DNA from: Deltaproteobacteria bacterium
GTDB lineage: Bacteria; Myxococcota; Kuafuiibacteriia; Kuafuiibacteriales; Kuafuiibacteriaceae
Direction: 5' to 3'
Assembly (NCBI GenBank): GCA_040218735.1
Contig: JAVJQW010000018.1
Location: 224,001 to 288,000 of the forward strand
DNA length: 64,000 nt
The translations under genes and the position numbers were made by a program. The notes beneath the pieces were generated by a model. It did no database searches. It was not told the origin of the DNA and saw only the letters and a list, made by a program, of their open reading frames with translations. Shown in pieces: positions 1 through 64,000 of this stretch (positions are counted from its first letter, which is position 1; each line of letters starts with the position of its first letter).

Positions 1-817
1 CGACGTCGACGAAGACGTGGTCGTCGATCACGTGCAGACCGGCGATCGCGCGGAGCGCCTCCGGCACGGACTCGTAGCCGCGCGTACGGATCTCCTGCTG
101 CGTGATCACCCAGACCACCGCCGGGGCGTCCTGCGGCTCGGCGGCCGCGCGCGTCGCCGCGGTGACGACCTCGCGCTCCTGGTACTCCTCGACGGGACGC
201 AGCTCGTCCGCCGGCTCGATCTTGACGGACGGCGGCGGCAGCGCCGGCGGGGGAGGGGGCGGCGGCGGATCCGGGCGCCGCGGAGCCCCGCGCAAGGCAC
301 CTTGCAAGCGTTGGCTGATGCCTCGGATCTCGTCGGCGCGTTCCTCGGAGAGCGGCTCCATCGCGTCGGCGAGGGATTCGAGGCGCTCGATGTCCTGTGT
401 CGCATCGACGTCGAGCGGACGGAGCTCACCCGGCGGCGGCACGTCGATCGGGGGCGGTGGCTCGACGGGTGTCAGGCGGGCTTCGAGCTGAGCGATCTGC
501 GCTTCGACCTGCTCCGCGTCGGGTGGAGGATCCGACTGGTCGAGGTAACGCTTGAACCACTTCACCGCGCCGGCCGGCCGGTCCGCGCTCAGGTACGCCT
601 GCGCGAGGTTGTACTGGACGTTGGGGTGCGGGAGCGTCCGATTCGCCTCTTCGAGGAGTCGGATGCCTTCGTCGAAGTCCTTCGCGCGGATGCGGCGCAT
701 GCCTTCGCGAAAAGCGCGCCGGGCTTTGGTGCGTGCGTCGGCCCAGGCGAGGTCGGGCGCGGTGAGTGACACCGCGGTCACCAAAGCGGCGACGATCGAG
801 AGCGAGCGCAAACGCAT
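1..817 (-). CDS. TonB-dependent receptor with N-terminal TPR domain (5' part; runs off window edge)
   Basis: Not in the ORF track; translated by hand from ATG 817. Signal peptide MRLRSLSIVAALVTAVSLTAPDLAWA, then TPR-like helices (PHPNVQYNLAQAY...AVKWFKRYL), a Pro-rich linker, and a plug-domain start VVTAATR...DAPAVVWVITQQEIRTRGYESVPEALRAIAGL. Confidence 0.85.
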   Translation of the reverse strand, partial: MRLRSLSIVAALVTAVSLTAPDLAWADARTKARRAFREGMRRIRAKDFDEGIRLLEEANRTLPHPNVQYNLAQAYLSADRPAGAVKWFKRYLDQSDPPPDAEQVEAQIAQLEARLTPVEPPPPIDVPPPGELRPLDVDATQDIERLESLADAMEPLSEERADEIRGISQRLQGALRGAPRRPDPPPPPPPPALPPPSVKIEPADELRPVEEYQEREVVTAATRAAAEPQDAPAVVWVITQQEIRTRGYESVPEALRAIAGLHVIDDHVFVDV

Positions 818-907
818 TCGGGCCGGCGGGATTGTCGCATCCTCGCGGCGCGGATCCACTTCTCGGCGCCTTTCGCTCGTGGCTTGAAATCCGACCAACG
901 CGTCGCG

Positions 908-2572
908 TTAGTACGGGTTGTCGCGGAACGTCGGTCCGGCGTCCGGCGTCGCGGCCTCGGCCTTGGTGGTCGTCTTCCGCGGGACGCGGCGGCGCGCCTT
1001 CTTCTTCTTCGCGGCGTGACGTTCCTCGTCGGGCTCCGGCTCCGGCCTGACCTCTGGCTCGGGCACGGGCTCGGGCTGGACGACCTTCACCGGGGGCTCC
1101 GGCTCGGCCTCGGGCGCCGCTTCGACCGGCGGCGGCATGACCAACTTGGGGGCCTTCGTCGGCGGCTCGGGCGCGGCCGCTTCGGGGCTTGGCGCCCGCC
1201 GCGCGGCGCGCTCGGCCGGGAGGGTGGTGACGACGTAGACGAGCGTGGACAGCGCGACCAAGAAGCCGAGCCCCGCGAGCACGACCGGCCACCGCGCCGG
1301 GCTCGAGGTCGGCGTTTGCACGCTTCCGGCGGAGCGCAGGCCGGTGGGCGTCGGCTCCTCCGGGACGTCGTTCGTCGAGAAGCTCGCCTCCTTCAGCGAG
1401 GTGGGCCGTGAGCTGGACACCAGACCGCTGACGCTCCCGCTCGGGCTCCCGAACGCGGCGAGCGATTCCTTCAGGTACGCGAGCAGCTCGTCCATCGACC
1501 CGTAGCGGTCGCCGCGCGACTTCTCCAGGCAGCGGCGCACGACCTCTTCGAGCTCGGGCGGGACCTCGACGTCCGGGTTCATCGAGGACATCGACGGCAC
1601 CGGGTGGTTGACGTGTTTGTAGATGACGTCGACGCCGGTCGCGCCGGTGAACGGCGCCTTGCCCGTGAGCATCTGGAACATGATGACGCCGAGCGAGTAG
1701 ATGTCGGTGCGCGGGTCGAGCGTCTGCCCGTGGATCTGCTCGGGCGACATGTACTTCGGCGAGCCGAGCAACGTGCCGGTGCGCGTGAGCTCCCCTTCGA
1801 GCGGCCCGAGCGCGCTCTGTTCGTCGTCGTCGTCGTTCTTGGTCTCCGGCGCGAAGAGCTTCACGAGCCCGAAGTCGAGGACCTTCGCGTACGGGAGCTC
1901 GCCGTCGTCGAGGATGAAGATGTTCCCGGGCTTCAGGTCGCGGTGGATGATCCCGGCGTCGTGCGCTTCCCGGAGCGCGCGGCAGATCTGCATCGCGAGG
2001 CGCGCCGTCGTCGCGGCATCGTACGGACCGTCGCGTGCGATCACGCGTGACAGCGAGCGGCCCTTGAGCAGCTCCATCGCGATGTACAGCTCGCCTTGCT
2101 CGCCCTCGCCGTAGTCGAACACCGTGATGGTGTGCGGGTGGGAGAGCTTGGCGGCGATCGCGGCTTCGAGGAAGAAGCGCTTCACGAACTGCGGGTCCGA
2201 GCGCTGGTACTCCTCGTTCAGGATCTTGATCGCGACGGACCGCTCCAACGGGTACTGCGTCGCGCGGTACACGCGCCCCATCCCGCCCTTCGCGATGAGT
2301 TTGTCGATGCGGTACTTGCCGGTGAGCAGCTTGCCGACGTGTTCGTCCTGCGCCGGCCGTCGCTTCGACGATCCCCCCTCCGGGCGTTTGCGCTCCACGG
2401 CGGTTTTCGCGCGGCGCCGGCCGCCGCCGGAACGACTCGAGCTCGACGGGTTCGTCCCGGACGGATCGGTCGGAGCGCGGTCCGAGCCTTCGGCCGGCGC
2501 GGACGGGTCCGTCGGGCGGCGATCGTCCGTCGGCGTCTCGGCGTCAGCCGGTGTACGAGGTTCCGAAGCCAT
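908..2572 (-). CDS. Membrane-anchored Hanks-type Ser/Thr protein kinase
   Basis: AKGGMGRVY, VAIK, HRDLKPGN, DFG, GSPKYMSPE, DIYSLG; one TM helix, Pro/Glu-rich tail ending FRDNPY. Confidence 0.95.
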   Translation of the reverse strand: MASEPRTPADAETPTDDRRPTDPSAPAEGSDRAPTDPSGTNPSSSSRSGGGRRRAKTAVERKRPEGGSSKRRPAQDEHVGKLLTGKYRIDKLIAKGGMGRVYRATQYPLERSVAIKILNEEYQRSDPQFVKRFFLEAAIAAKLSHPHTITVFDYGEGEQGELYIAMELLKGRSLSRVIARDGPYDAATTARLAMQICRALREAHDAGIIHRDLKPGNIFILDDGELPYAKVLDFGLVKLFAPETKNDDDDEQSALGPLEGELTRTGTLLGSPKYMSPEQIHGQTLDPRTDIYSLGVIMFQMLTGKAPFTGATGVDVIYKHVNHPVPSMSSMNPDVEVPPELEEVVRRCLEKSRGDRYGSMDELLAYLKESLAAFGSPSGSVSGLVSSSRPTSLKEASFSTNDVPEEPTPTGLRSAGSVQTPTSSPARWPVVLAGLGFLVALSTLVYVVTTLPAERAARRAPSPEAAAPEPPTKAPKLVMPPPVEAAPEAEPEPPVKVVQPEPVPEPEVRPEPEPDEERHAAKKKKARRRVPRKTTTKAEAATPDAGPTFRDNPY

Positions 2573-2643
2573 GCGTGCGCGGCCGCGCGCACGAGGGCGC
2601 GGCGCCCGTCAGCCTGTCATGGTTTGCGCGGAGGCGGCAACGA

Positions 2644-4950
2644 TCACCGGCCGCGTCGCTTGGGTCCGCGCTTCTTGTTCGGCTTGCTCGGCTTCGCCTT
2701 CGTCTTGGTCTTCGACTTCGTGCGCGGGGTCTTGGGCTTGCGGTTCGACCGCGGCGGACGACGCCCGCGCTTGGGTTTCTCGGCGACGGTGGGCTTGGAG
2801 GCCTCTTCGTCCTCGTCGCCGACCTCCGCGAGCCGCAGCTCGACCTGTCGCCGAGCGATGTTGACGGATCTCACCTCGAACACGAGCCGGTCGCCCAGCA
2901 CGAAGCTCTGCCCTCGGTTCTTACCGAGGAGCATGGAGCCGAACTCGTCGAGCTCGTAGTAGTCGTCCGGGAGCGAACGCACCGGGACGAGGCCCTCGAT
3001 GAATGGCTGGTCGAGTGCGGCAAATAGCCCAAAGCCGGCGACGCCGGTGATCGTGCCCTCGATGGGCTCCCCGACGTGACGCTGCGCGATGAGCGCGCGG
3101 TCGAGGTCCATCGACTGACGCTCGGCCTGCATCGCCTGGCGCTCGGTATCCGAGGTGTGCGTCGCGATCTCCTCGAGCCGCGCGTAGGAATACGGGACCG
3201 GCTCGCCTTGGAGCACGCGCTTGAGGACGCGGTGCACGACGAGATCCGGGTAGCGACGAATCGGCGACGTGAAGTGCAGATAGTGCTTGGCCGCCAACCC
3301 GTAGTGGCCCTCGGACTCGGGCGCGTAGCGCGCCTGCGCGAGCGCGCGCAGGAGCAGCGAGTGCAGCGCGCGCCCGAACGGGTGATCGCCGAACGAGTCC
3401 AGCAGCCGGGCGATCTCGCCGGGCTTCGGGCTCTTCGACAGCTTGGCGGTGATGCCCAGGTTGTCGCAGAGCGCCACGAAGTTCGCGAGCTTCTCCGGGT
3501 CCGGCGACTCGTGGATCCGGAACATCGACGGCAGGTCCTTCTCGACGAAGTACTGCGCGACCGCTTCGTTCGCGGCGAGCATCAGGTCCTCGATCAGGCG
3601 GTGTGCGTCGTTGCGATCCCGGCGTCGTGCGTCGACCGGGTTCCCCTTCTCGTCGAAGACGACGTACGCCTCCGGGAGGTCGAGGTCGATCGCGCCACGT
3701 CGCAGGCGTCGCTCGAGGAGCTTCTGCGCGATGCGCGCGAGGAGGAGCAGCGTCGGCAGGAGCTTTTCACACTCTTCGTCCGGCGCACCTTCGAGCGCGG
3801 CCGCGACGCGGGTGTACGTCAGCCGAGCCTTCGACCGCATCACCGCGGGCCCGAACTTCTTGTTCGTGACGCGCCCGGAGCGATCCAACGTCAGCTCCGC
3901 GAGCATGCAGAGGCGGTCGACGTTCGGCTTGAGCGAACACAGGCCGTTCGACAGCGCCTCGGGGAGCATCGGGATGGCGCGGTCCGTAAGGTACGTGCTC
4001 GTGCCCCGGCGGAACGCTTCGTCGTCGAGCGCGGTGCCCGGCCGGACGTAGTGCGAGACGTCGGCGATCGCGACGAAGAGTTTGTAGCCGTTCTCGTGGC
4101 GGACGGCGCACACGGCGTCGTCGAAGTCCTTGGCGGTCTCGCCGTCGATGGTGACGAGCGGGAGGTCGCGGACGTCGCGCCGGCCCTCGATGTCCTTCTT
4201 GGACGGGGTCTCGCCGAACTTCGCGGCGTCCTGTTCGACGGCGTCCGGGAAGCCGCCGTCGAGGTTGTGCTCGATCAGGAGCTTCTGCATCTCCGTCTCG
4301 CGTTCGCCGGGGTGGCCGAGGACCATGCGGATACGCCCGATCGGCGCGGTCCACGCGGCGCGAGACTCGGGGGTGTCGAGGGTGACCTCGACGAGCTGGC
4401 CGTCCTTGGCGCCGTTGGTGTGGTCGCCGTCGATGATCACGTCGTGGACGACGCGTTTCTTCTGCACGAGGGCGGCGTGGCGCGGGGGGAGGTCGAGCTC
4501 CACGAAGCACGCCTGGCCGACGCGCCGGAAGATGCCGATGTGGCGCTCCTGCTCGCGGGCGAGGATCTCCTCGATCTTGCCGTAGTGTTTGCCGCGCCGG
4601 CCGCGCACGACGATGACGACGCGCGCCCGGTCGCCCGGCTCGACGCGCTCGGCGTCCTCCGGGAGGATCTCGATGGGCTGGATCTTGCCCTTCGTCTTGC
4701 CGTCCGGGACCAGGTAGACGACGCCGCGGTAGTCGATGGACACCAGGCCCTCGACCTCGGTGTCGGCCCGCGAGAGGCGGTACTTCTTGCCGGGCTCGCG
4801 CTCTACGTCGCCCTTGCGGACCAGGGCTTTGAGGACGCGCTTGGCGTCTTTGTGCTGTTTATCGGGGATCTTCGCGCGTTGTAGTATCTCGCGCAGGGTG
4901 AACGCGCGGGAGGGAGCCGCACGGAGCACGCCGATCAGGTTCTCGTCCAT
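2644..4950 (-). CDS. rnr: Ribonuclease R
   Basis: TIDGETAKDFDDA, AIADVSHYV, HFTSPIRRYPDLVVHR, S1 domain and basic tail; start placed at ATG 4950 (MDENL). Confidence 0.95.
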   Translation of the reverse strand: MDENLIGVLRAAPSRAFTLREILQRAKIPDKQHKDAKRVLKALVRKGDVEREPGKKYRLSRADTEVEGLVSIDYRGVVYLVPDGKTKGKIQPIEILPEDAERVEPGDRARVVIVVRGRRGKHYGKIEEILAREQERHIGIFRRVGQACFVELDLPPRHAALVQKKRVVHDVIIDGDHTNGAKDGQLVEVTLDTPESRAAWTAPIGRIRMVLGHPGERETEMQKLLIEHNLDGGFPDAVEQDAAKFGETPSKKDIEGRRDVRDLPLVTIDGETAKDFDDAVCAVRHENGYKLFVAIADVSHYVRPGTALDDEAFRRGTSTYLTDRAIPMLPEALSNGLCSLKPNVDRLCMLAELTLDRSGRVTNKKFGPAVMRSKARLTYTRVAAALEGAPDEECEKLLPTLLLLARIAQKLLERRLRRGAIDLDLPEAYVVFDEKGNPVDARRRDRNDAHRLIEDLMLAANEAVAQYFVEKDLPSMFRIHESPDPEKLANFVALCDNLGITAKLSKSPKPGEIARLLDSFGDHPFGRALHSLLLRALAQARYAPESEGHYGLAAKHYLHFTSPIRRYPDLVVHRVLKRVLQGEPVPYSYARLEEIATHTSDTERQAMQAERQSMDLDRALIAQRHVGEPIEGTITGVAGFGLFAALDQPFIEGLVPVRSLPDDYYELDEFGSMLLGKNRGQSFVLGDRLVFEVRSVNIARRQVELRLAEVGDEDEEASKPTVAEKPKRGRRPPRSNRKPKTPRTKSKTKTKAKPSKPNKKRGPKRRGR

Positions 4951-5041
4951 TTTCGGCCCACGTAGCAGGGGTGGCCGGCGTTTGCAGCAACAACGGTGGT
5001 TGACGACCGTGACGCACCTCGTTATGGATCGTCTCGGCAAT

Positions 5042-5179
5042 GCGGCCTTCCTTCCCCGGATGTTGTTGTCTGTGTCTCTGCGGCTGCTGGGCCTGAGACC
5101 ACCACACCAGTCTCACGAGCCGGGCAGCCGCGTTCTTCGACGCCACACCCTCTGACAACTCGAAGAAAAGGATCGCCGC
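5042..5179. ncRNA. Candidate structured RNA (long interrupted stem-loop) in the rnr / ATP-grasp intergenic region
   Basis: Nested complementary blocks: 5094-5099/5110-5115, 5080-5087/5124-5131, 5065-5070/5154-5159, 5051-5054/5162-5165, 5042-5045/5176-5179. No family recognised. Confidence 0.4.
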
Positions 5180-5218
5180 GCACGATGGTTGTGCGCCGCG
5201 TCCGAAGGAAGACCGACC

Positions 5219-6199
5219 ATGGCTGCCAACTCCGCGACCCCCACGATTCACATCATCCACGAGAACGACGCGTGGACCGCACCGCTCGAAGCCGAGCTGG
5301 AGCGTCTGAACCTGCCGTTCACCGCGTGGTTCCTGGACCAGGGGCACTTCGACCTGTCGTCGCCTCCGCCGGAGGGGGTCTTCTACAACCGCATGAGCGC
5401 GTCGTCGCACACGCGCGATCACCGCTACGCGCACGAGTACACGTCAGCGGTCGTCGCGTGGTTGGAGCTGCACGGGCGCCGCGTCCTCAACGGCACGCGC
5501 GCGAATCAGCTCGAGGTCACGAAGGCCGGGCAGTACGCGGTGCTCGAGGCGCACGGCATCAAGACGCCGCGCACGATCCCGGCGCTCGGTCGTGACCACA
5601 TCCTGGAGGCGGCGCGTGCCTTCGAAGGCGCGCCGTTCATCACCAAACACAACCGCGCCGGGAAGGGCCTCGGCGTGCACCTGTTCCGCTCGGTCGAAGC
5701 GCTCGAGACGTACCTCGACGGCCCCGAGTTCGAGGCGCCGGTCGACGGAATCACGCTGATCCAGCAGTACATCGAAGCGCCCGAGCCGTTCATCACGCGC
5801 GTCGAGTTCGTGGGCCAGGAGTTCCTGTACGCGGTCCGCGTCGACACGTCGGACGGCTTCGAGCTGTGCCCGGCCGACGCGTGCTCGATCGAAGGCCTCA
5901 ACTGCCCGGCGACGCCGCAGGCGGAGGCGCCGCGCGCGAAGTTCGAGATCATCGAGGGCTTCGACAGCCCGCTGATCGAGAAGTACCGCGAGGTGATGCG
6001 CGCGAACGACTTCGCGATCGCGGCGTTCGAGCTCATCGTGGACCGCGACGGCGTCGCGTACACCTACGACATCAACCAGAACACCAACTACAACTCGGCG
6101 GCGGAGGCCGTCGCCGGCAAGTTCGGGATGCGCGCGATCGCCGAGTACCTCGGCGCCGAGCTGCGCAAGCGCTACGGCGCCGTGACCGCGGCGGCCTGA
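5219..6199 (+). CDS. RimK-like ATP-grasp ligase (alpha-L-glutamate ligase family)
   Basis: FITKHNRAGKGLGV, LIQQYI, YDINQNTNYN ATP-grasp motifs; start ATG 5219. Confidence 0.85.
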   Translation: MAANSATPTIHIIHENDAWTAPLEAELERLNLPFTAWFLDQGHFDLSSPPPEGVFYNRMSASSHTRDHRYAHEYTSAVVAWLELHGRRVLNGTRANQLEVTKAGQYAVLEAHGIKTPRTIPALGRDHILEAARAFEGAPFITKHNRAGKGLGVHLFRSVEALETYLDGPEFEAPVDGITLIQQYIEAPEPFITRVEFVGQEFLYAVRVDTSDGFELCPADACSIEGLNCPATPQAEAPRAKFEIIEGFDSPLIEKYREVMRANDFAIAAFELIVDRDGVAYTYDINQNTNYNSAAEAVAGKFGMRAIAEYLGAELRKRYGAVTAAA

Positions 6200-6205
6200 G
6201 TCGCC

Positions 6206-9097
6206 TCAGACCGCGGGGATCAACACGCCGAGGAGCACGTCGCTCGCCTTGCGTACGTCGGGGACCTCGTCCTTGGCGATGCGTTCGGCGAGGGCACGAA
6301 GCTCCTCGGTGGACTGGTCGAACTCGGGGCTGTCGGCGGCGTCGCCCAGGAGGTTCGCGAGCGTGAAACACGCCGTCTCGCGGACGACCGGGTCGCGGGA
6401 CTCGAGGTGGCGCGCGACGCCGTTGCGCACCGCGAGCATCCGCCGTTCGCCGACGAGGTGCAGCGTGCACGTGACGACCCAGGGGTGCGTGTCCTTCAGC
6501 AGGCGCGCGAGCCACGTGTTGGCGTCGGCGCGCTCGAGGTCGAACAACTCGTGGCCGGCCTTGAGCTTCTCTTCGAAGGTGTGGTCCTCGAGGAGCGGGA
6601 GGAGCACGCGTTTCTCTTCCTTCGACAGGAGGTTGTCCACGACCTCGATCGCGTTCGCGCGCACCACTTTGTTCTCGGCGTCGAGGTTCGTGTAGACGAG
6701 CTGGATCGTGCGCGACGGATAGCGAATCTCGAGGAGCCGGAACGCGAGCCCGAGTTTGCTCTGGTGGCGCACGAACAGCGCCTCGACCAGGAGGTGGTCC
6801 TCGGGGAGGCCGAGGTCGGCGATGACCGCGAGGGCCTGGTAGGCGTCGCGGATCTCCGTCTCGATCGCCTTGTCGAGGACCTCGTCCAACACCCGGACGC
6901 CCGGCGACCGTTCGCGGATCCGCGCCGAGGCGCGCGCGATGTTGGCGCGCAGCTCGGCGTCGTCGGTGTCGAGGTTCTCGAGGAGCTTCGTCACCGCGTC
7001 CTGCTCGCCGATGCGCCCGAGGATCTTCGGGACGAGGCGCCGGATGAGGATGTCTTCCCGTTTGTTGCGGAGCACCTTGAACAGCGTCTTCTCGATCTCG
7101 CGGCCGTAGCCGATCAGCGCGCGCACCGCCGCGGTGTTGCAGGTGCGGTCGGAGAGTTTGTAGACGAGCGACGGCACCAGCTCACGGCTCTGCATCTCCC
7201 CCGCGGCCTCCACCGCCGCGAGGCGAACGACCGGGTCCTCGTCCTGTAGCAGCTCGAGCACCGGCTGGAAGAAGTTGCGGACCTTGATCGCCCCGAGCAC
7301 CCGCGCGCCCTGCAAGCGCTCTTGCGGGTCGTCGCTGGAGAGGAAGTGTTTGAGGGTCTCGGCTGCGGTGAGGATGCCGTCGAGGCCGCCGTGGAGGATC
7401 AGCGCCGCGACGGCCGCCGCGCGGACCTCGCCGCTCGGGTCGTTGAGGAACGGGCTCGCGGCGCGGATCGCACGCTCGCGACCGATCGCGCAGAACGCGC
7501 CGATCGCCGCCGCGCGGACCTTGGGGTGCTCGTCGGCGAGCAGCGGGTGAATCGCGCTCGCGCCCTCCACCCGGCCGGACGTACCGATCTCCTTGACCGC
7601 CGCGATGCGAACCTCCTGCGAGGGGTGCTCGAGCAGCTCGGCGAGCTCCTCGTAGAAGTCGGCTTCGAGTGACGGCAGCAGCTCCAGCGCGTGCAGGACG
7701 TGTTGCTCGTCGTCGGAGAGGAGGCGTGTCTTCAGCGTCTTGAGCGTGGCGTCGTCGACGACGGGCGACCAGGTGTCGCCGAGGTCGAGGCGCCGCGCGT
7801 GCAGCGTCTCGATCAACGACTTCACGTACTCGCCGCGGATGCCGACGACGAGGAAGATCCAACCGCCCAGCAGCGCGATGTCCGCGAAGGCGAGGTTTTC
7901 GACGAGCTGCTCGGACGTGAACGCGCGCCCCAGCAGATAGATCACCAGACCGGAGACGCCGATGCTCGCCGGCTTCAGGATGCCGTCGATGAACGCCTTC
8001 GCGCGCCCGCGGTTGTGCGAGGGCACCGGGACGTAGAGGAGCTGCATCGTGGCGTCGTTCACCGTGTAGCGGAAGATGTTCTCCGCGCCCTTCGCGACGG
8101 TGACCGCGACGAGCATCGAGATCATCGGCACGAACAACATCGCGCCCGCGCCCGAGAGGATCGCGACGGGCAGGACCAGCAGCGAGATGACGATGCCCGA
8201 GCGCTCGAGCAGCCGTCCGGTCACGAAGAACTGCATCAGACTCGAGATGATCCCGGTGAAGCCGTAGAAGTACCCGAAGAACGACGCGAGCTCACCCTCG
8301 CCGGACAGCTGCATCTTCGCGACGACCTTGAACTGGTAGTCGACGACCGTGACCGTGAGGAACGTCAGCACGACGATGCCGGCGATCAGCTTGAGGTGTT
8401 TGCTGTGGAGGACGGTGCCGGACTCGCGCTGAATCCGGAGCGAGCGCTTGCGCGGCTTGCGCACCGCCGCCTCGAGGTCGCGCACGGAGCGCTTGCCGAT
8501 CGCACGCACGGCGAGGGTGCACAGGAAGAAGATCGACCCGGTGATCAGGAGGAGGTTCGAGCTCCCGATCACCGGCGCGATCGCGCCGATGCCGAACCCG
8601 CAGATGATGTTCGACAGGACGCCGCCCGCGCCGATGAAGCCGAACAGGCGCTTGCCCTGGCGTCCGCTGAAGATGTCGCTCGCGAACGTCCAGAACTGGA
8701 TGATGGAGATCGCGCCGAGGATCTCCACGAGCACGTAGAGGACCGCGTACATCCACGTGCCCCCGGAGCTCAGCGTGATGATGCTCCAGAAGCCGAACGA
8801 CGTCGCCGAGAAGATCATCAGCGTCGAGACGATCAACTTGTCGCGCCGGTACTTGTCGGCGACCCGGCTGTACACGTACGCCGCCATCGCCACCGCGACG
8901 GCCGTCGCCATGTACATCAGCGGCAGCTTGCCGAGGTCCACGCGGTGCAGGAACAGCGTGTCGCGAACGGTGCGCCCGATGATGAACGTCGACACGACGC
9001 CCATCAGGTAGAAGAACATCAAGAAGACTTGGCGCGCCTCGCCGGGCCGGATCCGGAAGGCCGAGTCGAGCAGCCCATCAACGTTGACGCGCGCCAT
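6206..9097 (-). CDS. Npt/TLC-family nucleotide translocase-like transporter fused to HEAT repeats
   Basis: About 12 TM N-terminal half with RDTLFL, QFWTFASDIFSGRQGKRLFG, DYQFK, RGRAKAFID; C-terminal HEAT repeats (VRAAAI, VRLAAV, VVRETA). Confidence 0.85.
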   Translation of the reverse strand: MARVNVDGLLDSAFRIRPGEARQVFLMFFYLMGVVSTFIIGRTVRDTLFLHRVDLGKLPLMYMATAVAVAMAAYVYSRVADKYRRDKLIVSTLMIFSATSFGFWSIITLSSGGTWMYAVLYVLVEILGAISIIQFWTFASDIFSGRQGKRLFGFIGAGGVLSNIICGFGIGAIAPVIGSSNLLLITGSIFFLCTLAVRAIGKRSVRDLEAAVRKPRKRSLRIQRESGTVLHSKHLKLIAGIVVLTFLTVTVVDYQFKVVAKMQLSGEGELASFFGYFYGFTGIISSLMQFFVTGRLLERSGIVISLLVLPVAILSGAGAMLFVPMISMLVAVTVAKGAENIFRYTVNDATMQLLYVPVPSHNRGRAKAFIDGILKPASIGVSGLVIYLLGRAFTSEQLVENLAFADIALLGGWIFLVVGIRGEYVKSLIETLHARRLDLGDTWSPVVDDATLKTLKTRLLSDDEQHVLHALELLPSLEADFYEELAELLEHPSQEVRIAAVKEIGTSGRVEGASAIHPLLADEHPKVRAAAIGAFCAIGRERAIRAASPFLNDPSGEVRAAAVAALILHGGLDGILTAAETLKHFLSSDDPQERLQGARVLGAIKVRNFFQPVLELLQDEDPVVRLAAVEAAGEMQSRELVPSLVYKLSDRTCNTAAVRALIGYGREIEKTLFKVLRNKREDILIRRLVPKILGRIGEQDAVTKLLENLDTDDAELRANIARASARIRERSPGVRVLDEVLDKAIETEIRDAYQALAVIADLGLPEDHLLVEALFVRHQSKLGLAFRLLEIRYPSRTIQLVYTNLDAENKVVRANAIEVVDNLLSKEEKRVLLPLLEDHTFEEKLKAGHELFDLERADANTWLARLLKDTHPWVVTCTLHLVGERRMLAVRNGVARHLESRDPVVRETACFTLANLLGDAADSPEFDQSTEELRALAERIAKDEVPDVRKASDVLLGVLIPAV

Positions 9098-9135
9098 CGG
9101 GGGACGGGGAGCTTACCCCGGGGTGGGGCCGGGGG

Positions 9136-9164
9136 CGAGCGCCGCGATGTGACCGCGGCGCTCG
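9136..9164. other. Perfect 11-bp stem-loop just after the mdh stop (RNA-stabilising hairpin or U-less terminator)
   Basis: CGAGCGCCGCG-ATGTGAC-CGCGGCGCTCG; no U-tract follows on the minus strand. Confidence 0.5.
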
Positions 9165-9172
9165 GGGGGAAG

Positions 9173-10186
<1,014 letters not shown>

Positions 10187-11512
10187 CTACCAGGAAGCCT
10201 GCGAAGCCGTGCGCTTCATCGCCTGGCGGACGCGCGACTTCCGGACCTCTTCGAAGTTCTCGACGATCGCTTCGCAGAACTGCGCGGTCGTGAGCGTCGC
10301 AACGTCGTCCTGGATGAAGCTCGCGAGGTCCGGCGTGACCTTCTTGTCGGAGATCGTCTTGATGAGCGCGTTGGTCACCAGCTCCGCCGAGTCCTTCCAC
10401 CCGAGGTGGTCGAACAGCATCACACCGCAGAGGAGCACCGACGTGGGGTTCTCTTCCTCGGCCTCGCCAATCTTGGGGAGGAGGTGGTGCGTCGACTCGA
10501 AGATCGCCGCCTTCGCGCCGACGTACGCCTGCGGTGCGAGCCCGATCTGACCGACCATCGCGAGGCCCATCTGCTCGATGTAGTGCCCGTTGAGGTTGGT
10601 GGTCGCGACGATGTCGAACTGGTCCGGCTTCAGCAGCATCTGCTGGAAGAACTTGTCCGTCGAACGGTCCCGGATCACGACGCGGCCGCGCGGCGGCTCG
10701 CCGTCGTGCTCCTCCATCACTTCCTTCTCGGTGACGGTGTACTCGCCGAACTCCTTGCGCGCGATCTCGTAGCCCCAGTCGCGGAAGAAACCTTCCGTGT
10801 GGCGCATGATCGAGCCCTTGTGCACGAACGTGACGGAGCGCTTCTTGTGTTTGATTGCGTACTCGATCGCGAGGCGGATGAGCCGCTTCGTCGCCGTCGC
10901 GCTGATCGGCTTGATGCCGATGCTCGAGTCCGGCCGGACCTTCTTGTCGATCTTCTTGCCGAGGTCGTCGTTCAGGATGCCGATGAGCTGCTTGGCCTCC
11001 GGCGACCCCTTCTTCCACTCCATCTCCGCGAAGACGTCCTCGGTGTGCTCGCGGAAGACGAGGATGTCGAGGCCGTGCGGATCCTCGAGGGGCGTCGGCG
11101 CACCGTCGAGGTGATGGATCGGCATGAGGTGCGCGAACAGGTCGAGACGATCGAAGAACGCTTCGTCGAGCGAAGCGCCACCGACGGGCGTCGTCAGCGG
11201 ACCCTTGATGCAGACCTTGTACTCCTGCACGGCGCGCACGGTGTCTTCGGGCAGCCGCTGGGCGGGGCCGTACACTTCGACCGCGCGCTCACCCGCGAAG
11301 ACCTCCAGCCACTCGAGGCGCTTCGCGTTTGCGTAGCAGCGCTCCACGGCGAGGTCGAACACCTCTTGGACGGGCCCCCAGATCTCCGTGCTGATCCCCT
11401 CCCCCTGAATGAACGGAACGATCGGGTCGTCGGGGACCTGAAGCTGACCATTCTTCGCGACCGTGATCTTCGAGCCGCGCTTGGGGGGTGTGATCTTGAG
11501 ATACTTGCCCAT
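10187..11512 (-). CDS. icd: E. coli-type NADP isocitrate dehydrogenase homolog with degenerate active site
   Basis: Full-length colinear with IDH (IKGPLTTPVGG, GIKPIS, VHKGSIM, WGYEIA, NLNG) but key residues are substituted (see findings). Confidence 0.85.
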   Translation of the reverse strand: MGKYLKITPPKRGSKITVAKNGQLQVPDDPIVPFIQGEGISTEIWGPVQEVFDLAVERCYANAKRLEWLEVFAGERAVEVYGPAQRLPEDTVRAVQEYKVCIKGPLTTPVGGASLDEAFFDRLDLFAHLMPIHHLDGAPTPLEDPHGLDILVFREHTEDVFAEMEWKKGSPEAKQLIGILNDDLGKKIDKKVRPDSSIGIKPISATATKRLIRLAIEYAIKHKKRSVTFVHKGSIMRHTEGFFRDWGYEIARKEFGEYTVTEKEVMEEHDGEPPRGRVVIRDRSTDKFFQQMLLKPDQFDIVATTNLNGHYIEQMGLAMVGQIGLAPQAYVGAKAAIFESTHHLLPKIGEAEEENPTSVLLCGVMLFDHLGWKDSAELVTNALIKTISDKKVTPDLASFIQDDVATLTTAQFCEAIVENFEEVRKSRVRQAMKRTASQASW

Positions 11513-11756
11513 CGGGCGTTGCGATCTACCAAGCCCACCAGAATCTGCAACCCAAAAGACGGCGCGATCGCGGCTGTATTTTTGTCTGGAATGTGATACG
11601 GCCTCGGCCTTTTTCCCGGCGCGGATCTCGTTCGCCCCGTCCGCACAACGTTTGGTGCGATCCGATCAGTATCCTGCGGTCTACGATCCACACCCGGAGG
11701 ACGGGCGTTTTCCCGATGGGGCAGGCGTCCGATCGCCGCAAGGCCCGAGTTGGACC

Positions 11757-12920
11757 TCAGAACAGGTGGTTCATGTGGGGCCCGCGCGGCACGAACAGCT
11801 GCTCCGCGCGGGTGATCGCGGCGTCGCTCCCCGACAGTCCTCCCATCGCGCGGAGCGTCGTCGCGGAGCGGTAACCACAGAACAACGTCGCGAACGTTCG
11901 CGCGTCCGTTCGCACCACGTGCTCGCCGCGGTAACGCGACACCGAAGCACGTCCGTCCTCCACGTGCAGCGTGTACACGCCGGCGTTGCCGCCCACGTGT
12001 TCGTCCTCCACTTCGAACGTCAGCGCACCGCGCACACCCTCCGGATAGCCGCGCGCCTCGAGCGCCTTCGCGACGTGCGTGAGGCGGAGCATCCACGTCA
12101 TGTCGAGCTTCACCTCGTAGTGGTGCTCCGGCCACAGACCGAGGAACGGATCACTCGGCGGCGCCGCCCAGGACAGCTGCTTCACGAAGCTGCGGTGCGT
12201 GAAGAAGAAGTCGAGCAGGCGTCGGTGCGCGTCGGGTGTCGTCGCGACGAGGTCCGTGAGCTCGAAGTCGTGCAGCACACCCGACGCGGTCTTCTTGAAG
12301 ACGGTGTAGCCGACGAGCGCGCCGTCCTCTTCCACGACGAAGCGCTCCGTCCGTTCGAAGCGCGGCGAGAAGATCCGCGACCACACGTAGGGCCCGCGCC
12401 TCAGGTTGCCGTCGTCGCGACGCACCCGCTCCTCGAGCGCCTTCATCGCCGGCACGTCCGCGTCCGTCGCTTCGCGCAAGCTCGCCTTCGATTCGAATCG
12501 CCGTAGACCGTCGGTCTTCGCGCGCACCGCGAACAGGTCGCCGGCGAGGCCGTAACCGACGCGCCGGTACAGGCCGACGGTCGCGGGGTACAGCGTCGAG
12601 ACCGGGACGCCCTCCTCGTGAAGCTCGCGGCACAGGCCGACCATCAGCTGCTTCGCGAGGCCTCGCCCGCGGTGCGCCGGCGCGACGCCCACCCCCGCGA
12701 CGCCGCAGTTGTCGAGCGCGCGCCCGCCGAACCAGATGCCCTGCGGGATGCGGAGCAGGCACGCCTCGACGTCGCTCCCGGTGGCGATGACGCGCAACGT
12801 CTCGCGCCCGGCGCGCTCCAGCCAGCCCTCCGCCATCTCGACGTCGACGTTGAACGTGTACGCCATGACCTCGAGGAGGCGTTCGATGTGGCGGTCTTCG
12901 AGGGGCTGGTAGGTCGACAC
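11757..12920 (-). CDS. Eis-like GNAT acetyltransferase with C-terminal SCP2-like domain
   Basis: VAGVGVAPAHRGRGLA, STLYPA...LYRRVGY; start placed at GTG 12920. Confidence 0.88.
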   Translation of the reverse strand: MSTYQPLEDRHIERLLEVMAYTFNVDVEMAEGWLERAGRETLRVIATGSDVEACLLRIPQGIWFGGRALDNCGVAGVGVAPAHRGRGLAKQLMVGLCRELHEEGVPVSTLYPATVGLYRRVGYGLAGDLFAVRAKTDGLRRFESKASLREATDADVPAMKALEERVRRDDGNLRRGPYVWSRIFSPRFERTERFVVEEDGALVGYTVFKKTASGVLHDFELTDLVATTPDAHRRLLDFFFTHRSFVKQLSWAAPPSDPFLGLWPEHHYEVKLDMTWMLRLTHVAKALEARGYPEGVRGALTFEVEDEHVGGNAGVYTLHVEDGRASVSRYRGEHVVRTDARTFATLFCGYRSATTLRAMGGLSGSDAAITRAEQLFVPRGPHMNHLF

Positions 12921-12999
12921 GGCGGCGCAGTAGGCAACGGGCCCACCGCGTTGGCAATGCCGTGTTCTGACTTCGCGGTCGCGAGACCACACAAACCTC

Positions 13000-13043
13000 G
13001 ATCTTTTTTGCGCGCGGTCGGCGCGGCGCGAAAGGGGAGTCGT
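13000..13043 (+). promoter_or_regulatory. Putative ECF promoter, copy 1
   Basis: GATC-T6-GCGCGCG-N13-GAAAGGGG-AGT-CGT; matches the copy at 17644-17688 with identical spacing after the T-tract. Confidence 0.6.
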
Positions 13044-13071
13044 GGTGAAAGGAACGAACGCCGGCTGAGCG

Positions 13072-13731
13072 ATGGTTGCTCTGGCCCATCGGTTGCTCGA
13101 CCGCCCGCCTCGACCTACCGTCGATGCCCCGGTGAACGATACGGGGGACGCGGCCACGATGCAGGCCAACGAGGGCCTCGCCGAAGGGCGCCCGGAGGCG
13201 TTCGAGCGGGTGTATCGCGCCGAGCTGCGCGCCGTGATGCTCACGCTCGTGGCCGGGTTCCACTACCGCTCCGCGGGGGCGTCGAAGTACCTGCGCGTCG
13301 ACAGCGCGAGTGACGCCGAGGAGATCTGCCAAGAGGCGTTCGCGCAGTTCTTCGCGCAGTGTCGCCGCGGCCGCTTCGACCCGTCGCGGCCGGTGCGTCC
13401 CTACCTACGGCGCATCACGATGAACATCGCGCTGAGGAAGATGGGGCGCCTGTCGCGCGAGGTGCCGACCGAGCTCGTCGACATCGGACCGGCGCCCGAG
13501 CAGGACACCGTCGAGCAACGCGAGCGGGCCGCGCTCCTCAGCGAGTTCAAGGGCCGGCTCGACGACGAAGAACGTGAAGTCATGTCGCTGTACTTCGAGG
13601 CCTCCGGGGCGACGCAGGCCGAGGTCGGCAAGAAGATCGGACGCTCGCGTGACCACGTGTACCGGGTCGCGATGCGGATCCGACAGCAGGCGAAGGAGTT
13701 CTTCGCCGCAAAGGGGTGGTTCGATGAATGA
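13072..13731 (+). CDS. ECF-type RNA polymerase sigma factor
   Basis: Region 2 DAEEICQEAF...PYLRRITMN; region 4 LDDEEREVMSLYF...TQAEVGKKIGRSRDHV. The true start may be a downstream GTG/ATG. Confidence 0.85.
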   Translation: MVALAHRLLDRPPRPTVDAPVNDTGDAATMQANEGLAEGRPEAFERVYRAELRAVMLTLVAGFHYRSAGASKYLRVDSASDAEEICQEAFAQFFAQCRRGRFDPSRPVRPYLRRITMNIALRKMGRLSREVPTELVDIGPAPEQDTVEQRERAALLSEFKGRLDDEEREVMSLYFEASGATQAEVGKKIGRSRDHVYRVAMRIRQQAKEFFAAKGWFDE

Positions 13732-14503
13732 CCACGAAGCGCGCGCGCTCATCGATCGGCAGTTCGAGCAGGGCGTCCTCCCGCCGGACGACGCGCTACG
13801 GCTGCGCGAGCACCTCGCTTCCTCGCCGGACGCGCGCGCCTACTACGACGCGCACGTTCGTCTGGAGCGAACGCTGGAGGGCGACGACGTCCCGGACGCG
13901 CAGCTCGCCCGCCTGGAGGCGCTCGGGCCTCCGGCGCCCGCCGACGCCCTCGACGACTCGGCGCCGAAGCGGCGGGCGCCCTACGCGCTCGGGGGGATCG
14001 GCGCGGTGCTCGCGGTCGCGGCGAGCGTCGCCATCGTGGCGCTCATCGACGACGGCGAGGTGCGCACGCGGGGCGGTCCGGCGTCGGGCGCCAAGGCGTG
14101 GATCAACGTCTTCGCCGCGTCGGGCGACGCGGTTCGCCCGCTCACCGACGGCGCGACGGTCGCGAAGGACAGCGGCCTGTTGTTCTCCTACTCCGCGCTA
14201 CGCGACGCGCCGTTTCGCTACTTCGCGATCGCGGCGCGTGACGAGTCGGGGCGGGTGTACTGGTTCCATCCTGCGTTCGTGGAGGACGTGAGCCCCAAGA
14301 GCCTCGCGCTCGACGTCGGTGTCGCCGACCGCGAGCTGACCGAGCGGGTGTTCGTCGACTGGTCGCCGGGTCGCGCCCGGATCTGTGCCATCTTCACGCG
14401 GGAGGCGCTCATGATCGCAGAGGTGGACGCGAGGCTCGAACGGGACGGCCGTTGGCCGGACGGCGCGCAGCTCGACTGCCACGACGTGAAGGTGACACCT
14501 TGA
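13724..14503 (+). CDS. Putative single-TM anti-sigma factor with extracytoplasmic Ig/DUF4384-like domain
   Basis: Overlaps the sigma stop; N-terminal LREHLASSPDARAYY (ZAS-like but lacking Cys), TM helix, RTRGG, beta-rich C-terminal domain. Confidence 0.7.
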   Translation: MNDHEARALIDRQFEQGVLPPDDALRLREHLASSPDARAYYDAHVRLERTLEGDDVPDAQLARLEALGPPAPADALDDSAPKRRAPYALGGIGAVLAVAASVAIVALIDDGEVRTRGGPASGAKAWINVFAASGDAVRPLTDGATVAKDSGLLFSYSALRDAPFRYFAIAARDESGRVYWFHPAFVEDVSPKSLALDVGVADRELTERVFVDWSPGRARICAIFTREALMIAEVDARLERDGRWPDGAQLDCHDVKVTP

Positions 14504-15917
14504 CGCCCGGGGCGCTCGCCGTCGTCGCGCTGCTTGCCGCCGCGCCGAAGTACGTCGTCGTCATCGGCCACAACGCGAGTGATCGTCCCCAGCGCGGCGC
14601 GCTGCGGTACGCCGACGACGACGCCGCGCGGTTCTACGAGCTCCTCTCGATGGGCAGCACCGAGAGCTACTTGTTCACGAGCTTCGACACCGAATCGCAG
14701 GAGCTCTTCGACGGCCTCCGCCCCGTCGCGCGTGTCCCGCGCAAGGACGACGTGATGGCCGCCTTCGCGAACATCCGCGCGGGCATCGAAGCGAACCGCG
14801 ACGCGGAGGTGTACTTCTTCTACGCGGGGCACGGCGACATCGAAGACGGCGTCGGCTACCTCACGCTCGCGGACGGTCGCCTCACCCGCGACGACTTCAG
14901 CGACGCGCTCCTGAAGGCCGGCGCGGCGCGCACGCACGTGATCGTCGACGCGTGTAAATCGTACTTCTTCGTCGCGGGGCGCGGGCGCGGGGGGCGCCGC
15001 GTCCCGCAGACCACGCCGTTCGCGGGACCGGAGCGGCTCCCGGGCGTGGGGTACGTGCTTTCGACGAGCAGCGACGCCGACTCCCACGAGTGGTCGGCGT
15101 TCAACGGCGGCATCTTCTCGCACGAGGTGCGGAGTGGTCTGGTCGGCGGCGCGGACGCCAACCACGACGGTACCGTCGACTACCAAGAGCTCGGCGCCTT
15201 CGTCGCGCTCGCGAACGCCTCGGTGCCGTCGCCTGCGTTCCGCCCGGACGTCTACGTGCGCGCGCCGCCCGACGAGGACGACGCGACGATCTTCTCGCCC
15301 GCGGACCTGACGTCGACGCTGACCGTGGAGCTCGCGATGACCGACACCGGGCGCGTGATGGTGCACGACCAACGCGGCCTGCGATACGCCGACGCGAACA
15401 AGGCGGGGGAGGCGCCGCTGCGGATCACGTTGCTGCAGCCGTGGCGCTACGAGGTTCGGGTGGGCGGGCGTCACTACGACGTCGACCCCGGCCAAGGGGA
15501 GGTGCGGCTCGCCGAGCTGACACCGAGCACCGAGATGCTCGCGGCGCGGGGCGAAGCGCACCGAGCGTTCGAGCACCTCTTCGCGACCGCGTTCTCCGAG
15601 GACGTCGTGCTCGGCTACGGGCTGCGTCCGCCGGATCCGGGGGAGGTTCGGATCATCGAGAAGGAGAAGATCGTCGAGCGCATCACGGCGACGCCCCCGC
15701 CTCCGTCGAACCCGTGGCCGGCGGCGCTCACGGGGGGCGGCGCGGCGCTGCTCGCGTCCGGGGTGATCGTCGCGGGGCTCGCGGTCTCGGCGCGCTCCGA
15801 GCTCGCGGAGGCGTCGCAGCAGGACCTCGCTTCGATCGACGCGCGCGCCGACGCGCTGGAGGTCGGCGCGGGGGTGCTGTTCGGCGTGGGTGCGAGCGCG
15901 GCGATTACGGGGGTGGT

Positions 15918-15936
<19 letters not shown>
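14500..15936 (+). CDS. Exported caspase-family (C14) protease with C-terminal membrane anchor
   Basis: Signal peptide, LRYADDDA, FYAGHG (catalytic His), VDACKS (catalytic Cys), SHEW...GGIFSH...GLVGGADANHDG; C-terminal hydrophobic helices; TTG start overlaps the upstream TGA. Confidence 0.88.
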
Positions 15937-17636
<1,700 letters not shown>

Positions 17637-17643
17637 CTCCGTA

Positions 17644-17688
17644 GATCTTTTTTTGCGCACGCGGACCCCGCCCGGAAATGGGGTGCGT
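17644..17688 (+). promoter_or_regulatory. Putative ECF promoter, copy 2
   Basis: GATC-T7-GCGCACG-N13-GAAATGGG-GTG-CGT, 4 nt before ATG 17693. Confidence 0.6.
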
Positions 17689-17692
17689 TCGC

Positions 17693-18313
17693 ATGGCGAC
17701 CCCCAAACATCTTCGACGTCTCATCGTCCTCGCCGCCGCCGCGCTCGGCGTCGCCGCGGGGACCTACCGGCCGAGTGAAGCGCCCGCCGAGGTGGCTCAG
17801 GTGGTCGAGCACGAACACGAGGCTCTCGTCCCGTCGCAGCCGGTTCGTCGCGCGGCGAAGGTCGAAGCCGTGACCGCGGCGCGCACGCATGTTCCGTGTC
17901 GTGCGGCGGACGAGTGGCAGGGCATGAAGCTCGACGACGCCGTCGCGTTGCAGTGCGGCTCGACGGAGCACTGCGGCCTCGCGCGCGCCTGCATCGACGG
18001 CCTGTGCGTCGGCTGCAGCGCGGACGCCGAGTGTCTGTCGAGCGAGGCCTGCGTCCTCGAACACTGCGTCCCGCAGGCAAACGTCGAGTGCACGAGCCGC
18101 CGCGAGTGCGGCGTCGACGAGCTGTGCATGCTCACCGGGTACTCGACCGGCCCCCGGAACAACGACGCGATGCGCGCGACCTGTCGCGCGACGTCCGGCG
18201 GCGTCGAAGACGAGGCCGCAGACGAAGCGCCGCGCGCGGCCGCGTACCACCCCGCTCCCATCGAAACCGCCTCGATCGTCGAGGCCCTTGAACCCAACGA
18301 GGAGAACCCATGA
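17693..18313 (+). CDS. Secreted Cys-rich repeat protein
   Basis: Signal/anchor helix; tandem C-x5-C-x5-C modules (CGSTEHCGLARACIDGLC, CSADAECLSSEACVLEHC, CTSRRECGVDELC). Confidence 0.7.
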   Translation: MATPKHLRRLIVLAAAALGVAAGTYRPSEAPAEVAQVVEHEHEALVPSQPVRRAAKVEAVTAARTHVPCRAADEWQGMKLDDAVALQCGSTEHCGLARACIDGLCVGCSADAECLSSEACVLEHCVPQANVECTSRRECGVDELCMLTGYSTGPRNNDAMRATCRATSGGVEDEAADEAPRAAAYHPAPIETASIVEALEPNEENP

Positions 18314-18855
18314 GAACACTGGTCATCCAGGCGGGGCTCGCATTCAGCGTCGCCTTCGCCGTGCCTTCACTGTTCGGCGACACGACGTCGTCATCCCCCG
18401 TCACCGGGACTGTCGAGCCGAAGTCCCTCGACTGCGCCGGAGGCATTGCAGAAGAGATCGGCATCGACGTCGAGGTCCTGCGGGCCAACGGTTCGACGCT
18501 CGACGTCGCCATCGCGCTCCGCCCGAACGATCCGGGTGAGGAAGCGATGCGCGTCGCGTACGGCTACTGGTACGCGGACGATCGCGGTGAGCTCATCGGC
18601 GAGCCGTCCCGGATCTTCCGCGATTCGCTCGAAAAGAACGGCCTCGTGCACCCGCTCACGACGCCGAAGCTGGAGGACGGCTTCTATCTGTTGCAGGTCG
18701 TCGTCGCAGCGGAGGGCGAAGAACAGGTGGTCGAGCGACGCCGCCTCTACCTCGAGGTCGCGAAGGGCGAGGCGTCCGTACTGCACGTCGACGACTGGCA
18801 CGACCGCTCCGACGCGATGCTCGCGCACCACACGCCCGCGAAGGGGGACCTGTAA
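18310..18855 (+). CDS. Secreted hypothetical protein (beta-sandwich-like)
   Basis: ATGA overlap with the upstream gene, GGAG upstream, signal peptide, GC3-biased codons. Confidence 0.7.
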   Translation: MRTLVIQAGLAFSVAFAVPSLFGDTTSSSPVTGTVEPKSLDCAGGIAEEIGIDVEVLRANGSTLDVAIALRPNDPGEEAMRVAYGYWYADDRGELIGEPSRIFRDSLEKNGLVHPLTTPKLEDGFYLLQVVVAAEGEEQVVERRRLYLEVAKGEASVLHVDDWHDRSDAMLAHHTPAKGDL

Positions 18856-20108
18856 TGAAACGCATGATCTTCACGATGACCACACTCGTCGCGAGCCTCT
18901 CCACGGCGGCCGCGTTCGGCGCGACGACCGGGACCGTGTCCGGGAAGCTCCAGTTCTACCAAAACCAAGGCAACTACTGCCCGACGTCGCGCGACTGCAC
19001 GAACGCGCGTTACAAACAGGCCGACTTCGGGACCTTCCAGCCTATTGCAAACGCGTTGGTCTACCTCTTCGATGTGTCCAACGTGGCGATCGGCGCCGGG
19101 ACGACCGACGCGGATGGAGACTTCACGATCAGCTGGTACTCCGTGTCCAACGCGAACCAGGCCTCGGTGCGTTTCTTCTACGAACAGGACGGGCAGCGCT
19201 TCGCGATCCGGAGCAGCGACGGGTCGGTTCGTCAGGCGTACACGCCGGACTTCTCGATCACGAACGGCACGGCGCCGAACAACCCCCAGGCCGTGGGGAC
19301 GTTCTCGTGGGGCTCGTCGGCAAGCCCGAACGAGTACATGAACGTGTACGACGGCGCGGAGAAGATGTGGCGCAAGGCGCTGAAGAACTCCAACGCCATG
19401 CTGTCGTACTTCAACAGCCTCGACGTCTGGGTGAACAGCAACGACTGCAGTACGAGCTGCGCGGACGGCTCGGCCATGGTCGTCAAGCTCGACCCCAACG
19501 CCGAGTTCAAGCCGCAAGCGCGCATCCTGCACGAGATGGGGCACATCGCTTCGTACCTCGCGAGCAACGACCAGAACTATCGCTTCAGTGGAACGTACAA
19601 CTTCCCCGTCCCCAACCAGCAGGCGGGCAACTGGAGCCTGAACACCGCGGAGTGGGGGAGCGTGCAGTTCGAGGAGGGGGTCGCGACGTTCTTCGGGGAC
19701 GCGGCCTTCTACGGCCCGGGGAATCCGACGCCGTTCACCTGCAACAGCACTGGGGTGTGCAACAGCTTCGACACCGAGCTGTCGACGGGGGCAAACAACT
19801 GCGTGGTGAACGAGGATCGTCAGGTCATCTCCGTCGTGCGCTTTCTCAGAGACGCCTTCGACTCCACGAGCGACTGGGCCGGCGACGACGTCCAGCGGCC
19901 GCTGTACGACTTCATCGACACGATCACCGTCGCGGACAACGGTCGCGACGAGGGCGAAAAGAACGAGCCGTGGAGCGTCAGCAACGCAAACGTCCTCGAC
20001 GACGACGACGGGCGCTCCGCGGTCGACTTCCGGCGCCACTTCAAGACACGCACCGGCGTGAGCATCTGGAAGATGTGGAACCGCAACTGCCAGACGGTCG
20101 GTGACTGA
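18855..20108 (+). CDS. Secreted HEXXH zinc metalloprotease-like protein
   Basis: TAATG overlap; signal peptide; ILHEMGH plus downstream QFEEG candidate third ligand; Cys pairs. Confidence 0.75.
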   Translation: MKRMIFTMTTLVASLSTAAAFGATTGTVSGKLQFYQNQGNYCPTSRDCTNARYKQADFGTFQPIANALVYLFDVSNVAIGAGTTDADGDFTISWYSVSNANQASVRFFYEQDGQRFAIRSSDGSVRQAYTPDFSITNGTAPNNPQAVGTFSWGSSASPNEYMNVYDGAEKMWRKALKNSNAMLSYFNSLDVWVNSNDCSTSCADGSAMVVKLDPNAEFKPQARILHEMGHIASYLASNDQNYRFSGTYNFPVPNQQAGNWSLNTAEWGSVQFEEGVATFFGDAAFYGPGNPTPFTCNSTGVCNSFDTELSTGANNCVVNEDRQVISVVRFLRDAFDSTSDWAGDDVQRPLYDFIDTITVADNGRDEGEKNEPWSVSNANVLDDDDGRSAVDFRRHFKTRTGVSIWKMWNRNCQTVGD

Positions 20109-20159
20109 ACCCGCCAGGGACTTGGCCCCATCGGCGCGTCGCAGTAGCCTAGCGCGCCG

Positions 20160-20444
20160 ATGGCGAAGGCTACGTTCAACCAGGTCGTGGTCGCCGAGAG
20201 CGACGCTTGTGAGATGGTCGAGGGCAACCCGTACTTCCCGATCGATTCGGTGAAGCGGGAGCTCCTCGAGCCAGTCGACAAGACGACGTTCTGTCCCTGG
20301 AAGGGGACCGCGAACTACTACGACGTGGTCGTGAACGGTGAACGCGCCGCCGCGGGCGCCTGGTACTACGCGGACCCGAAGCCCGCCGCCGCCAACATCA
20401 AGGGCTACGTGGCGTTCTGGAACGGCGTCGTCGTCGAACCGTAG
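20160..20444 (+). CDS. DUF427 domain protein
   Basis: VEGNPYFP, TFCPWKGTANYY, AWYY.DP, IKGYVAFW. Confidence 0.92.
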   Translation: MAKATFNQVVVAESDACEMVEGNPYFPIDSVKRELLEPVDKTTFCPWKGTANYYDVVVNGERAAAGAWYYADPKPAAANIKGYVAFWNGVVVEP

Positions 20445-20478
20445 CCGCGCGCCGGTGCGCCGTGTTAGGCGCACCGCC

Positions 20479-21642
20479 GTGGGTCGCCGCCTCCTCGCCG
20501 TCGCCGTGCTCCTCAGCACGGGCTGTGTCGCGCACTACGAAGACGCGCTCGGTTACCGCGCGCGGCAGGCTACGTTGCGGCGCGACGTCCCGGCGTTCTC
20601 CGAGCTGATGGCGGAGGCCGCCGACACCCTCCCGAGCCACCCCTACGACAACCCGAAGAAGACGGTGCTCACGCACTTCCTCGACCTCGCGGGCGAGCCG
20701 GGGTTCTTCGAGATGATCGACGCGTGGCGAAAGCGTGAGTGGGTCTCCGAGTACATGACCTGCGCGATCCACCGCGCGCGTTACCGCGGGATGCGCGACA
20801 AGGACTTCGAGGAAGCCACGCGCGCGGCGAACGTCTGCATCGATCAGGCGCGCTCGGCGGCGTACGCGGGCGACCGGTCCTGGGAGCTCGAGGTGTGTCT
20901 GGAGGAGGCGCCGTTCCTCACCGAGACGAGCACCGCCACGCTGCGCCCGTACCTGCTCCTCGCGGCCGACGCGACGGAGCCGCGCACCTTCCGCAAGGGC
21001 GTCGTGTCCGGGATGACGCACCTGTACGTCATGGACGCGTACACCCGGCGCGCGAACGACCCGTCGCTCGACGCCGCGGGTGCGCTCGCGCAGACGGAGC
21101 GCGCAGTGGGGGAGGTCGGCGCGCGGCTCCGGTCGATCCTCGACGTGCTCCGGATCGCGATGGACACCACGCTCCTCGCGGCGGGGTCGGCGTTCGGGGC
21201 CTCGGAGTTGGAGCGTGTGAGCCTGTCGCTCGGGGAGAGCTTCATCGGCACCTTCGCCGACAGCGACCTCGCCGAGGCGCAGGATCTCGCGTGGGCGTGG
21301 GTGCGCTCGATGAAGGTGCGCGAGCGGGACCGCCGGTTGTCGCGGTTGTCGCTGTGGGATCGGCGGCGCGAGCCGAAGTCCGACGCCTACTGGTACCTGT
21401 GCAGCAAACAGCGCGTGGACGAGGTCTTCTCCGTCGCGGACGTGCGCGCGATCAGCGTCCGCGCGACGCAGCGGGTCGAAGATCCGCAGGCCTTCGCGCC
21501 CCTGTGTGTGGGGTACCCGAGCCTGGCGGGACCCTACCCCCTGGAGGCGACCGCGCGGGGGACGTTGACGGCTTCCGTGGCGCGGACTTCGAGCGTGGCG
21601 CGCGTGCGGTTGTCGATCGCGGCACGCAAGACACTGAAGTGA
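20479..21642 (+). CDS. Hypothetical lipoprotein
   Basis: GRRLLAVAVLLSTGC lipobox; helical body; start placed at GTG 20479. Confidence 0.65.
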   Translation: MGRRLLAVAVLLSTGCVAHYEDALGYRARQATLRRDVPAFSELMAEAADTLPSHPYDNPKKTVLTHFLDLAGEPGFFEMIDAWRKREWVSEYMTCAIHRARYRGMRDKDFEEATRAANVCIDQARSAAYAGDRSWELEVCLEEAPFLTETSTATLRPYLLLAADATEPRTFRKGVVSGMTHLYVMDAYTRRANDPSLDAAGALAQTERAVGEVGARLRSILDVLRIAMDTTLLAAGSAFGASELERVSLSLGESFIGTFADSDLAEAQDLAWAWVRSMKVRERDRRLSRLSLWDRRREPKSDAYWYLCSKQRVDEVFSVADVRAISVRATQRVEDPQAFAPLCVGYPSLAGPYPLEATARGTLTASVARTSSVARVRLSIAARKTLK

Positions 21643-21664
21643 AAATCCGCTAGACCGCTCGGCG

Positions 21665-23203
21665 ATGACCACCACCGAGTCGGACCTGAGGCAGCACGTC
21701 GAGACCGTCGAGAAGGGCGGCGCCGAGAAGTACCACGAGAAGAACACGGCCGTCGGGAAGCTGTTCTGCCGCGAGCGCATCAAGCGGCTCCTGGATCCGG
21801 ATCAGCCGGACTGGGTCGAGGACGGGCTGCTCGTGAACGTGCTCGCGGGCGGGCTGCCCGCGGACGGTGTCGTGACCGGCGTGGGTCGGGTGCACGGTCG
21901 ACCGGTCGCGATCATGGCGAACGACTCGACGGTGAAGGCCGGCTCGTGGGGCAAGCGCACGGTGGAGAAGATCGTGCGCATCCAGGAGCAGGCGCTGCGC
22001 CACAAGATGCCGTTGATCTACCTCGTCGACTCGGCGGGGGCGCGCATCACGGATCAGGTCGAGATGTTCCCGGGGCGGCGCCACGCGGGGCGCATCTTCC
22101 ACAACCAGTGCAGGCTGTCGGGTTACGTGCCGCAGCTGTGCTTGCTGTTCGGTCCGTCGGCGGCGGGCGGCGCGTACATCCCGGCGTTCTGCGACCAGGT
22201 CTTCATGGTGAAGGGCAACGCGTCGATGTACCTCGGCTCGCCGCGCATGGCGAAGATGGTCATCAACGAGGACGTGACACTCGAGGAGATGGGCGGCGCG
22301 AAGATGCACTGCTCGACGTCCGGCTGCGGAGACCTGCTCGCGAAGGACGAGGACGAGGCGCTCACCGCGGCGCGCGATTATCTGTCGTACATGCCGTCGT
22401 ACTGGGAGGACCACCCGGTGGACCAACCGGCGCGCGCGCCGAAGACGGACCCGTCCGAGATCGCCGGGTTGATTCCGGAGTCCGAGAACAAGCCGTTCGA
22501 CATGTTCACGGTGATCGACGGGATCGTGGACGAGGGTTCCTTCTTCGAGCTCAAGAAGCGCTTCGCGAAGGAGCTGATCACGGGCTTCGCGCGCCTCGAC
22601 GGGCGGGTGATCGGCGTGGTCGCGAATCAGCCGAAGTACAAGGGCGGCGTGTTGTTCGTGGACAGCGCGGACAAGGCGGCGCGCTTCGTGTGGCTGTGCG
22701 ATGCGTTCAACATCCCGCTGCTGTTCCTCGCGGACGTGCCGGGGTTCATGATCGGATCGGCGGTCGAGAAGCAGGGCATCATTCGGCACGGCGCCAAGAT
22801 GATCAACGCGATCTCCGAGGCGACGGTCCCGAAGTTCTGCGTCGTCGTGCGCAAGGCCTACGGGGCGGGGCTGTACGCGATGTGCGGACCGGGCTTCGAG
22901 CCGGACGCGACGCTGGCGTTCCCGTCCGCGAGCATCGCGGTGATGGGGCCGCAGGCGGCGGTCAACGCGGTGTACGCGAACAAGATCGCGGAGCAGCCGG
23001 AGGACGAGCGCGAGGCGTTCGTCGAGCGGCTGCGCGCGGAGTACCGCGAGGACATCGACATCGTGAAGCTCGCGTCCGAGAACGTCATCGAGGGGATCGT
23101 GGAGCCGGCGCAGCTACGCGGTGAGCTGACCCGTCGCCTCGCGTACGCGGACAACAAGGAGCGCGACGTGATCGTGAAGCGCCGCAGCGTGGTCCCGGTG
23201 TGA
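21665..23203 (+). CDS. Acyl-CoA carboxylase carboxyltransferase (beta) subunit
   Basis: ADGVVTGVG, ANDSTVKAGSWG, DSAGAR, AAGGAY, DVPGFMIG, RKAYGAG. Confidence 0.95.
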   Translation: MTTTESDLRQHVETVEKGGAEKYHEKNTAVGKLFCRERIKRLLDPDQPDWVEDGLLVNVLAGGLPADGVVTGVGRVHGRPVAIMANDSTVKAGSWGKRTVEKIVRIQEQALRHKMPLIYLVDSAGARITDQVEMFPGRRHAGRIFHNQCRLSGYVPQLCLLFGPSAAGGAYIPAFCDQVFMVKGNASMYLGSPRMAKMVINEDVTLEEMGGAKMHCSTSGCGDLLAKDEDEALTAARDYLSYMPSYWEDHPVDQPARAPKTDPSEIAGLIPESENKPFDMFTVIDGIVDEGSFFELKKRFAKELITGFARLDGRVIGVVANQPKYKGGVLFVDSADKAARFVWLCDAFNIPLLFLADVPGFMIGSAVEKQGIIRHGAKMINAISEATVPKFCVVVRKAYGAGLYAMCGPGFEPDATLAFPSASIAVMGPQAAVNAVYANKIAEQPEDEREAFVERLRAEYREDIDIVKLASENVIEGIVEPAQLRGELTRRLAYADNKERDVIVKRRSVVPV

Positions 23204-24813
23204 AACGTCGCCGCGTCCTCGCCGCCATCGCGGTCGCGGTCGCGGTGGCGGCCTTCGTGTGGTCGAGGGACGAGGCGCCGGTGGGTGCGCCGGCGTCGCC
23301 ACCGTACGTCACGATCTTCATGGTCGACGGCCTGTCGCGCTCCGTCTTCGCGGAGGAGCTCGCGGCGGGGAACCTGCCGAACGTGCAGCGCCTGATCGAC
23401 GACGGCATCTATGTCGAACGGGGGGTCTCTTCGTTCCCGTCGATGACCGGCTACGGCTTTTGGCCCCTGCAGACCGGCGAGGACGCCGTGGTCAGCGGTG
23501 TGCTCGGCCTGCGGTGGCTGGACCGCGAGCGTGCGCAAGGCAACTTTCGAAGCTACGTGGGGAGCACGAACGTCGAGATGAACCTCGACCTCGTGCCGGA
23601 GCCGAAGACCGTCTTCGAACGGTTTGGCGACGCGCACAGCATGACGATCAACTCGTACAACAACCGCGGTGCGGTGCACTCCGTGAAGACCGGGTTCAAG
23701 TTCACCGCGGCGAAGTACGAAGGGCACTGGTGGGTCGCCGATCTCCTGGAGGCGATCCCCGTGTTCGAGGAGGAGCTGTCCCCGACCTGGGAGGAGGTCG
23801 AGCGGTACGCGGTTGATCTCCTCGTGGCTGATCTCGCGAATGGTCCGAAGGTGCAGTGGGTGACCTTCGTCTCGCCGGACACCTACGCGCACGTGAACGG
23901 TCTCGGGCCGGAGTACCCGGGGCTGGTGCGGATGGTCGATGGGATGGTGGGGCGGTACCGCGAAGCGGCCGCGGCGCGCGGCGTCGATGACGACCGGATC
24001 TACCTGTTCGTCTCGGACCACGGCGTCGAGAGCCTCGACCGAAACGTGCAGCTCGTGGACGAGCTCGGCGCGCGCGGCGTGCGCGCGTGGCGCGGGGAGG
24101 CGACGGTGCTGCTGTCGACGGGGGCGTTGGACACACTTCAGGCCTTCGCCGAGTACGACGTCGTCATGGCCATCAACGGGAACCTGATGAGCTACCTGTA
24201 CGTCCGGAGCCCTTCGGGGTGGGCGACGGCGCCGACGCTGCAGGACATGCGGTCCTACGCCGGCAAGGACCTCGTCGCGGAGCTGCTCGAGATCGAAGGC
24301 ATCGAACACGTCATCGCGCGTGACGGCGCGGACGTTCGGGTGTTTGCGTCCGACGGCGTCGCGACGATCGCGACGTCGAGCACCGGGTTCAGATACCGAT
24401 TCGAAGGCGAGGATCCTTTCGGGTACGCGGCGGATGAACGTGCGGCGCCGCTGGTCGGTGGTGGGTTTCACGACGCGCGCGCGTGGATCGAAGCCACCGC
24501 AGAGACTCCGTTCCCCTACGGGACGGTGCGCGTCGCGCGCCTGATGGCGCAGCCCGGCGCGGGGGATCTCGTCGTGACCAGCGCGCCTGGCTACGACCTC
24601 GCGAAGGACTACGAGATGTTCGTCGGCAACTATCGCGGCGGGCACGGCGGGCTACGTGCGGATCAGATCCTCGTGCCGTACGTGATCGCAGGGCCGGGTG
24701 TCCCGAAGGCGCGGCGTTTCGGAACCGCAGCCGTCGAAGACGTCGGTGCGACGCTCCTCGAGGCGCTCGGCGAGGCGCCCGCCGCCGTGGCCGGGCGCTC
24801 GCTGCTTCGGTAG
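23200..24813 (+). CDS. Alkaline phosphatase superfamily protein (type I phosphodiesterase / nucleotide pyrophosphatase)
   Basis: VDGL, FPSMT, PDTYAH, VSDHG, GGHG; N-terminal anchor; GTGA overlap. Confidence 0.85.
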   Translation: MKRRRVLAAIAVAVAVAAFVWSRDEAPVGAPASPPYVTIFMVDGLSRSVFAEELAAGNLPNVQRLIDDGIYVERGVSSFPSMTGYGFWPLQTGEDAVVSGVLGLRWLDRERAQGNFRSYVGSTNVEMNLDLVPEPKTVFERFGDAHSMTINSYNNRGAVHSVKTGFKFTAAKYEGHWWVADLLEAIPVFEEELSPTWEEVERYAVDLLVADLANGPKVQWVTFVSPDTYAHVNGLGPEYPGLVRMVDGMVGRYREAAAARGVDDDRIYLFVSDHGVESLDRNVQLVDELGARGVRAWRGEATVLLSTGALDTLQAFAEYDVVMAINGNLMSYLYVRSPSGWATAPTLQDMRSYAGKDLVAELLEIEGIEHVIARDGADVRVFASDGVATIATSSTGFRYRFEGEDPFGYAADERAAPLVGGGFHDARAWIEATAETPFPYGTVRVARLMAQPGAGDLVVTSAPGYDLAKDYEMFVGNYRGGHGGLRADQILVPYVIAGPGVPKARRFGTAAVEDVGATLLEALGEAPAAVAGRSLLR

Positions 24814-24884
24814 ACGTCGCGATCTTCGATCTCGATTGCGCGCGGCGACGGTGCGGTCTAGGGTGGCCGGGAGGGTTCGCCCCG

Positions 24885-25352
24885 ATGACGACCGACACCG
24901 AGAGCGACATCGACCCGAGGCAGGTCCTCAAGGAGTACGTGTCGAAGAACGGCCTGAAGCTCACGCGCCAGCGCGAGCTGATCGCCGAGGTCTTCTTCGC
25001 GGCCGGGGCGCACCTATCCGCCGAGGAGATGCTCGAGAAGGTGCGCGCCGAGGACGGCAACATCTCCCTCGCGACCGTCTACCGGACGCTGAAGCTCCTC
25101 ACGCAGTGTGGGCTCGCCGAGCCGCACAAGTTCTCGGACAACCACACGGTGTACGAGCCGGCGCGCGGCGACGAAGAGCACCACGATCACATCATCTGCA
25201 AGGACTGCGACCAGATCATCGAGTTCTTCGACGAGCGCATCGAGACGCTGCAGGAAGAGATCGCGCGCGGGTTGGGGTTCGAGGTCGTCGACCACCGCAT
25301 GGAGCTCTACGGGCGCTGCCAGAAGGAAGACTGCCCGAACAAGAAGGCCTGA
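24885..25352 (+). CDS. Fur-family transcriptional regulator
   Basis: LTRQR, HLSAEE, ISLATVYRTL, HHDHIICKDC, H.MELYG.C. Confidence 0.93.
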   Translation: MTTDTESDIDPRQVLKEYVSKNGLKLTRQRELIAEVFFAAGAHLSAEEMLEKVRAEDGNISLATVYRTLKLLTQCGLAEPHKFSDNHTVYEPARGDEEHHDHIICKDCDQIIEFFDERIETLQEEIARGLGFEVVDHRMELYGRCQKEDCPNKKA

Positions 25353-25366
25353 GCGGCCGGGCGGCG

Positions 25367-26440
25367 ATGGCCGTGGGCACCTCGGATCTGATCGCCCCGC
25401 GACGTGTGTGCCCGCGCTGCTTCGCGGTGTACCGCGCCGGGTTCACGCGGTGTCCGGTCGACGGCACCGAGCTCGAGACACTCGAACGTGACCACTTGCT
25501 GGGGGTGATGCTCTCCGGGACGTACGTCGTGGAGGCGTTGCTCGGGGAGGGGGCGATCGGGCGGGTGTATCGCGCGCGCCACGCGCTGTTGTCGCGGGAG
25601 TTCGCGGTGAAGGTGATGTTCGGCGACGTCGCGGCGAACGAGATCACGCGCCAGCGCTTCGTCCGCGAGGCGGAGGCCGCGAGCCGGCTGACCCACGACA
25701 ACATCGTGGGGCTCGTCGACTTCGGTCAGACGAAGGCGGGGCTGTTGTACATCGTCATGGACCTCATCGACGGCGAGACGCTCGAGGCGCTCGTCGAACG
25801 CGAGGGTCCGCTCCCGGAGGCGACGGCGGCGCGCTACGCCGCGCAGCTGCTGCGTGCGCTTCAGTACGCGCACGACAGCGGCGTGATCCACCGCGACCTG
25901 AAGCCGGCGAACATCGTCGTCGAGCGGCACGGCGCGGTGCGCGTCTTGGACTTCGGCGTCGCCTACGTGATCGATCCGGGCACCGAGGAGCGGGAGCGTC
26001 TGACCAAGTCGGGGTGTGTGGTCGGCACGCCGCTGTTCATGGCGCCAGAGCAGGCCTTCGGCCGCGACGTCACGGCGTCGTCGGATCTCTACAGCGTCGG
26101 CGTGGTGCTCTACTACCTCGTCGCGGGCGTCACGCCGTTCGACGCGAGCGCGATGACCCTCGCGCAGCTGATGCTGAAGGACCGCCTCCCCCCGATCGCG
26201 GAGCGCGCGCCGGACGTCGTGGTGAGCGACCACCTGCTCGGTGTGATCGACGCGCTGACCGCGCGCGACCCGAAGGACCGCCCGGCCTCCGCCGCCGAGG
26301 CGCTGGCGATGCTGCAGGGGACGCAGGATCTGATGGCGGAGGAAGTCGTCGTCGAGGCGCCGCGGCAGTGGCCGATCGTCCTGGGCGCGATCGCGTTTGT
26401 CCTCGCCGGTGCGATCTTGGTGTTCGCGCTGCTGTCGTAG
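25367..26440 (+). CDS. Ser/Thr protein kinase with N-terminal Cys ribbon and C-terminal TM
   Basis: CPRC...CPVDG; GEGAIG, HRDLKPAN, DFG, MAPE. Confidence 0.92.
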   Translation: MAVGTSDLIAPRRVCPRCFAVYRAGFTRCPVDGTELETLERDHLLGVMLSGTYVVEALLGEGAIGRVYRARHALLSREFAVKVMFGDVAANEITRQRFVREAEAASRLTHDNIVGLVDFGQTKAGLLYIVMDLIDGETLEALVEREGPLPEATAARYAAQLLRALQYAHDSGVIHRDLKPANIVVERHGAVRVLDFGVAYVIDPGTEERERLTKSGCVVGTPLFMAPEQAFGRDVTASSDLYSVGVVLYYLVAGVTPFDASAMTLAQLMLKDRLPPIAERAPDVVVSDHLLGVIDALTARDPKDRPASAAEALAMLQGTQDLMAEEVVVEAPRQWPIVLGAIAFVLAGAILVFALLS

Positions 26441-26447
26441 CTGCGCG

Positions 26448-27521
26448 TCAGACGAACCGCTGCGCCACGATCAGCACGACGGCCGCCAGGACGCCCGCGA
26501 CCACATCGTCGAGCATGATGCCGGCGGGGTTCTTCATCTTCGTATCGATCCAGCCCACGGGGCCGGGCTTCGCGATGTCGAAGAAGCGGAAGAGCACAAA
26601 CGCGGCGATGACCCACGGCCAGGACCAGGGGACGACGACCAGCGCGATGAGGACGCCGATGTACTCGTCGAAGACGACCTCGCTCGGGTCGAGGTCTTCG
26701 GTGTCGCCGGCGCAGTAGCGGTAGGCGACCAGGATCGACAGCGCCGTGAGCACGACGACGACCGCGCCGCGGACGACGGGCGAGTAGTCGGCGATGAACC
26801 ACGCGAGGGGGAGGGCGGTCACCGCGCCGACGGTGCCGGAGCCGCGCGGGGTGTAACCGGCGCCCGCGCAGGTGCAGACGTCGGCGGAGAGGCGGCCGGA
26901 GATGGCGCCGGCGAGTCCGACCTCCGCGATGCGTCGAGCGCGGATCTCGAGGATCGGGCGCACACACCACGCCGCCACCGGCGCCGTCGCCGCGAGCGCG
27001 AGGCCGAACGTCAGCGCCGGCGACGTCGGGCCGAGGAGCGCCGCGGCGATCGCAAACGCGCTCACGCCGAGGAGCGGGAACAGCGACCGCATGAAGAACG
27101 CGGCGATTGTTGCGGGCGCGGCGAGCCCGACGATGACGGCGAGGTCGGCCGCGTCGACCGAACGCGGCGCCAGCTCCAGGGCGCCGAAGAATATCAGCAC
27201 CGCGACGCACCACCCGATCGCCGGCGACCACGCGTCGACCGCCTCCGAGCGCTCCACCTCACGACGCGACAGCTCCGAGACGATCCCCAACACGATCGCG
27301 AGCAGCGCGCCGGACAGCCAGGCCATCGGCGTAAGCATCAGCCCGTACGCGACGCCGCCCACCACCGCGAGCGCGGCGGCGACGTACCGCGGGACGTCGC
27401 GCAGGACGAAGCCGCCGAGCGCGCCGACCTCCAGCGCGAGCCAGCCGTCGGCGCCGGTGAGCGTCGCCACGAAGAAGGCGAGCATCCCGCCGCCTGCGGC
27501 TGCGCCGAGCGTCGCGCCCAT
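26448..27521 (-). CDS. pgpA: Phosphatidylglycerophosphatase A fused to an N-terminal multi-TM domain
   Basis: C-terminal SGTVG, DPSEVVFDE, FRFFDIAKP, GIMLDDVVAG; about 200 aa extra hydrophobic N-terminus; TGATG overlap with the MMPL gene. Confidence 0.8.
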   Translation of the reverse strand: MGATLGAAAGGGMLAFFVATLTGADGWLALEVGALGGFVLRDVPRYVAAALAVVGGVAYGLMLTPMAWLSGALLAIVLGIVSELSRREVERSEAVDAWSPAIGWCVAVLIFFGALELAPRSVDAADLAVIVGLAAPATIAAFFMRSLFPLLGVSAFAIAAALLGPTSPALTFGLALAATAPVAAWCVRPILEIRARRIAEVGLAGAISGRLSADVCTCAGAGYTPRGSGTVGAVTALPLAWFIADYSPVVRGAVVVVLTALSILVAYRYCAGDTEDLDPSEVVFDEYIGVLIALVVVPWSWPWVIAAFVLFRFFDIAKPGPVGWIDTKMKNPAGIMLDDVVAGVLAAVVLIVAQRFV

Positions 27522-29947
27522 CAGCTCGCCTTGGGTCGTTGGAGGAGACCGATCAGGGAGGTGAGCCAGAGGAGCGACGCCACCACGATCATGCCGAGGC
27601 CGAACAGCGCGACCGCGCCGAACGAGTTCAGGCCGGGGTGGTGCGCGAGGAGCAGCGCGCCGAAGCCTGCGGCGGTGGTGAGCGAGGCGCCCCACACCGC
27701 GCGCCCGGTTTCGCTGAGCGCGTCGACGATGTCGCCGCCCGCGAAGACCCCGCGCGTCACGAGGTGCACGCCGGCGTCGACCGCCATCCCGAACAACACC
27801 GGGAGGATCACGATGTTGAGGTAGTTGAGCTTCACGCCGCTCGCGGCGACCAACCCGAACGTGCCGATCACCGTGAGCAGCGCGGGGAGGATGCAGAAGA
27901 TTGCGAGCTTCAGTCGCCCGAGCAGCACCCACATCGCGAGGAACACCAACACCACCGTGAGGGACACGACGATCGGCGACTCACGCAGCACCATCCGCAA
28001 CACGTCCGCGAGCACCATGCCCTCGCCCGCGGCCGACACCGTCTTGCCGCTCGGGAGCGGGATGCCGCGCACCTCGTCGGAGAGGGCGAGGACTGCGCGG
28101 CCATCGCTGTTGCTCACGTTCGGGAACACGAGGATGACGCCACTCCCGGAGAACGAACGACGCACGTCGATCGGGAGGTCTTCGAACGCGAAGGGTTCGC
28201 CCTTCGACATCTTCACGAGCTCGTCGAAGCGTGTCTTGTCGTCCCCCTCCAACGCGTCGGCCGGGACCTTCGCGAGGATGTCGCCGAGCTCTTCGAGCGC
28301 CTCTTGTTTGGCGTCCTGGTCGGCCGGGACCACGTCGCCCGACGCGATGACGAAGTCGACGCCGGTCTTCTCGGCCTTCTCCATCCGCTCGCGCAGCGCG
28401 GCGACCGCGGCCTCCTCCTCTTCGCGCGAGTCGACGAAGACGATCGTCGGCGACTGCACGTGCCCGAGGAGCTCGTCGACGACCTTGTCGAGCGCGTAGG
28501 CCGGGATGTCGCCGCCCTCCAGCGTCTTGAAGTCGTAGTCGAACTGCACGCCGAGCCCGAAGATCGCGAGGCCGATCGTGAGGACCGTGGTCGCTCCGAA
28601 CACGAGCGGCGCCTTCTTCAGCACCCACCCCGTGAGCGGGAACGGGACGCCGCCGGAGGCTTCGCGCTTGAGGAAGCGGCCCAGGAGGCCGAGCAGCGCG
28701 GGGAGCGTCGTGAGGTACGAGATCACCACGAGCACGATCCCGAGCCCTGCGATCACGCCGAACTCGTGGAACGCGCGGAACTCCGAGATCGCCAGCCCCG
28801 AGAACCCGACCGCGGTCGTGATGCCCGCGAGCGCGACGCCGCGGCCCGTGCCGCGGAAGGTGATGCGAACCGCGTCCTCGCTCGAGAGGCCCCGCGCGCG
28901 CTCGTGTTGGTAGCGGCCGAGGAGGTGGATGCCGTTGTCGATGCCGAGCCCGAGCAGGATCGCGCCGACGAACGCCGTGAGGATGTTGAGCGTCGGGAAG
29001 AACAACGCGGTGATGCCGAGCAGCACCACGAGGCCGATGCCCAACGGTGTGAGTAGCAGGACCACGGCGGAGAGCCGGCGGAAGTGCACCACGATGTAGA
29101 GGACGAGCAGCAGCACCGCGACGAGTGAGGTGGTGCCGAGGTCGCCTTCGATCGTCGACAGCTGCTCGATGCGTTTCTTGTAGCGCCCGCCGAGCTCGAT
29201 CTTCGTGACGCCGTACTTGCTACCGTCGAACGCGTCGACGGTGGCTTCGACCTCCGCCATCACCTTCTTCGTGAACGCGAAGTCCGACGCACGTTTCATC
29301 GGGCGGACGAAGATCAGGAGCAGCTTGCCGTCGTCCGAGACGTAGTGGGTCTGGCTTCCCGACCGCGGGCCGCCGAGGCTTCGTTTCAATGGACTGCGCT
29401 TCTCTTCGAGGTGGGAGAAGTCGAGCGACGGTTTGCCTTCGTCGGCGATGTCGACGAGCAGCGGGTTGGCTTCCTTCTTGTGCCAGCGGATCGTCTCGTC
29501 GATTCGGTCTTGGATCTCTTCGATGTCCTCGACCTCGAGGAAGTACAGCGCGCGCTCCTTGAAGAAAGAGTCGGCGCGGCGGTGGTTGACGAAGTCGACG
29601 GTCTCGAGCTTCTCGAGCTCGACCGCGAGATCGTCCGCGTACTTTTCGAGCTGACGCGGGTCTTCGCCGTGCGCGACGACGACGACGTTACCGACGACGC
29701 CGAAGCGCTTGCGGAGCGCTTCGAGGCTCTTGACCGACGGGAAAGTCTCGGGGAGCAGCGCCACGAGATCGGTGTCGAGGCGCAAGCGCGTCGCGCTCAT
29801 GCCGCCGACGCCGACGAGCACCGCCGCGACGAGCAGCGTGATGAACGGGTGCCGATGACAGCGCGGCGCGATCCAGCTCGTGAGGGCCTCGAATCGGCGG
29901 GCGATCGGGCCGATGTCGTCGACCTCCGTCGTGGCTCGACCGCTCAT
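27521..29947 (-). CDS. MMPL/RND-family transporter
   Basis: Duplicated TM halves with GLGIDNGIH and GMAVDAGVH, TTAVGF/TTAAGF. Confidence 0.92.
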   Translation of the reverse strand: MSGRATTEVDDIGPIARRFEALTSWIAPRCHRHPFITLLVAAVLVGVGGMSATRLRLDTDLVALLPETFPSVKSLEALRKRFGVVGNVVVVAHGEDPRQLEKYADDLAVELEKLETVDFVNHRRADSFFKERALYFLEVEDIEEIQDRIDETIRWHKKEANPLLVDIADEGKPSLDFSHLEEKRSPLKRSLGGPRSGSQTHYVSDDGKLLLIFVRPMKRASDFAFTKKVMAEVEATVDAFDGSKYGVTKIELGGRYKKRIEQLSTIEGDLGTTSLVAVLLLVLYIVVHFRRLSAVVLLLTPLGIGLVVLLGITALFFPTLNILTAFVGAILLGLGIDNGIHLLGRYQHERARGLSSEDAVRITFRGTGRGVALAGITTAVGFSGLAISEFRAFHEFGVIAGLGIVLVVISYLTTLPALLGLLGRFLKREASGGVPFPLTGWVLKKAPLVFGATTVLTIGLAIFGLGVQFDYDFKTLEGGDIPAYALDKVVDELLGHVQSPTIVFVDSREEEEAAVAALRERMEKAEKTGVDFVIASGDVVPADQDAKQEALEELGDILAKVPADALEGDDKTRFDELVKMSKGEPFAFEDLPIDVRRSFSGSGVILVFPNVSNSDGRAVLALSDEVRGIPLPSGKTVSAAGEGMVLADVLRMVLRESPIVVSLTVVLVFLAMWVLLGRLKLAIFCILPALLTVIGTFGLVAASGVKLNYLNIVILPVLFGMAVDAGVHLVTRGVFAGGDIVDALSETGRAVWGASLTTAAGFGALLLAHHPGLNSFGAVALFGLGMIVVASLLWLTSLIGLLQRPKAS

Positions 29948-29997
29948 GGTGTGGCGAAGCCAACCACAGTGCGCAGGGCGTGTAAAAGCGACACGGC

Positions 29998-30948
29998 CTA
30001 CTCGTCAGTGAGGGTTATCTCGACGATCCCGGGGATGCGCTTCTTGGTGCCGCGCTCCTCGAGCACCCCGCGGAACGTGTACGTCACGGGGTTGCCGACG
30101 ATGCCCTTGATGACGCCGCCGAGGATGGCGCCGCGGTCCTCGATGGGCGCGAAGCGCTGCAGGAGCTTGGTCGTGGTCAGACGCCACTCCCCCTTGTCGC
30201 CCTTCACCATGGCCCGCCACCGGTCACCTTTGCGGTTCACCTGGGCGCGGCTGACGGTCGAGCGCCCGAAGCCGCCGGCCTCGTGCCAGCCGACCGGGGA
30301 TCCCGACTTCGGGAAGCGCACCACCATCACGCGCGGATCGTCGCCGCCGACGGCGCGGAAGCGCAGCCACTTCTTGGCGAGTGTGCTCGGGAGGATCTTG
30401 CTCCGCGAGTGGTCGGCGTAGCCGTGTCCCTTCAGCGTGCGCTTGGGGCCGGCGACGTCGAGCGTGACCTCGGCGTCGGACCAGAGGAGGAGGGTGTCGA
30501 GCTGATAGAAGTCGTCGCCGACGTTCGCCTCCATCGCGCGCTTCCGCTCCGGGTTCTTCTTCAGGCGGATCTCGACGTTCCCGTCCGGTGTCTTCGTGCT
30601 GAGCGTCAGGCCGCCCGCGCTCGTCGCGACGCAGTCGCCGATCTTCAGGGATTTCTTCGCGGCGTCGTACGCCCAAGCGTCCCGCTCGACGACGACCTCG
30701 CCCTTGTGCAGCTTGCCGGACCGATCGATGACCGCGAACCGGCAGGCGCCCTTGCCGTCGCCCGGCCCGACGTTCGACACGCCGAAGGTCGCGGTCGCGT
30801 AGGTGCCGTCGTCGAGGTCCACCATCACGCTGACCTGTTCGGTGTAGGTCTCGGCGCCAATCTGGGAGAAGGCGAGGGGTGCGTCGGCCGCGGCGGCGGT
30901 CGAGGCGGCCGCGAACGAAGCGGCCAGGGCAGTCAGAACGAGCCTCAT
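29998..30948 (-). CDS. Secreted beta-rich protein, possibly AttH/CrtC-like lipocalin fold
   Basis: Signal peptide; KGHGYADHS resembles the G-x-G-[YW]-x-D-H motif. Fold is inferred. Confidence 0.6.
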   Translation of the reverse strand: MRLVLTALAASFAAASTAAAADAPLAFSQIGAETYTEQVSVMVDLDDGTYATATFGVSNVGPGDGKGACRFAVIDRSGKLHKGEVVVERDAWAYDAAKKSLKIGDCVATSAGGLTLSTKTPDGNVEIRLKKNPERKRAMEANVGDDFYQLDTLLLWSDAEVTLDVAGPKRTLKGHGYADHSRSKILPSTLAKKWLRFRAVGGDDPRVMVVRFPKSGSPVGWHEAGGFGRSTVSRAQVNRKGDRWRAMVKGDKGEWRLTTTKLLQRFAPIEDRGAILGGVIKGIVGNPVTYTFRGVLEERGTKKRIPGIVEITLTDE

Positions 30949-31052
30949 ACGCGGAACCTAACACGACCCGCCACAGGGGGATTCCGGCTGTGATGGCGAC
31001 GACTTTCGTCGGCTGGCCAACGCGGTGCGGCGACACTAGACTCCCCGGCCTG

Positions 31053-31889
31053 GTGCGACGCCTCTTCGTTTTCGGTCTCGCGTTTGCGCTCGTCCATTGC
31101 TCCGGCGGGGACGAGGGCGATGACGACTCGACGTTCGTCCCGCTCGACGCGCGCCCCGCCTACGACGGCGGCCCCGGCGCACGCGACGCCGGAGAGCCAC
31201 CGGCCGATTCGGGCGTCGTCGACGGCGGCGAAGCCCGGGACGCCGGCGAAGGCGATCGCGACGGCGGCGTGGTCGACGGCGGCGCGCGCGACGGCGGTGT
31301 CGAGCGCGACGCAGGTTCGCACGACGCCGGTCCGCGTGACGCGGGCGCGCCGCGCGACGCCGGCCCACCGCGCGACGCCGGCCCGCCGCGCGACGCGGGT
31401 CCGCCCCGTGACGCCGGTCCACCGCGGGACGGCGGACCGCGCGACGGCGGCGCGCTGCCGCAGGTCGCCAACGAAACCGACGCGCCCGAGGAGTGCGACT
31501 ACTGCAACCTCCAGTTCCCGTCGACGCTCACCGTGAACGCGGGCGTCGCGTCCGACCCGATCTACGCGCAGATCTACGAGCTCGGGGAGACGGAGGCGGC
31601 GGGCCCCGGCGCCAACGTCATCGCGCAAATCGGCTATGGCCCCGCCGGCACCGACCCGCGCACGTCGACCGCTTGGGACTGGCAGGCGGCGAGCTTCAAC
31701 GTGAACGTCGGCAACAACGACGAGTACGACGGCTCGTTCACGGTCGCGACGCCGGGGAGTTATCTGTACACCGCGCGCTTCTCGCTCGATGGCGGGCTGT
31801 CGTTCACCTACGCCGACCTCGATGGCGCCGGCTCGAACGGTGGCCTGGACTTCTCGCTCGCGCAGCTCGGGCAGCTCACGGTGAACTGA
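31053..31889 (+). CDS. RDAG-repeat lipoprotein with C-terminal beta-sandwich (carbohydrate-binding-like) domain
   Basis: Signal ending ALVHC, RDAGPP repeats, C-terminal NLQFP...IYAQIY...AQIGYGP...GNNDEY...RFSLDGG. Confidence 0.75.
   Translation: MRRLFVFGLAFALVHCSGGDEGDDDSTFVPLDARPAYDGGPGARDAGEPPADSGVVDGGEARDAGEGDRDGGVVDGGARDGGVERDAGSHDAGPRDAGAPRDAGPPRDAGPPRDAGPPRDAGPPRDGGPRDGGALPQVANETDAPEECDYCNLQFPSTLTVNAGVASDPIYAQIYELGETEAAGPGANVIAQIGYGPAGTDPRTSTAWDWQAASFNVNVGNNDEYDGSFTVATPGSYLYTARFSLDGGLSFTYADLDGAGSNGGLDFSLAQLGQLTVN
31335..31451 (+). repeat. 18-bp coding tandem repeat (RDAGPP)
   Basis: Five full CGCGACGCCGGCCCACCG-like units plus two shortened RDGG units. Confidence 0.85.
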
Positions 31890-31891
31890 CC

Positions 31892-32509
31892 GTGGCGGAC
31901 GCGGCGCGGTACCCGATCCTCGCCGCACCGGTGCGCGAAGAGATCGAGATCGACCGCAGCCGCTTCATCGGGTCCCTCGCCAACGTCGAATCCGTCGAAG
32001 CCGCACGCGCGTTCATCGACGAGGTCTCCGCCGAGTACGCCGACGCCACGCACAACTGCTGGGCCTATGTCGTCGGTCCGCCGGGGAGCACCGCGAACAT
32101 CGGCATGAGCGACGACGGCGAGCCACACAACACGGCGGGGCGCCCGATGCTGAACGTGTTGTTGCACGCGGACGTCGGCGACGTCGTCGCGGTGGTCACG
32201 CGGTACTTCGGCGGTACCAAGCTCGGTCGGGGCGGCCTCGTGCGCGCGTACGGTGGTGCGGTGCAGGCGGCGCTCGACGCCGCGGCGCGGACGGAGCGGG
32301 TCGCCTGGTCGCAGCACGTCCTCACGTTCGATTACGCCGCCAAGCAGGCCCTCGAGAAACACTACCCCACGTTCGAGGTGGTCGTGGACGAGGAGATCTT
32401 CGGGGCCCAGATCCAGCACCGCGTCCGCCTCCCCGAGCCGAAGGTCGAGGCCTTCCTCGCCGCCGCGAACGACGCGACCCGCGGGCAGGTCGTCGTCGAA
32501 GACGCCTGA
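31892..32509 (+). CDS. yigZ: YigZ/IMPACT family protein
   Basis: SRFI, DATHNCWAY, SDDGEP..TAG.P, VTRYFGGTKLG.GGL.RAY. Confidence 0.93.
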   Translation: MADAARYPILAAPVREEIEIDRSRFIGSLANVESVEAARAFIDEVSAEYADATHNCWAYVVGPPGSTANIGMSDDGEPHNTAGRPMLNVLLHADVGDVVAVVTRYFGGTKLGRGGLVRAYGGAVQAALDAAARTERVAWSQHVLTFDYAAKQALEKHYPTFEVVVDEEIFGAQIQHRVRLPEPKVEAFLAAANDATRGQVVVEDA

Positions 32510-32550
32510 CCTTGCCAGCCACCCCGAGGCGTTGTTACGCGAGCACGACG

Positions 32551-33549
32551 ATGGATCTCGACCTCACCGAAGACCAACGGATGATCCTCGACTCGGTGCG
32601 CCGCTTCGCGACGGAGCGCCTCGCGCCGAACGCCTACGCCCACGACGCCGAGGTCGGCGTGCCGCGCGCCGTCTACGGTGAGCTCGCGGAGCTAGGGCTC
32701 ATGGGGATGTACGTCCCCGGCGACGACGGCGGCGCCGAGCTCGACACGATCACCGGCTGCCTCGTCGTCGAGGAGCTGTCGCGTCAGGACGCCTCGGTCG
32801 GCGCGCTCGTCGGTCTGCACAACGGCGTCGTGCTGCCGCACGTCCGCGCGGCGGGCGACGAAGCGAAGGCCCAGTGGCAGGACCGCTTGATCGGCGGCGA
32901 GGCGCTCGGCGCCGTGCTCCCCGGCTGCGCGGACGGCGCGTACACGAATCACTTCGTGCTCGGCGGTGACGCCGACCTCTTCGTCGGCGTCGGGGACTCC
33001 GCTCGTCTGTTCGAGGCATCGGCGGTCGAGGTCACGCCGATCGACAACCCGCTCGGGCTGCGCGGCGCGCGACCGGCGCGGGTGAAGGTCGAGGCGAAGG
33101 GCCCGACGTACGCGGCGCAGTCGCGCGCGGCGATCGACGTGCACCTCGCCGCGGTCGCGGTGGGCATCGGGCGCGGCGCGCTCGAGCAGGCGACGAGCTA
33201 CGCGCTCGAGCGCAAGCAGTTCAAACGACCCATCTCCGACTTCCAGGCCATCCAGTGGATGCTCGCGGACATGGCGACGGAGCTCGACGCCGCGCGGCTC
33301 CTCGTGCACCTCGCCGCTCACCGGACCGACGAGGGCACGGCGGACGCCTCGAAGGCACGTTTGTTCGCGACGGAGGCCGCGACGCGCGCGGCGATGAAGG
33401 CGATCCAGATCTACGGCGGCAACGGGTTCGTGCGTGAGTTCCCGGTCGAGCGCTTCCTGCGCGACGCCAAGACCCTCGGGACGATCGACGGCACCGTCGA
33501 CCGCCACCGCGACGTGATCGCTGCGTCGTTGCTCGCCGCAGTCAGCTGA
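32551..33549 (+). CDS. Acyl-CoA dehydrogenase family protein, shortened and degenerate
   Basis: LTEDQ, ERKQF..PISDFQAIQWMLADM, AIQIYGGNGF, ERFLRDAK; lacks TEP-x-AGSD and has IDGT in place of YEGT. Confidence 0.85.
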   Translation: MDLDLTEDQRMILDSVRRFATERLAPNAYAHDAEVGVPRAVYGELAELGLMGMYVPGDDGGAELDTITGCLVVEELSRQDASVGALVGLHNGVVLPHVRAAGDEAKAQWQDRLIGGEALGAVLPGCADGAYTNHFVLGGDADLFVGVGDSARLFEASAVEVTPIDNPLGLRGARPARVKVEAKGPTYAAQSRAAIDVHLAAVAVGIGRGALEQATSYALERKQFKRPISDFQAIQWMLADMATELDAARLLVHLAAHRTDEGTADASKARLFATEAATRAAMKAIQIYGGNGFVREFPVERFLRDAKTLGTIDGTVDRHRDVIAASLLAAVS

Positions 33550-33554
33550 CGCCG

Positions 33555-34892
33555 TCAGCTCAGATCGTCCGACTCGGTCAGGCTCATCGCGCCCGTGCCC
33601 GCGGACGCGACGCTCAGCGCTCCCGCCGTGTCTCCTTCGTCGACGAGGGTGAGCGCACCGGCGTGTGCGCGCGCGCGTGTGCGGATCGCCGAGATCGCCT
33701 TCTTCGCGGCGCGGCGCGGCTCCGAGAACGCGGGGTCGGCGCCGGACGCGAGGGACTCGAGCCACGGCATGCTCATCGCCGTGCCGATCTCTTCCAGCGC
33801 GGTGACCGCGGCGGCCATCGTCCCCGCGGTCGACATGTCGCCGTAGAAGCGCTGCAACAGCGCGAGCAGGGAGCGCTCCAGCTCCGAGCCGCGCGCGAGG
33901 GTGGCCGCGCGGATCACGAGATCGCTGTGGGCGGTGCTCGGTGTCAGTCGATCGAGCAGACGCGTGAACACCACGGGAGTCCCGTGTTCGAGCAACCACT
34001 CGGTCGCGCGGCGCGCCATCTCGCGTGACGAAGCGAGCGCCGCGGTCTCGAGCAGCGGTGACAGCTCGTCCCACGGCTCGTGCGCGAGGAGCTGCTCGAA
34101 GGCCTCGACGCGCTCTTCGTTTCGCTCGCCGATGATGACGAAGCGCTTGAGGTAGTTGCGGCCGTCCTCGTTGTCGAGCGCGCGCGCCGCCAGGAACGCG
34201 TTGCGTGCGACGGGATCCTCCAGGGCCCGCGTGAGCGTCTCGACGGTGCGGTCCTCTCCGCGGTGTCGCTGCAGGAGCAGCGCGAGGAGGTGGCGTCGCA
34301 CGAGCGGGTGGCTGTCCCCGAGCGCCCCCTCGTGCACGCGGTCGAGCTCGTACCCATTCGAGTCCGCGAACACCCGCGCGAGCTCGACGACGCGATCGAT
34401 CGCGATCAGCAACATCCGCGAGTCGTGCCCGGTGGTGCGGAAGTGAATCGTCCCGTCCTCGACCTCGGTCCCGAGGAGGCGCGTGAGCGTCTCACGCGTC
34501 GAGCTGCTCATCAGCGCGGCGACCTCGGCCTTGGGGCCGCACACCGCGAACAGCGAGTCGAAGTAACGATCCCCCGTCGTGACCCGCTCGTCGTCTGCGC
34601 GCGCTCGGTAGCGCGCGGCGGGCGCGATGCGCAGCCACTTCGGGATGCGCTCGTCGCTCTCCAAGAAGATGCGCGCCGCGTCCGAGTGCCCTTCGACCGT
34701 CAGCGTGAAGCCGTGGACCGGCCCGACGAGCTTCGTCGCGCCGCGGGAAGGCGCGGGGAGGGCGAGGTGCTCCGCGACCTCGTCGAGCGCCAGCGGCGAC
34801 GGCCCCGCACGCGCGGGCAACGCGGGGCGCCCGACGGCGAAGTACCCCGCGACCGTCATGGCCACGAGCAAGAACAGCTCGAACGCACCCAC
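33555..34892 (-). CDS. Hypothetical membrane-anchored protein with HEAT-like repeats
   Basis: N-terminal TM, helical repeats (ALEDPV, ALEEIG), C-terminal GALT/GALS/GAMS repeats. Confidence 0.65.
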   Translation of the reverse strand: MGAFELFLLVAMTVAGYFAVGRPALPARAGPSPLALDEVAEHLALPAPSRGATKLVGPVHGFTLTVEGHSDAARIFLESDERIPKWLRIAPAARYRARADDERVTTGDRYFDSLFAVCGPKAEVAALMSSSTRETLTRLLGTEVEDGTIHFRTTGHDSRMLLIAIDRVVELARVFADSNGYELDRVHEGALGDSHPLVRRHLLALLLQRHRGEDRTVETLTRALEDPVARNAFLAARALDNEDGRNYLKRFVIIGERNEERVEAFEQLLAHEPWDELSPLLETAALASSREMARRATEWLLEHGTPVVFTRLLDRLTPSTAHSDLVIRAATLARGSELERSLLALLQRFYGDMSTAGTMAAAVTALEEIGTAMSMPWLESLASGADPAFSEPRRAAKKAISAIRTRARAHAGALTLVDEGDTAGALSVASAGTGAMSLTESDDLS

Positions 34893-34953
34893 GTCCCCCC
34901 ATCGTGCCAGCCGTGTCCCTGCGTCGAAAAGATCCCGGTGCTAACCTCGCCGA

Positions 34954-36498
34954 ATGGCGGGACTCTCCAGGCACCTGTTCGTCGTCGCCGTCCTGCTCGC
35001 CGGGTGCTCCGGCGCGACCGAGGTCCCCACTCCCCGCGACGCCGGTGACGCCAGCGCCCCGGACGACGACGCCGGTTTTCGCGACGGAGGATTCACACGC
35101 GACGCCGGACCTCCGCCCGACGCCGGTACCGAGGACGCGGGCGTCCGCGACGGCGGCGCCCGCGACGCGGGCGGCGTGCCGCGTCGCTGTGATCGCGCGC
35201 GCGCGCCCATCGCGGGCGGCGGCGCGAGCACCGAACCGCTCGCCGGCGAGCTCGAGGTGTTCCTCGTGGATCGCGCGACCGGCGACCCGGTGGTGCAGGC
35301 CGACGTCGTCGTCCACGTCGGGACGTCTTCGATCGCGGATCGAACGGATGGCGTGGGGTGCGTCGTCTTCGTGGACCCCATCCTCACGGGCACCGTCTCG
35401 GTGAGTGTGTTCGACACACGCTACGCGTACCGCACCGTCGTGGGCTTCGCGCGCGACCGCGTCACGATGCCGATGTTCAACGTCGGCTCGGGCGCGCCGG
35501 CCGTTCGTCAGGGGCGGGTGCTCGGGATCGTCGACGGGTTCGACGTCCTCACTTCGTCCACCGCTGCGCGCGCACGCGTGGGGGTCGTCGAGCCGATCCG
35601 CACCGACGTGTTCCGGAGGGTGTTCACCCAACCGCCGCGCGGCGGCGGCGCGCCGTACCGTCGCAACGTCGCTGCCGTCGGCGGTCCGAGCATGGCGAAC
35701 CTCATCGGCTACGACGTGCTCGTCGACGCGCGGTTCACGAGCGGGCTCGTGGTGTGGGGCGGCACCGAGGACGCCAACGAACGCCTCTTCACGCACCTCG
35801 GTATCTCGACGGGGCTCGCGCTCGAGCCGGACGAGATCGAGATGGGCCGCGGCCTCGCGATCATGCAGCCCCTCGACACCCCGATCGTCGTGCGCCACGG
35901 CGCCGCGCTCGGTCTGATCGAGAAGCGCTTCGCGGCCACGCTCGTCCTCGCGGACGGTGAAGTCATCGAGCTGGCGCGCGAGGTTCGGCGCGAAGATTCG
36001 ACGCCGACGTTGCTCGCGGCTGCACCGTCCCTCGCCGGTCCCATTGCGGGCGCACGGTACGGTGGCGTCGTGACGGAGTGGCAGCAGTCGATGGACCGCG
36101 GGGCGTTCAGCACCATCGTCTTCACGAACACCACGACGAGCACCACGGTCGACGTCGGCCGAATGCCCGCGCTCCCGACGTTGAGCTCCGAGGGGCGCGA
36201 CGTGACGATCACCGTGGAGCCGGACGTCGCGTCCTACGTGCGCTTCGAGATCTCCAACCGCTGGGTGGTGACCGTCGCCGACGGCGCGTCGACGGTGAGC
36301 GTCCCGCCCGTGCCCGCGCCGTACTTCGATCCGCTCTCGGCGCAGACCGCGGTCGTCGTCACCGCGTTGGGGCTCGCGCCGCTCGACCTCCAGGTGCTCG
36401 CCGCCCAGGACCCGTACGCGGAGGACCTCCCGTTGGTGCCCGAGCTCGCGCGTGCGATCCGGCGGTGGGTTCAGGACGGCTTCGTCCTCGAACCGTGA
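34954..36498 (+). CDS. RDAG-repeat lipoprotein with beta-sandwich domains
   Basis: Lipobox LLAGC, DAG repeats, V.D..TG.PV..A.V carboxypeptidase-regulatory-like start. Confidence 0.7.
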   Translation: MAGLSRHLFVVAVLLAGCSGATEVPTPRDAGDASAPDDDAGFRDGGFTRDAGPPPDAGTEDAGVRDGGARDAGGVPRRCDRARAPIAGGGASTEPLAGELEVFLVDRATGDPVVQADVVVHVGTSSIADRTDGVGCVVFVDPILTGTVSVSVFDTRYAYRTVVGFARDRVTMPMFNVGSGAPAVRQGRVLGIVDGFDVLTSSTAARARVGVVEPIRTDVFRRVFTQPPRGGGAPYRRNVAAVGGPSMANLIGYDVLVDARFTSGLVVWGGTEDANERLFTHLGISTGLALEPDEIEMGRGLAIMQPLDTPIVVRHGAALGLIEKRFAATLVLADGEVIELAREVRREDSTPTLLAAAPSLAGPIAGARYGGVVTEWQQSMDRGAFSTIVFTNTTTSTTVDVGRMPALPTLSSEGRDVTITVEPDVASYVRFEISNRWVVTVADGASTVSVPPVPAPYFDPLSAQTAVVVTALGLAPLDLQVLAAQDPYAEDLPLVPELARAIRRWVQDGFVLEP

Positions 36499-37896
36499 TC
36501 ATTCGTTGCAGCTGACGAACGGGGCTTCGAGCTCGAGGACGTCGGCGAAGAACGTCCCGAAGAAGTCGATCTGGTTCACGAGCACGTAGGTCTGCTCGTC
36601 GATCGCGACGAGGTCGCGGTTGTAGCCGTCGACGAGGATGACGTCGTCGTTGTCGTCGACCTCACCGCACACCCCTCGCGCTTCGTCCCAGAAGCTCGCG
36701 AAGCTCGCCGGCGGGTTGAAGCCGACGACCCGCGTGACCCAGATGGCCGGACCGACGGCGGCGGAAGCGACGGGATAACCTTGGACCTCGTACTGCTCGC
36801 GCCAGGCGCCGTCGCTGTAGATGAAGACGAGCCCCTGCAGGCCGAAACGCCCGGTCGCGACCGTCGCCACCGTCCCGTACCTGGGGTGTTGGAGCACCGA
36901 GGTGACCGCGCCGCGCCCCTCGATGTTCTCGCTCGACACCGCTCCGTTCTTGTAACGCGTGATGTCCGCGTCGCGTTCGACGTCGAAGGCGATCGCCTCC
37001 CCCGGTCCGACCCACGCGGCCGAGATGATGGGGTCGCCGTTGCCGCTCCGGCTCGCGAGCAGCGTCCAACGATCACCATCGAAGCGGGAGAAGGACCGCT
37101 GGTTCCCCGACGCGACGAGGAACAGCTCGAACGGGCCGTCGTCGTTGGAGCGCGGGCCGACGAGCTGACCGGAGTCCGCGCCCGCCGCGACCGACGCGGT
37201 CGCGCTGAGGACCTCGAAGCCCTCGTCGAACGAACCGATGTACGTCTGGCCCGCGCGATCGACGGCGTAGGTCGTGCCGTCGTCGCGCACGAAGGCCGCG
37301 ACGAAGGGCTGCACGGTTTCGAGGGTTCGTTTCTCGACGGAGCCGTCGCGTGCGATGCGGTAGAGGTTGCCGCTCTGCGCGGCGACGACCACGTGGTCCG
37401 GGTCCGTCCGCACCGTGAACGCGTAGACCTCGGTGTCGGGGTTCGGGAGGATCACCCGCTTCGGCGGGCCGAAGCGCCCCGCGGTGGTGCAGACATCGAC
37501 GGCCGGCATTCGGTCGAGCGCCGACTGCAGGGCTTCGTCGGGCTCCGCCGCGGACCACGCCACGGGGCCGTCCTTCGCCAGCGTCGTCGCGTAGGTCGCG
37601 AGCGGTGGCAGCTCGAACCCGACGTCCGCCGCCGTCGAGCCGATCGGTATGGCGCCGGCGGGCAAGCCGGTACGGTCGAGGGGACACGAGAACGTCAGCG
37701 CCCACAGCTCGAGGTCGCTACGTTGGACGATCGCGGGGAGGTGAAGGCCGTCCTCACCCGCGGGGACACCGATCGCCTGCTCTTGGGCGCCGAGCGCGAC
37801 GAGCACCGCAGACTGCGCGCCGGTGAGGTCGGGCGCGCTGCCCTTCTCGACGGCGTGACAGGCGCAGAGCGCGAGCAGCGGGAGGTGACGTCTCAC
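36499..37896 (-). CDS. Lipoprotein with probable beta-propeller C-terminus
   Basis: GTG start overlapping the upstream TGA; LLALCAC; RFDGDRW, YSDGAW blade-like motifs. Confidence 0.7.
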   Translation of the reverse strand: MRRHLPLLALCACHAVEKGSAPDLTGAQSAVLVALGAQEQAIGVPAGEDGLHLPAIVQRSDLELWALTFSCPLDRTGLPAGAIPIGSTAADVGFELPPLATYATTLAKDGPVAWSAAEPDEALQSALDRMPAVDVCTTAGRFGPPKRVILPNPDTEVYAFTVRTDPDHVVVAAQSGNLYRIARDGSVEKRTLETVQPFVAAFVRDDGTTYAVDRAGQTYIGSFDEGFEVLSATASVAAGADSGQLVGPRSNDDGPFELFLVASGNQRSFSRFDGDRWTLLASRSGNGDPIISAAWVGPGEAIAFDVERDADITRYKNGAVSSENIEGRGAVTSVLQHPRYGTVATVATGRFGLQGLVFIYSDGAWREQYEVQGYPVASAAVGPAIWVTRVVGFNPPASFASFWDEARGVCGEVDDNDDVILVDGYNRDLVAIDEQTYVLVNQIDFFGTFFADVLELEAPFVSCNE

Positions 37897-38492
37897 GGGC
37901 GCTCCACCGCGCTCTCTTCGGGGATGTCGTCGGGTTCGGTGCGGTACGCCTGGAGCTTCCCTTCGATGACGAGCTGCGGCTCGCCTTCCCGGAGATCGTA
38001 GACGCGCATCTGTACGGGGCCGACGTCGCGCGCGTAGGTCCACTCGACCTTGTGGATGTCGCCGAGGATCTCGATCACCACGATGCAGTCGTCGAACTTG
38101 CCAGCGGGCACCTCGACCGTCGCGCCCACCTCGGCGATGCGCACGATGCCGCCGATCGGGATCTCCCAGCGTGCGCCGAGCTCGATCGGGTCCTTCAGCA
38201 GGTGGTAGCGCGACTCGGGTTTGAAGATGCCGTCCGGGACGAGGTGATAGGTGACGCGCTCGCGGATGGAGTCGATCGTGAACTGCTCGGCGGTTACGTC
38301 GGTCATGCGCGAGGTGACGAGCACCGGCCCCTGGCCCTCGATACGGTGGTCCACGACCTGGTGGGCCCATGCGTTGCCGTCGCGCACCGGGTAGTAGTCG
38401 CGCGCGGTCGCGGGACCCTGAGGCTCGGCGCCGTTCGGCTGCGCGCCCGCGCACGCCACCGCCAACAAACACCCTCCGGCCCACCACCGCAT
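37893..38492 (-). CDS. Hypothetical lipoprotein (DUF3108/TapB-like beta protein)
   Basis: LLAVAC; YYP...GN.W, VEVPAGKF..C, YARDVGPV. Confidence 0.75.
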   Translation of the reverse strand: MRWWAGGCLLAVACAGAQPNGAEPQGPATARDYYPVRDGNAWAHQVVDHRIEGQGPVLVTSRMTDVTAEQFTIDSIRERVTYHLVPDGIFKPESRYHLLKDPIELGARWEIPIGGIVRIAEVGATVEVPAGKFDDCIVVIEILGDIHKVEWTYARDVGPVQMRVYDLREGEPQLVIEGKLQAYRTEPDDIPEESAVERP

Positions 38493-38567
38493 CGCGGCCG
38501 AGAGCATAACCGAATTCGGGCGCAGGCTCCGCGCGACGCCTTGCGGCGGGGGACGGGCGCACGGAAG

Positions 38568-41027
38568 ATGCGCACCATGGACCTCGGCCGGGTCGTGCTC
38601 ATCGCGGCGGTCCTCGGGCCGGCCTGCCACCCTACCCACGCGGTCACGCTCCCTACGCCGCCCGCCGACGCGCAGTCGGGGGTGATCGCTTTCGACGACG
38701 TGGGCGGCGCCACCGCCGTGGGGTTCTCCGTCGAAACGCCGCCGCCGGCCGCCACCGTGTCGGCGGGCGCCGATGTCCTGGTGTTGTACTTCGACCGCCC
38801 GCTCGAGTCCCTGGGGCTCGCCCGCGGTCCGATCGAGCTGGGCGATGCGCTGCCGTTCCCGCGCGCGACGGTCGCGCACGCCGCCGAGGTCACGCGCGGC
38901 GCGCTCGTCTTCGAGTCGGTGGACGTCGATGCACCGGAGGTCCTCGCGCTGCGTCGCCCCGAGGTTCCGCTGGAGGCGTGCTTCGAAGGGGGCGGGTGTT
39001 ACGCGAGGCCGGAGGACATCGCCGCCCGGATCTGCACCGCGCCGTGTCCGGGTGTCGCGCCGATGCTCCCCGAGCCGGCCGCGCCCCCCGAGCCACCGAG
39101 CTTCGACGAGTGCCCGAGCGGGTGGAGCGGCGGCGCGAACGGGTGTGTCCCGCCGCCGCGGTCGCCGTGTGCGGCGCACGAGGCGCAGTGGGTCGGGGCG
39201 ACGGCGTGTGCGCGGATCGGCGGCGTGTGTCCGGGGGTCGGGGCGTGGTCGGCGGAGCTGCCGCCGGGGAATGTCGTCTACGTGCGCGCGGGCGCGGTCG
39301 GCGGCGACGGGACGACCGCGACGCCGTACGGGACGATCGTCGAGGCGATCGCGCAGAGCTCGGGGGAGCGCGTCGTCGCGTTGGCGCCCGGGACCTACGC
39401 GGAGAACGTCGTGCTCGAAGACGGCGTGACGTTGTTCGGCGCGTGTGTCGAATCGACGTTCGTCGAAGCACCGAACGGCGTCGCGATCTCGCTCCCGACG
39501 GGCGTCGCCCGCGTCGCGAACCTCACGGTGCGCGGCGCGCGGCTCGCGCTGGAGACACTCGCGACGCAGCCGGGCAACCGGCTCACCCTCGAAGACCTCG
39601 CCGTCGAACAGAACGGAACGGGGGCGATCGTCCGGGGCGTCGGGCCGGTCGAGCTCATCGCGCGGCGGGTGGTGGTGCGCGGCGGAGGCGAGGCGGCGTT
39701 CAACCTCGGCGGCGGCGCGACGGGCGACCTCGCGCAGGTGGTCACGCAAGTCCGCGGTCGAGACCTGTGGGCGACGGGCGCAGACACCCACGTCGTGTTG
39801 TCCGAAGCCGTGCTCGCGGAGGTCGGCAGCGGCGGGGACCCGACCGCGATCGACGTGCAGCAGAGCGCGCACGTCGACGCGACGGCGGTCGCCGTGTTGC
39901 GTCAGGTGGGGCCGGCGTTGCGTGCGCGCGAGCTCGGGACGGCGACCCTCGAAGGTGTCTACATCGATCAGACGAACGGTGACGCCGTGCGCGCGCAGGG
40001 CGGCGGCATCATCCGGCTGTCACGCGCGTCGATCGCCGGGACGGCCGGGACCGCGTTGGACGTCGAGACCGGGACCGTCGCGTGCACCGACGTCGCGATC
40101 GCAGCAGCGCGCGCGGCGGCGCCCGCGATCGATCTCGTCGCCGCCGCGCAGCTCACGCTCCGTCGCGTGCACCTGGAGGGTGCGATCGGGACGGGCCTCG
40201 TCGCCTACAACGTCGGGACGCGCATCGTCGCGGAAGACTTCTCGGTCGTCGACACACGACCGCGAAGCGGCGCACCGACGCCGTCCGGTGACGCCATCAC
40301 GCTCTACCCCGGCGTCCGCTTCGACATGCGTCGGGTGCGGATCGACGACGCCGTGGCCGCGGGGTTTCAGGTCCTCGGGTCGCGCGACGTTCCTCCCGGC
40401 CCGCTCGCGTCCGGGCACATCGAGGACCTCACGATTCGGCGCACGGGGCCCCGCATCGACTACGACGCGTACGGGCTGTACTTCACCGGGAACGTCGAAG
40501 CCGAAGTCGAGCGCGCGCACTTGGAGGACATCGCGTACTTCGGCGTGCTCGTCGCGGGCGGGGCGGTCGTGCGCGCAATGCATCTGACGCTGGAGGACGT
40601 CTTCATGGGCGTGCGAAGCGACTCCGTGGGCGACGTCAGCGTGGAGCGGGTGTCGGTCGTCGGCTCGCGCGCGGGCGCGCTGTGTGTGAAGGGCGACAGC
40701 CACGCCTTCGCGCGGGACGTGACGATCGCGGACCTCGTGGTGCGCCGCGACTCGGACGACTTCGAAGCGTTCTGTGCGATCGGCGTCCCGGCCGACGGCT
40801 CCGGCATCGTCGTGAACAACATCGCGACGCTCGACCTCGCGCGGTACAGCGTCGCGCGCACCGAAGGGATCGGGATGTCGTTGCGCGGGCGTGAGGGGGT
40901 CGTCGCGACGGACGGAGCGTTCGTCGACGTCGGCTTGGCGGCGCAGCTCGCGCCCGAGCTGTTGCTCGAAGACGTGCTCGTGCGGACGACGTTCGGCGGA
41001 GCGGGTGTGCCGCTCGACGTGCAGTGA
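38568..41027 (+). CDS. Cys-rich lipoprotein with right-handed beta-helix (DUF1565-like start)
   Basis: LGPAC lipobox; YVRAGAVGGDGT..TPYGTI.EA, LAPGTYAENV, GACVE; beta-helix repeats. Confidence 0.8.
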   Translation: MRTMDLGRVVLIAAVLGPACHPTHAVTLPTPPADAQSGVIAFDDVGGATAVGFSVETPPPAATVSAGADVLVLYFDRPLESLGLARGPIELGDALPFPRATVAHAAEVTRGALVFESVDVDAPEVLALRRPEVPLEACFEGGGCYARPEDIAARICTAPCPGVAPMLPEPAAPPEPPSFDECPSGWSGGANGCVPPPRSPCAAHEAQWVGATACARIGGVCPGVGAWSAELPPGNVVYVRAGAVGGDGTTATPYGTIVEAIAQSSGERVVALAPGTYAENVVLEDGVTLFGACVESTFVEAPNGVAISLPTGVARVANLTVRGARLALETLATQPGNRLTLEDLAVEQNGTGAIVRGVGPVELIARRVVVRGGGEAAFNLGGGATGDLAQVVTQVRGRDLWATGADTHVVLSEAVLAEVGSGGDPTAIDVQQSAHVDATAVAVLRQVGPALRARELGTATLEGVYIDQTNGDAVRAQGGGIIRLSRASIAGTAGTALDVETGTVACTDVAIAAARAAAPAIDLVAAAQLTLRRVHLEGAIGTGLVAYNVGTRIVAEDFSVVDTRPRSGAPTPSGDAITLYPGVRFDMRRVRIDDAVAAGFQVLGSRDVPPGPLASGHIEDLTIRRTGPRIDYDAYGLYFTGNVEAEVERAHLEDIAYFGVLVAGGAVVRAMHLTLEDVFMGVRSDSVGDVSVERVSVVGSRAGALCVKGDSHAFARDVTIADLVVRRDSDDFEAFCAIGVPADGSGIVVNNIATLDLARYSVARTEGIGMSLRGREGVVATDGAFVDVGLAAQLAPELLLEDVLVRTTFGGAGVPLDVQ

Positions 41028-42635
41028 TCAGCTCGCCGGTTCGAGGACCAGCGGGTACGCGACGGGCACGGCGACGTCGGCGAGGGGCTCGAGCTGCCAG
41101 CGCGTCGCGGCGTCCTCGATGCAACGCGTGACGGCGCGGCTCCCCAACGATTGATCCTCGGCGCGGACGTCGTCGGTGCGCCCACTCGGCAACACGTCGA
41201 GGCGAAGCACGACGCGACCGGCGAGGCTCGGTGAGTCCACGAGGCCGTTGCGGTAACAACGCGAGACGTCGGCGAGGTGCGGCTTGAAGACCTGCGCGAT
41301 GCGCGCACGGGAGATCTTGGGTACGGGCTTCGTGCTCCGTTTCTTCGTCGTTCGTTTCTTCGCCGTTCGATTCTTACCCGTGCGCTTCGGCTCGGGCTCC
41401 GCAGCGGGCGTCGCTGGGCGGGTGCTCGCGTAGACCGGTGCGGCGGCGAGGTCCGCTCCGCGCGTGAGCTGCCCGCGTGTGCTGAGGCGAATCGACTGCG
41501 CGTCCCGCAGGACCTCCGAGACGACGGCGCGCGAGTCGAACAACGCGAGCGGGATGGCGATCATCAGGTTCTTGAACGGGCCGTCCTTCCCGCCGATGTG
41601 TTGCAGGAGCCGGTGCAGCTGCGAGGCACGGGTGTCGAGGTCGGCGGTCACGATGACCCCTTGCTCGTCGCGGTAGGACTGACGCACTTGTTCGAGGCGC
41701 GCGCGGACCTCCTCGAACTCGGGGCCGTTGCGGCTGCGGGGCACGGTGGCGCCGTGCTGCGGTCCGACGCGCGGCGGGAGCACGCCGCCTCGGGCGGCGA
41801 TCCAAGCGTCGCCGTCGTTGCCGAGCGCGACGACCAGTCGTAGCGCGTCCTCCGCCAACATCCGCGGGCTCGTGCGGGAGGCGGTGCGGCGTCCGAACAC
41901 GGCGACGATCGGCGCGTCTTCGCTGTCCGTCGAGCGCCGAATCTCTTCGACCTCCGCCAGGCAGTCCACGCAGGTGCCATACGGGGCGAGGGTGATCCGG
42001 ACCTTCTGAACGTTGAGATCGAGGACGACCAACTCGACCGCGCGGTGGTCCGCGAGCCCGGCCGTGTAGATCATCTGCGCGATGGTCTTGAACGGGAGGG
42101 AGGGGTGCACACCCAGCGTGATCTTGTCCGTGCCGCGCGCGCGTAGGGTTTCGTAGAGCGGCGTGATCACCAGCGACCCCGTGTCGAGGTCGTGTCCACC
42201 GACGAGTCCGCTGTCGAGCTCGGCCACGATTCGACCGTCGACCGTGATGAAGCGCATCGAAGCCGCGACGGGCGCCGCGAGGAGGCGTGTCATCGCGTCA
42301 CACGACCAGCCCTGCTCTCCCGCGGCCGCGAGGGCGTCGAGGATCGCGTCGTACTTTTCGCCCGGCGGGCTCGTCCCGACGACTTGGGCGAGGGCGATCG
42401 AGTCGTCCGTCGGCCACTGGGCGGAGAACTCCCGGGCGAGGAAGGCGGGTCGCCGTTCCACCGGGAGCGCCTCGGCGCGCTTCGCGATCTCACAGACCTC
42501 GTTGAGATTTCGGGTCACCGGACACCCGACTGCACCGCAGTACAGGTTCTCGATTCGGGTCGGCCCGAGGAGGATGAGCGTCCCGGCGAAAGTGCCGAAG
42601 AGAAAGCCCAAGACCAAATGCGTCGGGACCCGCAT
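41028..42635 (-). CDS. Fusion of two ExbD/TolR (AglS/AglQ-like) periplasmic domains with an AgmX/PglI TonB-C-like domain
   Basis: LPFKTIAQMIYTAGLA; VIVTAD...QLHRLL; C-terminal VSRCYRNGL...PSLAGRV...V.RCI......W...YPL. Confidence 0.7.
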   Translation of the reverse strand: MRVPTHLVLGFLFGTFAGTLILLGPTRIENLYCGAVGCPVTRNLNEVCEIAKRAEALPVERRPAFLAREFSAQWPTDDSIALAQVVGTSPPGEKYDAILDALAAAGEQGWSCDAMTRLLAAPVAASMRFITVDGRIVAELDSGLVGGHDLDTGSLVITPLYETLRARGTDKITLGVHPSLPFKTIAQMIYTAGLADHRAVELVVLDLNVQKVRITLAPYGTCVDCLAEVEEIRRSTDSEDAPIVAVFGRRTASRTSPRMLAEDALRLVVALGNDGDAWIAARGGVLPPRVGPQHGATVPRSRNGPEFEEVRARLEQVRQSYRDEQGVIVTADLDTRASQLHRLLQHIGGKDGPFKNLMIAIPLALFDSRAVVSEVLRDAQSIRLSTRGQLTRGADLAAAPVYASTRPATPAAEPEPKRTGKNRTAKKRTTKKRSTKPVPKISRARIAQVFKPHLADVSRCYRNGLVDSPSLAGRVVLRLDVLPSGRTDDVRAEDQSLGSRAVTRCIEDAATRWQLEPLADVAVPVAYPLVLEPAS

Positions 42636-42727
42636 TGCGCGAGCGATACTAGCGATCGCATTCCTGTTAGAAAAGGCGGATTCGGTTTGCGATGAACGAA
42701 AGTCTGGGCGGGTTGGTTTGCGCGGAG

Positions 42728-42752
42728 AGAATACGGGTTCTCGGAGTATTCT
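42728..42752. promoter_or_regulatory. Palindromic operator candidate AGAATAC-N11-GTATTCT
   Basis: Perfect 7-bp AT-rich inverted repeat in a divergent intergenic region. Confidence 0.35.
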
Positions 42753-42817
42753 GTAAGGGGCTTCCCGCTGAGGGACCTCACCCGGCGGCGCTGCGGACGG
42801 CGCAGGACGCAGCTAAG

Positions 42818-45148
42818 ATGGCGCGCGTGGGGAGGGGATCGCGCTTCGCGCCGGCCGCGCTGCTGGTGGGGATCGGCTGCGCCGAAGGCCCGGTCGACGT
42901 GTTCCTCGACTTCGCGGAACAGACACAGACGGTCGTCGTCGCGGTCGAAGAGAACGGAGCGTTGCGCGTGTCCGCGTACGACGCGCGCGAAGGCAACGCC
43001 GTGCTCACGGACGTCGATGATCCGCAGACCGACGTCACGATCTACGTGCTGCAGTACCGCGCGTCACTCACGCAGCTCGACATGACCGCGGGGGAGCTCG
43101 CGCCGATCCGCGACAACCTCACGCCGAGCCAGTTCCTCACGCCTGCGGACCGCCAAGACTTCCGCGTCGTCCGCGGACGCGAAGCCGGCGAGTGGTCCGA
43201 GCTCGAGTCGTTTCCCGACATCGTCGCGGGCTTTCGTTTCAAAAGAACGACGGCCGCCGACTGCCTCGTGCAGGGCGGCTGTTATGTCGGCCAAGTCACG
43301 GCCGGCGGTGAAGCGCCGCTGTGCGTGACGCCGTGTCCCGAGCCGACGGCACCCGCACCGCCGGAGCCTCCGGAGCCGCCTCGCATGGTGTGCCCGGACG
43401 GCTGGGAGACCGGCGCCGCGCGCGGGCCGGACGACGTCGCCGTCTGCGAGCCGTACGGTGGGACGCGCGTGGCCGACACGTGCGGAGCGGGTGAACAACA
43501 CCTGCCCGGCACCCCCGGGTGTCGGCGCATGGGGCGCGTGTGTCCGGCGGGGGACTTCGGTGACGTGCCCGCGGGCGCACACTACGTGCGGGTCGGTGCG
43601 ACGAACGGCAACGGCTCCGCGGCGAACCCGTTCGGCACGATCGCGGAGGCGCTCGCTGCGGCTTCGGACGGCGACGTCATCGCGCTCGCGCGCGGACGAT
43701 TCACGGAGCGGGTGACGTTGAACCGCCCGATCACCTTGGTCGGCGCGTGTGTCGAAGACACGATCATCGACGGGACCGTGACGACGCTGACCGTCACGTC
43801 GACCGGCGTCTACCTGGAGGACCTGAGCGTCGAGGGCACGCGTGGCGTCGAAGTCTCGAGCGGTGTGCTCCACCTCGACGCCGTCGCGTTTTCACCGCGC
43901 ACCTCCTACGCGCTCTCGGTGACGGGCGGAGACGTACGCGGAGAGGGCGTGCACTTCGAGGGCACGAGCTTCGGGATGTTCGTCTCGTCCGGCGCGGTCG
44001 ACCTCGTCGACGTCACCGCGACCGACATGAACGGCACCGTCGCGACCGTGAACGGCGGCCGCGTCGCGATCACCAGCTTCCTCTTCGACACCATCGCGAG
44101 CTTCGGCCTGTCGGCGCGCGGCGGTGAGACACGACTCTCCCGCGGAATGATCCGAGAGCACGCTTTCGCCGCGGTCTCCGCGTCCTCGGGGGCGCGCGTC
44201 GATCTGGAGGACGTCGTCATCCGCGAGTCCGTCGGCAACGGGGCGAGCGCGGTGTACGCGTCGTCCGAGGCCGAGGTCGTCGGGACGCGCGTCCTCATCG
44301 AGCGCGCGCAGGGGTCCGCCGTCGCCTCGTCGAACGCACACGCCGAGCTGATCGACAGCGTCGTGCGCGAGACCCGCAGTCAGGAAGCGACCGGGTACTT
44401 CGGCCACGGCGCGGACACCGTCGACGGCGGGACGCTCCGCTTCGAACGCACCGTGTTCTGGGAGATGCGCGGGAGCGGCATCTTCGCGATCGGCGAAGGC
44501 GCACACATCGAGCTCGTCGACGTCGTCGTCGCGGAGGTGCGTGGTTGGCAGTTCGACGGCGATCTCGGCGTGGCGCTGCGGGCCGTCGAGGGCGGAACGA
44601 TCACCGTCGAGCGCGTGCGTGTTCCACGCGCGCACAGCTTCGGCGTCGTCGCGTCGAAGCAGTCCGCCGTCACGGGAACGGACCTGCACGTCCTCGACAC
44701 CCTCCCGCGGGATCTCAACGGCGCCTACGGGCGCGGCGCGGAGATCGAGGACGGGTCCAAGCTGCACATCACCCGCGGGATCTTCGAGGACGGCCACAGC
44801 GTCGCGGTCTACGGTCTGGACCCGGGGACCGACATCCAGCTCTACGACGTCCGTCTGTCCGGCAGCTCGGAGAGCGCCTGCGTGCTGTTCTCCTGCAACG
44901 TGGGCCTCGCGGATGGGATCTCCATCATCCTCAGCGCGCGCGCGCACGTGGAGCGATTCGAGATCGTCGACAATGATCAGTATGGGGTTCGCATCTCCAA
45001 CGAGCCGCTGCTGACGCTGGCCGACGGCCTGATCGCTCGCAACGCGACGGGCATTCAATCGGTTTCGCCGAACTTCGCGATCGACCAGATCGCGGACCGC
45101 GTCCGCGTCGTCGACAACGCCGAGCCCCTCGACCTCGTCGGCCCGTAG
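42818..45148 (+). CDS. Cys-rich lipoprotein with right-handed beta-helix (paralog of 38568-41027)
   Basis: VGIGC lipobox; CLVQGGCY, YVRVGATNGNGS..NPFGTI, GACVE. Start is ATG 42818 or GTG 42827. Confidence 0.8.
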   Translation: MARVGRGSRFAPAALLVGIGCAEGPVDVFLDFAEQTQTVVVAVEENGALRVSAYDAREGNAVLTDVDDPQTDVTIYVLQYRASLTQLDMTAGELAPIRDNLTPSQFLTPADRQDFRVVRGREAGEWSELESFPDIVAGFRFKRTTAADCLVQGGCYVGQVTAGGEAPLCVTPCPEPTAPAPPEPPEPPRMVCPDGWETGAARGPDDVAVCEPYGGTRVADTCGAGEQHLPGTPGCRRMGRVCPAGDFGDVPAGAHYVRVGATNGNGSAANPFGTIAEALAAASDGDVIALARGRFTERVTLNRPITLVGACVEDTIIDGTVTTLTVTSTGVYLEDLSVEGTRGVEVSSGVLHLDAVAFSPRTSYALSVTGGDVRGEGVHFEGTSFGMFVSSGAVDLVDVTATDMNGTVATVNGGRVAITSFLFDTIASFGLSARGGETRLSRGMIREHAFAAVSASSGARVDLEDVVIRESVGNGASAVYASSEAEVVGTRVLIERAQGSAVASSNAHAELIDSVVRETRSQEATGYFGHGADTVDGGTLRFERTVFWEMRGSGIFAIGEGAHIELVDVVVAEVRGWQFDGDLGVALRAVEGGTITVERVRVPRAHSFGVVASKQSAVTGTDLHVLDTLPRDLNGAYGRGAEIEDGSKLHITRGIFEDGHSVAVYGLDPGTDIQLYDVRLSGSSESACVLFSCNVGLADGISIILSARAHVERFEIVDNDQYGVRISNEPLLTLADGLIARNATGIQSVSPNFAIDQIADRVRVVDNAEPLDLVGP

Positions 45149-45228
45149 CCCCTCGCGCACGGTGTCGGGTGGTGTAGGAACCAGCCAAGTCTTTTGCTCC
45201 GTCGGCCCGAACGAGTATCTTCGCCGCA

Positions 45229-46710
45229 ATGCGGGTGTGTCCCCGATGTCGGTCGATCTACTCGACCCGAACGGCCTTCTGCGGCATCGACGGCGAACGC
45301 CTCAACGAACAGAAGGTCGACCCGCTGATCGGTCGCGATCTGGGACGGTACACGGTGTCCGCGAAGCTCGGCACCGGGAGCACCGGCTGCGTGTACCGCG
45401 CGCAGCACCGCGAGCTCGCGACGGACTTCGCGATCAAGGTGCTCTTCGGCGACTTGGGTTCGAACGAAACGGTCGTCACGCGCTTCAAGCGTGAAGCGCA
45501 GGCGGCGAGTCGCATCCGCAGCCCGTACGTCGTCTCCGTCACGGACTTCGGCACGACCGACGCGGGGCTCGTCTACCTGGTGATGGAGTACTCACCCGGG
45601 CGGACACTCCAGGATCTGATGCGGGACCACGGGCCGATGGACCCCGCCGACGTCGCGCGCGTCGCCGGGCAGATCGCTCGCGGGCTCGACGCCGCGCACG
45701 CGCTCGGTTTCGTCCACCGCGACATCAAACCCGCCAACATCGTGATGGTGAAGGAGCAGGACCGTGAGGTCGCGAAGCTCCTCGACTTCGGCATCGTGCG
45801 CCTCACCGACGAGGACGAGGACACCACGAAGCTCACGCGCGACGGCCTCGTCGTCGGCACGCCGGCGTACATGTCGCCCGAGCAGGCGCAGGGGCTGCCG
45901 ATCACCCGCGCCGCGGATCTGTACTCGCTCGGGGTGGTGATGTTCGAGATGCTCGAGGGGCGTCGGCCGTTCAAGGCGCGCTCCGTCGCGGAGATGGTCG
46001 TCAAACACGCCGACACGCCGCCGCCGCCGATGCACGCGCACGGAGGGTTGGAGCTGATCACGATGCGCCTCCTCGCGAAGTCGCCGACCGAGCGCTTCGA
46101 GAGCGCGTCCGCGGTCGTCGATGCGATCGCGGAGCTCGTGTTCACCGAGCGCACGCGCAACGACCGCCCGCCGCGCGGCGACACCGCGCTCGCGTCGGGG
46201 CCCGCGCCGGCGGCGATCGCTTCGAACCCCGGCGTCGTGCAGTCGAACCCGACGAATGTCGAGAGCGCGGGGCAGGCGCCGTTCGTCAGCACGCAGCCTT
46301 CACTCGATCCGCAGCTGACGACCGCGTACATGCCGGTCAATCGCGGGCTCCTCGTCGCGGCGATCGGCGGGGCGCTCGTCGCGGTCGTGACCGTGACGCT
46401 CGCGATCGCGCGTCCGGATCTGCTCTCCGGGACGACGGAGGCGCCCATCGTCGAGGTCGAGCCCGTCGAAGCACCCAAACCTCCGCCGGTGCCCACCACG
46501 AAGGCGATTCGCCGACGCCTCGACAACCTGGATGGCGCCGTCGCGTCGCTGAAGGACGTCGTCCAGGCCGACGTGATGGACGACTTCGAGTCGAGGTACC
46601 TCGGCCTGTACAAGCGACTCCTGGACGGGCTCCCCGACGCCACGCGCCGGACGATCGTCGCCGACATCGACGCCTTCGAAGCCGACATCGAACGCGCCAA
46701 GAAGCGCTGA
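45229..46710 (+). CDS. Ser/Thr protein kinase with N-terminal Cys ribbon, TM and extracytoplasmic helical tail
   Basis: CPRC...CGIDG, GTGSTG, HRDIKPAN, DFG, GTPAYMSPE. Confidence 0.93.
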   Translation: MRVCPRCRSIYSTRTAFCGIDGERLNEQKVDPLIGRDLGRYTVSAKLGTGSTGCVYRAQHRELATDFAIKVLFGDLGSNETVVTRFKREAQAASRIRSPYVVSVTDFGTTDAGLVYLVMEYSPGRTLQDLMRDHGPMDPADVARVAGQIARGLDAAHALGFVHRDIKPANIVMVKEQDREVAKLLDFGIVRLTDEDEDTTKLTRDGLVVGTPAYMSPEQAQGLPITRAADLYSLGVVMFEMLEGRRPFKARSVAEMVVKHADTPPPPMHAHGGLELITMRLLAKSPTERFESASAVVDAIAELVFTERTRNDRPPRGDTALASGPAPAAIASNPGVVQSNPTNVESAGQAPFVSTQPSLDPQLTTAYMPVNRGLLVAAIGGALVAVVTVTLAIARPDLLSGTTEAPIVEVEPVEAPKPPPVPTTKAIRRRLDNLDGAVASLKDVVQADVMDDFESRYLGLYKRLLDGLPDATRRTIVADIDAFEADIERAKKR

Positions 46711-46755
46711 CTCGGTTCAGCTCGAGCGGGCACTCCCCGGCCGGCTATCCGATAC

Positions 46756-47577
46756 CTAGTACGAGCCGTACGGCTTGCCGTCCTTGTTGAGGTGGCGGCC
46801 CTTGGAGCGCGGCGACAAGCTCAGTTGCACGTCCGCGGCGTCACCCGCTGGCACGTCGACCCAAGACGCGGTCGGCTGCATCCCCGGCCCCCACGCGACG
46901 ATCTCGTGGCGCCCCGGCGGGACACCTTCGAGCGAGAACTTCCCGCCGCCGCTGACCTTCGCGTAGTAGCGGTTCGGTACGACGAGGACCTCGGCCGTCA
47001 TCTTCGCGTGCATGTTGCAGAAGACGTCGATCAGCCCGGGCCGCATGAAGCGGAAGCTCTTGGCGTCGTCGCCCTTGCGGTAGATGCCGAGGTCGAAGCT
47101 CGCGTACGGGCTGTTCGAGAAGACGTTGTGGTAGATGTTGTCCTTGTTCGGGAACTCGATCGTCGTCCCCTTCCGGATGACCATCCACCGCGGGTTGAAC
47201 TGCCGACCGCTCTGCGCGATGACCTGCTTCCCACGCTGGAGCTTGCCGCGAATATCTCGAACATAAACGTACGCGGCGCCCTTCGTTCCGCGCACCGTGC
47301 CGCGGATTGAGCCGCGCTTCTTCTTGGTGCTGCTGCGGCGCGGCGGAGGCGGCGCGACCTCGGAGGGTGCGGGCTCGATGCCGTCGTCCGAGGGTTCGAT
47401 CGACGCGGTCCCCGTGCGCTGCGCGAGGAGGTTCTCCAGCAGCGCGCGGAGCTCGCGGACCTCGGCCTCGAGGCGCGCGATGTCCTTGCCGACCTGGTAG
47501 GCGTCTTTGCACTTGTCGTCGGCGTGCGCGGGCGTGGCCGAGGCGAGGAGGGCGAACGTGAACAGGATCCGTTTCAT
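46756..47577 (-). CDS. Secreted cupredoxin-like (MauL-like) protein with carboxypeptidase-regulatory-like domain
   Basis: FPNKDNIYHNVFS, FDLG.Y, VFCNMHAKM, GVPPG.H...AW. Confidence 0.8.
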   Translation of the reverse strand: MKRILFTFALLASATPAHADDKCKDAYQVGKDIARLEAEVRELRALLENLLAQRTGTASIEPSDDGIEPAPSEVAPPPPRRSSTKKKRGSIRGTVRGTKGAAYVYVRDIRGKLQRGKQVIAQSGRQFNPRWMVIRKGTTIEFPNKDNIYHNVFSNSPYASFDLGIYRKGDDAKSFRFMRPGLIDVFCNMHAKMTAEVLVVPNRYYAKVSGGGKFSLEGVPPGRHEIVAWGPGMQPTASWVDVPAGDAADVQLSLSPRSKGRHLNKDGKPYGSY

Positions 47578-47609
47578 GCCTGACCGAAGTTGTCGCCCGC
47601 GCGGCGTCT

Positions 47610-47954
47610 TCAGTCCAGGCGGCGACGCAACTTGGCGCGCCCGATCCAGCGCAGCGTGTCGAACACGACGCGGGCACCCGCGTCCGAAGCGTGGATGCGG
47701 AGGATGCGATCGGGGACAGCGATGTCGATCGTCGTCCCCTCCTCGCGGATGCGCTCGATGTCCGCGTACGCCACCGCGTCGTCGCCGATGACGAACCCCT
47801 CCGCGTAGAACGCCGCCGCGCCGACGTCGCTCTCGACCCGGATCTCGGGGGCGCCGAAGGTCGCGTGTGCGGCGTCCAACGCGACGAGCCGGACGGCGTC
47901 GCCGATCTCGGCGCGCCGCACCTTGCCCTCGACGAAGTCGCGGATCGATTTCAT
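47610..47954 (-). CDS. Hypothetical protein
   Basis: ORF 7 nt downstream of scoB on the same strand, GC3-biased codons. Confidence 0.6.
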   Translation of the reverse strand: MKSIRDFVEGKVRRAEIGDAVRLVALDAAHATFGAPEIRVESDVGAAAFYAEGFVIGDDAVAYADIERIREEGTTIDIAVPDRILRIHASDAGARVVFDTLRWIGRAKLRRRLD

Positions 47955-47961
47955 CCGAGGC

Positions 47962-48633
47962 TCACCCGGCGAGGGAAGGGATCGGCATGGTCGGGACGTC
48001 GCCGCGCACGAGCAGCTCGGGCTCGGTCTTGGACTGCACTTCGTCGAGCGTCACGCCGGGAGCGAGCTCCTCGAGCACGAGGCCTTCGCCGCTGACGGAG
48101 ATGACGGCGAGATCGGTGACGATCGTGTGCACGCAGCTCAGCCCGGTGAGCGGCAGCGAGCATTCGTTCAGGATCTTCGGGTCGCCCTTCTTGGTGACGT
48201 GCTCCATCGCGACGATCACGCGGCGCGCACCGGCGACGAGGTCCATCGCGCCGCCCATGCCCTTCACCATCTTGCCGGGGATCATCCAGTTCGCGATGTC
48301 GCCGTTCTTCGAGACCTGGAGCGCGCCGAGCACCGTCATGTCGATGTGGCCGCCGCGCACCATCGCAAACGAGGTTGCGCTGTCGAAGTAACTCGTCCCG
48401 GCGATCTCGGAGACGGTCTGCTTGCCGGCGTTGATGAGGTCGGCGTCCTCTTCACCTTCGTAGGGGAAGGGGCCGATGCCCATCATGCCGTTCTCGGAGT
48501 GAAGGACGACCTCCATCGAGTCCGGGATGTAGTTCGCGGCGAGCGTCGGCATGCCGATGCCGAGGTTGATGAACATGCCGTCCGAGAATTCCTGGGCGAC
48601 GCGTTCGAGGATCTGTTCGCGGGTGATGGCCAT
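47962..48633 (-). CDS. scoB: 3-oxoacid CoA-transferase subunit B
   Basis: [36 protein letters not shown]. Confidence 0.95.
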
Positions 48634-48644
48634 TCGAGTGTCTC

Positions 48645-49343
48645 CTAGGGGCGCGGGCGCACGGTGCGCTGCTCGATCCACTTCTCGTAGTCGGCGCCTT
48701 GCACGACGCGCTGCACGAACACGCCGGGGGTGTGGATCTGGTCGGGGTCGAGCTCGCCGAGCGGGACGATGTGCTCGGCTTCGACGATCGTCACCTTCCC
48801 GGCCATGCACATCATCGGGGCGAAGTTGCGGGCGGTCTTACGGAACACGCAGTTGCCCCAGCGGTCGGCCTTGTAGGCGCGCACGAACGTGAAGTCGGCT
48901 TTGAGGGGGCGCTCGAGGACGTAGTCGACGCCGTCGAAGTTGCGCGTCTCCTTGCCTTCCGCCGCCTTGGTGCCGAACGCGGTCGGCGTGTAGAACGCGC
49001 CGATCCCCGCGCCGCCCGCGCGGATGCGCTCGGCGAGGGTGCCCTGCGGGCACAGCTCGACCTCCAGCTCGCCGGAGAGGAACTGCCGTTCGAACTCCTT
49101 GTTCTCGCCGACGTAGCTCGAGATCATCTTCTTGAGCTGCTTCGCCTGCAGCAGGATCCCGAGGCCGTGCTCGGTCGTCCCGCAATTGTTGCTGATGACC
49201 GTGAGGTCCTTCAGCCCGCGGGCGTGCAGGGCGGTGATCAGGTTCTCCGGGTTACCGCACAGGCCGAAACCACTCGACATGATCGTCGCGCCGTCCGTCA
49301 TGTCCTCGATGGCCGCGGCGGCGCTCGGGTAGACCTTGTCCAT
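48645..49343 (-). CDS. scoA: 3-oxoacid CoA-transferase subunit A
   Basis: [39 protein letters not shown]. Confidence 0.95.
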
Positions 49344-49429
49344 ACCGCGGGCTGTACCGAACGTCCGTACGGCGGTCAATCTGAGGGGGCCTTGCACCGG
49401 GCCTCGGCGCTTGAGAGAGTCGCCGCATC

Positions 49430-49771
49430 GTGTCGGACAACCGTCGAGAGGAGCGCCTCCCGGTCGACGTGAAGGTCGACTACCGCACCGTCGGGAGCTT
49501 CATCACCGACTACTCCAAAGACCTGAGCAAGGGCGGCATCTTCATCAAGACGTCGCTGCCCTACGAGGTCGGCGAGCGCGTGCGCCTTCGACTCACCCTC
49601 CCGGACGGCGACGCACCCTTTGCGTTGGACGGCGTGGTGAAGTGGGTGTCGACGCTGCGCGACCGCGAGAAACACCCCGCAGGGATGGGGATCGAGTTCG
49701 TGGACTTCGACGAGAAGATCCAAAAGAAGCTCGAAGACCTCGTGAACGCCTACCGCTCCAAGGGAGCCTGA
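49430..49771 (+). CDS. PilZ-domain protein (myxobacterial TIGR02266-like)
   Basis: RREER, DLSKGGIFI, GMGIEF. Confidence 0.9.
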   Translation: MSDNRREERLPVDVKVDYRTVGSFITDYSKDLSKGGIFIKTSLPYEVGERVRLRLTLPDGDAPFALDGVVKWVSTLRDREKHPAGMGIEFVDFDEKIQKKLEDLVNAYRSKGA

Positions 49772-49782
49772 GAGAACACACC

Positions 49783-50940
49783 ATGCAGCTGGTTACCGAG
49801 GACCGCCTGGCGACCGGCGGTGAGGCGGTCGCGCGCGCGGACGATGGCCGCGTCGTGTTCGTCGCGGGCGCAGCGCCGAACGAGACCGTCGAGGTCGAAA
49901 TCACGCAGCAGAAGAAGCGCTTCCTGCGCGCGCGGGTGTTGTCGGTCGTGGAGCCGAGCGCCGCGCGGGTCGAGCCGCAGTGCGCGCACTACGACATCTG
50001 TGGTGGGTGCGTGTTGCAGCACGTCGAGGCGGCGACGCAGACGCGGCTGAAGGACGCCGCGACGATCCAGACGATCACCCGCGTCGGTCGCGTGGACCCG
50101 AGCACGTACGAGCACCTCGCGCCGTGGTCGGGCGACGCGTACGGCTATCGGACGCGCGCGCGGTTCGCGGTGGCGGACGGGGTCGTCGGGTACCGCGGTG
50201 CGAAGAGCCACCGGGTGGTCGACGTCGAGTCGTGCCCGATCCTCGCGTCGGGCGCCGCGCGTGGGTTGGCGGCGTTGCGCGCGGCGAGCCCGAGCGTGGA
50301 CGGCATCGTGGACGTCTCGGTGATCGGATCCGGCGACGACGTGCTCGCCGACGCCCCGTCGGCGCTCGAGGGGGTGCGCACCGACGCCGACGCGACGCTC
50401 GAAGCCGACGATGGCTTGGGGCTCATGCTCCTGTCGCCGCGTGTCTTCGCGCAGGCGAACGCGGCGGGGAACGCGGCGCTCGTCGAGCAGGTCACGGCGT
50501 GGGTCGAGGCGGCGGCGCCGTCGACGATCCTCGAGCTCTACGCCGGGTCCGGAAACTTCACGCGCAGCATCGCGCGGCACGCAGCGCGGGTCGTGGCGAT
50601 CGAGCAGAGCGAGGAGGCTTCCCAGCTCGCGAAGCGGGCGGCCGTCGAGCACGTCGAGGTGTGGGGGGTGTCGGTCGAGTCGGGGCTTTTGTCCTGGAGC
50701 GGCGACGCGCCGGATCTGGTGTTGCTCGATCCACCGCGTCGGGGCGTGGAGCCGTCGACGCTGGAAGCGCTGGTGAAGCTCGCGCCGTCGAAGCTGGTCT
50801 ACGTGAGCTGCGACCCGGGCACGTTTGCGCGCGACGCCGCGGCGTTGGGCGAAGCGGGGTATCGGCTCGACGCCGTGCGGGTCTTCGACCTGTACCCGCA
50901 GACCGCGCACGTCGAGCTCGTCGCCCAGCTGTCGCGATGA
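49783..50940 (+). CDS. rlmD: 23S rRNA m5U methyltransferase (RlmD/RumA family)
   Basis: TRAM domain, C.HY..CGGC, FAQAN, LYAGSGNF, LDPPR.G, YVSCDP, DLYPQT.HVE. Confidence 0.9.
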   Translation: MQLVTEDRLATGGEAVARADDGRVVFVAGAAPNETVEVEITQQKKRFLRARVLSVVEPSAARVEPQCAHYDICGGCVLQHVEAATQTRLKDAATIQTITRVGRVDPSTYEHLAPWSGDAYGYRTRARFAVADGVVGYRGAKSHRVVDVESCPILASGAARGLAALRAASPSVDGIVDVSVIGSGDDVLADAPSALEGVRTDADATLEADDGLGLMLLSPRVFAQANAAGNAALVEQVTAWVEAAAPSTILELYAGSGNFTRSIARHAARVVAIEQSEEASQLAKRAAVEHVEVWGVSVESGLLSWSGDAPDLVLLDPPRRGVEPSTLEALVKLAPSKLVYVSCDPGTFARDAAALGEAGYRLDAVRVFDLYPQTAHVELVAQLSR

Positions 50941-51812
50941 GCGAGCGCGAGCAGACGACCCAGGGGCTGATCAGCGCCCTCGGGGCGTTCCTGATCTGGG
51001 GCTTGCTGCCGATCTACTGGAAGCTGTTCGCGGGCGTCGCGCCGACGGAGGTGATCGCGCAGCGGATCCTCTGGACGGCGATCCTGACGGTCGCGGTGCT
51101 GACGGTCGCGGGGCGCGCGCGTGAGGTCGTCGCGGTGTTCGCGACGAAGAAAGGGCTGCTGGCGACGGTCGCGTCGAGTTTCTTCATATCGATGAACGGG
51201 TTGGTCTTCGTCATCGCGGTGTCGTCGGGGCGCATCACCGAGGTGAGCCTCGGGTACTACGTGAACCCGCTGCTCAACGCGTTACTCGGTGTGCTCGTGC
51301 TGCGGGAGCGGCCGACGCCGCGGCAGGCGATCGCGATCGGCCTGGCGACGATCGGCGTCGTCTACGCGACCGTGAGTCAGGGTGTCTTTCCGTGGATCTC
51401 GATCGCGCTCGCGGGGTGTTTCGGTTTCTACGGCCTCGTGCGCAAGGTCGCGCCGGCCGAAGCGCTGCCGGGGCTCGCCGCGGAGATGACGCTCGCGGCG
51501 CCGGTCGCGCTGATCTACCTGTGCGTCGCGCCGCCGGTGGTCTTCGGCGCGTTCGTGACGGAGGGCCCGGCGATGGCGGCGTTGCTCGCGACCACCGGCG
51601 TCGCGAGCGCGATGCCGCTGTACCTCTTCACACGCGGCGCGCGTCAGTTGCCGTACATCACGGTCGGGCTGTTGATGTACGTCGCGCCGACGCTTCAGCT
51701 GTTGGTCGCCGTGATCGTGTACGGGGAGCCGTTCACGACGACCCACGCGGTGACGTTCGGATTCATCTGGGTCGCCATCGCGCTGTACGTGAGTGACCTG
51801 CGGAAGCGGTGA
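50937..51812 (+). CDS. rarD: EamA-family transporter RarD
   Basis: [36 protein letters not shown]. Confidence 0.93.
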
Positions 51813-51906
51813 CGTCGCACGGCGTTGGATTCGTTGTACGCTGGGGCGCCGGCATGAACGCACGAGCTGAAGACGCGCGGCGCCGCCGCGGCGGTGGCGA
51901 CGTCCC

Positions 51907-53727
<1,821 letters not shown>

Positions 53728-53731
53728 AGAG

Positions 53732-54379
53732 ATGAGCGCGCATCGGCTACGCATGGTCGTGACCCGTGCGTTCGTTGCAGCCGGTGCTCGAGGCGGGTAC
53801 GTCTTCGCGTCGGCCTTGGGAGAGAGCGACACGCCACGAGCGGCGTCGGCGCGGGACGGCCTGACGCTCGAGAAGCTCTTCCGCGACCACGTGGACGATG
53901 TGCACCGGATCGTCGCCCGGCTCCTCGGCCCGGCGGCTTCGGACTCGGACATCGACGACGTCGTGCAGCAGGTCTTCGTCGCGGTGCACTCCGCGCTCCC
54001 GCGTTTCCGCGGGGACTCGAAGGTGACCACGTGGCTCTACGGCATCGCGACGCGCACCGTGCTCGGGCACCTGCGGAGCGGGCGTCGCCACCGGCGCATG
54101 GTCGAGACGCTGGAGGCGATGACCCAGGTCCTCCCGGCCGAGACCGCTCACCCCGAAGCGCAGGCGGAGCGGCGCGAAGCGCTCCAGCGGGTGTGGCGCG
54201 CGCTGATGCAGATCAAACCGAAGAAACGCGTGGTGTTCCTGCTCTACCAGGTCGAGGGGCTCAGCGGTCGCGAGATCGCGGAGGCGCTCGACGTGCGCCC
54301 GGCGACCGTCCACACGCGGCTGTACCACGCGCGGCGTGAGCTCGACGCCGCGCTCGCGCGCGAGGAGACGCAGCGATGA
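53732..54379 (+). CDS. ECF RNA polymerase sigma factor
   Basis: DIDDVVQQVF, FRGDSKVTTWLYGIA, VEGLSGREIAEAL...TVHTRLYHAR. Confidence 0.93.
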   Translation: MSAHRLRMVVTRAFVAAGARGGYVFASALGESDTPRAASARDGLTLEKLFRDHVDDVHRIVARLLGPAASDSDIDDVVQQVFVAVHSALPRFRGDSKVTTWLYGIATRTVLGHLRSGRRHRRMVETLEAMTQVLPAETAHPEAQAERREALQRVWRALMQIKPKKRVVFLLYQVEGLSGREIAEALDVRPATVHTRLYHARRELDAALAREETQR

Positions 54380-55584
54380 CGTGCCCGATGCGCGACGACC
54401 TCTACCGCTACCCGTGGCCGGGGATCACGGACGAAGAGCGGCGCTCCCTTCGCCAGCACACGTCGGGGTGTGAGGTCTGTCGGGCCACCGCGGTTCGGCT
54501 CGGCGATGCGTCGGAGCTGCTGGCGGCCGACCGCGCCGAGCTCGCCCCCGCGCGTCGCGTCGCGCTGTGGTCGGCGATCGAAGCCGAGACGAGCGGCCCG
54601 CGTTGGGGCTGGCCGGCGTTGGTGTTCGGCGTGGCGTTGGCCGTCGCGCTCCTGGTCGTCGTGCGCGCGCCGTCGGAGGACGCGTTCGTCGTCACGGGCG
54701 GGGAGCTCGTCGAGCCGTCGCGATCGCTCGTGTCGGGGGAGCGCCGTACCGCCGCGACGAACGTGCGCATCGAACGCGCCGCCGCGAAGCTCCAGCTCGC
54801 GGAAGGCACCGTCTTCACGCTGACGCCTCGTGACTTCGTGCGTGTCGAGCGCGGTCGACTCGACCTCGAGCTCGAGGGCGCCGAGAAGCTGGACGTCGAG
54901 ATCCCCGTCGCACACGTCGCGTTCCTCGGCGACGGCGCGGCCGCGACGGTCGACGTCGACGACGGCTTCGCGCGGGTCGAGGTCCACCGCGGACACGCAC
55001 GGGTCACGCCCCGCGACGGGACGCCGCAGAGCGTCGAGGCGAAGCAACGATGGACCCATCCGCCGCCCGAAGAGGCGCGCAAGCGACATCGCGCTCAGCT
55101 CGATCGAGCGCGTTCGATCGTCGCGGACGACGCGCCCGCTGCGCAGAAGATCGCGCAGGCCGTGCTGGAGCGCGATGCGGACGACGCCGAGGCGGTCGAC
55201 GCGCTCGCACTGATCGCCGACGCCTATCGCCGCAGCGGCGAGCACCGGAGCGCCGCCGACTACTACGCGCAGGTCGCCGCCCACCCCGCCGGACGCGGCT
55301 ACGCGGAGGAGGCGTTGCTGCGTCGCGCGAAGATGCTCCGCGCCGACGGCGACGACGAAGCCGCGCTCGCCGCGCTCGAAGAAGCCGCGAGACGTTTCGC
55401 GGACGGCCCCCTCGCACCCGAGCGCGTCGCGCTCACGGTACACACGCTGACGGCGGTCGGGCGGTTCGACGAAGCGGCGCGTCGCCTCGAAGGCGCCGCG
55501 GACACGCCTGCGGTGCGCGCGGCGCGGGACGAGCTCGAAAACGCGCGACGAATGAAGAACTCGAAGGGGAGCGGCCACCCATGA
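54376..55584 (+). CDS. Anti-sigma factor: ZAS + TM + FecR-like + TPR
   Basis: HTSGCEVC (HxxxCxxC), TM, VERGRL/VEVHRG FecR-like strands, TPR helices; ATGA overlap. Confidence 0.8.
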   Translation: MTCPMRDDLYRYPWPGITDEERRSLRQHTSGCEVCRATAVRLGDASELLAADRAELAPARRVALWSAIEAETSGPRWGWPALVFGVALAVALLVVVRAPSEDAFVVTGGELVEPSRSLVSGERRTAATNVRIERAAAKLQLAEGTVFTLTPRDFVRVERGRLDLELEGAEKLDVEIPVAHVAFLGDGAAATVDVDDGFARVEVHRGHARVTPRDGTPQSVEAKQRWTHPPPEEARKRHRAQLDRARSIVADDAPAAQKIAQAVLERDADDAEAVDALALIADAYRRSGEHRSAADYYAQVAAHPAGRGYAEEALLRRAKMLRADGDDEAALAALEEAARRFADGPLAPERVALTVHTLTAVGRFDEAARRLEGAADTPAVRAARDELENARRMKNSKGSGHP

Positions 55585-57203
55585 ACGTGAGACGCACAAA
55601 ACCTCTGCTCCTCGTCCCGCTCCTGCTCGCGTCGTGCACGAAGGACTTCACGATGCAGGAGGTCACGTCGACGCGCGTTTCGGCGTCGGCCGGCGGCATC
55701 GCGAAGAGTCACGACGGCCTCGTCGAGGTCGAGTTCGCGCCGGGCGCGCTCGCAGCGGACACCGACATTCGTATCGAAGCGAAGCGTGATCTCATGAGCT
55801 CCGAGATCGAGTCTCGCGCCGTCTACGATCTGGGACCCGACGGCCTCACCTTCGAAGGTCAGGTGACCGTTCGCTTCCGCGTGGACGCGGGGGGCGAGGA
55901 GCTCGTCGTCGTGAACCTCGACACCGGCGAGCCCGCCGAGATCGCGACCTCGTCTCACGACGTCGCGTCGGGCGTCGTCACCGCGCAGCTCGAGCACTTC
56001 TCGCTCTACGCGCTCATCCTTCGCTACCGAGCCTGCCGCAACAAGACTTGCGGTGACTCGTGTTCGCTGTGTCCGCCGTGGCGGCCGACGTGCACCGAGC
56101 CGCCCGGAGGTCCGCGGGTGTGTGGGCCGCAGGGCCTTTGCGTTGCGCAGTCGTCGCCCGAGGCGCTGTGCCACTACGACGGGGGCACGACGTCGCCGTT
56201 CCGCGACGGCGGTCCGCCGCGCGACGGCGGCGAGACGTCCGGGCTCGACACCGGCGTCTACGACGCGCCGATTCGGGACGGCAGCGTCTCCGGCGTCGTC
56301 ACCGAGGTCGAGCCGAACAACACGTGGCAGGACGCACAGACCCTCGCCGTCGACGTGGGGCTCCCCGCGACCGTGATCGCGTCGATCAACCCCGCGGGCG
56401 ATCAGGACTACTTCGCGTTCATCGTCCCGCCGGGCCAGTCGATCGAGGTGCAAGCGACCACCTACGATCAAGCGCAACCCTACGGCTGCCTCACCGCCGA
56501 CACGGTGCTCACGCTCTTCGACAACGCGCAGACCGAGCTCATGTCCAACGACGACTACGGCGTCGGCGGCTGCTCGCGCGTGACCTCGGTGCTCCCGAGC
56601 GGACTGTATTATCTCCGCGTCCGCCAGTTCGCCGGACAGACGATCCCGAGCTACCGACTTGAGGTCCTGTTCCGCCTCGTGGGCAGCGGCGGCGACGGTG
56701 GCGTGCGCGACGGCGCCGTCACACCCGCGGTCGACGCAGGCGTCGGCAGCGATGGCGGACCTGGACCGAGCGACGGAGGCCCCGGACCGAGCGACGGCGG
56801 TCCGACGCGCGACGGCGGCATCTCGACGTACTTCGAGTCCGAGCCGAACGACACCCTCGCGCAGGCGAACTTCTACGGGCTCCCCGCAACCGTGGCGGGC
56901 GCGATCGACCCCGTCGGCGACGTCGATCTCTTCGTCTACACGATCCCCCCGACCGTCTCGCAGCTCTCGCTGACGACGTACACCCAGCTCGGGGATCCGA
57001 CGGTCTGCGTCGGCGCGGACACCGTGTTGCGCCTCTTCGACGGAGCGGGCACCCAGCTCACCTCGAACGACGACTACAGCGGGCTCAGCTGCTCGCGAAT
57101 CGTGTGGTCGGTGATGCCCGGCCAGACCTACTACTTCCGGGTCGAGCACTTCGGGAACAACGGGACGATCCCGAGCTACTTCCTCGACGCGTTCATCCAG
57201 TAG
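55581..57203 (+). CDS. Lipoprotein with ZU5-like domain, Cys-rich module and two PPC-like domains
   Basis: LLASC; DGLVEV.F.PGAL, YDLGPDGLTF, LEHFSLY; duplicated E.EPN.T...GD.D.F...DTVL.LFD...SNDDY...CSR...YY.RV. Confidence 0.8.
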   Translation: MNVRRTKPLLLVPLLLASCTKDFTMQEVTSTRVSASAGGIAKSHDGLVEVEFAPGALAADTDIRIEAKRDLMSSEIESRAVYDLGPDGLTFEGQVTVRFRVDAGGEELVVVNLDTGEPAEIATSSHDVASGVVTAQLEHFSLYALILRYRACRNKTCGDSCSLCPPWRPTCTEPPGGPRVCGPQGLCVAQSSPEALCHYDGGTTSPFRDGGPPRDGGETSGLDTGVYDAPIRDGSVSGVVTEVEPNNTWQDAQTLAVDVGLPATVIASINPAGDQDYFAFIVPPGQSIEVQATTYDQAQPYGCLTADTVLTLFDNAQTELMSNDDYGVGGCSRVTSVLPSGLYYLRVRQFAGQTIPSYRLEVLFRLVGSGGDGGVRDGAVTPAVDAGVGSDGGPGPSDGGPGPSDGGPTRDGGISTYFESEPNDTLAQANFYGLPATVAGAIDPVGDVDLFVYTIPPTVSQLSLTTYTQLGDPTVCVGADTVLRLFDGAGTQLTSNDDYSGLSCSRIVWSVMPGQTYYFRVEHFGNNGTIPSYFLDAFIQ

Positions 57204-57258
57204 CCGCGCCGATTTCGTTTGGTGCCCGGGCCGCACATCCCCTAGAAGAGGGGCCGTC

Positions 57259-58662
57259 ATGTCGAAGCTCCCGGTCATCGCGCCCGAGGCGGCTCCGCCC
57301 GAGCCTGCGTTCGATGGGCCGCTCGCCTACGCGTCGGCGCTCTCGCCGAAGCGCATCTACGTCGACACCTTCGGTTGCCAGATGAACGCGCACGACTCGC
57401 AGCGCATGGTGAGCCTGATGGCGGGTGAGGGCTACGCGCCGACCGACACCCCCGACGACGCCGATCTCATCGTCCTCAACAGCTGCAGCGTCCGCGAGAA
57501 GGCCGAGCAGAAGCTCCGCACGCGCGCCGGGCAGATGAAGCGCATCAAGCGGAAGAACCGCGACGTCGTCCTCGCGATCGGCGGCTGTGTCGCGCAGCAG
57601 GAAGGCCAGCGCATGATGGAGCGCATCCCGCAGGCGGACATCGTCTTCGGGCCCGACCACATCGCGAGCCTCCCGGACCTCGTGCGAAACGTTCGAGAGG
57701 ATCGCCAGCGCATCCTGCGCACCGACTTCCTCGACCGCGAGGCGTACGCCTTCCCCGCGATCACCGACGAGAACCCCGCCGAGGTCAGCGCCTACGTCAG
57801 CGTGATGAAGGGCTGCGACAAGTTTTGCACCTTCTGCATCGTGCCGTTTACGCGCGGCCGCGAGGTGAGCCGATCGGCCGACGAGATCGTCGAAGAGGTA
57901 AAGAAACTCGCGGGGCAGGGCAGTAAGGAGATCGTGCTGCTCGGGCAGACGGTCAACAGCTATGGCCGCCGCAAGAAGGACGGCCACATCCCGTTCCACG
58001 AGTTGCTCGCGCGCGTCGCCAGCGTGGACGGCGTGGAGCGCGTTCGATTCACGTCGCCGCATCCGTCCGACTTCTCCGACGAGCAGATCCGCGCGTTCGC
58101 CGAGCTCCCCGAGCTGTGCCCGCACATGCACTTGCCGGTGCAGTCGGGCAGCACGAAGGTCCTCACCGCGATGCGCCGCGGTTACACCCGCGAGGAGTTC
58201 CTCGCGATCACCGACCGCCTGAACGAAGTGGCGCCGCAAGTCGCGTTGACGACGGACATCATCGTCGGCTTCCCGGGCGAGACCGAGGAAGACTTCGAAC
58301 AGACGCTCTCGCTCATGGAGCGCGTGAACTTCCAGGCGTCGTACTCGTTCGCCTACTCGGAGCGGGTCGGGACCCGCGCGCTGCAGATCGAGCCGGAGGT
58401 GCCGCTCGAGGAGAGGATGCGCCGGTTGCACGTCCTCCAGGCGCTGCAGAACGCCCTCACCAAGAGGTGGCTGGACGGCATGGTCGGGCAGAAGCAGACC
58501 GTGATGATCGAGGGGCCCTCGAAGACCGACGCGACGCGGAGCACCGGGCGCAACGGCCAGAACCGGCCCGTGCACGTGGACGGGACGTTCGCGCCGGGGA
58601 CGATGCTCGAGGTCGAGATCGTCGAGGCCTTCAACCACTCGCTGCTGGGGCGCGCGGCGTGA
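57259..58662 (+). CDS. miaB: tRNA (i6A37) methylthiotransferase
   Basis: TFGCQMNAHDS, NSCSVREKA, GCDKFCTFCIVP, RFTSPHP, HLPVQSGS, TRAM domain. Confidence 0.97.
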   Translation: MSKLPVIAPEAAPPEPAFDGPLAYASALSPKRIYVDTFGCQMNAHDSQRMVSLMAGEGYAPTDTPDDADLIVLNSCSVREKAEQKLRTRAGQMKRIKRKNRDVVLAIGGCVAQQEGQRMMERIPQADIVFGPDHIASLPDLVRNVREDRQRILRTDFLDREAYAFPAITDENPAEVSAYVSVMKGCDKFCTFCIVPFTRGREVSRSADEIVEEVKKLAGQGSKEIVLLGQTVNSYGRRKKDGHIPFHELLARVASVDGVERVRFTSPHPSDFSDEQIRAFAELPELCPHMHLPVQSGSTKVLTAMRRGYTREEFLAITDRLNEVAPQVALTTDIIVGFPGETEEDFEQTLSLMERVNFQASYSFAYSERVGTRALQIEPEVPLEERMRRLHVLQALQNALTKRWLDGMVGQKQTVMIEGPSKTDATRSTGRNGQNRPVHVDGTFAPGTMLEVEIVEAFNHSLLGRAA

Positions 58663-59183
58663 GGGGCACGGTCCTCCCGTACCTGGACACCACGCCGAAG
58701 CTCGGGAGCGGCGTGTACCTCGCGCCCGGGTCGTTTGTGATCGGGGACGTCGAGATTGGCGAGGACAGCTCCGTGTGGTTCAACACGGTCATCCGCGGGG
58801 ACGTCTTCCCGATCCGCATCGGCGCCCGATCGAACGTTCAGGACAACTCGGTCATCCACGTCACCACGGACAAGTTCTCCACGGTGATCGAGGACGACGT
58901 CACCGTCGGCCACAGCGTCACGCTGCACGGTTGCACCATCAAGTCGGGCGCGTTGATCGGGATGGGCGCGATCATCCTGGACCGCGCGGTCGTGGAAGAG
59001 GGCGCGCTCGTCGCGGCGGGTGCGTTGGTGCCGCAGGGGATGGTCGTCCCGGCGGGCATGGTCGCGATGGGATCGCCCGCGAAGATTCGACGGCCGGTCA
59101 GCGACGAGGAGCGCGAGTACCTCGCGTATGCGTCGGGCCACTACGTCGACATCGCGCGCAACTACCTGAACAATCTCGGTTGA
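58659..59183 (+). CDS. Gamma carbonic anhydrase family protein
   Basis: IRGD, NVQDNSVIH, VGHSVTLHGC hexapeptide repeats; GTGA overlap. Confidence 0.93.
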   Translation: MRGTVLPYLDTTPKLGSGVYLAPGSFVIGDVEIGEDSSVWFNTVIRGDVFPIRIGARSNVQDNSVIHVTTDKFSTVIEDDVTVGHSVTLHGCTIKSGALIGMGAIILDRAVVEEGALVAAGALVPQGMVVPAGMVAMGSPAKIRRPVSDEEREYLAYASGHYVDIARNYLNNLG

Positions 59184-59330
59184 GCGACCTTGCTCGCAGG
59201 TTGGGCCGCTGCTATCAAACGAGCGGCGCCGTCGCGGGATTTCGGGCCTAGCGCCCAAAATCGGGGCCGGGGAGATCGTTCGACGGGCGACCGTCGAACG
59301 GGGGGCGAGCCGCGGCGACGTCTTTGGTCG

Positions 59331-59807
59331 ATGTCGAACAACGCGGAGATCGTTCGGACGCTCAAGTCGGCCGCGCTGTTCAAGAACTTCACCGACACCG
59401 GTCTGCAGATCGTCGCTTCCATCGCGCAGACCAAACGCATCCCGCCGAACACACCGCTCTTCGTCGAGAACATGATCGGCGAGGGCCTCTACGTCATCGC
59501 GGACGGGATGATCCGCCTCGCGGTGCGCGGACCGAACGGGCAGGAGACGACGCTGACGATGTTGTCCGCGGGGGACTCACTCGGCGAGGCCGCCATCCTC
59601 CGCCAGGGCCCGCGCCTGTGCTCGGCGACGGCGGAGGTGGAGTCGACGGTGTTGGAGATCACGCGCCGGGACATCGCGCTGCTCCAGCGCAGCAAACCGC
59701 AGGCGTGCCTCAAGCTGATGATGGGCGTGGTGGAGCTGATCGGCGAGCGGCTGCAGAAGGCCGACCCCGATTTCCGCCAATTCCTCGCGTGGCGACTCGA
59801 CGTGTAG
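59331..59807 (+). CDS. Stand-alone cyclic nucleotide-binding domain protein
   Basis: LF.E, LYVI..G, GDSLGEAA, PR.CSATA; no HTH follows. Confidence 0.88.
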   Translation: MSNNAEIVRTLKSAALFKNFTDTGLQIVASIAQTKRIPPNTPLFVENMIGEGLYVIADGMIRLAVRGPNGQETTLTMLSAGDSLGEAAILRQGPRLCSATAEVESTVLEITRRDIALLQRSKPQACLKLMMGVVELIGERLQKADPDFRQFLAWRLDV

Positions 59808-59820
59808 TGAAATAGAGAGC

Positions 59821-60714
59821 GTGGAGGCGTACACGCCACTCGACGCGCAGATCGATGGGTACCTGTCCCATCTGCGCGTGGAGCGCTCGCTCGCGAAGAA
59901 CACCCTCGAGGCGTACAGCCGGGACCTGTCGGACTTCGCGGGTTGGATGATCGACGCAAAGGTCGCCGACGCGACGGCGATCGCCTCTCACCACGTCTCC
60001 GCCTGGGTTCGAAACCTCGCGAAGGCCGGCCTCAAGCCGAAGTCCCAGGCGCGCATGCTGGTGGCGGTGCGCGGCTTCTTCAGGCACCTGGTGCGGACGC
60101 GGATCCTCGGCGAGGACCCCGCGGCCCTCGTCGACCTCCCCAAACAAGAGCGGACGCTCCCGGATCCGGTGACCCTCGACGAGGTCATGGCGCTCCTGCG
60201 GGCAGCGTCGAACCCGCGCGATCGCGCCCTCGTGGTGCTGCTCTACGGCGCCGGGCTTCGGGTGAGCGAGGTGGTGGGGCTGGAGCTCGGTTCGATCTAC
60301 CTCGACGCGGGGCTCATCCGCGTGCTCGGCAAGGGCAACAAGGAGCGCGTGGTGCCGATCGGCCAGGAGGTGATCGACGCGGTGCGCCGATACATCGAGG
60401 AGGACCGACCGAAGCGCCTCGCCGGCAAGACGAGCGACCACCTGTTCCCAGGGCGGGGCGGGCGCGGCAAGCTCACGCGGCAGGCCGCGTTTGCGCTGCT
60501 CAGGCGCCTGCAGGTCGCCGCCGGGCTCTCGCGGGACATCTCGCCGCACAAACTACGCCACGCCTTCGCGACGCACCTCGTCCGGGGCGGCGCCGACCTC
60601 CGCTCGGTGCAGGCGATGCTCGGCCACGCGGACCTGCGGACTACGGAGGTCTACACCCACGTCGACAGCGACCACGTCCGCGCGACGTATGACCGCACGC
60701 ACCCGCGATCCTGA
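59821..60714 (+). CDS. xerD: Site-specific tyrosine recombinase XerD
   Basis: ERSLAKNT.EAY.RDL, LYGAGLRVSE, GKGNKER.VP, SPHKLRHAFATH, LGHA...TTEVYTHV. Confidence 0.92.
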   Translation: MEAYTPLDAQIDGYLSHLRVERSLAKNTLEAYSRDLSDFAGWMIDAKVADATAIASHHVSAWVRNLAKAGLKPKSQARMLVAVRGFFRHLVRTRILGEDPAALVDLPKQERTLPDPVTLDEVMALLRAASNPRDRALVVLLYGAGLRVSEVVGLELGSIYLDAGLIRVLGKGNKERVVPIGQEVIDAVRRYIEEDRPKRLAGKTSDHLFPGRGGRGKLTRQAAFALLRRLQVAAGLSRDISPHKLRHAFATHLVRGGADLRSVQAMLGHADLRTTEVYTHVDSDHVRATYDRTHPRS

Positions 60715-60767
60715 AGGAAGGACTGATTGTCTCGCCCCGTAGAAGGGGCTACAAGGTTGGTTGGTCC

Positions 60768-61235
60768 GTGATGAAGCTCGAGACGAACCCGGCGTGGTCC
60801 ACGATGGACGACGAAATCCTCGACCTGATGCTCGACGAAGCCGAGCGCACGATCTTCGAGGTGGAAGGCCGGACGGACGAACCCGGCCGGCGCCTCGTGA
60901 CGATGGACGCCGACCCGCCCGGCGTGGCCGACCTGCGGCTCGCGATCGCGGAGCTGGTGGACGCCTACCCGGGCGTGCAGTTCGAGCTCGAGTCGGTGAG
61001 TGATCGCCTCCGGAACGTCGGCGCCCACGCGGCGACCGCGGAGCTGGAGTCCCGCCCGCACATCATGCACCTGGTGCGCCTCTCCCTGGAGGCGTTCTTC
61101 CGGCACTACCCGACCCTCGACGCCTACGAGGTCGACGCCACCCCGGACGATCCGGAAGACGACGCCCGCGCCCCGAGCGAGCTGTACGAGATGTACGGCC
61201 AGATCCTCGCGGCGCTCCGCGCGCGGCTCAGCTGA
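60768..61235 (+). CDS. Hypothetical acidic protein
   Basis: Strong GC3 bias; downstream of xerD on the same strand. Confidence 0.65.
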   Translation: MMKLETNPAWSTMDDEILDLMLDEAERTIFEVEGRTDEPGRRLVTMDADPPGVADLRLAIAELVDAYPGVQFELESVSDRLRNVGAHAATAELESRPHIMHLVRLSLEAFFRHYPTLDAYEVDATPDDPEDDARAPSELYEMYGQILAALRARLS

Positions 61236-61326
61236 TCCGTTCCGCGTCCCCCCGCGAGCCTCACGATCTCCGCTGACCCGGGAACGGGTGTTTTCTCGGC
61301 ATCGTGCTTCGACGCAACGATGTCAG

Positions 61327-62112
61327 ATGATGTGCGATAACTTCAGCGTGGACATCAGCTGGCGTGGTCGTGGCCTCCCGGACGCCGTCCTGTCGGGCGT
61401 TCGTTCGATTCTCCAGGGACAGACGCCCAACCACGACCTCGCCGGGGCCATCACAAGTGTGAGCAAGGCCGGCGACGGGCACTTCGAGCGGTTCCTCGCC
61501 AACGGCAAGCCGCTCTTCGAGCCGGACATCGGCGACCCATCGCTGATGGCGCTGTACGGGGACTTCGTGGTGCCGCGGACGGCCGAGGTCATCGCGCACG
61601 GCAGCGGCCACATCTCGCTTCGCGTGCGCTCCCGGTGGATCGACTTCCGCTGGGAGGATCCGAGCGTCCCGGACGAGGAGAAGCGGATCGTGCGCACCGA
61701 CAAGGAGCTACGACCGACCCGCGTCCCGGCGATCGTTCACGCGTACGGTGGCCTCGCGTACGGCACATTGTTCTCGGGGACCGAGGCGGAGCTCGACGCG
61801 CTCGAGAAGGGGCTCCTCGAAGCGCCCGTGCCGATCCCGTTCGACTGGAGCGGCGATCGCGGGGAGACGTGTCTCAGCTACGCCGCGCGTCTCCTGGAGA
61901 CGCACGCACCGCAGCTCGGCATCACGTACGAAGTCGACCCGCCGCGGTTCCTCCACGCGCTGCGGAACAATCCCAACCGAAGGCTGACCACGGTCTATTC
62001 GAGCGAAGCGCAGAGCCTCTTCGGGTCGCAGGCCTTCTTGGATGCGTTGGCGCCGTACGTCGCCCACGCCGATGCGTTCGAACGCTCTGCGCGCAAACCC
62101 CTCTGGGCTTGA
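61327..62112 (+). CDS. Hypothetical protein, possible permuted papain-like (His...Cys) hydrolase
   Basis: GHISLRV followed by FDW...ETCLSYAARLL; start uncertain (61327-61348). Confidence 0.5.
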   Translation: MMCDNFSVDISWRGRGLPDAVLSGVRSILQGQTPNHDLAGAITSVSKAGDGHFERFLANGKPLFEPDIGDPSLMALYGDFVVPRTAEVIAHGSGHISLRVRSRWIDFRWEDPSVPDEEKRIVRTDKELRPTRVPAIVHAYGGLAYGTLFSGTEAELDALEKGLLEAPVPIPFDWSGDRGETCLSYAARLLETHAPQLGITYEVDPPRFLHALRNNPNRRLTTVYSSEAQSLFGSQAFLDALAPYVAHADAFERSARKPLWA

Positions 62113-62118
62113 GCGACG

Positions 62119-63507
<1,389 letters not shown>

Positions 63508-63573
63508 TCGATAACTACCCTCGAATCGCTTCAACCGGCCGAGGCGCCGCATTATTCGCGATGGGTCTCTTGG

Positions 63574-64000
63574 CTACGTGTCCTCGTCCTCGTCCTCGTC
63601 GTGCTCCGCCGGTGACGAAGGCGTGACCTCCGGCTCCGCCGGGTCCCGGTGCTTGTGCGCGTTCGGATCCCATCCGACGTCCTCGGCGTCCGCGAGCAAC
63701 GATGCGTCTCCCTTTGGCGTGGGCACGTCGACCGGGCCGTAAACGGACTCGGACCGGGCCACCGGCTCCTTGGGCACCGGCGCCGGCACACCCGCGAACC
63801 GCTTCATGGCCGCGTGGAACACAAACTCCGTCTTCCCGATCGAGAACTCGTCGCCGTCGATCAGGTTCAGCCGGCGGACCGTCCGCCCCGCGAACGTGAT
63901 GCCGTTCTTGGAGCCCTGGTCCTGCAGCTTGAAGTAACCGCGGGCGTCCATCGTCAAAATCGCGTGGCGCCGCGAGACGAGCTCGTCGTCGAGCGCGAGG
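63574..64000 (-). CDS. FHA domain protein (3' part; start lies outside the window)
   Basis: The frame extends to the edge: DDELVSRRHA...QDQGSKNG...LIDGDEFSIG. Confidence 0.85.
   Translation of the reverse strand, partial: LALDDELVSRRHAILTMDARGYFKLQDQGSKNGITFAGRTVRRLNLIDGDEFSIGKTEFVFHAAMKRFAGVPAPVPKEPVARSESVYGPVDVPTPKGDASLLADAEDVGWDPNAHKHRDPAEPEVTPSSPAEHDEDEDEDT

Follow-up and report, generated by a model that had tools for sequence, protein, structure and literature searches.

The window (the whole 64,000-nucleotide stretch of DNA that was analysed) carries on its minus strand a gene for an isocitrate dehydrogenase (IDH)-like protein, hereafter pseudo-icd and pseudo-IDH, immediately upstream of a malate dehydrogenase (MDH) gene. 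The locus contains the following features:

6206..9097, minus strand: gene for a 963-aa protein, next downstream of mdh; by Pfam, the N-terminal half is TLC/MFS transporter-like and the C-terminal half consists of HEAT repeats.
9173..10108, minus strand: mdh, encoding a 311-aa LDH-like malate dehydrogenase (Pfam Ldh_1_N and Ldh_1_C), directly downstream of pseudo-icd.
10109..10186, minus strand: spacer of 78 nt from the pseudo-icd stop to the mdh start, G+C-rich, with a short inverted repeat.
10187..11512, minus strand: pseudo-icd, 441 aa plus stop; the predicted fold is that of an E. coli-type IDH, but the pocket for substrate, metal and NADP is degenerate.
10211..10258, minus strand: C-terminal extension (codons 419-434), clade-specific, basic and conserved (NFEEVRKSRVRQAMKR).
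10571..11167, minus strand: span of substituted catalytic positions, from the alignment to E. coli Icd.
10874..11020, minus strand: clasp-equivalent region (codons 165-213), with conserved blocks EWKKGSPEAKQLI and RPDSSIGIKPISATATKR.
11414..11512, minus strand: N-terminal segment (codons 1-33), almost invariant in the pseudo-IDH clade.

The initial annotation described an intact, full-length open reading frame, and this held. The 441-aa frame began with ATG, contained zero internal stops, and matched Pfam Iso_dh (PF00180) over positions 2–348 of the 348-position profile (186.9 bits vs a cut-off of 27). This whole-domain match and the IDH fold place pseudo-IDH in the isocitrate/isopropylmalate dehydrogenase superfamily (PF00180). 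Its scores on the NCBIfam IDH models all fell short of the respective cut-offs, including TIGR00183 (470.4 vs 567.3 bits) and NF005425 (436.4 vs 490). The closest solved structures were E. coli-type IDHs (2iv0, 1.9e-119; E. coli 1ai2, 3e-108). An AlphaFold2 model with a mean pLDDT of 90.7 ended in a long C-terminal helix (residues 409–438) and matched the archaeal IDH 2iv0 in Foldseek (E 3.2e-50, TM 0.88/0.94); as modelled, the fold is intact. Matches in the ESM Atlas were to ordinary IDH clusters only (0.96), and no structure for pseudo-IDH itself was found there. Short metatranscriptome contigs from two runs of one study (X19 and X20) matched the gene at 90–99% likeness. This is weak evidence for expression, as DNA is possible in such libraries, and the contigs are short enough that uncovered parts of the gene carry no meaning.

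Active site. Residues were numbered by alignment to E. coli K-12 Icd, and we assumed the roles of the E. coli residues in substrate, metal and NADP binding and in catalysis, with K230', D283' and R292' presumably donated in trans to the partner subunit. Every own-site and NADP-site substitution claimed in the initial annotation was present in this alignment, as were the residues it gave as retained. Pseudo-IDH had N115D, R119F, R129M and Y160F (D116, F120, M130 and F161 in its own numbering), D307H and D311Q at the metal sites (H310 and Q314), and further substitutions G340H, A342L, Y345I, V351E, Y391P and R395S. It kept S113, R153, K230 and D283 (the last three being R154, K232 and D286 of pseudo-IDH), and R292 was K. 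Across the NADP 2'-phosphate site (R292', K344, Y345, Y391 and R395) the residues were K, K, I, P and S. All 28 positions examined matched the E. coli residue in 12 canonical Icds, and 25 of the 27 tabulated positions were invariant in 48 canonical IDHs, with T104 (47/48) and V351 (V in 26, I in 22) as the exceptions; the losses in pseudo-IDH are therefore not chance.

We scored ten core residues (S113, N115, R119, R129, R153, Y160, K230, D283, D307 and D311), all of them invariant in the 48 canonical IDHs. The pseudo-IDH of the window kept four, and the 68 proteins of its clade kept two to seven and never ten. N115D was universal in the clade (68/68), R129 was kept once (1/68) and D311 never (0/68). 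Position 307 was H in 28, D in 17, A in 12 and S in 6 proteins, and position 311 was S in 40, A in 12 and Q in 5. Residues at the G340, Y345, R292 and R395 positions were scattered across the clade, and the NADP 2'-phosphate residues R292, Y345 and Y391 were kept in only 7/68, 4/68 and 6/68 proteins. Pseudo-IDH thus had neither the substrate/metal/catalytic set nor the NADP 2'-phosphate site by which membership of EC 1.1.1.42 was judged, and is probably catalytically inactive. Basal members of the clade kept six or seven core residues, including Y160, K230, D283 and D307, and may have residual or altered catalysis.

Distribution and selection. Full-length, stop-free orthologues were present in 19 of the 20 genomes of the class, an uncultured lineage of Myxococcota, and the sole miss was a genome that is 75% complete. 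Order- and class-level searches returned the same 20 genomes as the family level, the lineage being a one-family class, and all relatives of pseudo-IDH come from metagenome-assembled genomes. Public data held about 70 pseudo-IDH clusters (at 90% identity), separated from canonical IDHs by a clean gap in identity (55% vs 51%). The initial annotation had suggested dN/dS below 1 as a check, and the two closest pairs gave 0.059 (dS 0.82) and 0.064 (dS 0.98) by NG86, indicating purifying selection; the estimate rests on these two pairs, since other pairs mostly had saturated dS (>1.1 or not computable). The value for mdh in the first of these pairs was 0.066. Terminal branches of close pairs were similar in length for pseudo-IDH and for canonical Icd from the same genomes. 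Pseudo-icd is a selected pseudoenzyme and not a decaying gene. Judged by its sequence, the protein fits the operational definition of a pseudoenzyme as an enzyme homologue that has lost essential residues and is under purifying selection.

Active IDHs. A second icd was another check suggested at the outset, and the genome (G000) proved to have an intact one, at locus L002 on G000:C42, with canonical residues at all 28 positions and scores above the family cut-off (656.5 vs 567.3 bits on TIGR00183; 689.2 on NF005425). Across the class, 17 of the 20 genomes had a dimeric canonical Icd, including two copies split into pieces in different frames and one cut by a contig end. Exactly the other three (G003, G009 and G017; 96, 91 and 98% complete) had a monomeric IDH (PF03971); no dimeric Icd was found in them, and all three are among the 19 with pseudo-IDH. 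Pseudo-IDH occurs with either type, so its presence does not depend on which kind of active IDH a genome has. In genomes with a canonical Icd, that protein is only ~40% identical to pseudo-IDH and belongs to a different IDH clade. G000 carried AceK (PF06315), as did 11 of the 20 class genomes, all within the 17 that have dimeric Icd. We rejected an obligatory role for pseudo-IDH as AceK decoy or substrate: eight genomes with pseudo-IDH had no AceK match, and residue 113 was S in only 23/68 clade proteins.

Conserved surfaces. Over the 27 pocket positions, the frequency of the top residue averaged 0.617 for clade proteins vs 0.982 for canonical IDHs, whereas the remaining 384 positions had 0.769 vs 0.761. 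The canonical set covers more phyla than the clade, so blockwise contrasts between the two are only relative. The most conserved blocks of the clade were the N-terminus, the clasp, residues 361–380 and the C-terminal extension. Blocks 1–10, 11–20 and 21–30 reached 0.87, 1.00 and 0.99 in the clade vs 0.47, 0.46 and 0.70 in canonical IDHs. Block 421–430 of the extension, which in the model prolongs the final helix (409–438), reached 0.91 and has no counterpart in canonical IDHs. We took the clasp boundaries from E. coli IDH, where the clasp is presumably part of the dimer interface, and because its blocks are conserved, the sequence suggests that pseudo-IDH retains a dimer architecture. In contrast, the two blocks aligned to E. 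coli 278–297, which hold D283 and R292 and which we also take to contribute to the dimer interface, were among the least conserved (0.63 and 0.57 in the clade vs 0.94 and 0.86 in canonical IDHs).

Operon context and origin. Mdh was well above its family cut-off (409.5 vs 351.85 bits on TIGR01763) and lay directly downstream of pseudo-icd at 16 of 19 loci; outside the class, it held this position at 7 of 10 loci with a canonical icd. The gene for the 963-aa transporter-HEAT protein was found in 12/19 short flanks and at 9/13 loci of up to 20 kb. Pseudo-icd was kept without an adjoining mdh in G009 and G016, and in G009 the transporter-HEAT gene followed it directly with no mdh between. A simple scan of the minus strand found no terminator-like site between pseudo-icd and mdh. 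Scans of positions 8900–12000 found no promoter-like sites and two terminator-like sites vs 1.7 expected, and an Rfam scan of 8900–12100 at E ≤ 0.1 gave zero matches. Pseudo-icd and mdh are probably co-transcribed. In the tree, the pseudo-IDH clade was monophyletic (SH-aLRT 100) with a long stem (0.67) and was nested among Icds that are linked to mdh in other Myxococcota and in further phyla, while the canonical Icd of the class formed a separate clade (support 98). Pseudo-icd occupies the icd-mdh slot that a functional Icd holds in other Myxococcota.

Compared with E. coli-type homodimeric NADP-IDH (Icd; TIGR00183; PDB 3icd, 2iv0), pseudo-IDH shares the fold, length class, N-terminal segment and clasp (41–43% identity in a structure-based alignment, TM 0.80–0.94) and, relative to the functional Icd of other Myxococcota, the operon position upstream of mdh. 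It differs in falling under the family cut-off, in lacking N115, R119, R129, Y160, D307, D311 and the NADP 2'-phosphate residues, and in its added, conserved C-terminal extension of ~20 residues.

These observations point to an ancestral mdh-linked E. coli-type NADP-isocitrate dehydrogenase whose descendant would have lost catalysis and been kept by purifying selection across the class. Isocitrate oxidation would have passed to other genes, which encode either a monomeric IDH or a dimeric canonical Icd from a different clade, together with a small enzyme resembling NAD-IDH. The former cleft for substrate, metal and NADP appears to drift, while selection would act on surfaces outside it (the N-terminal 33 residues, the clasp and the acquired basic C-terminal helix), which makes a non-catalytic mode of action most likely. 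With its catalytic residues lost and strong selection maintained beside mdh across the class, pseudo-IDH therefore probably has a non-enzymatic job. We favor the view, with reasonable though not high confidence, that it is a catalytically dead but selected protein, probably still dimeric, that binds a partner or serves as a regulator or scaffold tied to mdh and the TCA cycle.

Other readings were weighed against this. One is that the gene is a non-functional relic, an open reading frame kept open by chance in a high-G+C genome or only carrying mdh expression signals. The missing catalytic residues, the position immediately upstream of mdh, and a host G+C of 65–70%, with long chance ORFs in all frames, would suit such a relic, but the selection data contradict it. 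A dN/dS of 0.06 at dS of 0.8–1.0, amino-acid identities to pseudo-IDH of 58–78% with almost no indels over 19 genomes and ~70 protein clusters, a clade-specific extension conserved at the protein level, and persistence in the two genomes where mdh does not adjoin leave the relic with hardly any credibility. The initial annotation proposed instead a half-site regulatory subunit that forms a heterodimer with a catalytic Icd, donates K230 and D283 to it, and acts allosterically or as an inhibitor through its own inactive site. Yeast Idh1 (PDB 3blw/3blx) and human IDH3 beta/gamma (6kde, 5gre) are likewise IDH-fold paralogues that lost catalytic residues and were selected for a regulatory role; they necessarily pair with a catalytic paralogue, and the residues they donate are retained. 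They belong to a different subfamily, with only 63–94 bits against pseudo-IDH. The part of the proposal that stood is the loss of own-site residues, and the retained K230 and D283 with R292 as K, the intact Icd in the same genome, the conserved clasp, and the presence of both K230 and D283 in 32/68 clade proteins all fit it. The pattern of cis loss and trans retention did not extend to the orthologues: K230 was kept in 46/68 clade proteins and 7/19 genome orthologues, and D283 in 34/68 and 4/19, a decay of both donated residues that the annotation itself had set against its reading. They were no better kept than the ‘cis’ residues R119 (58/68), R153 (67/68) and Y160 (34/68), and in the closest genome relatives the two positions were N and S (G003, 78% identity) or K and N (G006, 75%). 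The 278–297 segment is poorly conserved and the resident Icd is distant. Moreover, 3/19 genomes lack the required partner, since a monomeric IDH offers no homologous subunit with which to dimerise. We therefore regard a half-site subunit as very improbable.

A neofunctionalised cleft, altered on the stem by N115D, R129Q and D311S/A to bind another small molecule as a metabolite sensor or for different chemistry, has more in its favor, though we still think it unlikely. Because some pocket residues are highly conserved in the clade (K100 and D115 in 68/68, R153 and D392 in 67/68, N352 in 65/68, R119 in 58/68 and Q129 in 52/68), a ligand site of altered specificity is possible. Y160, K230, N232, D283 and D307 are kept together in basal members, and the long stem is compatible with an adaptive burst. 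However, other cleft positions vary freely among proteins that are otherwise this constrained, and the pseudo-IDH of the window departs from the clade consensus at R119F and Q129M. R129 and D311, kept in 1/68 and 0/68 clade proteins, are to our knowledge invariant in all active beta-decarboxylating dehydrogenases.

Returning to the favored non-catalytic role, pseudo-IDH most plausibly has its link to MDH or to TCA-cycle organisation, because pseudo-icd is probably co-expressed with mdh; partner binding is likewise probable. As a lead only, the products of the citZ-icd-mdh operon of B. subtilis offer a precedent by analogy for an IDH-fold protein that plays a structural part with respect to MDH: a physical MDH-ICD interaction is reported there, in which ICD is clustered and flux altered when MDH binds (PMC11189929). 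An icd-like gene and mdh are likewise adjacent and co-oriented in B. subtilis, but the ICD there is catalytically active, and for pseudo-IDH the interaction is a hypothesis. A complex prediction for pseudo-IDH and MDH, run without controls, scored 0.00 and 0.00 vs a mark of 0.32 and carries no weight either way on binding. A more specific and quite tentative version is that pseudo-IDH is a dedicated TCA-cycle organiser, a dimer that could bind MDH or the transporter-HEAT protein through its N-terminus, clasp and C-terminal helix and control malate/oxaloacetate flux or localisation. If true, this would be a bacterial pseudo-IDH whose function does not require a catalytic IDH as partner.

For eukaryotic NAD-IDH, paralogues without catalytic function are textbook knowledge. 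Among the papers listed by full-text searches of an open-access library, none described a bacterial E. coli-type IDH that is dead yet conserved. Some database names label clade proteins “NADP-dependent isocitrate dehydrogenase”, and IDH would therefore be overcounted in metabolic reconstructions. The class provides a natural experiment in which non-orthologous IDHs took the place of a central-metabolism enzyme; the replacement is dimeric in 17 genomes and monomeric in three. The old gene stays in its operon and is selected as strongly as mdh, its active site drifting and new surfaces conserved. Pseudo-IDH is thus a tractable target for a moonlighting or structural role of an IDH protein apart from catalysis, and bears on the reported ICD-MDH assemblies.

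The pseudo-icd product, a 441-aa protein encoded next to mdh, matched the Pfam family Iso_dh across the full profile (186.9 bits), and its closest solved structures were E. coli-type homodimeric IDHs (2iv0, 1.9e-119; E. coli 1ai2, 3e-108). It scored 470.4 bits against TIGR00183, the NCBIfam equivalog for prokaryotic NADP-IDH, whose curated cut-off is 567.3, and reached the cut-off of no NCBIfam model. An AlphaFold2 model from a 62-row alignment had a mean pLDDT of 90.7 and superposed on 2iv0 with TM scores of 0.88/0.94. On the minus strand the gene order was pseudo-icd, a 78-nt G+C-rich spacer, mdh, a gene for a 963-aa TLC/MFS-HEAT protein, and RNase R.

Features of the pseudo-icd locus (window coordinates)
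10187-11512, minus strand: pseudo-icd CDS, 441 aa, ATG start
10109-10186, minus strand: pseudo-icd/mdh spacer with a G+C-rich inverted repeat and no T tract
6206-9097, minus strand: TLC/MFS-HEAT gene, 963 aa, a TLC/MFS transporter-like domain fused to a long HEAT-repeat domain

Pseudo-IDH is a conserved protein, not a relic. Of the 19 other genomes of the family, 18 yielded an orthologue in whole-genome searches, each full length and stop-free, with identities of 58-78%; the single genome without one was a 75%-complete assembly in 1,480 contigs. Family-, order- and class-level searches all returned the same 20 genomes, and the lineage is therefore a one-family class; all named relatives were metagenome-assembled Myxococcota or "Deltaproteobacteria". 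A collection of 5.8 billion proteins held ~70 clusters at 55-93% identity, followed by a gap and then canonical IDHs at ≤51%. Purifying selection, anticipated in the initial annotation, was evident from Nei-Gojobori dN/dS values of 0.059 (dS 0.82) and 0.064 (dS 0.98) in the two closest genome pairs, to which the estimate is limited since the remaining pairs had dS > 1.1 or were not computable; mdh gave 0.066 in the first of these pairs.

We aligned the ORF with E. coli K-12 icd, the other icd of the source genome, and 29 relatives (residues in E. coli Icd numbering, with roles as known from E. coli IDH). Every substitution proposed from the sequence alone was present (N115D, R119F, R129M, Y160F, D307H, D311Q; G340H, A342L, Y345I, V351E, Y391P, R395S), as were the retained S113, R153, K230, and D283 and the change R292K. 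The 12 canonical Icds in the alignment table matched E. coli at 28/28 checked positions, and 48 further canonical IDHs were invariant at 25/27 tabulated positions, the exceptions being T104 (47/48) and V351 (V in 26, I in 22). Among 68 full-length clade proteins, N115D was universal (68/68), R129 was kept in one, and D311 in none, changes that presumably date from the clade stem. Of 10 core residues, basal members kept 6-7 and derived members, the window protein among them, 2-4, which looks like stepwise decay in the sequences rather than selective keeping of trans residues. At the position of the AceK phospho-serine (S113), four orthologues (L009, L011, L012, and L021) carried phosphomimetic-like residues, D in G006, G007, and G015 and E in G018, and many others carried P; the residue had no clear relation to AceK presence across orthologues.

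The initial annotation had cast the protein as a half-site regulatory subunit that lost its own-site residues, kept the trans-donated K230 and D283, and paired with a catalytic Icd, and it had named decay of both trans residues as grounds for rejection. K230 was kept in only 7/19 genome orthologues and D283 in 4/19, and the closest genome relatives had N/S (G003) and K/N (G006) at these positions. The 68 clade proteins kept K230 in 46 cases, D283 in 34, and both in 32; the own-site residues R119, R153, and Y160 were kept in 58, 67, and 34. As judged from these sequences, the trans residues are kept no better than own-site residues, and the half-site model does not pass the test that came with it.

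The source genome (11.6 Mb in 70 contigs, 96.5% complete) carries five Iso_dh genes, pseudo-icd among them, and the intact canonical Icd expected elsewhere was found on contig 42 (TIGR00183, 656.5 bits, all residues canonical). The NAD-IDH-like L001 may, from its sequence, be another active IDH, with a cofactor preference that is unclear; three-piece matches resembling it occurred in most class genomes. The remaining two genes encode LeuB-, tartrate dehydrogenase- or homoisocitrate dehydrogenase-like proteins.

Other genes of the source genome (G000)
C55:419121-420101: L001, NAD-IDH-like protein, 334 aa, best NCBIfam score 476.5 vs a cut-off of 510, below every equivalog's cut-off
C42:380043-380807: AceK gene (PF06315, 381 bits), sharing contig 42 with the canonical Icd, ~68 kb away

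Dimeric canonical Icd occurred in 17 of the 20 class genomes, cut by a contig end in G014. In two of the 17, canonical icd lay in pieces in differing frames, some with stops, at G004:C66:278728-280019 (two pieces) and G006:C14:164505-165869 (at least five), which may reflect frameshifts in the genes or faults of assembly. Searches for dimeric canonical Icd found none in G003, G009, and G017, where the best match of the canonical query was pseudo-IDH itself. Exactly these three genomes, from three genera, encoded monomeric IDH (PF03971, 1214-1307 bits), absent by PF03971 search from the other 17, G006 included. This complementary distribution suggests that non-orthologous enzymes have replaced the active IDH repeatedly. 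Pseudo-IDH persists with either kind of active IDH, being kept in all three genomes without a dimeric Icd found, which makes obligate heterodimerisation with a homologous catalytic partner unlikely. AceK was present in 11/20 class genomes, including the source genome, all among the 17 with dimeric Icd; eight genomes with pseudo-IDH had no AceK match.

A maximum-likelihood tree of 50 IDHs united all 19 pseudo-IDHs in a single clade (SH-aLRT 100), whose stem is long (0.67 changes per site) and which nests among Icds from other families of Myxococcota and from other phyla. The canonical Icds of the class itself grouped apart (support 98), joined by two further Icds from Myxococcota. The mdh gene lay directly downstream of pseudo-icd at 16/19 loci (one of the three exceptions being cut by a contig end) and of functional icd at 7/10 loci from other families of the phylum, and pseudo-IDH therefore sits in a widespread icd-mdh slot. 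From synteny and the tree, we infer that it is the positional orthologue of an ancestral Icd.

The TLC/MFS-HEAT gene was near pseudo-icd in 12/19 short flanks and at 9/13 loci of up to 20 kb, directly following it without mdh in G009; the 11 canonical icd loci L026-L036 showed no copy in their short flanks. A scan found no terminator-like site between pseudo-icd and mdh, and no Rfam family matched in the region; the inverted repeat in the spacer could be a processing or attenuation hairpin. Directly upstream of pseudo-icd was an Eis-like GNAT acetyltransferase with an SCP2 domain (11757-13244, minus strand), found at the window's own locus only among the ±1.5-kb flanks of 19 pseudo-icd loci. 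Relatives have a carboxyltransferase on that side (window counterpart 21638-23200), so the window carries a local rearrangement. Run X2, from a different sample, gave a DNA contig that matched 9563-11900 without gaps and with 11 differences. Short contigs on pseudo-icd from two metatranscriptome runs of one study are weak evidence of transcription, as DNA can be present in such libraries.

Conservation within the clade lay largely outside the cleft. Mean top-residue frequency at 27 cleft positions was 0.617 in the clade vs 0.982 in canonical IDHs, and 0.769 vs 0.761 at the remaining 384; the canonical set spans more phyla, and the block contrasts are relative only. The clade kept 71 of the 157 positions that are ≥95% conserved in canonical IDHs.

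Least conserved (low) and most conserved (high) blocks (pseudo-IDH numbering; mean top-residue frequency, relative contrasts)
Residues 111-120: low, clade 0.61 vs canonical 0.89
Residues 281-300: low, clade 0.63, 0.57 vs canonical 0.94, 0.86
Residues 311-330: low, clade 0.59, 0.64 vs canonical 0.96, 0.92
Residues 341-350: low, clade 0.41 vs canonical 0.97
Residues 1-30: high, N-terminus, clade 0.87, 1.00, 0.99
Residues 61-70, 91-100, 241-250, 361-380: high
Residues 165-177, 193-210: high, clasp segments
Residues 419-434: clade-specific C-terminal extension, highly conserved, basic, predicted to prolong the last helix (H409-438)

We read the product as a pseudoenzyme that would keep the IDH fold with a cleft no longer under IDH-type constraint. 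A serious rival is that the cleft has been remodelled as a ligand-binding site, as the conservation of D115, Q129, R153, R119, K100, N352, and D392 in the clade would fit, but the window protein itself departs from two of these residues (F119, M129). Conservation of the clasp makes it probable that pseudo-IDH, as a pseudoenzyme, still dimerises.

Non-catalytic subunits are well known in eukaryotic IDH, but pseudo-IDH belongs to a different subfamily and lacks their obligate-partner logic. Full-text searches of open-access papers and bioRxiv listed no work on an E. coli-type IDH from bacteria that has lost catalysis. For B. subtilis, a published study reports that MDH and ICD interact, with consequences for metabolism (PMC11189929). 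Selection would keep pseudo-IDH for a non-catalytic function residing in surfaces away from the cleft, and its place in the operon makes a link to MDH and the TCA cycle probable.
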